Source of the DNA: Adineta vaga
Taxonomy: Eukaryota; Animalia; Rotifera
Reading direction: 5' to 3'
Length of the DNA stretch: 64,000 nt
Assembly: GCA_021613535.1 (NCBI GenBank)
Contig: CP075495.1
Location: forward strand, 2,604,001-2,668,000
Position numbers and translations under genes: made by a program
The notes under the pieces: generated by a model
The model's database searches: none
What the model saw: only the letters and a program-made list of their open reading frames with translations
Told to the model about the DNA's origin: nothing
Shown here: piece by piece, positions 1 through 64,000 of the stretch
How the letters are laid out: each line of letters begins with the position of its first letter
How positions within the stretch are numbered: the first letter of the stretch is position 1

Positions 1-1289
1 AACGTTTCTCACGATTTAAATGAAAGAAAAGTTCACCACCATTAACACATTCCATAACAAGACAAAGACGATCACTTGTTGTAAATGCACAGATTAAATT
101 TGTTATAAATGGATGACGAATTCGTCGAAGAATTCGATTTTCATCCATTGTATGTACAATTTCATTCTAACGAGAGAAAAATAAAGTTCTCATTGAAAAA
201 TAAGAAGTACATTTTAAACGAATGAAAATCTCTTACATTACTGACTACAAGACTTTTTCTTAACATTTTCATTGCAAATATTCGTTGTGTAGTTCTTTCA
301 CGACACAGAACAACTTTACCAAACGTTCCACGACCAAGAATTTTCAAATATTCAAAATCATTTATTTGCTAAATAAAATAGAAAACAACAATTCAAACCC
401 ATTCTTTTCTACTAATAAATATCAATCAATATACAGGTCTTCGTGTGAATACTTCGTTCATTGATGAATATTCATTTTCTGTATTGTCCCTATTATCATT
501 CGTAATCATCGGATAATCTATTTTTGATGATTGTAATTGATGTTGTAAATGTGGCGTTGTTTGTTGATTAATTCTTTCAATGATTGTAATCCATTCTTCA
601 CTAGAAAAAGAAAACTCTATGTAAAATGAAGATGCAATTTTTCCTCTTCCTACCGATCTTGTTGATTACTTGCAGCAAATAATCGTTCGATTTTCATTTG
701 ATTAAAATGTATAATGAAAGCATTTTGTTTAATTTTATCTTGACGTATAACACTACAATCAATAACTTGAAATTTATTCAATGGTTCTTCTTGTTGACTA
801 TCATTATCAACCGGTGGTTTACGATAACCATATAAATTTCCATCATGACGAAGAATAAAATAACGTGGACGCCATGTTTTTATATGTTCACCTAAGTAGG
901 CAAACAAAAAAAACCCATTTCAGAATCAAATATTAAAAGTCAGTTTGACATTTCTGTTTATCTCTACGTACAACTATGTTTAGTTTTTCAAGGGTTTCCT
1001 CTTCCTAAACATCGACCAATTTCACTTATGTAAATTACTTCCATTTATGTTTGCAAAAATAAAAAAACCTTTTATGAGTACAAAGACATACGGTGTATGT
1101 GACTTTATCTTAGGTCAACATTTCTTTCACATTTTTTTTCAATGAAAAGAATGGAAATACAATGATATGAATTCATTCATTCAATAACATACCTCTTTTA
1201 TAAAGCCAACCAGATTTATACGATGGTGTATTAGTTGATAATTCTGATGGACTACGTTGTTGACTGGAAGTTATTGTTAGAGGTTGCAT
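1..1289 (-). CDS. AKT: AKT/PKB serine-threonine kinase, 5' part (PH domain and kinase N-lobe); runs off the window start
   Basis: Spliced translation gives MQPLT...[10 protein letters not shown]|[14 protein letters not shown] (PH domain), [26 protein letters not shown] and [44 protein letters not shown] at 1289; GT-AG introns. Confidence 0.95.
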
Positions 1290-2971
1290 TATTTCTCTCG
1301 TTTTCTTCTTCTTCTTCTTCTTCTTCTTCAGTAAATCGTCTTGTTAACCATATGACGTTGCTTATATTTATGTGTCTTTTGATCTAACAAGAAAGAAAAA
1401 TCTTGTGAGTATTTTGCGTAGGATTTACATTTATAAGTTAGTCTGTTTGGCGTAGGCATACGTCAGAATCATCGAACCGAAACAATAACATTCAAGTAAA
1501 AGGAAAATAACAAAATGAAACCTACCTAATGACGAACAACTGAAAAAACAACGTTTTCACTGATAAAAAAGAAATCAATACACACATTTTCTTTTCAAAT
1601 ATTCGCTACATCGATGATCTCCTTCATTTTATTTATTATAAGTTGACAATGACTTCTATTCATTTTATTTAATATAAAATTGAAGATAAATGAATAATTA
1701 TTAATCTACCAATGTTTCCTATCATGCATTCAAAAAGATTATTTAGAAGAGAAAACCTTCAACAAATTATACATTACTTTCGTATTGAATATTTCGATAA
1801 CAGTACTATACTATCCTGTAACGTTTGTTATATTTGAATGAATGAGAAAGAAAAATATGTCGTTATTAGGAAGAAAAAATAGAAGAGAGTGATATTCTTT
1901 TTTTTGTAGGTTCCGTGTTCTTAAATTGTTTATTGACATTTGATCAATATGTACGATCGACTACGATGACCTAAATGACATGCGCAATCTTAAATATCTA
2001 TAATTATTTGTACTCTTTCTGATACTAACATACGAAATTTATTAATCGTATAATAAATTATTTTGAAAATGAAATCTAATATTCTATCAACATGATGAAA
2101 ATTACGTATAACATTAAAAAGAAAAGAATAATAAATAGTGAGTAGTGATAAGTTATTCTATGGAAGTTAAATAATGCTTCCAGAAATCTGCTAGAAGAAG
2201 AATAGAATTAATCTATTCTTGTCATCTTTTTCTGCTTTACTTAAGCTAATATGATGAAACAAATAAGTATAGAAATTATTTTAATTAATGTAAGTGGATA
2301 GGATTGGCTATCTAGTGATATAATGAGAAAGAAAATAAACTCGTTACGAACTAACTTCTGCTCGATCGAATAGATCTAACGAAGAAAAAGCATATTGAAT
2401 ATTTATTCAAAATTTAATGGTATATAGTAGGTAGAGATCAATACGTGATTTTTCGAACTGACTATGAAAAAAAACACATTACCTTCTAATTAAAAAGCCT
2501 TTGTTTTATTACAATATTAATTTCCTGTTGAAAGACAGAAAATATATGTATAACCCGGAGTAGAATGATGAAGAAAAGAAACTGTGACTTCTTCTATCTT
2601 ACTATCAATTAGAACACAACTAGTTTTTTTTTAACAACTACAAATAGTTAACGAGTGATTATATTAAATGCACTTTCTTCTTATTCCATGAGAGAAAGAA
2701 AAAAGAAGTTTATGGAAACAAAAAATGACAATGAGAAAAGAGAGTTTCTTTTTTTCCAAACACAATCTATAATTATCAACCAATTATAAAACTATGTCAA
2801 CTTAGAAGTTGCAATACTTCTTTTGAGTCAAAGGAACATCCGAAGTTTATTTTTAACATGTTCATCATTCTTCAGTTAGTAAATCTATTTCGAATTAAAG
2901 TAAAACATCAAAGACATGATTAAGATTCGTTGATTTTATTCAGATTATTCTTCGCTTTTTCTAATACAGAC

Positions 2972-2992
2972 ATATATATATATATATATATA
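2972..2992. repeat. (AT)n microsatellite
   Basis: Read directly; similar tracts at ~8708, ~14622 and ~16588. Confidence 0.9.
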
Positions 2993-3083
2993 AAACAAAA
3001 GACAAACAAACAGTCACAAACACGGATTGAATTAAATATATATATTATTTAAACACATGAATCTGTTTCTTTTTGTATTGAAA

Positions 3084-6000
3084 TTAAAGAAAGGTTTCAG
3101 TTCCGTTGCTTTGGTTGCCGTCAGAACATATAAATCGTACTGTAGTATACATTTCTTTCTTTTCTCCATGTTTCATACTTGATGTACGTGGTCGAGGTGA
3201 TTCAGCATCATCAGAATGAACAATTGTTTGAACATGTTGCATATTGGGTGATGATGAACGTTGTTGTTGGAGAGTATTGAAATATGTTTGTGTGGATGTT
3301 AAAGATATAGGTTTATAATGACGTGGTGATGGGGGTGATGGACTTGATGTTGCTGGTCCAACTGATGATGTAATATTTGTTGAAAGTGTGTCATTCACTG
3401 ATGTTGAAATATCTTCATTCTGTTTTTCAGTTGATAATGTGGTATGTGTACTAGTTGAACGAATGAATTCTGCCGATGGAGTATTTTCATGGAGAATATC
3501 ACTTATCGATTTATGTCGATGACTAGTTGGTGGTGTCAGTTCTGTTGGATTAGCCTTACTGGGTACTGGTACAAAATTTAAATGTTCAATTGTTTCATTC
3601 GGTAAATCATTCTCAATAATAGCTAAATTTTTAAAAAAGAAATTAAAAGTTTTCAGATTTGTATGTTTGCTTTTTACCTGTCTCTTGTTGTTGATGAGTT
3701 TTACGTGAACGATGTCGATTTTTCATCGAACGTGTTGTTGTTGCAGAACGTTTTTGTTTAACCATATCGATCGTTGGTGGTAATTCAATCTCAATACCAA
3801 TTGTATCTTGTCGTTCAAATCGATGACTTTCAAATTCATGTAAATAACTCATCGATTCAGTCATCTAAAAACATTAAATAAATCAATCGTAATAGAAGTA
3901 TCGAATTAAACTTACTAAAATAACATCCGCATACATTTCATATTCTGCTCGTTTTTTCAATATATGCATACATTCCGCGGAATCTTCATCGATTGAATTC
4001 GCTCTAGCGAGAGAGAGAGAGAGAAAAGTAATTTGCGAAAGAGTTTTGTAGAAAAATACTTACTTAAAATAGAATAATGTTCCTAAAATTTCTGACATCA
4101 TTCGACTTGATACAGGTATGCGTCGACCCGTAGCTGGCAATATTGAAGTTTGTACTTTTGCTAAAAGGTTTTCATCAAAAGAAAAACCTTGACCAATTAA
4201 TCTACGATTTAAATTTGAAAATACTAAATCTATTTTTTCGTTTATTCTTAGTTTACTTTTTTGTCATTTTAAAATATGCTTTTCGAGAATAGAGATCCAT
4301 CAATGACACACTTGCACCATATTGTAGAAGAAGAAACCAAATGATCTGCTCTCTAAACAAAATTAATATTAATTCTAAGGAAAAAAAATATATAATCCAA
4401 ACAAAAGAAAGGTAGTTAAGCTTATTAGAAAGAAATGTCACAAAACTCAAGTAAAAATGTAGTCTACGAACATATAATAAAAAATTCTGATTCCTAAAAT
4501 AGTCAACCAAACAAAAGTAAGTATTTATCTCTTTCAAGCTGAACATTAGTTTTAATACTACTAGAGAACTAAAATTTGAAAAGAAAACTCTACCTTGTTG
4601 TTGCATTGACTGTATCAAATGGAACAAATGCATGTAAACGTACTACTTCGCATTTTTTCTCATGTTTCGATATTGCATGTTGAGTTAATGGAGTAGGCGC
4701 ATAATGATCCTGAATGAGAAAAAAAAACCCATTTAATTAATATGATCTTTCATTGATATATTTAACATTTGAAAAATTCTTCGTGTTATTTCCAAAGACA
4801 TTTATCTACTTACCGGATTCGGAGTATGATAGATTGATGGTATAGTGAGATTTGGAATTCCTAAAAATTTTCATTTTTTTATCAAGTCTTTTTTCCTTTT
4901 TTTTGTTGAAAAATAACTTACGAAATTCATATGCTTTATCATGATGCCCGTCGTCGAGAACACTCTAGAAAAATATTACGAATACTGAGTATTTCTTATC
5001 AAACAAGTTGGTCAAAACGTCGATAGTGACATATGTTGGCTAGTCAGTAGTAGAGCTACTGATACAGATTAGTATTTGACAACTGTTATCAATAGCTAAC
5101 TACCGGTTAGACAAAGTCATCGTTGTGTTATTCATGTTAGATATAAGTATATAATTTATGAACTTACTAGATTGTAGAGTCCGACAAGAAAAGTATTGAT
5201 TGTTGAACAAACATCCTACAAGTAAAGAGTAAAAGACAACGAATGATGAAGAGAAGAATAATGAAGTGACGTGCATAGTTTCTCTGTCTCTCTTTCTCTT
5301 TTTTTTTTAATAATGATAATCAAGCGGTAAAAGAGAGAAAAGAAAGCCGCTCATCTTTACCATTGAAGACTGATTATTCACGCTAGGATGCTGTCAAAAA
5401 AAAGAAGAAGGAATGCTGATGACAATGATGATGCTGTCGACTCAAGGCAAAGACGCATTATGAATTTAGTTTTGATGTGTATGTTCATAATGATAATGAA
5501 AAGCGAAATTAGCTTTGTTTAATCATGTTACTATTTCTCACGTCTCGTTCATTTCCGCTCTCTCTCTTTCTATATATCATTTTTTTCTATACAAAAGAAA
5601 AAGAAAAAGATTTTTCACACTTCGATTTTTTGTCCTCATCAAATATCATTCAATGAAATATTCACTTTTCAATCTCATCGTTTTATGATACATAAATCTA
5701 TCAAAGAAAAAAAAAGAAAAATCTTTACAACTTCATCTACTTACTAGAAAGAAAAAAGATTGATGTCACACACGTGTATACAGGATTATATATATATATA
5801 CTCTCTCTTTCTCTATCTTTACACTCAATTTATGTAAAATACTTCCTGCATTTTTCTTCTTCTTTATATTGATAAGGCGGATGCATTATATATGTTACCC
5901 AGTTATTAGATATCTCGACAATCATAATGAGCACATATCACAGAATTTAACTTCTTCTTTTTTTTTCAATTTTACCTTCTTAGTAACATCAGTTGATTCT

Positions 6001-6286
6001 GGATGATGGTAAAGAACATCATAGTAAGCAATGATGAATGATGGAAGAAATTGAAGTACAAAGGATCGTTGTTGAGCATCGCGATAAAGTGTGAACAGAT
6101 GATCGCATAATGATGGAGCATACTGAATGAAAATCAATATTATGTCATAGATGTTAAGAAATCTCTACTCTTGAATCATTGATACATACTTCCGAAGATT
6201 CTGTAGTAATAGCTAAATGTATTTCAGCATTAAGCTTTGGATTGAAGTTCGTCGTTGATAATGATGATAATGATGCTTTCTCATTC
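3084..6286 (-). CDS. FAM126: Hyccin/FAM126 (PI4KIIIalpha complex subunit), multi-exon; start codon uncertain (possibly ATG 6567)
   Basis: Exons encode QYAPSLCDHLFTLYR..FVLQFLPSFIIAY, VCSTINTFLVGLYNL, FRIPNLTIPSIYHTP, PTPLTQHAISKHE, RRIPVSSRMMSEILGTLFYF and RAEYEMYADVIL. These are hyccin blocks in the expected order, followed by a disordered S/T/P tail ending at 3084. Confidence 0.85.
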
Positions 6287-8994
6287 TATCGAAGAAGAAG
6301 AATAAGAATAAGAATAAGAATAAGAGGAAGACAAAATGAGTAGATCTCACTTCTTCTTCTTTTTTTTCTCGTCTACTCTTTCGACTTCCGATGCATTCTT
6401 TTTATTCAAACATAGACACACCTTGATGCTAACAGGACTGATGAAGATATGAAGAAAAAAGATGAAAATTAGTCGTGTGAACAAAATTCTTTCTTTCACT
6501 TTTTTCTTCTTCTTTGTATTATCATCACCTGTCAGAAGTGTGTGCGGTAGAGCATAATCTTACCCATTGCTGCTAGATATGTCTTTTCTCGTTTAAATTT
6601 TAATCTTTTGACTGACAAGAGATAATCTTTTTTCTTCTTCTTCTTCTTCTTCCATATAGTTTATCAATTATATTACTTTCGACATGAATAAATAAATAAA
6701 TGAATGAATGAAAAAAGTAAAAAGAAGATAATGGAATCTGTATAGAAATTCTACATAATTAATTTGAATTGTTCGTGCGAAGAAACAAACTTGAATGTGT
6801 ATTCAAATAGAACAATTATCACCTCATTTGGATAAAACTTGTCATCTATCATCAACTATACTGTCTTTCAAAATTTTAAAGATAAAAAAGAAAAATCTGT
6901 GAAATGTGAGATAATAAATTATCATTTGAGAGGAAAAAAAAGAGATCAACCCTTCGGCTTTACCGTTATTAAAACTCGTTTTTCATGATTAATTTACCAG
7001 GATGAATATGTTAGAAAAGAAAACTGAGCTGAAAAAGAAAGAGTAGGAAACAGAGAAAGACAGGGCGAAAGGATGCTACTTCTTCTTTGCGTTTCTTTAC
7101 TGATGTTAGACAGAAAATTGAGAGAGATTAAAAATCACACACACAACGACGTGTGTGTGTGCACATATACGCATACTCTTAATTGCAAGCACGCAATTCT
7201 ATTCATCAGTAACAGGCAAGGAATGCGAGTACTTAACAGTTTAGAAATATTATCCTCATTAGCAGTTCATTTATTCAATATGAAGAAAAAAAACTGTCAG
7301 TCTACCTGGAATGATTCAATCCATGCATCAACTTCAATAAAGTTCGTCGAAAACGATTCTTTTGAATAAAGACTATCACTAGTTTGACTTGTTGTCGACA
7401 TAATTTGATCTAGAAGAAGATTTGTAAAGTATTTTCATTTGGGCCATATTGTTATTTATACCTTTGAATAAGATCGAAGTAATTAAATATATTTGTAAAG
7501 TATCATTCTATAGATGAGATTCTTTATCTATCTTAAATAGAAAATTAGTTTTTATGAACTAAATTTAATAATTACATATAATAACACATCATGACTTTCT
7601 CGTATATCTTGCTTGTCTTGATAATAGTTTATGTTATTAAATATTGAATTCATTCTAGGAACGCTATCTCCGTTTCTAATAATTTTGATAAATCAATTCA
7701 AGAAGAATATGAAAAAAGGCGTTGACAATATTCCATGATTGGTTTAAGCAATCACGAAAGATTTATCCTCGTAAGACCTCTTTAGTAATACTGATGAATA
7801 TTCCATAGAGGTCGCAAATGGATGTTTATCCTAAACCTAAATTTTGAATGAACAACACAATAATACATAATTTAACTAATCACAATTCATAATGCACAAA
7901 GATAGCGAATGTGTAGTAAATTTATATCGGCTCAATTTCGTTTAATTAGTAGTTAGTTTAGGGCGATAATGTATTCTATAATTATCCAAAGAGATACTAA
8001 CAATACACTAAATGAAATTGAGAATTTTCTCTCATTGAACCAAGATACATACATTCCAAATTGGTATTCGAAAGCCTAGAAATTATTTTGTACAAATCTT
8101 GTTTTTTTTCTTTCAAGTACGCCATTTCAAATATACAGTCAATATTGTTATTTCACTAAGAAAATACAGTGAAGACTTACATGTAAATTCACATTAATAT
8201 CAAGAAAATTATTGTTGATTTAACACTAATCATTTTGAGTGAAAAGTATACCTTCGATTAGATAGGTAAATATATTTAATGTACGTGGTCTCGATATAGT
8301 ATAGCATTTTCTTTGAAAAAAAAATGACGTCAATCAAGCACACGAACTGTTCTTAGACGTTTGATTAAAAGATTTTTAACTAAAATTTTAATGACATATG
8401 AAAACGTATAATTTAAAAAAGATGTAATCATTAATATTTGCTTCGATGATTTAATGATAAGTTGTTTTTATTTGTTTAATACACAACAACAACAACAGCT
8501 TATTGAAAGGATTCGTTACTCTGTAAAACAATTCTTTGATGAATTGGATAAGATCATTATCGTATTCTTATTCTTAGTTTTGTCTTTTGTCTTTTAATAT
8601 AACAATCGAAGAGAAAAAAAAAACTTTTCTTTTTCCAAGAAAAGAAAAATAGTAAGCGAAAAGAAAAGAAATGATTATCATTCACCGGGCTTGCGATGAA
8701 ACATACGTATATATATATATATATAGATATAGATATATAGATAGACATCGCCTTGTACACGCAGCATATACAAAGATAATCAAAAACAAAATTTTGTTAA
8801 TAGCAAGGAAAACGTTCGAAAATAAATCAATTACAGTGAACAAAAGAAGAAAGAGAACATGATGTTCGATAATAGCCATCACAGTACGCTTCCGTATATT
8901 ATTTTTTAACTTCGAAATAGTAGCACTCATCATGTTTAACTAAAAATAGATGTGTGCATTAAGGTAGACGTAAGAACAAATAGAATGATATTTT

Positions 8995-11225
8995 CTATAC
9001 ACATGAATTTCTTTTTGATGATATCATATTTTCACCAGCAGGTAGATTTCCATTGGATACTTGAATATCATTAGTAATATTAATTAATCTATTTGAATCA
9101 ATCAATCTTTCTTCTCTAGGATTTGATTTAATACGATTCTTCTTTTTCTTATGTTTTACTTTTGGTATACTTGAACACATCCTCGTAGTTTCTCCACTTG
9201 GTGTTGCAGGTGGTAAGACTGATGTACTATTTGTACTTGCACGACGTTCACGACAACAAATAATATACTTACTAAGAGTTTTTCGAAAAGCAGCACGAAA
9301 ATCTTTATTATGAAACGCATATAAAAATCTAAATGAAAAAGAAGATTTAAAGAAAAACTTTCATATGTTTTTTTAATTTATTTACGGATTAATCATTGAA
9401 TTGAAATAGCCAACCCAGAAGACGATATCTTCTATAATAGGCATATATGTCCAAGTACAACGATTTGGTTCACATATTGAATAACGAAGAAAAAACGGAA
9501 GCCAACAGATTAAGAAAGCAATCATAATCGCACCTAAGGTTTTAACAGCACGACGTTCGCGTTTTAAATGTTTCATTTGACTATGACGAGGATCTAATAA
9601 TTGTCCAGGATAATCAACAGATGTTTGTGGTTCCATTTGTGTATCTACGCTATCATGTTTACCTGGACGACGATGATTATTATGACAACCATTAAGTGGT
9701 GTTGTTGTTGTAGCTGCTAATTGATGTGTACGTTGTGATTGATGTGTTGAAGAAGATGTTTCATTAAGGACTTGATCATCACTTGATCGTCGGCGTGAAA
9801 AATATTGCGGAAGTTGTGAAGTTCGATGACGATGAGCAACACCATCCATCATTCGATGTGCTTCACTTTCTTTTTTTTCAGCTATTCTGATTAACATCAA
9901 ATACATTATAATCATTATAGCACTGGGAACCCAGAATGAAAATGATGATGAAACAATTGCATATGCTTGATTTACAGCAAATGTACAACGACCATGAACA
10001 CGATTTAAACAACTTATTTTATGTCGTTGTTCACGTGTGGTATAAATTCCAGTAAAGATTGGAATAAATGATAATAAACCTGAACCTATCCAACAACCAG
10101 CAATCATACTATATCGACGTCGTTCGGAAGCTGTTCGTTCATGATCAAATGGACGTACGATTGAAAGATAACGATCCAAAGCTATACAAGCTAAATGCAT
10201 AATTGATGCTGTTGAAAAAAGTACATCACATGAAAACCATAGCCGACACATAAACTAGAATGAAACAAGACATCTTTCAATCATGTCGGAAGTTCAATTT
10301 AATATTTCTTATTTCTCAAATAACTTGTGTCTATATATAGTTTTTGCATAAGAATAAATGTAACTAAAATCGTCCAAATTAGTTATTTAAACATATGAAA
10401 CATTTAATATATAGAATGTAAAACAAGAACTTTGACAGACATCATTTGCAAAAATGAAAGAAATCTCAAATTACAATTAGAATAGAAATTATATGTCTTT
10501 TTTTGTCATTTTTATTTTTGTACATGAAGAGAGTAAGAGAAAATTGTTTTCTTTTTCTTTTTCTACTTCATATCAATATTTCGATAAGAGAATTAAGTTG
10601 CTAAATATAAATGCACTTTATTAGCTTCATAGACGAACGAAGAAAACAAATTGTTATTGACTTTTACTTTGTAACAGAGTGCAACATGAATCATTCGATT
10701 CGTTCATATAAAGATATGAAGTTCAAAATCTTTCTGTTCACTTACCGCTCCAAGAATCCATCTTCCTCGAACTAATTGTAAACCATAGAATGTCATTGCT
10801 AATGTACTAACACCAACATCAGCAACGGCAAGTGAAGCAAGGAAGACATTACCTGTGATACGTAGATTATGAAAATGTTTAATAACATAGATAACAAGAA
10901 TATTGCCAAATATCGCACAGATAGTGATTGGAACAACAAGTGCGCCCGCAAAAATTCGATAAGGCAATGAAAAATAAGGCAATGTAACATTGATAACTTC
11001 AGGTACACAAACCAATGTTTCGTTTTTTGGTAAGTTTTCCACCTGATCTGATGTTAAATTTTTGTTCCATAATGATAGTGATTGATGGATAATTTGATTA
11101 TCATCGGAAAATGCATGGATGGTAACCACTAGATGATTTTGAATGAGAACAAAAACAGTTAGAAAACAGGCGAATGACACCAGTCGATTGATATTAATCG
11201 ATCTCCTTAGAAGACAAATAATCAT
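8995..11225 (-). CDS. Class A biogenic-amine GPCR, beta-adrenergic-like octopamine receptor type; exons 11225-10746, 10254-9386, 9328-8995
   Basis: GNILV (TM1), SLAVAD (TM2), CDVLFSTASIMHLACIALDRY (TM3 Asp and DRY), VNQAYAIVSSSFSFWVP (TM5 serines, OctbetaR-like), ERRAVKTLG..CWLPFF, WVGYFNSMINP|FLY. Confidence 0.9.
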
Positions 11226-13109
11226 GTGAAAGAAGAAGACGATAAACGACAATGAACGAGATTAAAGCGACACAAACAAGGTCGCAATTGTTAAATCAAG
11301 TTTTGTTGTCTAAAAAAAGAAAAAAAGACTTAGCAATATGAAAAAGAAAAGAAAGGAGAGAGAGAGAGAGAGGGAGAAAACAAAATTCACTTGATGACAT
11401 ATAAGCTCGAGATAATCTTTAAAGGAAGAGAACGAATGAAAAAAACGAAGACAAATATCATTCGAAATTTAGTTATTTGTTTTCATCGAGTTAAAATGTA
11501 ATATAGAAACTATGAAATAAACTGAAATGTATTCCGAGCGTGTTTTAACTTGATTTCTTTTGTTAAGACAAGACAAAACGGTGATTTGTACTTCTTACAA
11601 GTGATAAGAGTGAGTTATTTTTCTTAGTCATTTGCTTTCTTAAACAGACATCGAAAGTCACGTTAGCAATTAGAACTTATATTTGTTGATAAACACGCTA
11701 TCGAAAGCAAACGTTAAGAAAAAAGGAAAAGACTGTAAGAATAAAAAATGAGCTAATAAACGACCGAATAAAAACGCAGATATAATAATTGTTCATACAC
11801 ATGCATCATCATCATCATACAAACAATATATATTTTATATCCATCTTAATATTTTTTTCAGATTGACGGAATTGTTTTTTTTTTCTCTTCTGTTCTTCAG
11901 GGCAACCACATAGAGAGAATCTCATCGCCACATCATGTCACTATCGACATCAATTTGCTTTAAAAACAAATACTCCTCTATCCACCATGCATAAAATGCA
12001 CTTTTTTTTCTCTCTGTCTCTCCCTTCTTTCTAAATTGCTGAAGTATATTTTGCACCCATATATATGTATTCACGTACACATCTGTTAAGTGACATCGAA
12101 ATCTCCGGTCTTCTCTGCGATACAGTTTTGAAATCACACGATCTAACATTCTAAATAGTGCTGTTTCACGCGCCAGAATCATTCTCATCGCTGTCATTCA
12201 ATATGTTAAACAAAGATGACGTTGTCTGACAAGCGAATAGAATACTCACTTGAAAATTCATACACACATGATGCTATTATACAAAATAAGAGGAAAAAAA
12301 AAGAAAGTTTCTTGTCATCCTACTCACTAACGGATACATGTTAACGCTAGTTTCTATTTCCTATTAGAAATATGTTTTTCAATCGTAATTCTGAGAGTCT
12401 TAAATAATAAGAATATTGTGAACACCAAAAATCATGATGACTATAAATATATTCATTGAAGCACAAAAAAAAGTAATTCTTTGATAAAAATTTACCGTAC
12501 TTTAAAAAAGACATTACATTGTCTTCCAACAGAATCAATACGAGTAGCAGATCGTTGAGAGCGACATAAGACAATATGAAATGGTTAGTTACGAAAACAA
12601 ACAGGCGACTTTTTTTCAAAAAAAAAACGAAAATAAGAACTTTAAAGAAAGAAAAGAAGCAAGACAGAGAAAAAGAACGGTAAGGTATGAGACTAATTAT
12701 AGACGAGAAAACAAAGAAAAACGTGTACAATCAGTATGGATTAACTTGTTCGAATTTTTCTTCTATGTTTCATATCACGTAAGTCTCTCATGCCATTGCG
12801 CTTTGTTCTCTTTGGAAAAACAACAATCGTAAGCAAAGAACGCATTTTACTAGATCATTAGTTAGAACAAAAACAAACGCGCTAATCATCAATTGTATAA
12901 TATTTTCCATCGCTCGATTAACTCCTATTCATCGCATTGAAACGCGAGAGATCATCAGACTATCTGTGTCCTCGATGAGTCTTTTCTCGAGAAAGAAGAA
13001 TCATCACATATGCAGACAATTGAATATAATATCGAAGACGTACATCAAATAGGATTGATATAAGTTGTACTTGAGTGAAGAAATAATTTACTCAAGAATG
13101 TCATAGTAT

Positions 13110-13182
13110 GGAAAAGAAAAGAAAAGAAAAGAAAAGAAGAAGAAAAGAAGAAGAAGAAGAAGAGAGGAGAGAAAGAGAAGAA
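13110..13182 (+). repeat. Polypurine (GAAAA)n/(GAA)n tract
   Basis: About 70 consecutive purines, read directly. Confidence 0.9.
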
Positions 13183-16100
13183 ATCTTTTTATCTCAATTG
13201 ACTTCATCACTTTTCAAAATCATCATTTTTTTTCTTAAGGTTATTTTCTTCGTTATTCTTCGAGTGACAAGAAGATCGACGATTGCTTTTTCAAAGTCAT
13301 TCTGACTTATCTATAGTGAATAAAAATAAAGAAACTAGAATAATTTCAATGAGAACGATAAGAAGAGAAAATTTTCTTTCTTTCAACACTTCGAAGAAAA
13401 AAAAAGAAGGAAAATTGGTACATAATCATTTATTTTTCTTTTTCGATGCCAATTAGAAATATTAATACATACGAAGAATATGTTGACTGTTGTTGACGAC
13501 TCGTCGATCATGCTTCGTATGGGCGCGTAAAAAGCTTTCCTCGTGTTTTTCTTTCTATTTATATAAATAGTAAGCAAAGTTTCTCGCTCTTTTTATTACT
13601 TCAAGAAAAAAAATTTTGTTTTTGTCTTCCAGTTTAGTAAAAAAAACTATCGTGTGCATATTCTGATTTAGTTTGAAGACAAATATTAAGTTCATCTGTG
13701 ACTAAATATATAAAGAAAAGATTATCTTAATTATATTAGAACGATTTAGAGAGAAAAAATTGAGATTTTATAGATGAAAATTGATTGATTTTATTCTTTA
13801 GAACTGTTAGAACAATCTCGAATGATAAGGAATGGAATTTATGTTAGCATAAATCAAATTAAATACTGGTATCTATAGAAAACGATCGAATGATAACATT
13901 TCGGATAGATTAATCAACATCAAATCAATAGTTCGATTTAGAAGGTTTCTTAAGTTATGATTTTTCTTAGATTTATCCTCTTCTTAGAAAATCACATATG
14001 TAACATGTTTATAGTAGCGTAGATCACAAGAATCAATGATTTCTAGTAAATACTTTGTATTAAATGAACAAAGAGAATATGCGTATAGAAAAACCTAATG
14101 AACAATCTCATTATATACTTATCTGTCGCTCACGCACTTGGTTTTTTTTTCTATCAAAATAAGGATAACGACGGAAACGAGTTTCTTCCGTTATGATTTT
14201 GCTTTCTTATATAAGACAATTGTTCGGTTTTCTGCCTAGTCGTTTCAATGATACTTCGCCGTATGTACTGTCAATGAAGATGATAATTAAAAGATCTGAT
14301 AATAACAGAAACTAATATATCTAGACAATTGTCTGTCTTCTTGTCTATTTCATAACAAAACCGGTTAGAAAACTTCTATATTAACGATTAACCTTTTTAT
14401 AACAGACTACAAACAAATCCGACCGATTTACTTGTTCTGTTGATTATTTTCGAAGTAAGAGATATACATAACTTCTCTCTACGATCATTATGTGCTAAAA
14501 CAAGACAATCGGGATTAAACGTAACGTCTTCCACATGCATGAGAAATATCTAGGCCTAAGATAGTACGAATGATATATCATTATCTCATATGTTCTCACT
14601 CTTTCTGTTTTCTAACGTTCTTATATATATATATATATATAAATACACAATGTTGAATCGTCGATAAACCAATCAATCAATATTTCTGATGTAATTAAAA
14701 ATAGATCCATTATATCTCGATTCACGTCATCATCGATCTCAGATCGATCTTGTGTATCTTTACAGAAACTTGATCGTTTGTGACGATTCGTTGAGATAAC
14801 GAAATGAAGTGCTAGAAAAATAAACATCTTCTTCATAAGATTTTCTTATCTCTCTTCTTCTGACTCTGACTCTATCTCTTGTTTTTGGTTTTCTATGTTC
14901 AAATGCATGAATGCGTGTATGTCAAGATAGAAATATATCTTACCATCAAAGAGTATTGGCAATAAAGATAGTGATGGAATCAGAATATCATCTATAAATA
15001 TAGAGAAAAAGATCATCGCACGATGGGGTATGAGATATCGATAGAATAAACATTGTTTGCTTTTTTTTCTTCTTGCACTCTCTCTCTCTCTGTCTTTATT
15101 AGTCATAGGAACATATCTGCATAGACATAGATATATGCATATGCCCTAACGTCATCATCTCTGCAGATCGATCTTGTAAGAACGGCGACAGAGAAGGAAA
15201 TGTCTTGTATTAAACTCTATTCATACATCTATGTGACTGTGTATGAAGAATGTACTGATATGACATTGACTACGCACATATGTATGTTATATATAGAGAT
15301 GTAGATGTTGAAAGTCAGGAAAGATGGGTGATAATTGTATTAAAATAGCACTGTTTTGCTAATGAAGGTGGAGGTAACCGAAAAATCGATCGTCTAACTA
15401 ACATAAACAAAATAAAAACATAATAAAAGCAGTTAAACTAAGCAAACATTACTGGTAACAGGCAAGATTTTAATCGGAAAAAGGAAATCGACGGGCGGGA
15501 GATTGCATACACATACGTCTTTACATCAAGCAAAACGAGAAGACAGAGAGGGAGAGAGAGAAAACTCAGCGAAAAGCCAATGTTGATTTTATGCTACAGC
15601 TTGGTGTGCACGAGCGGTATTTTCATTAAATCAACACATAAATGCAAGCATATAGATGGAGATTTAATGTTTTGTACTATTAATAATAGCTTAAAAATCA
15701 GTGCGTGTATTGAAGAATATGATCATCAAAGAGGTTGAGCATGTTAGATCAAATTGCTTTAGTACACAGAGAATATGAGCATGTGTCTTTGTTAAAATAA
15801 GAACTCGTCAGAGACAAGAAAAGAAAAGGAAGTTTAACAGCTATATCGACAAGATGAACGCACAGATGAATGTAGATAAGATGAACAATAATTGAATTTC
15901 AAACAAAGCATGATCTCAATGTAGACTATGGGATGACAATCGTATCGGTTCAGTAGTTGGAATTCTTACGCACCAATATTATTCAAGAGAGAACGAGAAA
16001 GAGGAGGAGTTACGAAGAAGAAGAAGAAGAAAAAAGACAAGAAATAGCAGAGAGATCGCTCTCATATTTGTCGACAAACAATCAATGACTGTTCAACAAA

Positions 16101-17140
16101 GCCTATAGCCATATTCTTGAAAGAAGACAAGAATAAGATGAAGAATTTTTATCTGTTGTCTTTTCTACTCATTAAAAATAACAATGTAGACAAACGTCAT
16201 TGACGTGAAACTGATTATAGTCTTTTCTTGATCATATTTCCTATTTTATTTAATCGTTCTTTCTACTAAATCAATCTGATAATGATAAATTTGACTGATA
16301 AATTCTTCTTCATTGACAAAAAGAAATGTGTCAATATTATCAAATATATTTTCTTCTTCTCCTTCGTCGTCTTCTTCTAACTCTTTATTTCGTATTGATG
16401 TTAGTCTTCGTCGATTCATATTCTTTCTTTTTATCTATCTTTTTTCCACTATAAAAAGATCCAATTACGTTAGCAATCTATTTTTTACTCTAACATCGTC
16501 TTTCCCTCTTTTTTTCTTTACTTAACATTTTATTTTCGCCTGAATAATTTTCATTCGGTCACTTTACATTACATGTTTATACAGTACATATATATATATA
16601 TATATTCCGATGAAGTTCCTAGCACATTATGATAATGAAAAAGAGGAGAATCGAGAAGAAATCTTAAGTAGGAGACAGGAAATTCAATCAATGAATCTAT
16701 AGTATATTTCTAAAAAAAAACAAGAAACTAAATATAACTTAACGATTACAATTGACATGAAACATGCCACATGAGTCTTCATATTCTTTTCCATTATAAG
16801 AAAAAGAACTTAACTCGAAGGAAAATTTTTCAAAAGTCGAATCATTGAAAGTCTCTGTTTTTAATAACTTAATAAATGATTTCCTATTCATAGAAAATTA
16901 TTAACCTATCATGTAATTGAATGAAGTATACTTCACGACTTCTCTATATTTATTATCAGCTGAATTTTAAAATAAAATGACGAGAAATCACTTAAAAGCA
17001 TCAAATTTAATCAATCTTCGATTCGAATTCAAGATGTCATTATCGATATGATATCGACATGAACAATGGAAAAATGGAAATACAACTATTAGACGATGAA
17101 AGTTTTCTCGACGATTATTCTCAGGCATTTGAATACTTAC

Positions 17141-17205
17141 CTTGTTTTTGTCGATTGTTTAATAAGAGTTAGTTTGCATAAAACATCCGTTTCATTTCAT
17201 CGAGC
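17141..17205 (-). other. Probable non-coding 5' UTR exon of the GPCR, upstream of a ~5.8 kb intron
   Basis: Minus-strand TAG acceptor at ~17206-17208 and a perfect AG|GTAAGTAT donor at 17140. An acceptor at ~11310 precedes the first coding exon, and no recognisable coding gene lies between. Confidence 0.4.
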
Positions 17206-17334
17206 CTAGCAATATTTAGTCAACAAGTTAAAATAACAAATGAGAAGTGATTTGGATGATTTTATTCGCAACGACAACAAGCAGAAAAAAATCCTATTTA
17301 TGATATTTGTATACGAAGAACAAGAAAGAACGAC

Positions 17335-17359
<25 letters not shown>
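17335..17359. repeat. (AG)n microsatellite
   Basis: Read directly. Confidence 0.9.
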
Positions 17360-17365
<6 letters not shown>

Positions 17366-18653
17366 AAGAAAAATGGTTCTTTTCCGTCATCCCTCAAGTT
17401 AATAATCCATCATGTAGATTCGCTTTGTCTTTTGCGTATATTTGACTAAGTCATAAACTATCTCTATAGGATAACTCATTCTCTTGAACAAATTCAAATT
17501 GTAATCTACTACACATTGAATTTTATTGATTATGTCAGTTTAAATCGCTGACTCTATCTCTATTGATTTTTTGATAATCATCTGTTCTATTAAATATACG
17601 ATTAATCTTATATGAAACATGGACTACTTGTTTTCTTCTTTTTTTTTATTGAACATAAATATTCTTAACAAAATTGAATATTTACAAATAATAGAAATTC
17701 GAAAGAGATAAAATATAAAGAAAGATAAGTATACCTTTTTATTCACTTGCTTGTTTGAGATCGATTACCATCATAAAACTTGAAACAAAAGTTAATGATA
17801 GTTGTTCTAGATATAAAAACGTCAGAAATCATTTGATATTTCTGCAAGAAAAAGTTCAAAGATAAAATTAACTACGACAACTATGTCGTTCTTTTTTTCT
17901 CCACAATAAAATAGAATTATTAATAATTAGTTCTTCACTAGAGACTGTACCCATGATACACTATCGATTAAAGATAGAATAAATTAGAACGCTTGAAAAA
18001 AAGATAGAACTTTACTAATGCTTAAAATGATTAGTATTCATTATTGAATAAGAAAGTTTTGCATTGTTTTCGTTTGAGATAATTGATCGACATTACTCTC
18101 TGTAGAAATCGTTAAAATTTATACAAGAGAATTGCTATGGTTAGACGTGTAAAAAGGAAATGTTCGACTTTTTTATATTAAGTTTCCAGGGTTTAAATTC
18201 ACTGAAGTACAATGAAATTTGTTGTTCTTGATCAAAATCAAATGTTCTAATAATTATAAGATCCAAAATAAAGTAAATGATATATTTTTTATTAGAAAAA
18301 CTGATTATAGTCAAGGTCATTTCTTTTCGTTAAATAATTGGATAGAAATTCGAAGAAATGTTAGTCTGTCTGTCTGTCTGTCTGTACTCACTGGCGTACT
18401 GAACAAAGAAAACATACATTACGATCGACATGATTATAAGTGAAAAATCTAATTTACAACAGCTTTAATATATTCGTCATTAGAAGATTTCGTAAGTATC
18501 TTATTCATAATAAAACTATAACAACGAATACATATGAAAGAAGAACTTGAATAAGTTTGCTATGCCATATGTAGAATGAATCAAAATCTTTATTATAAGA
18601 AATAAAAAAGAGAAAAAAAATATATATCATAAGAAGGAAAATGAAAGAATCAT

Positions 18654-20515
18654 TCAAAACCATAGATGTATAAGTTCTCCATCGAAAGTAGCATTGATTA
18701 GAAATGTTTTCACTCTACCATTGAATACATCAATCCAATTAATCGATATATCAGTACTTTTCTCCAATTGTATTTTCAGTGAAATAAGTAAGGGAAATTT
18801 TTGAATCATATGTTTGATAATTTCTAATAAATAATCGTTATGTATACGTTGATTGCAAAGATGAATATGGAGATATTGTAAACGAGGGAATTGATTTAAA
18901 AATAATTGAACTTGTTCAATATGATGCGGATATATTTGAAGTAATGATAATTCTTTCAGTTGATTATATCGAAATCTATTTATATGAAAAAGACAAAAAG
19001 ATAAAAGTTTTAATTATTTATCTCGTTTATTTCTTACTCGAATGATTGATTTTGATCATGAATTGGACAATAAGAGATAAACAGTGTATTTATCAAAGGA
19101 AATACTTCAAGTAAGTTGTGTAGAATAATTTGAGGTGTTTTTTCGATTTTTAATGTATGTAATGATGGAATATTTATTGGGTTAATGATCAAAGTATTTA
19201 GATCGATATCAGTAAGAGTTAATTCTTGAAGAGATGGAAATTGATTTAATAGAAAAGAAAACAATGATCCATTAGATAAATAATATTTTGTGTCAGTTTC
19301 ATCAATCAATAAATTTAATGAATAATTGATTGGAAAATGATGAAATTTTTCTGGAGTGTTCAATGATATATCGAATAATTCAAGAATTTTATTTGGAGTA
19401 GAATAGAGTAGACTAAAATTTTTACGTGCATGTTTCAAATAAGAAAAAAACCATTGTTTTTCAAGAAAATATTTTCTTTGAAAAGATTTGGAATAATATT
19501 GTTCTTCTTCACTATTACTTGAATCAGATATTCGGATAAATAAATGAAATTCATTCAAAGATGAGTATGGAGATAATAATTTTTCCCATGCTTGACCATC
19601 AAGTAACTGTATTGTTGAATCTGCATTAGATTTCATACAATTTCGTAATGAAAAAGTAAAACTGGATGTTACATGATTATTCAAAACTCTATAAAGAATT
19701 TGATCAAGATGTTCATATTGAAATGTCATAATGGAATCAACCGTTAACGAGAATTGTTTTAGTTTAGTTAAAAGTGATGTTCGAGTTTGATCTGAACGCA
19801 TTTCATCGAGAATCCGTACTAACGTTCTATCTCCACTTGTCCACCAAATAACTCGTATGGAAAGATTTTCTACATTTGGAATACGTTTTATAAGAATAAG
19901 TAAATCAGTTACAGTTGAAACATTTAAATTTAAATCAATTAATGAATTAAACATATGTGTTTCTGAAAGACGTGATAAACCAAGTCCAGCAGGTATAGTA
20001 ATTGATAGTTTATTTAAAGATGAAATGGGAAGAATAGAGTGGAGAACTAAATTTGTCCATTTTGGAAAATCCGTATCATGTAAGGAATCAATTTTAATTG
20101 AAAGTGTTGTTAATTTTGGTAGCAATTTAAGATAATTGTCAATAAAATCAATGAATTCTTCTAAGCGAGGATCTTCAAGAAAAAATTTCTCGACAGTAGT
20201 AAAATACTTATGTTGATTAACGAGAGTATTATTTATTATTTGATTAAATAAACGTATCTGACCTGGTGTTCGTCGATTTCCTAGTTTCAAAGTATATAAT
20301 TGTTTATGCTTACTTATCACAGGTATAATATCATTAATATAGTATAAAAAATGTTCATATGACACATTTGTTAGATCAATTTGTTGTTTAAATGGTGATA
20401 ATAAACGCGTGAAACGAAAATTTAGATCCAGAAAAGAATACAATGCATCAAATGCACTTAAATATTTCAATATTTCACATAGAATTTCATCGGGTAAGTC
20501 CGATAAATTGAACAT
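18654..20515 (-). CDS. F-box protein with LRR-like body; exons 20515-19038 and 18975-18654
   Basis: N-terminal F-box LSDLPDEILCEILKYLSAFDALYSFLDLNFRF and LxxL-rich repeats. Splicing keeps the frame to ...GELIHLWF*. Confidence 0.85.
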
Positions 20516-20979
20516 GTTTTACAACGTTGAAACTGGAAAGAAACGGGTTAAAAAAAAAAGAAAACGTATCATTGATTACTTGCTTTGCTTGATAGAATAG
20601 AAATGTCTATGATTCAGAACGTATAAATTTATGTTTAGATGTCACTAACAGTTGAGTCAGATTACCATAGAAATTATCGATATCTTAATAATTTGCTCGT
20701 TAAGTTAATTTATCTACAATGTAAAGTTCTTACTATAGATGTATTCTTTAAATGAGTGTCAATTAGTGACATCTTTATGCGAAAGCTCGTTTTTTAAAGT
20801 GTTTTCTTTGAAATATTGAAACATTTCTGACATATTTGAATTTTATGAAATTTGAATAAAAATTTGAACATAAGTTTTTTCTTTAGTCAACAAAATTAAA
20901 ACGGTTAAACTACCCGGCAAAAATGAAATTATTCAAATGATATCTACTACACTAATCTAAATTAAACAAATTCATCATC

Positions 20980-23719
20980 ATGCAGAAACTAACAACTGAT
21001 GCTTTAATGGTAAATTAATTTTGAATAGCAAGTCCTTTGAGCCTCATTATTTTCTCATTCTCTTGTAGCGTTTTGCTAAGAATGGTGCGTGTGGTGAACA
21101 ACCGATCTTACAAGTATTGGTAATGAAAATTCTAATTTTAATTGATTGATACTAAAAGATCATCTATTTAGAATATTAAACTAATGGATTCCAAACCGGT
21201 CAATGAATCTGTAGTGACACCGAGTCAAAACAAAAAAGCTCAACGCTATCGTCTTATTCTTTCTGATGGCAAACACTTTTTACCGTGTAAGTTAATAAAT
21301 AAAATCAGAAATTAAGATTTATCTTTTCTCAATATTTAAGCTTGTGTTTTAACTGTACAATTAAACGAATTAGTTACAAATGGTCAATTACAAGAATATT
21401 CTATTATTCGACTTGATCGTTTTTTACGTAGTGATCTGAAAGGACAAGCAGCAAAGTATGGATGATCAATTTAAAATGATCATTGTGAGTCAAGTTTTTT
21501 CTTCTTATTCTCTTAGAATGATTTTACAAGTTCTTCAATTAACTGTATTGGATATTGCTACACATAAAATTGGAAATCCGATTTCATTGTTAACAGCTGA
21601 TTTAAATGAAGAAGATAATTCAACAACATCAGTAACCAAAGATATCCTCCAACCAAAAACAAACAGTAAGTATTGATGTAATTCTTGTATTTTCTAAGAG
21701 TACTTCACAAGAATACAAGACGTGAGAAATTTCTAAGCAACTTGAGACACATTGATAGTCATGTCGTTCTAAATTATTTCAATAATCATAACAGAACTCA
21801 TAAAAGAGTCTCTTTAGGTTCAATCAATAAACGTCCATTACTTCCAGTAAAAAATGAACAGCCTGTATTACCTCCTCCTCCATCAGCAACATTACTAATA
21901 ACGATAGATGTTGATTCAATAAAAACGAATCGATTATTTAAAATCGAAGCATTAAATTCATTTCAAAATAGGTATATAGAACATTTCTTCTTTTTATACA
22001 ATTTCTAAAAAATCATTTCTTAGATGGACAATTCGAGTTCGAGTTGCACATAAGAAACCAGTGCGTACATTTTCTAATGGTGAAGGTCGTTTATTCAGTT
22101 GTGATCTAATCGATGAAACAGGTGAAATACGTGCGACTGGTTTTGGTGATGAATGTGATCGATTTGAACCTATTCTTATCGTTGGCAATGTATTTCTTTC
22201 GTTCATAAATTGAATCAAATACTTTTCTTTCGTTGTCTAGATTTATTATATCACTCAAGCTCAAATCAAATTTGCCAATAAACAATTTAATACACTAAGC
22301 AATGATTTTGAAATGACATTTAATAATGAAACTATTATTGAATTATGTACTGAAAGCATTCCAAGTATTCCAAAACAACGTTTACATTTCATTCCAATTG
22401 ATCAAATTCTAAATATGGAATCTAATTCATACATTGGTATATAAGATTATATTTCTTTGATTTTCTATTCAATGATGGAAAATTGTTTCTTTCTAGATGT
22501 GATTGGTATTATAATGAGTATTAATGATATTGTTCAGGGGAAAAGTAAACAAAATAAAGAATATACAAAACGTGATATTTCGATTCTTGATCGAACTGGT
22601 CAAATTAATGTTACATTATGGTATAAAATGGTATATAGATATAAGAGAGTGAGAGAGAATATTCCTGATGTAAATATGTATTCTAGGCTGAAAATTTTCA
22701 AACATCATCTCTTCGAACTGTAATTATGTTAAAAGGTGTTTGTATTAATGATTTTAATGGAGGTAGTAATAAATATAATGAGAAATGAGAGAAAACAAAT
22801 ATACTATCTAGGTCGAACATTATCTGCTCTTGGTAATACACAAATTGAAATGGATCCTGATTTACCAGTAGCTCATGAACTTCGTCGATGGTATTTAGAA
22901 GAAGGAATGAATATTGAAATGACAGATTTAACTCTTCAATCAAATAATCATGAAAATAGTAAAACTTAACTTTCATATTATCTATTAGATTGAATAAAAA
23001 CGAATTTATTCTTTAGTTTCATGGAAAACTTTTGCTCAAGTAGCTGAATATGAATTGAATATGCCATCATCTACAATTGGTGAAGTTTTTCGAGTAAAAG
23101 CTGTTTGTACACATGTACGACATGATCCTGTTTATAAAGTAAAACAAAAACAATATTTATTTTCAAAAAAGTAAATCTAACCAATATCTAGGCTTGTACT
23201 CGTGTGGATTGTAAAAAAAAATTACAAGATAATAATGATGGAACATATTACTGTTCAAAATGTGATTTAACCTATGAAGATTTTAAATTATTGTACATGA
23301 CAAGTGTATGTATTCTCTTCTATTGTCTTGGAATATTGTTTCGAAAGTATATTTATTTAGATTGTTTTATCTGATTCGACAGGCTTTCGATGGGTTAGTT
23401 TTTTTGAAAAAGAAAGTGAAATATTATTTGGTTGTCCAGCTGAACAATTTCCATATGGAAAAACAAAAGATGACGAAGATAAAGCTTATCAAAAATTAAT
23501 GAGTATTTTTGGTGAAGAAAAAATGTTTCTTATACGAGTAAAATCCAATCATTACAATGTAAGTATGAAGTTTAGTAAAAAACGAAAGAAAAAAAATGAA
23601 ATGATATCATTTAGAATCAAGATCGAATTCAATTTACATGTATAGGATTAGAAACAATTGATGCTCGTCAAATTTGTCGTTTGTATTTAGATGATATTGG
23701 ACGAATGTGTGTTAATTAG
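20980..23719 (+). CDS. RPA1: Replication protein A 70 kDa subunit, about 15 exons
   Basis: RYRLILSDG (RPA70N), LNSFQNRWTIRVRV..GEGRLFSCDLIDETGEIRATGF (OB-A), VTLW..DFNGGRTLS..EMDPDLPVAHELRRWY (OB-B), YKACTRVDCKKK..YYCSKC zinc finger (OB-C). Confidence 0.93.
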
Positions 23720-24065
23720 ATAGATATTCATTGTTTTATTTGTTTGTATATTATTAGTAACAGTAACAACTGTCTAGCTCATTAATTAATGAAATTTGAT
23801 CGTTAATAAAAAAAAAGAAAAAGAAACGCACAAATTATCTTTTGTTTTTCACGAACATAAGTTTCAACATCCTTCAATCGTTTCGTATTCATTAGGATTA
23901 AATTCTGTTAACATTATACAATTGTCACGAATATTTGCTTGTGTTCTTTTGTATACATCATTCATTACAAATGTCGAGGGGTTTTAAGCAAAAAAAAACA
24001 AAAAGGAGAAGAAGTAAATACATAAATATTTCGAAGAAAATTTCTGTTTTTATTTTTCGATATAA

Positions 24066-24229
24066 CGGTCTGAGCGCGAACGCAGAGACGCTGCTAACAA
24101 ATTGACCTCTCTCTTCGCCCCGATATGGAGCGAAAGCAGGATTTAGTTTATAGCGTAGTGCAATGCCAAAACCTCGTCCTGGATGTTCAGTATTCATGAT
24201 CACTGAGACGATCAGAGGAAAGTAAGTAT
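24066..24229 (-). ncRNA. U1: U1 spliceosomal snRNA (164 nt) with variant 5' end AUACUUACUUU
   Basis: 5' ATACTTAC; helix H CCTCT/AGAGG; SL1 loop GATCATGAAT (U1-70K site); SL2 loop ATTGCACTAC (U1A site); SL3 CTTTCGCTCC/GGGGCGAAG; Sm site AATTTGTT; SL4 with GCG-TTCG-CGC tetraloop. Confidence 0.95.
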
Positions 24230-24244
24230 GAGTCTGTGATTTTC

Positions 24245-24295
24245 TTTTGACTTCATATATATACATTGTCAAATGGCAAAACACGGCGATGAATG
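24245..24295 (-). promoter_or_regulatory. Candidate snRNA promoter: PSE-like element plus TATA-like tract
   Basis: Minus strand TCATCGCCGTGTTTTGCC at about -63 to -46 and TATATATATGA at about -34 to -24 relative to U1 +1. The assignment rests on position only. Confidence 0.4.
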
Positions 24296-24795
24296 AATAG
24301 AAGACACATGAGAGAAAGAACAAAATGGTTGATGACTCATCTCGAAGCACGAGATTCTGAATCATTGGATAGAAATTTTTCATTGAGTTTGGAAGTTATT
24401 TTTTTTATATAAACATAAAGAAAACTATGATTAGATCTCTTTTATTAAAATAGATTTTATTTTCCAAGAAAAAAAACCTTTTATTTTAGTTCAAACAGAT
24501 ATTTAAATTAATAGTCGTTTTATTTCAATAGAAAACACAATTTTCTTTTCATTTCAATCAAAAATAAAATTCATTTATTGATTAATTCTTAAAAAAAAAT
24601 CAATCGACGTAATAATTCGATCTTGAAATGTCGCTATTGATCAGCTGATATTTTACTAACGTCGCTATTAGCAAGTAGAATTATTCGTAAGAAATGGCAT
24701 CATCTCAACCAATGAAAATATTTTCTTCTTATTTGAGACTAAACTAATTTTCTCAACTTGTCTGTTTAGTGTTGAATAGTTTTATTTTCTTTCAG

Positions 24796-27291
24796 ATGTC
24801 GAATTCAAAAAATAAATCTCTTTCATCTCCTGTCAAACATTCTCATTCATCGATTCACACAACTGAACAAAATCAACAATCACGTCATTCAATACACTGT
24901 TCAGATTTTCCTTCAGCTTTATTTTCAACAGTCAATCAATTTCGTCTATCAGATCTATTTACTGATGTAACGATTTATGTCGATGGAGTTTCATTTGCAT
25001 GTCATCGTTTAATTCTTGCTGCTGCTTCGCCCTATTTTCGTGCGATGTTTTCATATAATTTTCGTGAATCAACAGAAGGTAATGTTCGTATACAAGACAT
25101 AACACCATGGACAATGAAACGAATACTTGAATTTATCTATACTGGTCATACAGATATAACAAGTGAAAATCTCTTCGAAATGTTTAATGCAAGTGTAATG
25201 TTATCGATCAAAGAATTAACTGATTTATTAATAAAATTTCTTTATCTACAAATTGATATTTATAATTGTATACAAATTGAACAATTAGCAACTTTATATT
25301 CATTAGAAACCTTACGTCGAACAACATTACAATATATTGTTGATCATTTTATGTGTCTATATGAAAAGAAATTATTTGTTCATTTAAATGAACATACATT
25401 AATGGAAGTTTTATCCGATGATAATCTAGATATTCCAAAAGAAGAATATGTTTTTCTAACAATTGTTCAATGGGTTAATTATCATCCTAGTGAACGTGAA
25501 CAATATTTTCAAAGTTTATTTAAATTTATACGTTTAAATTCCATAAGTGATAGTGATTTTGTAACGAATTCAATGCGTAATGAAAAATTAGTTCAAAAAC
25601 ATCCAACTTGTTTACGTACATTGAAAGATTTTTATTCGAATAATTTCATTCCAGACCTACTTGGTCCGATGCGGTGAGAAACGATTTGATTAATAATGAT
25701 TTTTTTTAAATATCTTTCTCTTTTTTTTTTATTAGACCGAGTACTCAAATCAGATATCATTTAATTGTGATTGAATTATCATCGAATGACGATGAAATCG
25801 AAGATGAAGAGATCGAACATGAACAATCAACGAATACTAAAGATACAGATGAATCTATCTCGACATTTTATCGAAAATTTTCTGCACAATTACAAGTTAA
25901 TGATGCAGCGACAAATCATATTTCAAATCAAAAGTATGTTGAGATGTGTATCACGAAGTAGTGAAATGAGAACAGATCGAAGTAAATTAAGAAGTTTTCA
26001 TTGATGATTAGTCGAATTGTATGAATGTATTAAACTCAATGATTTTGTCTTCTTTATTTTTTCTCCTAGTAATATTGATTCAAATCATTGTGATTCTTCT
26101 CCGAATTTCCATCATCATCATTATCGTTCACCATCACCGGACTATCGTCTATCTTCTTCATATTGTCATTTACATGCATATGATTTCTTTCGAGAACGTT
26201 GGCGATTTCTTGGTCGTTTACCTGAAGTTTTTTCTCATGTATCCTGTGTATCAACTCATACAACACTCTATCTATTCGGTGGACAATTACAGTCTGGTGA
26301 ATTAAGTGATCGTATATGGATATTACCATTCTCAACACTTAAATGGCAAATGTCTTCACTACGTTTACCATTTCCACGTGGTCAACATACATGTGTTCTA
26401 TTTCATAATGTTGTTTTATTATTTTTTGGTGTAACACATTTATCTTCAACATCAAATCCTTGCCGATCAGTAGATATGTTTGATCTAACAAATGAAACAT
26501 GGACATGTCTTGGTGAAAGTGTTCCTTCATATCAATGTGAACCGATCGTAGCAACAGGACAATTGATATTATTATCGAATAAAAATGATACACAAATGTT
26601 ACATACATATAAATTGAGAATGCAACAACATGATGAATTAACGAATGGACAAACAATAAAGAATACAACATCAAATGATGATTTAACGTCAACATCAGTA
26701 CTAGTCAAAGAGAAAGGACAACTTTCACGAGTAAATATCAAATCTTCTTAATAGTTTCTAAGATTATTACCTGAAGGAGGAGAAAAAAAAAAGAATCTCT
26801 CGAATTCGTGACAACTTCACATTATTTTTCTTTCTTTCTAGACTCCATCATTGGATAATACAATTAGTAATGAACCTTGTTTAATATCAGCTGGTTATTA
26901 TATGCTACCACGTAATAATAACATTGGTCGATTTTCACTTGTAACACATGAAGATGATCTTTATTTAATTTATTGGCAATCGAAACAAATTTATCGTTTT
27001 AATCTTGTACGTAATGAAATTTTATTGAAACAATCCATGCCATATTCCTATATGAATCATTGTCAATGTGTACTTGTTGATCGTCGTCTTATTGTTAGTG
27101 GTCTAGTTTATCTTTCGAATTTAACTGATATTGAAAAACAAGCTTTATTAATATTAAATGACAAACGATCATCAAAAAAAGATTCCTATTGGGTTATTCA
27201 AATCTATGATATTGAAAATGATCGATGGTCAATATTACCTGATCAACAAATTCAACGAAAACATCTCTTATTTGTATCGAAATTATCTTGA
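24796..27291 (+). CDS. BTB-BACK-Kelch (KLHL-like Cul3 adaptor), 4 coding exons
   Basis: FTDVTIYVDGVSFACHRLILAAASPYFRAMF (BTB), LSDDNLDIPKEEYVFLTIVQWVNY (BACK), and LYLFGG / VDMFDLTNETW / IQIYDIENDRW kelch-like blades. Confidence 0.9.
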
Positions 27292-27682
27292 AAAGAAAAG
27301 ACAAAGCAAATAAGTGACTCATCTTATTCGATATAATAACTTTCTTTTTTTTTCGCATGATCACAGTGAAAAATATTCTTGCTATTTCATTCTTCTTTGT
27401 TTGTTTGTGTCTAGTCTTATAATTTTGCACATGGATGTACGATGAATCTGACTTCTGATAATTTGTATATTTTCTTCTTACTTTTGGAGGTAAAATAAAA
27501 AAAACGAAGTACCAGTCAAAAGAAAGATAACACACACACACACACGTACCTAAAGCTTGTTTTGTTATTATTTCTGTCCTTTTTTTCCTATTCTTACACA
27601 CGAATAAATCTCATATTGAAATAGGAGAGAGAAAAAAAGGACGCAATGGATTTATCTTTTCGTTTTTTTTATTACCTTCTAG

Positions 27683-29836
27683 ATGATCAGTCGATATTTA
27701 TTTGTTTGTTTCTATTTCCTTTCATTTTTTCTTATCCATCGTTGGTATGATTTCTATCAATATTATTTTCATCTATCAACAAATACTTCCTTACCTCAAC
27801 ATATTATTCCTGTTAATCAATTAAATATCAAACAATTACAATATATTCTCAATCTACGAGGAATTACATATGTAAATATTAATGATAAATACGATCTGAT
27901 TAAAATGGTCGAACAAACTGGTAAATATTTAACTTATATTTCAAATTTTATTTTAAGAAAAACTTCATTTATTAGGTGCTGTTCATGAAAATGAATTGTA
28001 TGAATCAATTGAAGATCATACTAAACGTCAGACAATGTTCTTTTCATCCTATAAACAATTACTAGATTTTGTTGATGATTGTACAGATACGATTTGGTAA
28101 GTAAAACTAAGCATGAAGTCTATTTTTTCGATGATTTCAATTCTAGGTTTGTTCATCTTGTTCCAAATGAACAATATCGACAATCATTAATTCATCTTGC
28201 ATTTGATAAATGGCAAAGAATTGAACGTCATCTATCAAATTATAATATTCAAACAGGTGTATTGAATTGTTCGAATAAGGAATATTCAAATCTATGTCGA
28301 ACATTAACAAATGAACGATTTGTTTTACTTATACCATCTTTTAATCGACGTTTAACAAATATGTATTCGTATGAAATTTATTCAGTAAAACATTATGATT
28401 ATCAATATATTCTTAAATGGTTAACTAAAACATTAGAAAATCATTTGAAAAAAGATTTTGATTGGTATGAATTATCTCGTGAGAAACAATTAACGATCGA
28501 ATTTCAAATGAATTCTCATATTTATCCATCAATATTACCCATCTATTACTTTACATTATTATATCGTTACGGTTCGAATATTAATTTTCATTTAAATTTT
28601 TATGAAAATATTAACTTTCAAATACAAATCACCTTACATAATTCCTCTCATCATACATATATTTATAATAATTTCAATAATACATATCATTTTCATGAAT
28701 TTCATTCTTATCATTCATTAAATATTTTTCTATCATATTTAACTATAAATATTCAAACATTAATGTATATTTATTATCTTATTTTAAATATCTATTTTCT
28801 TTATGATATTTATTTGGTACAATCATTGAATTTAATGAAGAAAATTTTCATGATAAATATCATATCAGGTTTATTTTGGTCATTATGTTTGACTTATATA
28901 TCAACGGAACGAATTGATCATTATTTACAAATATTAGCATTTTATTTAATAAACTATTCTCAAAATTCAACCCTTTTAATGTTTATTCGAAATGATTTAT
29001 TTATTTATTCAATTCTATCGAAATGGATACTATATCCAATGTTGATTTCTTTGCATATTGGAATTGGTTTATGCTTTCGATGGTATTTAAAAACACAATT
29101 TGGAAGAATGACAAATGATGTAAGTTTTAATCAATAATCTACCGTCCGATATTTGAATGTCTTCTATTAACAATTCGATTTTCTCGTTTCAATTTTTTAG
29201 TTATCAAATGATGTTATTATGATTGAACAAACACATGCTCTATGTTTGAAAGTTTGGCAATATGTTTTATGTTTTCTATTCTCTGATCAAGAACGAACTG
29301 ATCATACGAATACGACATTATTGCAATTCTTTTCTCAGGATAGTCTTTGGTTACATCAACATTCGTTCTTAACAATAAATTCAAATGTGACAACAACAAT
29401 TCGACCAACCATTGATTTAACTCGTCTTCCTATTTGGCGTTTTACAATACGAAGACGTCAAACATCTCATGGTACAAGTGAATATTATTCAGATATTGAA
29501 TTAGAACAAGCAGATAATGATTACAATGAAGAAAAATCTCTAATAAAAAAATCTCTTGGACATCGACGTATGATGAATTCAACTTCATCAAGTCAACAAG
29601 ATAATTGTTATACAAGTGAATCCGATGAAAATAATAATTGTTGGAATTCATCTGTAAATAAATTGAATAGTAGTGAAATCTATCAATGTTCAATTTGTTT
29701 GGAAAAGTATATCAATCATGTATATATATGTACATTACCATGTCTTCATCATTTTCATCGAAAATGTTTATTCGATTGGTTAACGAATAGTGAACAAGCG
29801 ACATGTCCACTCTGTCGTTCATCGGTGCTAAATTAA
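27683..29836 (+). CDS. RNF103: RNF103/KF-1-like multi-pass RING-H2 E3 ligase, 4 exons
   Basis: LNIKQLQYILNLRGITYVNINDKYDLIKMVEQTG matches the RNF103 N-terminal motif. A hydrophobic TM region follows, then the RING-H2 CSICLEKY..LPCLHHFHRKCLFDWL..CPLC. Confidence 0.8.
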
Positions 29837-29987
29837 TGAACTGTTCATTTTTTTCTCTCTCCCTCTATCTTGTATTCTGTTTATTTCTGTGATAAGGTGT
29901 TTTCTTTTTTGAGGGTGAAAAGAAGAAAAGTTCGTGACTAGTATTAATATTCATATTCAATTTTTAGATGTTACCATAAATAAAGAA

Positions 29988-31336
29988 ATGTTATTTTATA
30001 TAAAAAGTATCAAATATTATCTCTGTGCAATTATTGAAATAATTCATGTAATTTTACAAACAATTAGTCATTATCTTTTTTCAACAACAGAAAAAAATAT
30101 TCGCAATGAAATTGTTCTTATTACAGGTTCAGGAAGAGGTTTAGGTAAGAAGAAGTTTTCATTTGTCAAAATTTTATTTATTTAAATCTTCGTTTGAGTA
30201 GGTCAACAATTGGCTCTTCTATTTGCTAAACGTGGTGCTATTCTTATTCTTTGTGATATTGATGAAAATGGAAATACACAAACAGCAGAACTAATTGCAA
30301 AAGAAATTCCAGCAACTAGTATACATGAAAAACGTGTCTTTGCTTATACATGTGATATTGGTAATCGAGAGGAAGTACATCAACTTGTTGAAAATATTCA
30401 ACGAGATGTAGGTGATGTGACTATGATAGTGAATAATGGTTTGTTCTTTTTCTATAGAGAAATACGTATGAATATAAGTCTATTTCTATTTTTATTTATT
30501 TAGCTGCTATTTTATCCTCAAAATCAATTGTGGATATGAGTGAAGAGGAATTTTCACGATGTTTAAATGTTGATTTATTCGCAGCTTATTGGGTAAGTTG
30601 TATAGTGCGATACAGAAATCTTAGGATGATAAATAGAAATTTTATCTGTTGTTTTTAGTTAATTCGTAAAATACTTCCATCAATGATGAAACATAATCAT
30701 GGACATATTATAACAATGCTTGGTTCAACAGCTATTTTTGGTTTAGGAAATTTTTCGGATATTTGTACAGCAAAATTTGGTCTTGTTGGTTTAATGGAAA
30801 GTATTGATCATGAATTAACTTTAGGTAAAATAACTGAATTTGTTTTTCAAAATGATAAAAAATAAAGTTTTTCTATTTGATATAGGTGGTTATGATGGTA
30901 TTTATACAACTTCAGTTGTTTCACATTATCTAATGACACATTTATATCAACTTGCTAAAACACGTTTTAATCCAGTTGTACCACCATTAACACTTGATTA
31001 TGCAGCAAAGAAAATTATGCATGCTATTCTAGTTCGTTGTTTTTCAATGAATTATTACTTAAATCAACTAGAGAATTTGTTTTTATTTAGATCAATCGAA
31101 AATTTGTTTGTGTACCACGATTCTATTATTTAATACCATTTGTAAAAGGTCTATTACCATCTCGTGCTTTTCTTATTGTTCTTAATACATTAATTAATCC
31201 TAAAATACTATTATATGTTCATACAGATTCATATGAACAAGCCAGTAAACGTGATTGTTCATCACCACCACCCATACATGGTACACATTCTCAACGTATA
31301 CATCGAAAACGTAGTCATGCTAGTGCGTGTGATTAG
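29988..31336 (+). CDS. Short-chain dehydrogenase/reductase, SDR16C (RDH10/HSD17B11/RDHE2-like), catalytic Tyr replaced by Ile
   Basis: IVLITGSGRGLG, YTCDIGNREEV..RDVGDVTMIVNNA, LPSMMKHNHGHII, SDICTAKFGLVGLMESIDHEL. Confidence 0.9.
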
Positions 31337-31577
31337 ATGATACTATTTCTGTAACTGATCATTCAATGTATCAGTTTAATCTATTATTTCAATGTTCTTT
31401 CTATCTTCAATAACCAATCTTTTTTGTAATTGACTGATGAATATCTTTGAATTGGTAGATAAAAGATGATGTGATCAATTTTTTCTTTTTTCTTGATTTG
31501 TCCATATTCCTGATGATATTGTGATAGATAATAAACAAAAACCAAAATCAATCTTATTGAAATAAAATAATTCAATA

Positions 31578-31920
31578 TTTACAGTTGAAATTTTGTGCAA
31601 CAGTTATCTCTGACACTATGTTTGTAACTAGTGTTGGTGAAATCTTGAGAGTGTGGATTTTGAACATGGATTTGTCGATGACGATGAAAAAACATATGCA
31701 AGAATTTCTTTCTCAATGATCGTATACCATAAATCGTCATGAGACTCATAAGTAATAAATATGCTGCTGTTATTCAACTAACACTATTCTTGAAATTTCT
31801 CTGTCGTTGTCTTGTAGCGATAATAATAATAATCAATGTTTGTAAAGAAAAATGAACTCATCGAATTATCCATGCATATATTATCGAAATGAAAATCAAT
31901 GAAATAATATAAAGTACACT
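31578..31920 (-). pseudogene. Possible degenerate GPCR fragment (TM5 to C-tail)
   Basis: One frame reads VLYIISLIFISIIYAWIIR*VHFSLQTLIIIIIATRQRQRNFK..*ITAAYLLLMSLMTIYGIRSLRKKFLHMF, resembling TM5-ICL3 and TM7/helix 8, with in-frame stops. Confidence 0.3.
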
Positions 31921-32511
31921 AACTAAATATATTTAAAATTATTTGTGCAGTTAACATGTTCCTTAATTCTTCAGCCATTTACTTTATGTACGATGGTTAT
32001 ATCTACATTATTAATAAAACTGTCTTGGCTGTTTTCTATCAAACAATGTTCCATGAGAAAACAGTGGATTGATTGTGTCTAACATTGATATAGACTACTT
32101 TTATAATCCAGTATTATCTGTTTTATGTCAATAAAACTGAATGATTTTCATAGATCCAGGACTTCGACTATCGATTGGTGGTTTTTCATAAAATGTAAAT
32201 TCTATTTATAAAGAAGAATGGTTGTATATTTCATCTCTTAACATGTAAGATTGCAATATCACACCTAATAAAATAATCAAGAAAAAGAAAAAAGGATTCT
32301 TTGAGAAAAAATAATTCTATATTAGAAAGATTTATTATCTTAAATTTCTGATTATATGATCTGCGTGCCTATTGTGTATTGTAGGGATTTGAAACAAAAT
32401 AGGACATATATGTAACTTAAATAGCTGAAAAGATATTCTTTTTCTTTTGGAAAAATTTCTTTCTATTGCTCATTCTTAATGATAAAGTATTCTCATCGTA
32501 CAGCTAAAATA

Positions 32512-34026
32512 ATGCCTATAAAACTTGAAGAGTCAACTCAGTATACAATTGGTGGAACGCCAAGTAATCGTGGATTGTAAATGACTGTTTGATTAATGTA
32601 TTTTCTAGAAAAAAAACAATTCATCTCTTCTATTTAGATTACGTCGATTCAATCCAATGGTTTTCTTAACTATTTGTAGTGTACTTTTCATTCTAGTCAT
32701 CGTTGCTGCATTGATTGTGTTTGCATTTCTACCTATATTTACCTCAACTAAAGACGATCAGACAAGGTATCAAGGTATTATCTATTAAAATTCATATACT
32801 ATAGTTTTCAATTGTTATCTCTTTTTTGTTTCAATCAAGTTCGAAGTGATGTTCTTACACTTGCTTATAATCTTCCTGACAAAGAATCAATGTTAGCAAT
32901 GAATCGGACCTATGAAATCAATGATTTAGAATCCGATAAATTATTGTTTCTTCAAAAGCTGGTCTGAATTTTGTTTTATTGATTCAAATTCAAATCTTCA
33001 TATATTTTCTCTTATTTAGTTGCAAGATCAACTTAATCATAAGAAAATAACAAAAAAAACAAGTCTAGTTATTATGGATGCTTTCATAACTCATGAAGAA
33101 TCACCATCCAAAAGTACAGTGGTAATGTTTATTCTTATTCTCAATCTTTTCATATTAATTCTATGAATCTTTTGGATTCTATTCAGTTTATTTCTCCAGT
33201 TACGCTGGATAATAACAATAATACTATTATCATTATAACACAATCAGATAATAGTACACAAAAGAATGCTACAGCACAATTAATAATTTCATTAAGACTT
33301 CGTTATGCACTTGAATGTACGAAAAAATGTCAAAGCGATATGAAAGAATCGATTTTTGCCAAAATATTCCGTAGTTTAGAACTGCCACTTGATACATGTA
33401 AGTATTTCAACGCAAAACTCACCCTCACCCCATACCCTATATGATCTATTGTTTAGTTCAACAACTATTTACTACCAATGTCAAATTTTCTACCAAAGAA
33501 TTCTTATCAAGTAAATAACAGATTTAAATCTACTTTTAAAAATTAATTTGCACCAATTCTAGGTTCTCCTTTTCCGTTTTCCGAAACAACAACATCCGAT
33601 CCTTGTCATACGAGAGCACCTTCGACAACTCTTGCATCATCTGTTCTTATAGCTATAAGTTATGAAGCTGAATCTTTATTAAATCGATTTATTTCGACAT
33701 CAATTGAATCATGTTTAGCTTGTTCAAATGAATTGAAAGTTAGTCAAATTGGCTATGGAAATGAACTTATCTTTCGACAAATATTTAGTCAATATGGTGG
33801 TCCAACAATCGTTGTTTTTTATTATACAACTAATCGAATTCGATCAGCTGAGATAGTAATCAATGAAATGTTACCTTCAATCAATGTGACATTTCCAATA
33901 ATGTTTACAACGGAAGACATTTTCTCATTACCAGTTACATTTAATCTTTGTCACGGACTGAATTCGATTCGTATCTATAATCCAAATGATTATACACCAG
34001 ATTTTGATCGAATTATTGTTTATTAA
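32512..34026 (+). CDS. Type II single-pass membrane protein with S/T-rich linker and C-terminal CBM35/CBM6-like carbohydrate-binding domain
   Basis: N-terminal TM FLTICSVLFILVIVAALIVFAFLPIF. The last exon encodes SYEAESLLN..SCLACSNELKVSQIGYGNELIF..LCHGLNSIRIYNPNDYTPDFDRIIV*. Confidence 0.7.
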
Positions 34027-34318
34027 ATAGATTTCAATAGAAATTCACTTTAGTTTTCTGTAATACTATGTTGTGAAATATCGAATAAATATACACATCA
34101 ATTGTTTGATTAGTAATTGTAATTCTCTATCATTTATTTTAAGATTTGATGATGATCATGTTTATTGAGAACAGTGACATCTTTTGTTAGATGTTTCCAT
34201 CCAATCCAAAAACTAATTTTATACGATATGACAATTATTTACTATTTTTATTTTTATTCCATTGACTTTCTTTCCAAATATTTGATCAACGAAACGAAGA
34301 AAGGTCTAAAGAAATAAA

Positions 34319-36116
34319 ATGGAGTACGGAGATTTAGAAGAAGATACACTGTATGTATTGGAAAGAAAGAAATATTTTGTAATTATTGAAAATCAAACGT
34401 TTGATTTCTTTCTAGTGGCATGACGTTAACATCTGGTACATGTACATTGAAGAAAGATGCTCAGAATTTAGTTGGAATCAGTATTGGTGGTGGCTCACCA
34501 CTTTGTCCTTGTTTATATATTGTTCAAATATTTGATAATACAGCAGCATCACGAGATGGTTCGTTAGCAGCAGGTAGATATCATATAAATGTTTATGTTA
34601 GATTTAAAAATTGATCTTTCTTTTGCTACATAGGTGATGAAATTGTGTCTGTTAATGGAAAATCAGTTAAAGGACGAACGAAAGTAGAAGTAGCAAAACT
34701 TATTCAATCTTCTAAAGTAAATATTCACTGTTCTTAATCATTGATTCAATTTTGATCGTTGTACATGTTTTTCTAGACAGAAGTAGCAATACATTATAAT
34801 AAATTACATGCACAACCAAAAGAAGGCAAAACATTAGATATAGGTTTGTTTCAAACGAATTCTCATTTTAACTATTCATTCATTCATTCATCGTTTTCTT
34901 CTTGAATTAGTGATGAAAAAAGTGAAACATCGTATTGTGGAAGGTATGAGTTCAACAACTGCTGATGCACTTGGTCTTAGTCGTGCTATACTTTGCAATG
35001 GTAAATCATAAACAATATTCATTTCAATCGTCTAATGAGAATTTGTATTTTATAGATGGTTTGATTAAGAAATTAGATGAACTTGAACGAACATCTGAAT
35101 TATATCGTGGTCTTATTGAACATACACGTGCTGTTCTTAAGGCAATCTTTGAAATAGCACATACACATCGAAATTTCGGTGATGCATTTGCTAATATTGG
35201 TGCACGTGAACCTCAAGTTAAAGCTTCGGAAGCCTTTACAAAATTTGGTGAAGCTCATCGACAAATTGATCGACATGCAATAACATTACTTCGAACTGTT
35301 AAACCTGTAAATACCGAATGAAGATCAAAATGTTTACTTTCTCGTTTTTCTTAGATGATTGCTGATCTGAATACTTATTTGACAAAAGCAATTCCAGATA
35401 CAAAACTAACAATTGAAAAATATGCCGATGCAAAATTTGAATATTTAGTAAGAGTTTTTTTTTAATAATCGAACAAATATTATTATCATTATCAAATATT
35501 TCTTTAGTCTTATTGCTTGAAAGTGAAAGAAATGGATGATGAAGAATGCAGTTATGTTGCACTTCAAGAACCACTCTATCGTGTTGAAACAGGCAATTAC
35601 GAATATAGGTATGAGATACAAGCGATTGTTCATTTTGCTGTGAAATTTTCATGATTTAGATTAATTCTTCGATGTCGACAATTAGCTCGAGAACGTTTCG
35701 CTAAAATGCGTGCAGATGTACTTGTCAAATTAGAATTACTTGATCAAAAACATGGTTTGTTTATTTTGCATTTGAACAATCTTTTTCTAACGAATGAATT
35801 TCTTTTCATTTTAGTACAAGATATAGTTTTTCAATTACATCGATTCATTACAGCTTTGGATAAATATCACAAAGATTGTAATGATGTTATGAAAGAAGCA
35901 GATATCTTTCCAATTGAAGTTGATCTGACATTGCCAATGTTTCGTGGCAGAGGAAATCCTGATGACGACGATGATGAAGAAGATGATGATGATGATGAAG
36001 TGGATGGTGAGAATGAAGAAAATGATAATGATCTATTGACCGATGATCAACAAATAATAGATTTTAATCAACAACCAACAGTTAAAGATATTGATCTATT
36101 AAATATTGGTCCTTGA
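34319..36116 (+). CDS. PICK1: PICK1 (PDZ plus BAR/arfaptin homology domain, acidic tail)
   Basis: LEEDTLGMT..LKKDAQNLVGISIGGGSPLCPCLYIVQIFDNT, MSSTTADALGLSRAILCNDGL, DLNTYLTKAIPDTKLTI, DVLVKLELLDQKH. Confidence 0.97.
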
Positions 36117-36613
36117 AACTAAAACCAGAATCTTACAGTGCAATCTCTCAAGTCATATGTGTTTTTATTCCATGTTTATTATCTATCTCTCATACAGAAA
36201 AATCGGTATTATTTTTAACATATTTTAAATGTATTCTTCTGTCTAGTCGATTGTTTTGTTGTTGTTGTCTTGTTAAACTTTAAATATACGATATTGAATT
36301 GGGCATTGGTAGTTATTTATTACGTAGGAATAAAAAAATGTTCGTATCCTATCAACATACAAACTTTCATTGAACTTCGTTGATGAATATCTTTACTTTC
36401 AACTACTAGCGACAATATTTGAGTAATTCATATAATTTAATGATAATTAATGAAGAATTTATTCGAATATCTTTCATTGTTTGTTCACACACTGATGAAA
36501 CAAGAGATTTAAGATATGATTTTATTGGAGAAGAAACTAACAAATAAAAAATCAATTTAAACGATATAAAACTTTTTTTTTCATATATTTATTATTATTG
36601 TTGTAGATAGATA

Positions 36614-37367
36614 ATGGTTACAACGATATGTTCTATTCAAGATTGTAAAAGAGCTGCCACATGTTTATGTCTTCATTGTGAAAAAAATATATGTTCAAAA
36701 CATTTCAATGAACATCAAATGGAAATTTATAATGAATTATTACCATTATCTGATCGTCTGAATGAACGTAATATAGAACGATTCTATTTTGTCGGGAAAT
36801 GATATCATTTTTTGAATTTTAGTGAAAATGATATTACGAGATAAAGAAAGTCGAAATGAACCATTGACGAAATTGAAAATGTGGCGTGATAAAAAGTATG
36901 AAGAAATTGATTGTGAATACAATGAAAAAGTACAAGAATATGAAAACAAAATAATTGAAAAAGATCAAGAAGTATCACAAGTTATAAAAAGAATAGAAGA
37001 ACTTATTGGTGATGGTGAAGCATCGTTTGATCAAATTAAACAATTGAAGAAAGAAATCGAAACGATGGAAGATCAAGTGAAGATATTAACAAGAGAAGAA
37101 CAAACACATATTTCATTGAAGAAGAAAATAAGTGATGAGAAACCATCTAAAGCTACAATTCAACTTGGTGACTTGAAATATTCATATCTAGGAAAAGTTA
37201 TATGCAACGGTGAAGCGAATTATGCTTTAGAACGGGAACCATCAGTAACTGATCATGATGAATTATGTGCTCATTGTAGATTTATGCATATACCTGTAAA
37301 AGGAGATCGAGCCATACATGTATTCTGTGAACTTCTACGTCAAGGATTGATAATATTAGTAGAATAA
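36614..37367 (+). CDS. B-box-like Cys/His finger plus coiled-coil protein, 2 exons, unknown function
   Basis: CSIQDCKRAATCLCLHCEKNICSKHFNEH followed by a heptad-rich E/K region and a C-terminal CAHC..H..H..C cluster. Confidence 0.7.
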
Positions 37368-37632
37368 TTCAGTTTCATCTTGAATGATGTCATATAGCAT
37401 TTCCATTTTGCTTTTAGCGTTGAAGAGTTAACAAGCATCGAAACTGAATCCTATTCTATGTCTGATAAATGTATAGTCAATGCTTCTACAAAAATGATTT
37501 GTTTATATTTTTAGATTATAAATAGTAGCTAGTCAATCTGATATCTTCATTCTTTTATATTCCTTATTGAAGCTATTAGCCTATAAAACAAACAAGCAAA
37601 CAAACATAGTCGTAATTTATTCATTCCTACAA

Positions 37633-38788
37633 ATGCAATCATCACCTTTTTTTCGTGATAGTTTAAAAGTATGTGATCGAATATGATTTTTCTTAAATCT
37701 TGGAATACAATATCTTTTTATTTATTTAGTCTTCACCATTTGTTTCATTAATGAGCAAACGAACATTTGGTGAAGCGTACGTTATACTTTCGTTTTCATA
37801 ATTAACAAATAAATAATAATGATTATTGAATAGGAAAACTCCACCAAGTCCTCTATCACCTGGACAACAAAAACGTGTTCGTTTTCTTGTTGATAATAAC
37901 AATGATCAATCAAGTATGTCATCTTATTCTTCAAAACTAATGTAATTTATCTTTTCTATACTAGTTGATGAATCTCAATCATCGATTCTATTTCGACAAG
38001 GTGGAATAGGAACACGTTCGGGTAATATTAGTGCATTTGATGAAGTCGAAAATACACGTCGAATAACATCGAACTTTCTCTTTGGTAATACGAATTCTTC
38101 GTTTGATTTTGGATTAATGACACAAACTGGTATGGATCAACCGATGGAAAATGTAAACAATTCCAATAATAATTTTACTTTTATTCAAACAACTCAACGA
38201 ACAAAGTATACTTTTGATTGTGTTCCTTTATAATCATTGTTTTATTATGTAAATGTTTAGTCTTGCGAATGAGAATGGAAATGATGGAACTTGGTTAACA
38301 GTGTTTGGTTATCGAACCAATACTGATGCTCGAACATTAATAGATGAATTTAGTCAATTTGGTGTTATAGAAAAATTTGTGGTATGAATATGTTGTTTTC
38401 ATTTGAATCTATTCATTCATAATTCGACATAGATTGTTGATGAATCGAATATTTTTCATCTAAAATTTGAAACTCGTCTTCAAGCACAACGTGCTCTTAC
38501 AAAACATGGTCATATATTTGGTCAAATAATGATTGGTGTACGATATTGTACTGATAAAGTATGTTAGAAATGATTTTCATCATTTGATATTTATGTTTTC
38601 ATATAGGATGTAATTGGGTTGAAACCACAAAGTAGTACGAATGTTTATCTTGAAAATCCATTTCTTATACGACATCGACATCGTCTAGGTGTTTTATCAG
38701 TACGTTATTATTAACAGAAGGATAAAAACTGATTTTGATATGAATACTTATTTTATTTTAGTCAGCACCACTTACAGTTCAAAATTAG
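37633..38788 (+). CDS. NUP35: Nucleoporin NUP35/Nup53 (RRM-like MPPN domain)
   Basis: Spliced TWLTVFGY...LIDEFSQFGVIEK..NIFHLKFETRLQAQRALTKHGHIFGQIMIGVRYCTDKDVI is the Nup35 RRM signature. Not in the ORF track because the exons are short. Confidence 0.85.
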
Positions 38789-39137
38789 TTTCATTACTCA
38801 TCATTATATATATATGCGCACATAAATCATTGTTGTTATTGATAGAATTTATACTATATCTCAACTTGATTATTTGATTTATTCACACGATGTCGATGTT
38901 ATTTTCTTATTTGTTTGTCTATATTGATTCTTATTTCATTCTTTAATTTCAATGTCATCATCAATTCAATAAATGTATAGAGAAATATTTCTTTTTTTTT
39001 TATGTTGAATAATACGTTAATTTTCGATTTATTTCAAAGATGTTTCATTAATCAACAAGATGGAAGAAAAAAAATAATATTAATTTATGAAATATTAGAA
39101 AATATACAGTTCTAATTTTCTGTTGATAATGATCGAT

Positions 39138-40384
39138 TTAAACAAGAGGATAACTGGCCATGGTAGCAATACCGCATTGATTTTTCTTGTTACGGGTCAT
39201 CCAGATGTAACCTTTGTTACCCCATGATGTACCCCATGAATTTTTAACAATGTAGTATTCGTTTGATCCAGTTTTGTCATAACCAACAGCTAAAACACCG
39301 TGATCAAGTTCAGTTGATGAGCAATCGGGTTCATTGTAGACACCTGATTTGTAGAATTGAAATGAATCTTGTGAAGCATCAATAGCAACTGAAATTGGAC
39401 CAAGAGTAGCAATAGCGAGTTGAAGATCAGTTTCGTTTTTGCTTTTAATGTCAACGAAGCCCTAGAAGAAAAATATTGTCATTATCGAATTTCGTTGAAA
39501 CTATCGAGAAAACTATTACGTACAGTATCAGTAGCACCAACATTAGCTTTTTTGAATCGGCATTTACCATCACGAGCTTCATATGGATAGCTGCTTTCGG
39601 TATCAATACCTTCATTAGCTTTGATGTATTGAAAAGCGGAATCCATTAAACCACCATCACAACCCATGTTACCGAATTTGCCTGAGCAATCAACTAAGTT
39701 TTGTTCAGAGAGTGAAACGAGTTGTTTGGTTTTAGCGAAGTGTTGTCCTTCGAGTGAACCGGTAGCTGAGAAAGCCCAACATGATCCACATTGACCTTGA
39801 TCTTTGATTGGTGTTACATAACCTTCTTTGCGCCAATCTATACAAAGATTTAGAAATGATATTTTGTTACTATTTGAATGTTAGTTAGCAATACATACCA
39901 ACAGCATCTGGAAGAGCAACATTTGATGGAGCTAAGTATGTGTGTTGATCGAAGTCAGCGTTGTTAGCACCAGCTGAAATTTTTAAACCGTTCATTTGTT
40001 TTTTGAATTCTTCATGTGTCTAAAGAAATTCAGACAATACATCTTGATGTTTAATTAGAAAATAAACAAATTATTTACCATGTCACCGAATCGGTTCATG
40101 CCTAAGGTGTAGGTGTGAACACCTAAGTCAGCTTCGAGGTTGTGTTTGTGGATTTTAGCAAGATTGGCTTCCCAGATGGTACGACTATAAAATAAGAAAT
40201 AGATAATTTCAACGAGATTTGAAAGATATTATATAGCATACCGGGTAGTTTCTTCTTCGACTGAATTGTATTGTTTTTCATGGACACGTTTGAATAAAGT
40301 CCATTCATTGCCGAGTTGTTCATCGAGCATAGGTGCACAATAAGCGCCTACGAAGAGGACACAGAGAGCGATAAAAGCTTTCAT
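39138..40384 (-). CDS. CTSL: Cathepsin L preproenzyme
   Basis: Signal peptide [18 protein letters not shown]29 propeptide, [57 protein letters not shown]. Confidence 0.97.
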
Positions 40385-41722
40385 CGTTAGTGCTGTTGTA
40401 GATAATATTAGTGTTCTTGTCAATCGACGAGTTAATGAAAAACTGTGAGAGTTATGTGTCTTTATATAGATGTTATAAGTTTCGCCTGGTCATCAGATTA
40501 CCTTGCAAAAGATAACACTAAAATTTGCCATATCATTCGAGAAGTTATTAATGATTTAACTTGCATAGCATGATAGGAGAAGAATAAAAGTGCAGTTTAG
40601 TTATCTTTAGAATATTCTTTGTTCTTGAAACGTCATAGTGATAAACGATGGTAGAGAAACCAGGTGATAAAATTCAGCTTTGTAAATGTAATATGATATA
40701 TGAATATTATTTTTTATATGAAATATAAAATCAAAATACAGAAAGAATTAGTTCTGGAATGTTATCGAATCAGATAGAAACAGTTATTGCAATCATTCAA
40801 AGAACTCCTTTTATTGTTATTGTTGTTGTTGAAAAGATGAGTTATTTAGTAATTTTTTTCTGACTTTTTATTAATATTCTATTAGAATGTAGAAGAAATA
40901 ATGGAATTCATCATAATAGTATAGTAAGTATATACTTGCACAACAATCTGTTCTCCAATGAACTACTGTACGTGAATGTTGAACAACTTATACATTAATT
41001 ATATAAATTTCAAACACTTAAACTTTATTTTTTCAGTTATTATCAACAAACTATTTTTGTCTGGTGAGAAGGCTATCACTGTTAGTTCTGAAGATAAAAA
41101 AGAATCTTCATATTTTTTCGTCTTATGAATGTGCACACGGTGTTTTACAGTTCGAAATGAAAAGAGATTCTTAGAATAAAAAGAATATTTACAACTTCAT
41201 ATTTTTCAATCATAATATTTAATATTTATTCAAATAAAATGAGCAAGTCATCGTTCATATTATTATAGAAATCGGAAATTATGAAAGCAGTTCACTAAGT
41301 CATCATGTTTTGGTTGTTAAATTCAATAAATGAATCTGTCATATATTTATGCAAAACTAGAATGAGTATTGTTAATGCAAGATATTTCGATGCATTCAGT
41401 TTCACATCGTCACATGTCCCCAAGAAAATATCTGAATGACATAACTTTCAGAGGGCGCTCTTGTACTCGAATCAATTGATTTGATTGGTTCATCTTCAAA
41501 GTCCATGTAGTAGCTGTGATGATCCTGAAAATAATAATGCCGCAGAAGAAAAAATGAAGTTGTTTTGTTTTCATTCAATTGATGTATGTGGTAATTTCAA
41601 CATCGATAGTATTATGACTTCAAATTTCTTCCGAGTTTATTGTTGTGTCGAAAGATTTCGTCATAATCCTCTTTGATGGTTTACTATAAAAAGCCGTTCT
41701 ATGATACTTCTAGATCACAAAT

Positions 41723-43165
41723 ATGACTACTACTGAAACATATCCAGCTTTTGCCGCACTTTCAGCCGATGATGCTGATAATCAATTGACTGAAATTCAG
41801 TCACTTTGTATGAATTGTTATTGTCAAGGACAGACACGTTTATTATTAACACGTATACCTTACTATAAAGATGTTATACTTAGTTCATTTGAATGTGATT
41901 CATGTCATTTCAAAAATAACGATATTCAACCAGCACAACGTGTTGAATCATTTGGAATTTTAATCAATGTTCATGTTACTCAACCTCTTGATTTTAATCG
42001 ACAATTTGTTAAATCAAGTTATGGAACAATTCGTATTAAAGAATTGGATTTCGAACAAGAACCTTATGGTGCAAATGGTGTTTTAACAACAATTGAAGGT
42101 AGGTTTTTTTTTTGGAAAAGAAAGATGGTAAACATATGAAATGAACTTGTAATATTAGGTTTCTTTGATTCGGTCGTTGAAAATATCAATAAAACACTCA
42201 AACAGATCGACGAAACATTGGATGATTTAAAGAAAAATCTTACTGATGACAATCAAAGTAATATTTCTCAATTTGAACAACAAAAAATCAAATTCAATGA
42301 ATTTCTTGCTCGTGTCGAAGCATTTAAAACTTTATCAGAAACATTTCATTTTGAAATCGATGATCCAAGCGGTAATAGTTTTATTGAAAATCCGAAAGCA
42401 CCTCATCGCGATGAACAAATGACAACTAAAAGTTATCGTCGATCATTTGAACAGAACGCGGCTCTAGGTATCAACGAAGAAGAAGAAGCAGCTGCTGAAG
42501 AGCAGGCTGCATTAGACGCAAATGAGGTATCAAAAGATGAAATCTTAAAATTTGCAACCAACTGTCCTTATTGTAATTCACCATGCGATACAAATATGAA
42601 ACTAACACAAATTCCATATTTCAAAGAAGTTATCATTATGGCAACATCATGCGATGTCTGTGGACATAAATCAAATGAAGTCAAATCTGGTAGCGGTATT
42701 GCAGCCGAAGGAATTCGTTACACATTAGCGATGAATGATACAACAGATTTAAATCGTGATATCCTAGTGTCTGAAACATCGTCATTTTCAATTCCGGAAC
42801 TTGATTTTGAAATATCAGCATCAAGATCTATTGGTGGAAAATTTACTACAGTTGAAGGCGTATTTACAACATTAAAAACTGAATTAAGCAATGTTATTAT
42901 GCCATTTAGTTGTGGTGATAGTCGGGATCCAAAAAGTGATAAAAATCAAATGAAATCATTCGTTGATATTCTTTCAGCTATTACTGCTGGAGAACAATTT
43001 GTTACTATTGTTTTAGATGATCCAGCTGGTAATTGTTATTTACAGAACATATGTGCACCTGAACCCGATCCTCAATTAACCCTTGAACATTACAAACGTT
43101 CCGAAGAACAAGACGAATTGTTAGGATTAAATGATATGAAAGTGGAAAATTATGAAGCAACCTAG
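41723..43165 (+). CDS. ZPR1: Zinc finger protein ZPR1, 2 exons
   Basis: SLCMNC..TRLLLTRIPYYKDVILSSFECDSC, DDPSGNSFIENP, second finger TNCPYC..IPYFKEVIIMATSCDVCG, LGLNDMKVENY. Confidence 0.97.
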
Positions 43166-43467
43166 CATGAACTTAATCGAACAGTAATTTTCGGATTTCT
43201 TTATATATGTTTCGATTTGAAAAAGAATAAATATAATTTTCGACATACTCTTGAAGATATGTTCCAAGAACTATCAATAACTTTTGTGATAAATTGAGAT
43301 CAAGGATTTGAATTCTTCCGAATGTTTCAGTATGAAAACAATGATCGTAGACATTTTTTCATACTCAAAATGCAAATCATTTTGAATATATTTCAGATAT
43401 GTTTTCATTTTCGTTCATATAGATAATTTACTACTTAGATTAAACCAGTTTCTATCTACAGTAAGAA

Positions 43468-45694
43468 ATGAGTAAAGAATCAAGAAAATCTTCAGATAGT
43501 AGAAGTAAGTGCTTAGTTAAATGAAAAGTTTGTTTGCTACAATTAGTTTTGAATGTTTAGAAAAGAATGTATCAAATATAAAAGTTTCGAAGGTGGGTTC
43601 ATCTAAAAGTGAAGTGTTACGAAAAGATAAAGAATCAAAAATACAGGTTTCAATATTTTCAAATATTTCGAATTCATTTGTATGCAATCAATATTCTAGT
43701 TAGCAGACGAACGACCGAAAACTTTAGAATCAATGATGATCGATATTGAACGACGACAAAATGAATACCAACAAAATCAACTTTCATCGGTAGATTTATT
43801 CTCTACTCTTTCATTTCTATTTAATTCAATTTAGAATGATGATAATGATGATCATCATGATCATACCTTCTCGGAAATGATAGATGGACATGAAAAATCA
43901 CGAAAAACATTCTATCGTGAATTTAAAAAGGTTGTTGATGCATCGGATATCATTATTGAAGTACTTGATGCTCGTGATCCACTTGGTTGCCGTTGTCCAC
44001 AAGTTGAAGAAGCTGTTTTAACATCTGGAAAAAATAAAAAACTAATTTTACTTTTGAATAAAATTGGTTTGATCTTCATTCAATTTTCAAGATAATTCAT
44101 TCATTCTTCATTTGAATAGATCTTATTCCACGAGACAATCTTGATAAATGGTTAAAATATTTACGGAATGAATTTCCAACAATTGCTTTTCGTGCATCGA
44201 CTCAAAATCAACGTGATCGATTGGTATGGAATACTAATATTTTCATCAAAAGAATTATGACTGTTGTTTAGGGCCATGTTAAAGTATCATTGAAAGCTTG
44301 TGATGAACATATGCTTCGATCATCAAATAAATGTTTTGGTGCTATGACATTAATGAATCTACTTTCAAATTATTGTCGAAAAAATGATATTAAAACTAGT
44401 GTAACTGTTGGAATTGTTGGTAAACGAACAATTCTTATTTTATACAAAATTTAATTAAATTTCGATCGACGTTTTTTTAGGTTATCCAAATGTTGGAAAG
44501 AGTAGTGTTATTAATAGTTTGAAACGAAGTCAAGCTTGTGAAACAGGTGCTATGCCTGGTTTAACTAAGTAATTGATTTATAGTTTAATGAACGAATTAG
44601 TTTGTTTGATTTCCTATAGACAAATGCAAACAGTTAAATTAGATAAATTAATTAAATTATTCGATAGTCCTGGTATTGTTATGTCGAAAGAAACAAATCC
44701 AGCTACACTTATTCTTCGAAATTGTGTTCGAGTATAGCATGTTAATAGTATATGATGCAAACACATATTTTATATTTAGATTGAAACAATTGAAAATCTT
44801 CTACCAGCTATTGAATTATTACTTCATCGATGTTCAAAGGAACAAGTAGAATAGCGTACATTTTCTCGATATAATTAGAAAGTAACTGCAATCATTTTAG
44901 ATGTTGCTTCAATATGATCTAGATGATTTTCGAGATGTGAATGATTTTCTCATGAAAATAGCTGTAAAAATGGGCACTTTAAAGAAAGGTGGTATATCAG
45001 ATACTCATAAAGCTGCTCAACGAGTCCTTTCCGATTGGACGAATGGAAAATTAACGTATTTTACTGAACCACCAGAACGTACTAATGAAATCATTCATAC
45101 TGAACTTGTTACACAAATGAAGGAAGCATTTGATATCGATGCTTTACTAAATAATGAGAACGAAGAATATGATGATTTACAAACACCTCCATCTTCTCTG
45201 GTAGTATCGAATCAAACATGTGCTGATTATGAACAAGAAGAAGAATGTGTGTCTAATAGTGGAAATAGTAATGAAGAAGAAGAAGAAATGGATGATGATC
45301 ATCAATCGATAACAAGCAACTCTAAACAAGTAGAGAACTAAACATCTCTTGAATTTTTTCTAAAATAAACCATTTCATAGGTTCAGTTTACAGTTCAAGC
45401 AAGAGATAAAAGCAAACGATTATCGAAACATGAAACAACTAATCAAATAGATAAACACTACAATGACGATATTCGACGATCTGTCAATAGATCGAACCAA
45501 ATTCGACAACAAGAATTTAAAAAAATGAAAAAAAATCAAAGAAAAACTGGTAAACTAATTCTTTTCTTGGTGAAGTTTATTCTCTTTAATATTGTTTTTG
45601 TTTAGAAAAAACAATGGAAAATCTTGGTAATGCATTAGATTCTATCATCCGATTGACATCAACATCAACGACTCATGATTCTATTGAAGACTAA
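43468..45694 (+). CDS. GNL3: Nucleostemin/GNL3(L)-type circularly permuted GTPase
   Basis: [36 protein letters not shown] (G4), [19 protein letters not shown] (G1), LFDSPG (G3), [14 protein letters not shown], acidic tail. Confidence 0.92.
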
Positions 45695-46062
45695 TACAAT
45701 CGTTGGAATTTTCTTGTTATTATTTCTTTTCTTTTAAATTGAAATAAAAATTACTGCAGTTTATTTTCTAACGATTCGAAGTGATGAATTGAAGTTTTAA
45801 TTATTACCCAATGAAAGGTCAATGGGGACGTTTCTAACTGTATTTTAATCTCTGATTGCGATAATAGATGTTCTAACAAGTCCAATACACTTGAAAACAA
45901 TCGTTCGTACTTTTCAGTTCGATCGATGATATGAACGAAAGAAAAGAAAAGAAAACATGTTCGAATTTGTCAAAATATCATCGAGGGATATGTTTACGAA
46001 TTTATCTATTCGTTTCAAAAGAGAATATACATGCACATTCAGTACGATTATAATATGTATTA

Positions 46063-46984
46063 ATGGCGACCAGTGGTTTCTTTACTTATCATGATCTTTA
46101 TGCTGGTAAACCTGAAAATTACCATCATCGAAATACATTTCGACTATTATCATCTGATACGACACACAGTTTACCAATATTAAATACAACGATTGAAACA
46201 TTATCATCAACAACAACAAATTCAACAGAATCAACTTCAGTAACAACGATACTATTGGATAGTAAATTAGATAAGTTTGTTCAACTGATTCCATTTACGT
46301 ATTTTCATTGGTTTCTTATTGGATTGGCAGCTTTATTAGCATTATTATTAAGTGTTATTTTTACATATTACTGTCGCAGTTATTGTCGAAAACAAAAGAA
46401 ATCTTGCGAGTAAAGAAATGTGATGTGCAAACTGATAAAAACTCTATTGCATTTGTTTTACTAGTGAAAAGAAACAACCATTTTCAAGTTTCTATCGATA
46501 TCGAAAAACAAATCAACTTGGAAAAGGAAGCAATGTTTACGAATCTACATCACCATATCCATTTCCATCTCCTGCACGTCCATGTCCATCAAAATCGGTA
46601 GATCGTCGTAATAATCGACTTCTTCGTGAAGGTCTCGATGCTGTTGGTTCTCCACGTGTGTTACGTACTGATGTAAGTCAAATAGAACCATCGAGGTAAA
46701 TTTTTGTAACACATATTTTTGTGTTTTCAAAATGAATCTGTTTCTCTCTATTTAAAGTTCATTTAGCAGTTCAGCATCCGATTTACTGGCAGAAATGAAA
46801 GGTCGATTGAATATTCATTCGTCTAAATTATCACAAGAGAAAGAACGAACTTATGAAACACAAGTAACATTTCATTTAGATGATAGAAACTCTCATTGAG
46901 TGTTTTGTTTTGTTTCTTTAGCGTGCAAATATGGCATTAACCGATGATGCAAAAGATACTTCTTTACTTGTTGATATCAACTAG
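46063..46984 (+). CDS. Orphan single-pass membrane protein (T/S-rich ectodomain, Pro-rich cytoplasmic tail), 4 exons
   Basis: TM FHWFLIGLAALLALLLSVIFTYYC followed by basic residues. Three further exons splice in frame to ...DTSLLVDIN*. Confidence 0.65.
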
Positions 46985-47123
46985 TTAGTTTTTTTTTATA
47001 TTGTTTTTTAACGATTGACACTGACACAACTTTTGTGTTTTGTGCGTTTTTCTTTTATTTTTAAACGAAACAGAAAGAATTTTCTTAACATAAAGAAATT
47101 TAAAAAAGAAAACTAAGTAACAA

Positions 47124-48576
47124 TCAGGAAGATTTCTGTTCTATACGCCATAATTTAATCGTACCATCGTCCGAACAAGATGCGAGTAGACCGGGTTCTT
47201 TTGGATTAAATGATATACAATTGACATCTTGCGTATGTGCTTGTGTATTCGAAGCAATTAATGAAAAACTAGGTGATGCATCCATTTGTTGTCGTTCCTC
47301 TTCGCGAAAGACACGTATTGCATTATCACCAGATGCAGTTGCAATTAAACCCGTCAAATGACACCTTCAAAAGAACCATAGTAACAATTTTGACGATATA
47401 AAAAAAACAAAAAACTTACCATTTAACATCATAAATCATTTGTGTATGATAGCCACTTATTGTACATACACATTTCCATACTGGATAAAATCCGTTCGGC
47501 GAACGTATACCTAAAGAATCATATGACAAATGGAGTTCCTATTGTATAATCTACTCTACCTTCTTGATTATTTTTTTCATAGGCTTGCCAAATTTTAACT
47601 GTCTTATCATCACTACAAGACACTAATCGTTTTCCAGTAACATCAAAATCACAGGCCCATACGGTTGATGTATGCGATTCTTATAATATAAGTAAATAAA
47701 TAAAAAATAAAAACTTCGTTTTATATTTGGAATATTTCTGTACCTAAACTACATACACATGACCAATCATCTTGATCTTCAATATACATTTTAATTGTAT
47801 CATCATAACCACATGAGGCTAAAATCTACATGAAGTTGGATACGAAATAGAAGAGAATGAAAAAGCTTACATCTTTTTGTGGATGCCATTTCAAATGTTT
47901 GACATCTTGTGTATGTGTTGTTAGAACAGCAGCACATGCGAAATCATTTTCTTCTTCATTATCTATTTTATCAACAAAGAAATAAAAGAATGTATCTATT
48001 TTCAATTTAATCAAAAATAAAATCTTTACATTCCCAAATCCAAACACTTTTGTCTCGTCCACATGTTGCCAAATAAAGTCCACTTCGCGAGAATGCAACA
48101 TCTTTGACTTCATTTTCATGACCTTCTAATGTTGTTTGTAAGACAAAATCTTGACCTTCTCTTTCCCATACGGATACTTTAGCATCGAAACCTGCCGATG
48201 CTAAACGCGCACCACAAAATGACCAAGCAACTGATCGAATCGATCGTGTATGACCTTCAGTTATTGTACTTTTACACACCCAATTTCTTTCTCCTGAACA
48301 CAAGAAAAAAAAGTTGACTTCTCTCAATTTGATTTGAAGGAAAAAAATCGATCAAAGCAATAAGCAATCAAAGTATCTCTTCACCTTCACGTCCCCAAAG
48401 TTTGATCATTTTGTCTGAACCACATGATGCAAGTCTAAACATAACAATCCAAATAATTTCTTTGTACCATAAACGATAATTGAATCATACAATGTTCCTA
48501 TTGGATTCCAAGCTACACACCATACACGATCTTCCGATGCTTCAAATGCTTGTAATTCAATCAATTCTCCAATCAT
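47124..48576 (-). CDS. CIAO1: Cytosolic iron-sulfur assembly WD40 protein CIAO1
   Basis: [89 protein letters not shown]. Confidence 0.96.
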
Positions 48577-48878
48577 CTATATATCTAAGATGTTTGAGAA
48601 GTTTTCGTGGTATTTTACTTTCTTAAATCAATTTCAAAACAAAAAGCAAACATCGATACAACATACATTTTTAATAACTATTGTAAAAAAAAGAATGAGA
48701 AAAAACCCCATCACACACATATAAATATAATTAAAAAGATAAACAAAACAAATGACTCATTATTGGATGTAGATTAATTCTAAAATTTTCGCCTGAGATT
48801 CTATAAATAACACAACATAAAACTGAATAAATGCATAGAAGAAGAGAAATACAACTGGTAAAGAACGTTCTTTTTCGA

Positions 48879-50043
48879 TCATTCACGACAATCGAATGCA
48901 TGTTGACGACAATCGATTGCAGCAAATACAAGACCATTTTCGCAAATACATACAGAATACGATTGAGAACTACGAGCAACAATAGGTGCTTTTGCACGAT
49001 CGAAAAAACGTAATTTTTCAAAATAAATATGTTCATTTTGAAGACGAATCTAATTGAAATTCATATTTGATTAAATAAGAAATAAAAAAATACAAATTTC
49101 GTTTTCTACCGTATGAGATTTGATTAGAATGTCATTGGCAACAAAGTCTAATGTCTGCCGTGCTGATATATCAATATCACTATTCGATGAAAGCATCAAT
49201 CGACCTTCGTCTGCTGAGAGACTAAAAAGAAATATGACAATGAAAGATATATATAATCTCTTTTTTTATTGACCTTAAATTTCTATCTGAACTAATAGAA
49301 TTCGTTACTAGATGTGGTAGTTCCAATTTTTTGTGTTCTAAAAGATTAGAATACAATTATAAATATATAGAGAGAGATATCAAATAACCAATAAATCATA
49401 CCATTGATAATTGCTAGATCATCAGTATAAACTTGAATTTTCGATGAATCGATTGCGACAAGTTTAGAACCAGTTCGATCATTGATTTGAAATTGTTCAC
49501 AATCTGCATGAATTCCTTGTTTATCTAAATCAATCGAAGAAAAATAACGATCTTAGATGATCAACAATGCTTTTAATTTACCAATCGTTAATGTTGAATG
49601 TTTATTTTTCGATCCACTTTGAAGTTGTACACTTTTTTCTGATTGAATACTTAATGACTATGAAAATATGAAACAATTCATCCAGAAATTTCGTTGAATG
49701 ACAATCATTCAAACCTGATCACCACTAAAAATTCGATTAGTAATTAATCCATCTTTGAGTACCACTGGTGATCGAAATACAACATGATTTTTAAATATTG
49801 ATATAGGTCCAAGACTTCCCTAAAGTAGACGTAGACATTCCTATTAACAAACAAACTATCAATATACAAACAAACCCAATGAAGACCTAATACGAGTGAT
49901 AACCAAAGTGTTAAACATACATTAATAAAGACAATAATAGTTAAAGCAATTAAAAGACAATATAAACAACGTTTTCTCCATCCATATATACCAACGGATA
50001 CATTTTTCGTTGGTTTAACATATTCTATGTGCATATCATTCAT
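48879..50043 (-). CDS. Gamma/delta/zeta-type sarcoglycan
   Basis: VGIYGWRKRCLY plus TM (family signature), IVTNSISSDR and C-terminal YSVCICENGLVF..C..C*. Confidence 0.88.
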
Positions 50044-50794
50044 ATTCCATCTAGAGAAGAAAAAAAAAAGATAAATGTCAAATGTATATATAGAAGTAGT
50101 GTATGTATATGGTGTTTTTTTTAAATATTGTTCGAAATCGTCGAGTAATCGAAAAGAAAAAGAAGAAAAAAAGTAGAGATGAATACACGCCATATGAATC
50201 GATTTTTTTTCTCTTAAAAAGGACAGAAATGAGAAAGTGAACAGAAAAAAAGGACATTACATTCACCACGGACATACATATACAGAATAAATGTACAAGA
50301 GCACGAAAAAAAAAGAATGAAATAGACAAATCACAGTAAAGAACAGACAAGACTGAATAGAAATACATTAAGAAATCTGAACGAGAGAAATATTGGGAAA
50401 AAAAAGAATAGAAAATGAATAGTTTGATTCAGGATATAAAAACTGCAAGAAAGGTTTTTGTTGTTTTTTTTTCAGTTTTATATACAAACATTCTCATGTT
50501 TTCTGAATCGACTAAATGAATATATACAAATTTATTTATATATATATATCTATATATGTAGATAGTCACACTTTCTCTCTCGCTCTTTTTCAGACTGCTA
50601 TACTGTTTTAACAGATATATGTTCTCATTCATTGTTGTTTGTCACTTTGCTTTTTCTTTTTCTCGTTTGTGTTTTCTCTCAAAGACAGCCAACAATAACA
50701 GATCTACATACAAATAAATATACATAGAAGTGACTAGAGATATGCAAATAACATACAGAGTAGAAGAAAAAGAAAAATCATTTGATAGAAAATA

Positions 50795-53700
50795 TTAAGA
50801 TGCACTCGATGGGTCATTGAGCACAACAAGTCCCTGATTTTGAAGACAATGCAAACGACGTTCGACTGCTTCTCGATATTGTCGTAATATAGATCGATCA
50901 CAATCGGTAGTTGCTTGTTGACTTAAACTGTGAAATAAGACTTGGGCTTGAGTATATGGTCCAATACACTACAATGAATGATTTATTTTTTATTCTTTTG
51001 AATTCTACTTAAAACTTACTTCTTGAGCTTTACCAAAGAATTCTAAACTGGCAGCATTTAAACAAAGATCAATGGCATGTAAATAAAGTAATTTATCAGC
51101 TGTTAATGTCACACCTTTCATTTCATCATGTGTTAACAATTCTTCTTGTGTACTTAATTGTTTACACATAATCAAACAATGTTTATATTTGTTATTTAAA
51201 TCACCCACAGCATTTCTATTGAAGAATAAAATAATTTAAATTAAAAAAATATCATGAAAGAAAAAAAAGTGAAAATCTTACCGAACACCAGTTGTTGGAT
51301 GTAATCTTCCGGATTTCAATGTATCTCTACAATGACGATGATATGAAAGAGAATGAAATACTAAGAATGAATAAAACTTACCGAGCAAGGCACATAGCTG
51401 AACTAAGAAAATGCATAGCTTTAACATAAAGTGTTAATTGTTCAGCACGTTTATATAAATCATCTACATGACTAAGACGATCCATTTTTGGTCGTGAGGA
51501 ATTATTACTGTTCTTATTATTTAAACTTAAAGGTTCTGTTAATAAACTTGTTCGTGAACTAGCCAAATTTAATATATAATCAACTAATTGAAGAATAAAA
51601 TCGAGTTTATTCAATGTATCATGATGTTCATTCTAGATTGAAGAAAAATAAAATCAATGGTTTGATCGAGAATGAAAGTTAAATTCTTACATCTAGTAGT
51701 GTATCATCGGTAATTTTCTGTGGTTCATAATAACGACCTTCGGGCTTTATATCACCAAATATTGAACTAACACGTCGTCGAAGTGATTCAGCTGCTGATT
51801 GTTGATCAGTATTTGTTCCGAAAAATTCCAAATTATTTTCTTGTTCAAAAAATCGATCATGAAGATCTAAATTTTTGGATAAAAATAAACTAGAAAATCT
51901 AAACAATTTTAAAATATTTACTATCGATATCAGTTAGTTTCTGTCGTGATTTTAGTGGAGATGCATCAATGATTAATTTCGAATTCTGTTGTTGAACAAG
52001 ACTTGAATTCGATGCTGATGGTTGAATAGCTCGTGATGGCGGTGGTGTCGTTGCTAGAATAAAAATCAATAATTCTTTTGATAACGAAAAATATCTTTTT
52101 CAATTTTTCAATCCTACTTGTTCGACGTGTTGCCGATATTAAACTGAATGGATTACCAGATGCAGCTGCACCTTCTGCAGTGAATCGTACAGCTGGTGGA
52201 CTGATAGAATTAGCTAAATCGGAATTCGATGAAACAATACTTGCTTGACGAAGACGATCCAATGATGCTCGACGATCTAATTGAAAATTTCAAAAAGAAA
52301 AGAATATAGACTGATTTGATCTGTTAGAAATATACCATCATATGGACTACTGTTTGGACTACCAGCGGAAATACCACCTATACTTTTAGTTCGATCTCTT
52401 GATTCTTGCATTTTTTCATAATTAAGAATTTGTGATGGAACTGGTATTGGTTGACTAACACTGGAAGCGCGTGTGTCTTTGATTGTAGTAGTATTTTCGA
52501 TTGCTGTTAAAGCTAGATTATCTGGCCGTTGTGATGATGGTTCTTTTGGACATCTTGAAGAGACTAAATCGAATATAATATTCATTAAAAATATAACTTA
52601 CAGAACTCCTTCAGATAATGTACGATGTGAATCTTTAATAAGACGTTTTTCCCGTGAAAGTTGAGCAAATGATGTATGATTACCAGCTAGAGAAGAGATG
52701 AAAATTTCATTCAATTAATATATAAACTTTATTTACCTGCTGGAAGACTTTTTTCTACGTTAACTTGATCTGGTATAAGTACAAAATCATCTGGTTTTGT
52801 TGATACTGGTGTAGTTGGATTTGATGCACGTTTAATTGATGAACGATTTGCATTTGTCGTTGGGCCAAGATTATTTACAGAATTTGGCGATGGAGAACGA
52901 CGAGTATTAATTGTTGGTTGTGATGGAGTTGGTATTGTATTTGGTACAATATCTGGTTCATATTCAGGTATCGGATCAATTTGACGACTAAATTGTCGAG
53001 GCATGATTGTATCCTGAATAAATAGAATAGATTCGATATGTTTTTATTGAAGCAAATCAAAACTTACGAAATCTTGTACTTGAGATAGAATACCTTCACG
53101 TAATGGAGATGAACTAATGATATTGATACTCGATGTTTGTGTTCGACCTGCTGATATTGGTACAGGTTGACCTAGAATAAGAATTCTTTAAAAAACAACA
53201 AGAATATGTCTATTTGAAATTTACTTTTTGTTAAAAATGGATGAGTAAAAAAGTCTTCATAATCAATTCGTTCTTTTGGATTTCTTTTTAATATTCGAAC
53301 AATTAAATCTGTTAATTCTCGTGAAGTTGATGATGGAATTCTAAAATAAATTTACCCTCTCTCGTCACATCTATTCAACGAATTAATGAAAAATGTTCGA
53401 TCACATACGATGGTGCTAAATTAACATTTCTTTCATAATATTGTTTCAGTGCTTGTGGTGTTTGAGCTTGGAATGGTGCTTTGCCTGTTAAACATTGATA
53501 CATAATTGTACCAATCGACCATAAATCAGCTTTTCCATCATATTGTAACGATCGAATAACTTCCGGTGCCATATACATTGGAGAACCACATAAAGTTCCA
53601 GCCATAACACCATCCGATAGAAATCTTGCAAAACCAAAATCCGCTATTTTCAATATAATATCTTGTACACGAGGATTATTTTTATCCGGATGTGATAAAA

Positions 53701-54517
53701 GAATATTTTGAGGTTTTAAATCACGATGTACCTATTGAAGAAAAACAAAATAGACGATAAGCTTAGTTTTTCCTTATCAATAGAAAACAAAATGAATACT
53801 TACAACACTATGTTCATGACAAGCACGAATAGCTGCAGCTAAAAAGAAAAAAAAATAATTATAATAGATAGTGAGATATGATCTTCAACCCTCAGGTTAC
53901 AAAAACTAATGAAATGATTTTCTTACCAATTTGTCTAAAAAAGATCGCAATAGTATCTTCACTAAGTGTTTGTCTTGCTTGTAGATAATCAGCTAAATCT
54001 CCACCATTGCAAAACTAAATACAACATAAATAATATACATATATATGATGAAACTTATTGACTAACCTCCATAACAAGATAAACATTATTAGGAGATTCC
54101 TATAATAGAAATGTAAAGAAGTTTTTTTTTCTTAAAATAGAATTTTGATTTTCTTTTTCAGTTAATCATACTTTACAATCGAGTAATGCAACCAGATTTT
54201 CATGTTTGAGTTTTGTTAATTCCTAAAATAGAGAAAAGAATTTTATCGAATATCAATTGAATTCGTTGTTTTTACTTTGAGAATTTTAATTTCTTTTTCT
54301 AATAAACTTTGTGATTTTGCTAATTGTTTTTTTGTTATCTGTTTAATTGCTACTTGTTGTTCAGGATTCTTAATAGAAAACAAGAATAATAACCATAACA
54401 AATTCTTTCTTTTTATCAACATACAATTTTTGAATGGCCAAGAAAAACAATCGCAAAAGCACCATGTCCAATTAGATCTCGTTTGCTATATTGATAATCA
54501 CCAATTGTTTCCGGCAT
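50795..54517 (-). CDS. ULK1: ULK1/2 (Atg1/UNC-51) kinase
   Basis: [57 protein letters not shown], and C-terminal MIT region ([19 protein letters not shown]). Confidence 0.96.
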
Positions 54518-55229
54518 TTTGACTTCGTTCTTTTTTTGTCTTTAGTTTGATATATTCATTGAGATTGGGTTAAAAAATAAGTTGTCGTCTAGAAACATAC
54601 AAATATATAAACACAAAACGAAAAAGAACGAGACAAAAAATGATGCAATACTAATTTTAAATTTTATATATGTTCATCGTGTATAGAGCTTGTCATCTTT
54701 GTTGATAAGAAAGGCGCACAATTATCAACAATCTCAAATAATATTACCCACACATCGTTGTATTAACATGTGTATGTATGTGTGTGTGTGCGTAGGATAT
54801 TGTAAGCACAACACAATCAGATACCAGCTGAGCTTGTTTTATATACAGAGAACGAGCGAAGAAAAAAAAACGAGAACGTGATCATGTGATGATGATGATT
54901 TGTATTCAAAAAATTTTCTTTTTTCTTCTTGGACTCAAGAAAATATTCAATGTTTATTTCAATGATAAAAGAAACAATAAGAGAAAGAACAAGTTCCTCA
55001 AGGATACTCAAGAGTATATGCCATTGATTATTCTTCGATGTAATAATGATCATGCAATTCTAATTATATTTTTATCAATTTAATAAATCAGAAAAAAACA
55101 AAAATTTTCGATATTAATTACTATAATATAAATTCTACTCAATATTTCTAACGCAAAGAAATGACTTCGATTAAAATCTTCTTCATTTTTAATATCTTAC
55201 AAAACGTACTAAATGTTAATCAATATATA

Positions 55230-55252
55230 TGTGTGTGTGTGTGTGTGTGTGT
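55230..55252. repeat. (TG)n microsatellite
   Basis: Read directly. Confidence 0.9.
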
Positions 55253-55830
55253 ATGGAAATGAAATCGCCCTGACTGAGATAAGGTCAATAACAAACGCAC
55301 ACAGTATATGTCGATTGATGTATAAGTAAATACAAGCTGGGCCATTCTTCTTCCACGTTGACGGTGCGTGATCAGAACGTGTAAGAAGGAAGAAAAACAA
55401 AGAACTGTTTTGTCAGACGTTTCTTTAGATTAACATGACGACGTACGTATGTTATGTTTCTTCTAATTCTCTCCCTAAGTAACTGATCCTTTTTCGCACT
55501 TATGTAACAAAAGTGTATGTAAACAATCGCTCAGTACATGTTCTTACCGTTATAGTAAATATGTACAATTTAATTAATAAATACATAAAGAAAAAACAAA
55601 GAAATTCGTTTGTTTTTCTCTGTTTAAATTATCTAAAAATGGAGATAAAATTTTGTCGTTTCTTAAGAAAACAAAGAATAAGAGACTTAGTTTTAACTAT
55701 AACGAATGATCATCAACAAGCCCAAAAACAACAACAGATAAATCTAGTTATACAATAAACAAAAAAAAGAAGAGAGAATAACAGAAAACAAAATGACCAT
55801 TTCAATAAGCAATCATTCGTCTATATGTAT

Positions 55831-56186
55831 TCAAACAAAGATGCCAACCCAAAGTAAAAGAAATAAACCACCATAACCAAGAAAGATTGATGCCACACTA
55901 AAAAACAAAATAGAAAATGATTTCTTTATTAGTCTATGTGATAATATTTACAGTGCAATAACAAGTTCTTTTTTCCAATCACGAGTATATTTCGTACTAG
56001 TAACTTCGTAGACAAAAAACCATGACATTAAAAATAATCCAATGCCTAGAAAAAGGTTTTTGTTCAATCAAATATTATTGTAGTTCATTGAAACTTACCT
56101 AATAAGACAATACTAAGTGTTGGATATGCCGATGGATTGACTGGACTAACATATCGGCTCATTTGATCAACATTTAATCGTACCAT
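55831..56186 (-). CDS. TMEM258: TMEM258 / OST5 oligosaccharyltransferase subunit, 3 exons
   Basis: [71 protein letters not shown]. Confidence 0.95.
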
Positions 56187-56394
56187 TTTTCTATATTCTA
56201 ATTTCTTTTCAAAAAAAATTGTTAATCTTAAAAATAAAACACAATCTAATATGTCATTGTCATTAAATCTTGTTCTTTTCATTTATTTCTCTTCTACATT
56301 CTACAGGACGAAAGACAGATAATAATAAAATAGGTTTCTAAAAGTGAATTAAAATGAAAAGAAAGTCCTTTGTTTTCTTGCTATCTTATTCTTT

Positions 56395-57690
56395 TCATTT
56401 CGATTTTGCTAAGTATTGTTTGGCGAAATTCAAACCACTTTGAATATTTCCATTTAATTCTTTTTTGCCTTTTTCCATTAATTTATTTTCAAAATCACTT
56501 AATTTACCCATACCCATACTCTTCTCAACACCGTTACGCTACAAAAGAAAGAAAATCAATTCGTAAAAATCAAATCAAATTCATGTATGACATACGCCAA
56601 AGAGAAGTGGAGTAGCAAAGTGACTAAATTCACCATCATGTGTTGCAATATAACCACATTCAACAACACCTTGTTTGCCATTCAATGCTTCGAGAACAGA
56701 AAATGAAAATCGAGCACCAGCATGTGCCATTGATAGAGTTGCACTACCAGCGCCAGCTTTAGCTTCGACAACTTCTGTTCCAGCATTTTGAATACGAGTT
56801 GATAAACTTTCTAATTCTTGTTGAGAGAATGACACCGGTGGTGATACTTGAGAAAGTAATGGAATAATGGTATTTCCTGAATGGCCACCAATTACTGGAA
56901 CATTGACTTTTGTTGGATCAAGACCCTAAAGAAGAGCATAGAAAAGGTTTCAATGTTATATGAAGACAAACTTTTACAAGACAAAAAAAAACGGTTCATA
57001 CTTTGGCTTCAGCGATGAATGTTGCAGCACGAACAACATCTAATGTTGTAACACCAATAACTTTCTTTTCATCATAAACATTATGTGCTTTTAAAATTTC
57101 AGCAGCAATAACAACAGTTGAATTAACTGGATTAGCGATAATAGCAATAATTGCACGTGGACAATTTTTAGCACAAGCCGAAACAAGATCCGCAACAATA
57201 GTTGCATTTGTATTGAATAAATCATCACGTGTCATACCTATATGAAAAATAAACATTCAATTTTTTATCAATCAATTTCCTACCAGGTTTTCGTGGTACA
57301 CCAGCAGGAATAACAACGAGATCCATTCCTTTCAATGCATTTCCTAATTCTTCTTTACCAACATGAGCCTTGACCTTTGCACGTGTCTCAATATGACTGA
57401 GATCGGCACCAACACCTTTTGTATGTTGAATATCATAAAGTGATAAATCACTAATCAATGGACTTAATTTTAATAATAATGAAAGTGGTTGACCAATACC
57501 ACCACTAGCACCTAAGACAGCGACTTTTCTCTATTGAAATGAAAACAGAAACAATAATCTCAATCAAAGATAGAATAGAATCGTGTTGACATACGCCCGT
57601 TGATGAAGCATTCGATGACGAAGCATATCGAGTAAGATTGGGGCTAATTCTTGAAATAAGAGAACCTAGTAAAATTGGTGTTTTATTCAT
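56395..57690 (-). CDS. MDH2: Mitochondrial malate dehydrogenase
   Basis: Presequence, [74 protein letters not shown]. Confidence 0.97.
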
Positions 57691-57828
57691 TTTTGTTTGT
57701 TTGTTTGTTACAGTTGGTTGAAGGAAGTTCTGAAAGAAAGAAAAACCAAATAATATTTTGTTATTTCTAAATAAAAGTTCTTCCACATAATGATTGATTA
57801 TTTTTGTTTTGTTTATTTATATCTATGA

Positions 57829-58050
57829 GTTGGCTTTTTTATTTCAACCAATCAGTAATGGCGCCACATGCAATGTATAAAAAAGAAAGTTTTCAAAAAA
57901 ACATTTATCAAATTAACAATAAATGAATAATTTTCATGATTATTTCCAAAAAGAAATCAATTTATTGGCTATGAGCATTTCTATTAAAGGTTTGATAATT
58001 AGTTTTCATAGGTCTATTTACATCGGTCAAACGCGCTGAACTATGATTGG
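57829..58050. promoter_or_regulatory. Bidirectional MDH2/PDIA6 promoter with CCAAT boxes and a YY1-like AATGGCG
   Basis: CCAAT at ~57848, ATTGG at ~57965 and ~58046, AATGGCGCC at ~57857, between head-to-head ATGs ~510 bp apart. Confidence 0.45.
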
Positions 58051-58198
58051 AAAAAGAATGATAGATGACAACAGAGATCGTGGAACTAAAATGTTGGTTG
58101 TTCAAAGATTTTTGCTAGATAGATTGCACAGTGAGTTTTCTTTCTCTCATTCATTTCTATATTTTTTATTACTATTAACATTATAGATCAACTCAACT

Positions 58199-60225
58199 AT
58201 GTATTCATCTCTATTGTTACTCATTCTTGGTCTGATTATTTCAACAAATGGATTTTATAGTTCAAATGATGATGTTATTGATTTGAATCCATCGAATTTT
58301 GATCGTTTAGTAACACAAAGTTCTGATTTATGGTTTATTGAATATTATGCATCATGGTGTGGACGTATGTATCAATGAGTCAATAAAATTTAACCTTGAC
58401 ATTTATTTATTGTTTTTATCTTATCATTTAGATTGTCGAAACTTAGCACCCGAATGGAAACGTGTTGCAACAGCGTTAAAAGGTATTGTTAAAGTTGGTG
58501 CAATCGATGCTGATACACACAAATCGCTTGGTCAACAATATGGAATCTCAGGTTTTCCAACAATTAAAATTTTTGGAAATAATAAACGATCACCAAGTGA
58601 TTATCAAGGTGGACGTACAGCAGATGCTATCGTTGAACAAGCTCTTAATCAATTAAGAACAATTGCTAATGAACGTTTGGGTAAACGTGGTGGAGGTACA
58701 GCAGTGGAAGTAGTAGTAGTGGTGGTGGTGGTAGTGGTAGTGATGGCAAAGATACAATTGAATTGACCGAAAGCAATTTCGATGTAAATTTTCTATCAAT
58801 TAATTTATCTAATATGTTTTCTCTCTTTTCTTTACTTACAGTCAACAGTTATCGATTCGGAAGACGTATGGCTTGTTGAATTTAGTAAGTTATTTTTTGA
58901 CAATTCATTTAGTTTCTATTAAAAAAAACAACCAAAGTTTATCAGCATAACATATCTCTATTTCGTACAGCGACGAAGTAAACTGTATAATTCATTTTTT
59001 TTTCGTTGAATGATGATTATCATATCAAGTTCGAAATATATACCTTGAGTTCAGGTACAGGCCATGATTGTACTATCAGTGCGTGAATAATTAGGTACAT
59101 TCGATCGATCTGACATACTATATTAAATGCCTATTAGAGAAATGGATGGGGTGTAAATTTTTCAGTTTTATGTCCTTCAATAGAATTCATCGGAAGCTAT
59201 ACGCAGCTTTCAGAACATTCACTTCTTTTGTTTTCGTTGAGAAGCTCATTGATCGGGTGATTTAATCAAAGCATTAATGTTTTCTTTTCTTTTTGTTTTT
59301 AGTGGCTCCATGGTGTGGTCGTAAGTATCTATTATAGGTAGTTTTTGTTAGACTTCATATATATATATGTGTATGTGTGTGATAGATTGTAAGAAATTGA
59401 CACCTGAATGGGCTCGTGCTGCAACAGAATTGAAAGGTAAAGTGAAATTAGGTGTCGTTGATGCAACTGTTCATACACAATTGGCTCAACGATATGGAGT
59501 ACAAGGTTTTCCAACAATTAAATTCTTTCCCGGTGGTAGAAAAGATGGTCAAGCAGAAGATTATGATGGTGGACGAACATCAAATGTATGTTACTAGTTA
59601 TCTTTCGAAAAATTACAATAATCATCGTTTTTCTTTTATTCTATAGGATATTGTGGCATGGGCATTGGATAAAGCTCAAGCTAATGTTCCCGCTCCGGAT
59701 GTTCTCGAAATTACTAGTCAAAATGTTTTGGATGATAATTGTGCTGAAAAACAATTATGTATCATTTCATTTCTCCCAAATATTCTCGATTGTCAATCAG
59801 CTTGTCGTAATCAACAGATTACAATATTAAAAAAGTTTGCTGATGATTACAAACGTAATGGATGGGGTTGGTTATGGGTCGAAGGAACACGTCAATTGAA
59901 ATTAGAAGAAAGTGTTGGTATTGGTGGCTTTGGTTATCCAGCACAAGTAGCAATCAATGCACGTAAAGGAAAATATGTAGTCTTAAAAGGTTCATTTAGT
60001 CAAACAGGTATTGGTGCATTCTTAAAAGAATTATCTGCTGGTCGATTATCAAGTCCACTTGTACCATTGTCGGGCGTTGACGATGGTAAACTACCGACTA
60101 TTGTTGAGAGTGAACCATGGGATGGTAAGGATGGTAAATTGGATATCGTCGAAGATATCGATTTGAGTGATATTAATTTGGATGATGATAATGAAAGTGA
60201 TACGAAAAAAAAAGTTGATTTATAA
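58199..60225 (+). CDS. PDIA6: Protein disulfide-isomerase A6 (P5), with an apparent 1-nt frameshift near 58698
   Basis: Signal peptide, two thioredoxin domains (YASWCGHC, MAPWCGHC), b domain [35 protein letters not shown], acidic tail ending KVDL. Confidence 0.95.
59010..59113 (+). ncRNA. Candidate intronic box C/D snoRNA
   Basis: Box C ATGATGA at 59010-59016, possible D' TTGA and C' ATGATTG, box D CTGA at 59110-59113, inside a 418-nt intron. The terminal stem is weak and no target was identified. Confidence 0.35.
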
Positions 60226-62468
60226 ATCGTAGAGATTGAACAAAGAAACAAAGAAACCAACAGATAATTGAATGCAAGTGATATTCTCTCTGTGCTTATT
60301 TCATCAGTATTGCTTCGTTTTGATTTTTGTTTTATTATATAGATGTCTGTGAGTATGCTTAACAATCATTGTTTTATCGCTTATTTATTCCATTCAGGTT
60401 AATAAAAAGAAACAATCCGATACTATGAGATTGATGTTTTTATATCTTTTTTTTCGTATGTATGATTTATTAGAGACGATAAGATTTAATATAATTTCAT
60501 TTTCGAATAATCATTCTACATACATGTCTGCTCCTCTTTCTTTCTTTCTATTTCAAAACTTTATTCTATTGACACGAACATCGAGTGTACTTTGCTCCAT
60601 CATGTGTTCTTTTCTCTTTCTTTCTTCATCTTCTTGTTTGAAAAATGATGTACTCTTTTTTATTCTCTGTTCGCTATCGTTCGCGAGTCGATAAATCAGA
60701 CAGTCTCCTATTCTTATTCATTTCTCGATAGTGAGTATTGCTTTTTGTCGTTCTTTTGTATGAATAGAAATTCTTTTGAACGTATGCTAATCATAAGTAC
60801 GAATTACAATTACTTCGATCATTCAGTTCTTTATTATTGCATAGAAGTCTTTTTTTTTCAATCGAACAAAACGTTCAAATACAACAGGTTCCTTTATTAG
60901 CGTTGGCACATCACTATACGTCAAATAAGTATAGTTTAATAACGCCTATTTTTGTTTCTTTTCCATCCTTAGTAATAATGACGTAATTATTTTTTCTTGA
61001 ATAGAACATAAAAAAATATAGAGGAAAGCAAGAATATTATGATACAAGTATGACAAGATAAAGCACGTGAGTGTCTTGTTAACTTAGTATCATTGCACTT
61101 AGTGTTTTTTTCTTCTCTTCTAATCAATCTATGATAAGGATGAGTGTCAGATTTTATTCATTTGATGATTGATATTTAAATAATTAATTGAAAATAGTCA
61201 ATTATTCCTTTTTATTTTCAGATCTGTTTATATTCAAACATTTGTGCACATTGAAAATCATACGGTGTGAATTGCATTATCTAGTCGATCATTAAACCTT
61301 CGGGTTAGTATCTTTTGATTATCTTTTCTCTCTCTCTCTCCTATGTTCAAAGTTGTAAAAGATACTCATGTTTCGATCAATTGTCATAGATAGAACATAA
61401 TGATGTTGTTCATTGTCTTCTATCATCTACAGCTGTTTCCAATGATTGTTCACACGATGAGCTGATATGTATAAACATGCAATTTGAAAGAATCTATCAG
61501 TGATCCATGTTTATTTACATATCACTCTTTCTTTCTCCCTATCACATTCGTTTGCCACCATGTAAAATCATAACATAGAAGTGTGTGTTTGCATTTATTA
61601 ACAAGTGGTCGTACTGTGAAGAGAAAAAAAAACTCGATTTTATTGGTAGTCTATGTACGGTACATTTGAGACATCAATAATATCTCAACTCTCACAACTC
61701 AATGCTCTCATTCACACCTTTATAAAATGATCTGATTTATGAGATAGTTAAAGTTCGAGGTGAGGAGAGGATAATATTAAAATCGATATTTATATATATA
61801 TATATAAAACTTGTGAATTGTTTTCTATTAGTGAAGCAATGCATCAATGATTCGTACAAGTCACGGTTTTCTTCTTTTTAATCAATGATACTCCTATGTT
61901 CTCAGGTGTACTATACGTGCGCCGATGAAAACGATTGATCTGTAGTTCTGTTTTCTTCAATAATATTCTTTTCTATATATGAGAATTTTGCTTGACCCAT
62001 AACCATTTTTTTTCTCACAATGACTAGACCAGTTAGAAATTATGTTTTGATTATTGCTTACAAATATATAGACATCGAATTGACCCGCGAGCGAAAAGTG
62101 TGAGAGAGGCAGAGGGAGAGAAGAAGCGAAAGAGAAATTTTTTTTTGGTACACAACGATATGTAATGCTGCTGGTGCACTTTACACAGTTTATAATCAAG
62201 CGAAAAGAACGAAAAAACGAAGTGAAGGAGAGAAAGAAATTCTAAGTGCCTCTTTTTTGTCCGTGTGATCAAACATACGAAGTTAATAGTTAGTGTATGC
62301 TGGTAAATATATTCAAAAAAAAAACAAAAGTCTATTTCATTTCTTTAGGTAATCAATTACCGATGTCCAAAGTTCTTTCAAGGTTTGTATTTACATTTCA
62401 TAACTAAATATAATACAATTCTTTTTTTTCTTTTACTTTTTCACATGTTAGATAAATTTATAACAATC

Positions 62469-63688
62469 ATGCAGTCATTATCTGTCTATGCTCGACTATT
62501 TGCACGTGCTATTAGTGGTACTGAAGCTGAAAATATTCTCTTCAATAGTTTAATACGTTTATCATCATCTTCTTCTGTTCATATAACACCCTCATCTCAT
62601 CGTCTTGCTATAACATATCCATCATCAGCAATAAGACGTGCTGTACATCTAATCACTGCATCGTCGGGTTATTCTAATCATGATAATGATGAAAATGAAA
62701 GTCGAATGAAAACAAGACAAACAAATTATTCCAGTGAACAACGAACCAATGTTTATGGTGATGATGCTTTTTTCATCACTAAACATCGTCTTGGAGATTT
62801 CCTTGGTATGTAAAACTTCATTTGGTTTCTTTTATGAACATCAACAATGACGTTAATATTCTTTGTGAATATAGGTGTAGCAGATGGTGTGGGTGGTTGG
62901 CGTGAACATGGAATCGATCCATCTTTATTCTCCAGTTCACTTATGGATGCATGTAAATCATTGATTGATAATAAACTTTTGGATTTAAATCCTATGACAC
63001 TGAAAGAATTACTATCGAAAGGTTACAAACAACTATTAGAAGATAAGCAATGTATTATTGGTAATAGAAATTGTTCATTGATGAAAATGATTTAATCGTG
63101 AAATTGAATTTTCTATGTTTTTTTTAGGAAGCAGTACGGCGTGTATTGTTGCATTACATAATGAAAAACGAATTTTACATACAGCTAACTTAGGAGATAG
63201 TGGCTTTGTTGTGATTCGAAAAAATCTTATTGTTCATCGTTCTCAAGAACAACAACATTATTTCAATTCTCCATTTCAATTAGCTATTCATCCAACAATC
63301 AAAGATCCTCGTTTGATTGCTGATAGGTAAGAATGATATTCATATATTCTAATGAAATTCTTTCGTTTTAAAATCTCCTCTCAGAAAATGATTATTCATT
63401 GGTAAATATGAACATTTGTAAAGAAAAATCTTTCATTTTATTTTGCATTTTCAAAAGTAAAAAGAAGAGCGATTCTGTTTTTCGTTTATTTTTATTGCTA
63501 AAAAAAGAACTAAAGAAAAAAATGAATCCATATAATTCTGTTTTATTTTTTTTTTCTTCTTCAGTCCGGATTTCGCTTCAGTTACTTCATTTAATGTCGA
63601 AGAAAATGATATTATTGTTATTGCCACCGATGGTCTATGGGATAATTTACCTGATATTACCATAGTTGAAGAAATTAAAAAAATTACA
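62469..63688 (+). CDS. PPTC7: Mitochondrial PP2C phosphatase PTC7, 5' part; the last exon(s) lie beyond the window
   Basis: [80 protein letters not shown]. The donor at 63689 has no acceptor partner in view. Confidence 0.95.
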
Positions 63689-63706
63689 GTAAGTGTCTGT
63701 TTTTTT

Positions 63707-64000
63707 TCAAATATGAATGATTGTGTCAGGAGATTTGATTTGTTTCGTGCCAGTTTTACGTTGAGAAGACATTTCAATTAGTGATAAACGATCTTGTTCA
63801 TAATCATTATCATTGAAAATACTTGATGAACCATTATCATAATCAGAACTTGTATCAACACTTCGATTTCGTCGCAGTTTATATGAATGTGAGATCTACA
63901 CATAGAAAAAGAAAACAATCACAACGATAAAATGAGAAAATCGAATTGAATACCATCTTTTGGTTCGGAATAGGCTTTTGATGATGATTCAGCATCAATA
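63707..64000 (-). CDS. Last two exons of an unidentified gene nested antisense in a PPTC7 intron
   Basis: Exon ..LMLNHHQKPIPNQKM|gt (ends 63954), a 58-nt GT-AG intron, then exon 63895-63707 open for 62 codons: ISHSYKLRRNRSVDTSSDYD...SPDTIIHI*. Confidence 0.65.

Follow-up and report, generated by a model that had tools for sequence, protein, structure and literature searches.

Many of the human vU1/RNVU1 paralogs carry one to three changes in the donor-reading end of the U1 snRNA and have been found in snRNPs; these variants are heterogeneous and together make up less than 0.1% of U1 (Mabin et al. 2021, PMC8457000). In Entamoeba and Mastigamoeba the U1 5' end is changed to read intron positions +3/+4, and Physarum reportedly carries a standard and a modified U1 (Roy and Bowser, bioRxiv 10.1101/2022.06.08.495308). 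Human U1 engineered at positions 9-10 is taken up into the U1 snRNP and activates 1473 matched exons, and the C12-G pair in helix H is functional in engineered U1 (PMC13500670). Two U1s with identical 5' ends occur in Fritillaria, and a 2026 paper names a duplicated, divergent U1 as an obvious route to other donors that was not used in tunicates (PMC13326754). Opinion is divided on which RNA, U1 or U5, dictates the exon side of the donor consensus (PMC11732430, PMC8283771). In a search of mainly open-access literature, no paper was found on U1 variants or donors of bdelloids, nor on any animal with a conserved exon-side variant.

The U1 gene considered here is located on the minus strand at 24065..24229 of a 64-kb stretch of the Adineta vaga genome (the window, meaning the whole stretch of DNA that was analysed). 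It resembles canonical U1 (RF00003) in its four stem-loops, helix H, 70K and U1A loops, Sm site and positions 1-8, and differs from it in the changes C9U and G11U, a flipped SL3, another promoter element and an identity of about 60%. Like the human vU1 genes it is a paralog with a changed donor-reading end that stands beside canonical U1, but the rotifer change is fixed: three of the six U1 genes carry it, two rotifer families have kept it, and a large class of donors fits it. The Entamoeba and Mastigamoeba U1 likewise has a 5' end altered to fit the donors of its genome, although in Entamoeba the modified form replaces the single U1 whereas the rotifer variant is an animal RNA that reads the exon side and occurs together with canonical U1. 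Changes at positions 9-10 also retarget the engineered U1-GA to A-ending exons (PMC13500670), which is artificial and matched to GA/GU (slash, exon boundary) while the rotifer variant is natural and matched to AAA/GU. U11 (RF00548) likewise is a divergent member of the U1 clan, serves a donor class of its own and here has a promoter type in common with the variant. The genome has a separate true U11, however, and the variant gets its best score as U1, retains the U1A loop and reads GUAAGU.

The window RNA (165 nt, assigned to a subtype termed vA) matched the RF00003 model at full length (model positions 1-166 over 24229-24065; 86 bits against a cut-off of 69.5 bits, E 6.7e-20) and was the single Rfam RNA match within the window, and its identification was further supported by an RNA contig and by identity to Rotaria sordida. 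An earlier note on this DNA, which named no strand, had described an intact U1 with all functional loops and UUU instead of CUG at positions 9-11, and both readings were confirmed. The donor-reading end (AUACUUACUUU, 24219..24229) had U9 at 24221 and U11 at 24219 in place of C9 and G11, so that positions 9-11 (24221-24219, minus strand) were UUU. The canonical 5' end ACUUACCUG was absent from the window U1, which has ACUUACUUU, and judged by sequence the gene is a variant rather than a canonical U1. Positions 1-8, which read the intron side, were identical to those of canonical U1.

Downstream of this end, the 5' strand of helix H (CCUCU, 24214..24218) pairs with 24106-24110 as CCUC(U)/(A)GAGG, the helix that the same note had given as CCUCU/AGAGG, and its pairing in columns 12-15/122-125 was kept by compensatory changes across four U1 types. 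The Rfam alignment placed the SL1 loop, the predicted U1-70K binding site (GAUCAUGAAU), at 24192..24201, where loop positions 6-8 were variable among the vA copies, and the SL2 loop AUUGCAC, the predicted U1A binding site (24158..24164), was invariant in all U1 types. The lower stem of SL3 (24111..24136) was strand-flipped in both variant subtypes, being CUUUC...GAAGAG in the variants as against CGAAA...UUCUCG in the canonical copies, and columns 96-99/115-119 were changed on both sides between nine variant rows and five canonical rows. The Sm site AAUUUG (24098..24103) was assigned from the Rfam alignment and sequence comparison, and the SL4 UUCG tetraloop (24077..24080) was invariant. A cloverleaf with helix H and SL1-SL3 was supported by covariation, both sides being changed in 24 of 36 predicted pairs across the four U1 types, which are related sequences and not independent events. 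The stand-alone folding energy of the window U1 was weak (z -1.6); structural support for it comes from this covariation. Identity as U11 was rejected since the best clan match of the window RNA was U1 and a separate U11 is present on contig C1. A 141-codon open reading frame over the U1 gene (23958-24383, minus strand) was also rejected, as stops close the reading frame in five of five relatives tested.

In a search of 100.8 Mb in six contigs of A. vaga, both the Rfam model and an independent pattern identified six U1 genes, of which three are canonical and three variant. The canonical genes start ACUUACCUG and include two similar copies, one each on C3 and C6, and a divergent one on C6, while the variant genes start ACUUACUUUC and comprise the window gene, its homoeolog on C5 and a third gene on C6. 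The window gene and its C5 homoeolog were identical at 141 of 164 positions, the C6 variant was only about 60% identical to either, and the window variant was about 60% identical to the canonical U1 genes of A. vaga. The variants scored 79-86 bits with RF00003 compared with 99-109 for the canonical copies. Two deep variant subtypes, vA and vB, were delimited. They are only about 60% alike but have in common the 5' end, the flipped lower stem of SL3 and the type of promoter; the donor-reading end with U9/U11 was invariant in 13 vA and 7 vB sequences. A pattern of the U1A loop and SL4 returned the same six genes only, with no U1 type having a further 5' end.

With three canonical ACCUG genes still in the genome and U9/U11 in only three of the six copies, the variant forms a class of paralogs that has not replaced U1. 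The specialised paralog that had been proposed earlier was supported, and the lineage-wide replacement of U1 proposed beside it was refuted. The C6 variant (vB) is arranged head-to-head with the divergent canonical U1 at C6:4233946-4234518 (L001:1090-1663), and this cassette recurs in metagenome bdelloids (L014, L035, L046, L050, L072, L088). The divergent canonical U1 of the C6 cassette has an unusual Sm site, AUCAUUUUUC, and a U1-like 5' word at position 2259 of the same locus (L001) was discarded as it had no U1 body. On C5, an 8.2-kb tandem duplication (approximately 14662990-14671190 and 14671190-14679380; L110-L112, 97.8% identical) has its start within the variant U1 homoeolog, with a 49-nt 3' U1 fragment remaining; it is either a real duplication or an assembly of two alleles.

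Syntenic loci in relatives were reached via the proteins of a neighbouring F-box gene. The same variant, including its 5' end, was found at the syntenic place between RPA1 and the BTB-kelch gene in three Rotaria species, R. sordida, R. sp. Silwood1 and R. socialis. Compared with R. sordida, the first 11 bases were identical, positions 12-165 were identical at 149 of 154 (97%) and the promoter element at 21 of 23 (91%), while the flanks were 55-61% identical. Together with covariation, the promoter and the RNA contig, these comparisons bear out the claim that this is a selected gene and not a decayed copy. In a metagenome scan, 23 AT-rich contigs carried one or other variant subtype, after pattern matches without a U1 tail (gut-metagenome and others) had been set aside. 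In a tree of 29 distinct U1 sequences, a branch (100/97.9) separated both variant subtypes from every canonical sequence; it does not prove a single origin, as the tree is unrooted and long branches meet there. No other letter occurred at 24219-24221 among the rows listed for a DNA run aligned to the window, and the same end was present in two more A. vaga genes, the three Rotaria species and the 23 metagenome contigs; UUU as a sequencing error was accordingly rejected. The variant is a real, old and conserved U1 class that is probably transcribed. A gene of 190-225 residues with no Pfam match was located directly downstream of the variant U1 in Rotaria and several metagenome bdelloids (L096:5545-6278, L097, L098) and was absent from the A. 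vaga window and the C5 stretch.

Upstream of the window gene, a variant-type promoter element with a TTCAYC core was located at -67 (24278..24296, minus strand) by matrix scores and its conservation in Rotaria, and a TATA-like element at about -34 (24256..24263, minus strand), which stood at -33 to -36 in nine vA genes. The upstream element of the variants at -65 to -67 differs from the canonical U1 element at -63. With the variant-U1 matrix, four of five held-out U6 genes scored 13.6-17.8 and U11 scored 10.2, weaker than the U6 genes, against a background with a 99th percentile of 10.7 and a 99.9th of 13.1, while held-out U5 genes scored 23-26 bits with the canonical-U1 matrix. The variant promoter element resembles the U6/U11 type rather than the canonical U1/U5 type. 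Transcription of the variant by Pol III was unsupported, as a conserved T run was lacking at the 3' end and U11, which contains an internal T6, shares the promoter type.

The transcript itself was represented in one RNA run of three (X6) by a 154-nt contig over 24063-24216 with zero differences and empty flanks, while the two other RNA-like runs had nothing at the U1 locus. This contig fits a discrete transcript of the window U1 gene itself; it ends 13 nt short of the U1 5' end so that the variant bases are outside it, and such RNA contigs give neither ends, strand nor expression level. Contigs of the same run are spliced, with six joints in RPA1.

Other snRNA genes of A. vaga also showed unusual features. 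The single-copy U11 (L131:1501-1651) has an enlarged first loop with the T6 run and an upstream element like that of U6 and the variant U1. There were seven U6 matches in two sequence groups (L124-L130), including L128 and L129 which read AGAGAGA instead of ACAGAGA and L130 which is cut after the catalytic region, and a tRNA lies approximately 110-130 nt upstream of L127 and L128. Nineteen U2 matches were found, and several on C3 and C4 that scored far lower (49-115 bits) are possible variant U2 genes.

Both neighbours of the U1 gene contain A-ending donors. RPA1 (20980..23719, plus strand, 14 introns), the upstream neighbour, was defined by RNA joints, the gene model, orthologous introns and Pfam matches of the Rotaria orthologs, and its plus-strand donors include AAA/ at 21456 and 23139, ACA/ at 21666 and ATA/ at 22959. 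Eight of its 14 introns lacked G at -1 (A in four, T in four), close to the half that had been estimated, and very weak donors such as CTT/gtaaaa and AAT/gttatt were conserved in Rotaria RPA1. Head-to-head with the U1 gene is a BTB-BACK-Kelch gene (24796..27291, plus strand), supported by RNA joints and by the same neighbour in Rotaria, with an AAA/ donor at 25934. At 25430-25730, contigs of two RNA runs matched the mid-part of the BTB-kelch gene only and had long unlike ends on both sides, and are probably from a paralogous or foreign transcript. Elsewhere in the window, an exon of ZPR1 was 100% identical to an A. vaga protein. Further AAA/ donors on the plus strand were AAA/gtaaat without +5G (34714..34722, posterior 1.0, the same intron being present in A. 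steineri and the C5 homoeolog) and two predicted AAA/gtatgt donors (37666..37674 and 38556..38564). All six donors that had been named proved real, those at 21666 and 23139 being RNA-contig joints and those at 21456, 34717, 37669 and 38559 having a posterior of at least 0.97 and an intron position common to other bdelloids.

Donor statistics were obtained with a gene finder trained on the window plus 200 kb from C5, the donor model of which comprised intron positions only. It recovered 12 of 13 RNA joints (joints that had seeded its training), reproduced the deposited gene extents at Rotaria and A. steineri loci, and gave introns that had a matching homolog intron in 97 of 105 cases for window genes with a homolog. 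The 409 introns analysed are our own predictions from 264 kb, approximately 0.3% of the genome, are all from A. vaga and are partly homoeologous with one 8-kb tandem duplicate. The exon base at -1 was G in 42%, A in 32%, T in 16% and C in 10%. Relative to phase-matched coding sequence, AAA was the most frequent exon end (45 vs 21 expected), most strongly at phase 0 (32 vs 10.5), and given A at -1 there was A at -2 in 89 of 130 donors (51 expected), an excess that was absent given T or C at -1. Enrichment of A at -3 was found in NAA ends (45 vs 32 expected, p 0.003); NAG ends had no such excess (26 vs 33) and tended towards C (21 vs 15.5), so that the -3 preference flips from C to A between the two classes (interaction p 0.0007). 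The +5G was present in 51% of AAA/ donors, 53% of -1G donors and 77% of those with a -1 pyrimidine (p 0.004), so AAA ends put up with the loss of +5G much as -1G ends do; at the other bdelloid loci +5G was present in only 41%. The pattern was repeated when the set was limited to 159 introns validated by homology, and again in 116 introns from other bdelloids, and the phase-matched tests indicate that the donor bias exceeds exon AT content, which had been raised as a possible explanation of it.

Several results did not follow the AAA pattern. GAA/ ends, for which wobble pairing would be expected, showed no enrichment, with 14 vs 14.7 expected overall and 14 vs 26 among NAA ends, and 25 of the 409 donors (6%) had a -1 pyrimidine and no +5G and fit poorly to either U1. 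Inside coding exons AG/GTAW was avoided (ratio 0.37, z -6.5), whereas avoidance of AA/GTAW was not significant (ratio 0.89, z -1.3). Third codon positions were 40% A and only 9% G, and A-ending exons are frequent because of this composition. Codon bias was extreme in the coding sequences of the window and C5, with 16% G+C at third positions.

We favour with moderate confidence a reading in which the variant constitutes a second U1 class that reads A-ending donors beside canonical U1. It would be a second, old U1 snRNA class of the major spliceosome in bdelloids, transcribed from its own promoter type and presumably assembled with the same single U1-70K, U1-C and Sm ring. Its U9-U10-U11 would pair with A(-1), A(-2) and A(-3), making 6-11 contiguous pairs on AAA/GUA donors where canonical U1 would be mismatched at -1, and the predicted fixed-register energy on AAA donors was -4.6 kcal/mol for the variant compared with -2.2 for canonical U1 (a gain of approximately 2.4). 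Canonical U1 would serve the G-ending exons and the variant the A-ending ones. This division of labour, like entry into an snRNP and pairing in vivo, is a proposal based on the fit of the two invariant base changes to the donor statistics and on the published results with engineered human U1. The link between the variant RNA and AAA donors is one that we infer, because U5 loop 1 can also favour AAA and the donors are from bdelloids only. Dedicated protein partners for the variant were considered and rejected as single matches were found for U1-C, the U1-70K N-terminus, SNAPC3 and SNAPC1, alongside three LUC7 loci, all of these counts being lower bounds.

The main alternative, in which U5 loop 1 and AT-rich codons shape the A-ending donors, is unlikely though far from negligible. 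The variant would then be a real but non-dedicated or minor U1, the U9/U11 of which merely tolerate A or G at -1 and -3, with function overlapping that of canonical U1 or with stage-limited expression. The three U5 genes of A. vaga are 98% alike and include no variant U5, and the canonical, U-rich loop 1 (GCCUUUUAC) in three of three copies would favour AAA without the variant if U40-U42 pair with exon positions -1 to -3 as in the cryo-EM register (PMC8283771); a U5-defined donor class has also been described in many eukaryotes (PMC11732430). The human U5 signature in donors without +5G, however, is more -3A with -1G (PMC8283771), whereas here -1G donors without +5G gained -3C (22 vs 12) and not -3A (28 vs 30), and -4A was not enriched in the 409 introns. 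Shaping by U5, or a minor variant, would agree with the weak avoidance of AA/GTA in exons, the unenriched GAA ends, the 6% of donors that fit neither U1 well and a promoter in common with U11, a low-abundance RNA in humans, but two invariant changes in two deeply split subtypes and two families suggest a specific target.

U1 suppresses premature cleavage and polyadenylation in mammals. It is distinctly improbable that the variant acts mainly outside splice-site choice, for example by such suppression at A-rich donor-like sites of nascent RNA in a genome of 70% AT, or as a decoy or regulator. The persistence of AA/GTA sites in exons without clear avoidance and the distinct promoter type and SL3 stem would be compatible with such a role, while the AAA excess and the -3 flip stand at true donors and the intron-reading positions 1-8 are untouched. 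The lower Rfam scores of the variants relative to the canonical copies and the weak stand-alone folding are what a pseudogene might show, yet three loci, Rotaria synteny with 97% identity, the 23 metagenome contigs, compensatory pairs, the promoter and the RNA contig contradict a pseudogene, an assembly error or chance, and we consider these extremely improbable.

We propose tentatively, as a reading that falls a little short of an even chance, that bdelloids have two U1 snRNPs split by exon end, with canonical U1 for G-ending exons and a separately promoted class of two subtypes for AAA-ending exons, which would leave exon ends free to follow the extreme A/T codon usage. Bdelloids look like an animal lineage that did use a divergent U1 to reach other donors. 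Two U1 classes with unlike exon-reading bases and an unchanged U5 make the question of U1 versus U5 testable by genome comparison and by class blocking, and the system may offer a natural model of the -1A donors at which engineered U1s and splicing drugs are aimed. If the division of labour is true, the variant would be a natural, conserved counterpart of the engineered compensatory U1s and would put directly to the test which of U1 and U5 determines the exon side of the donor consensus.
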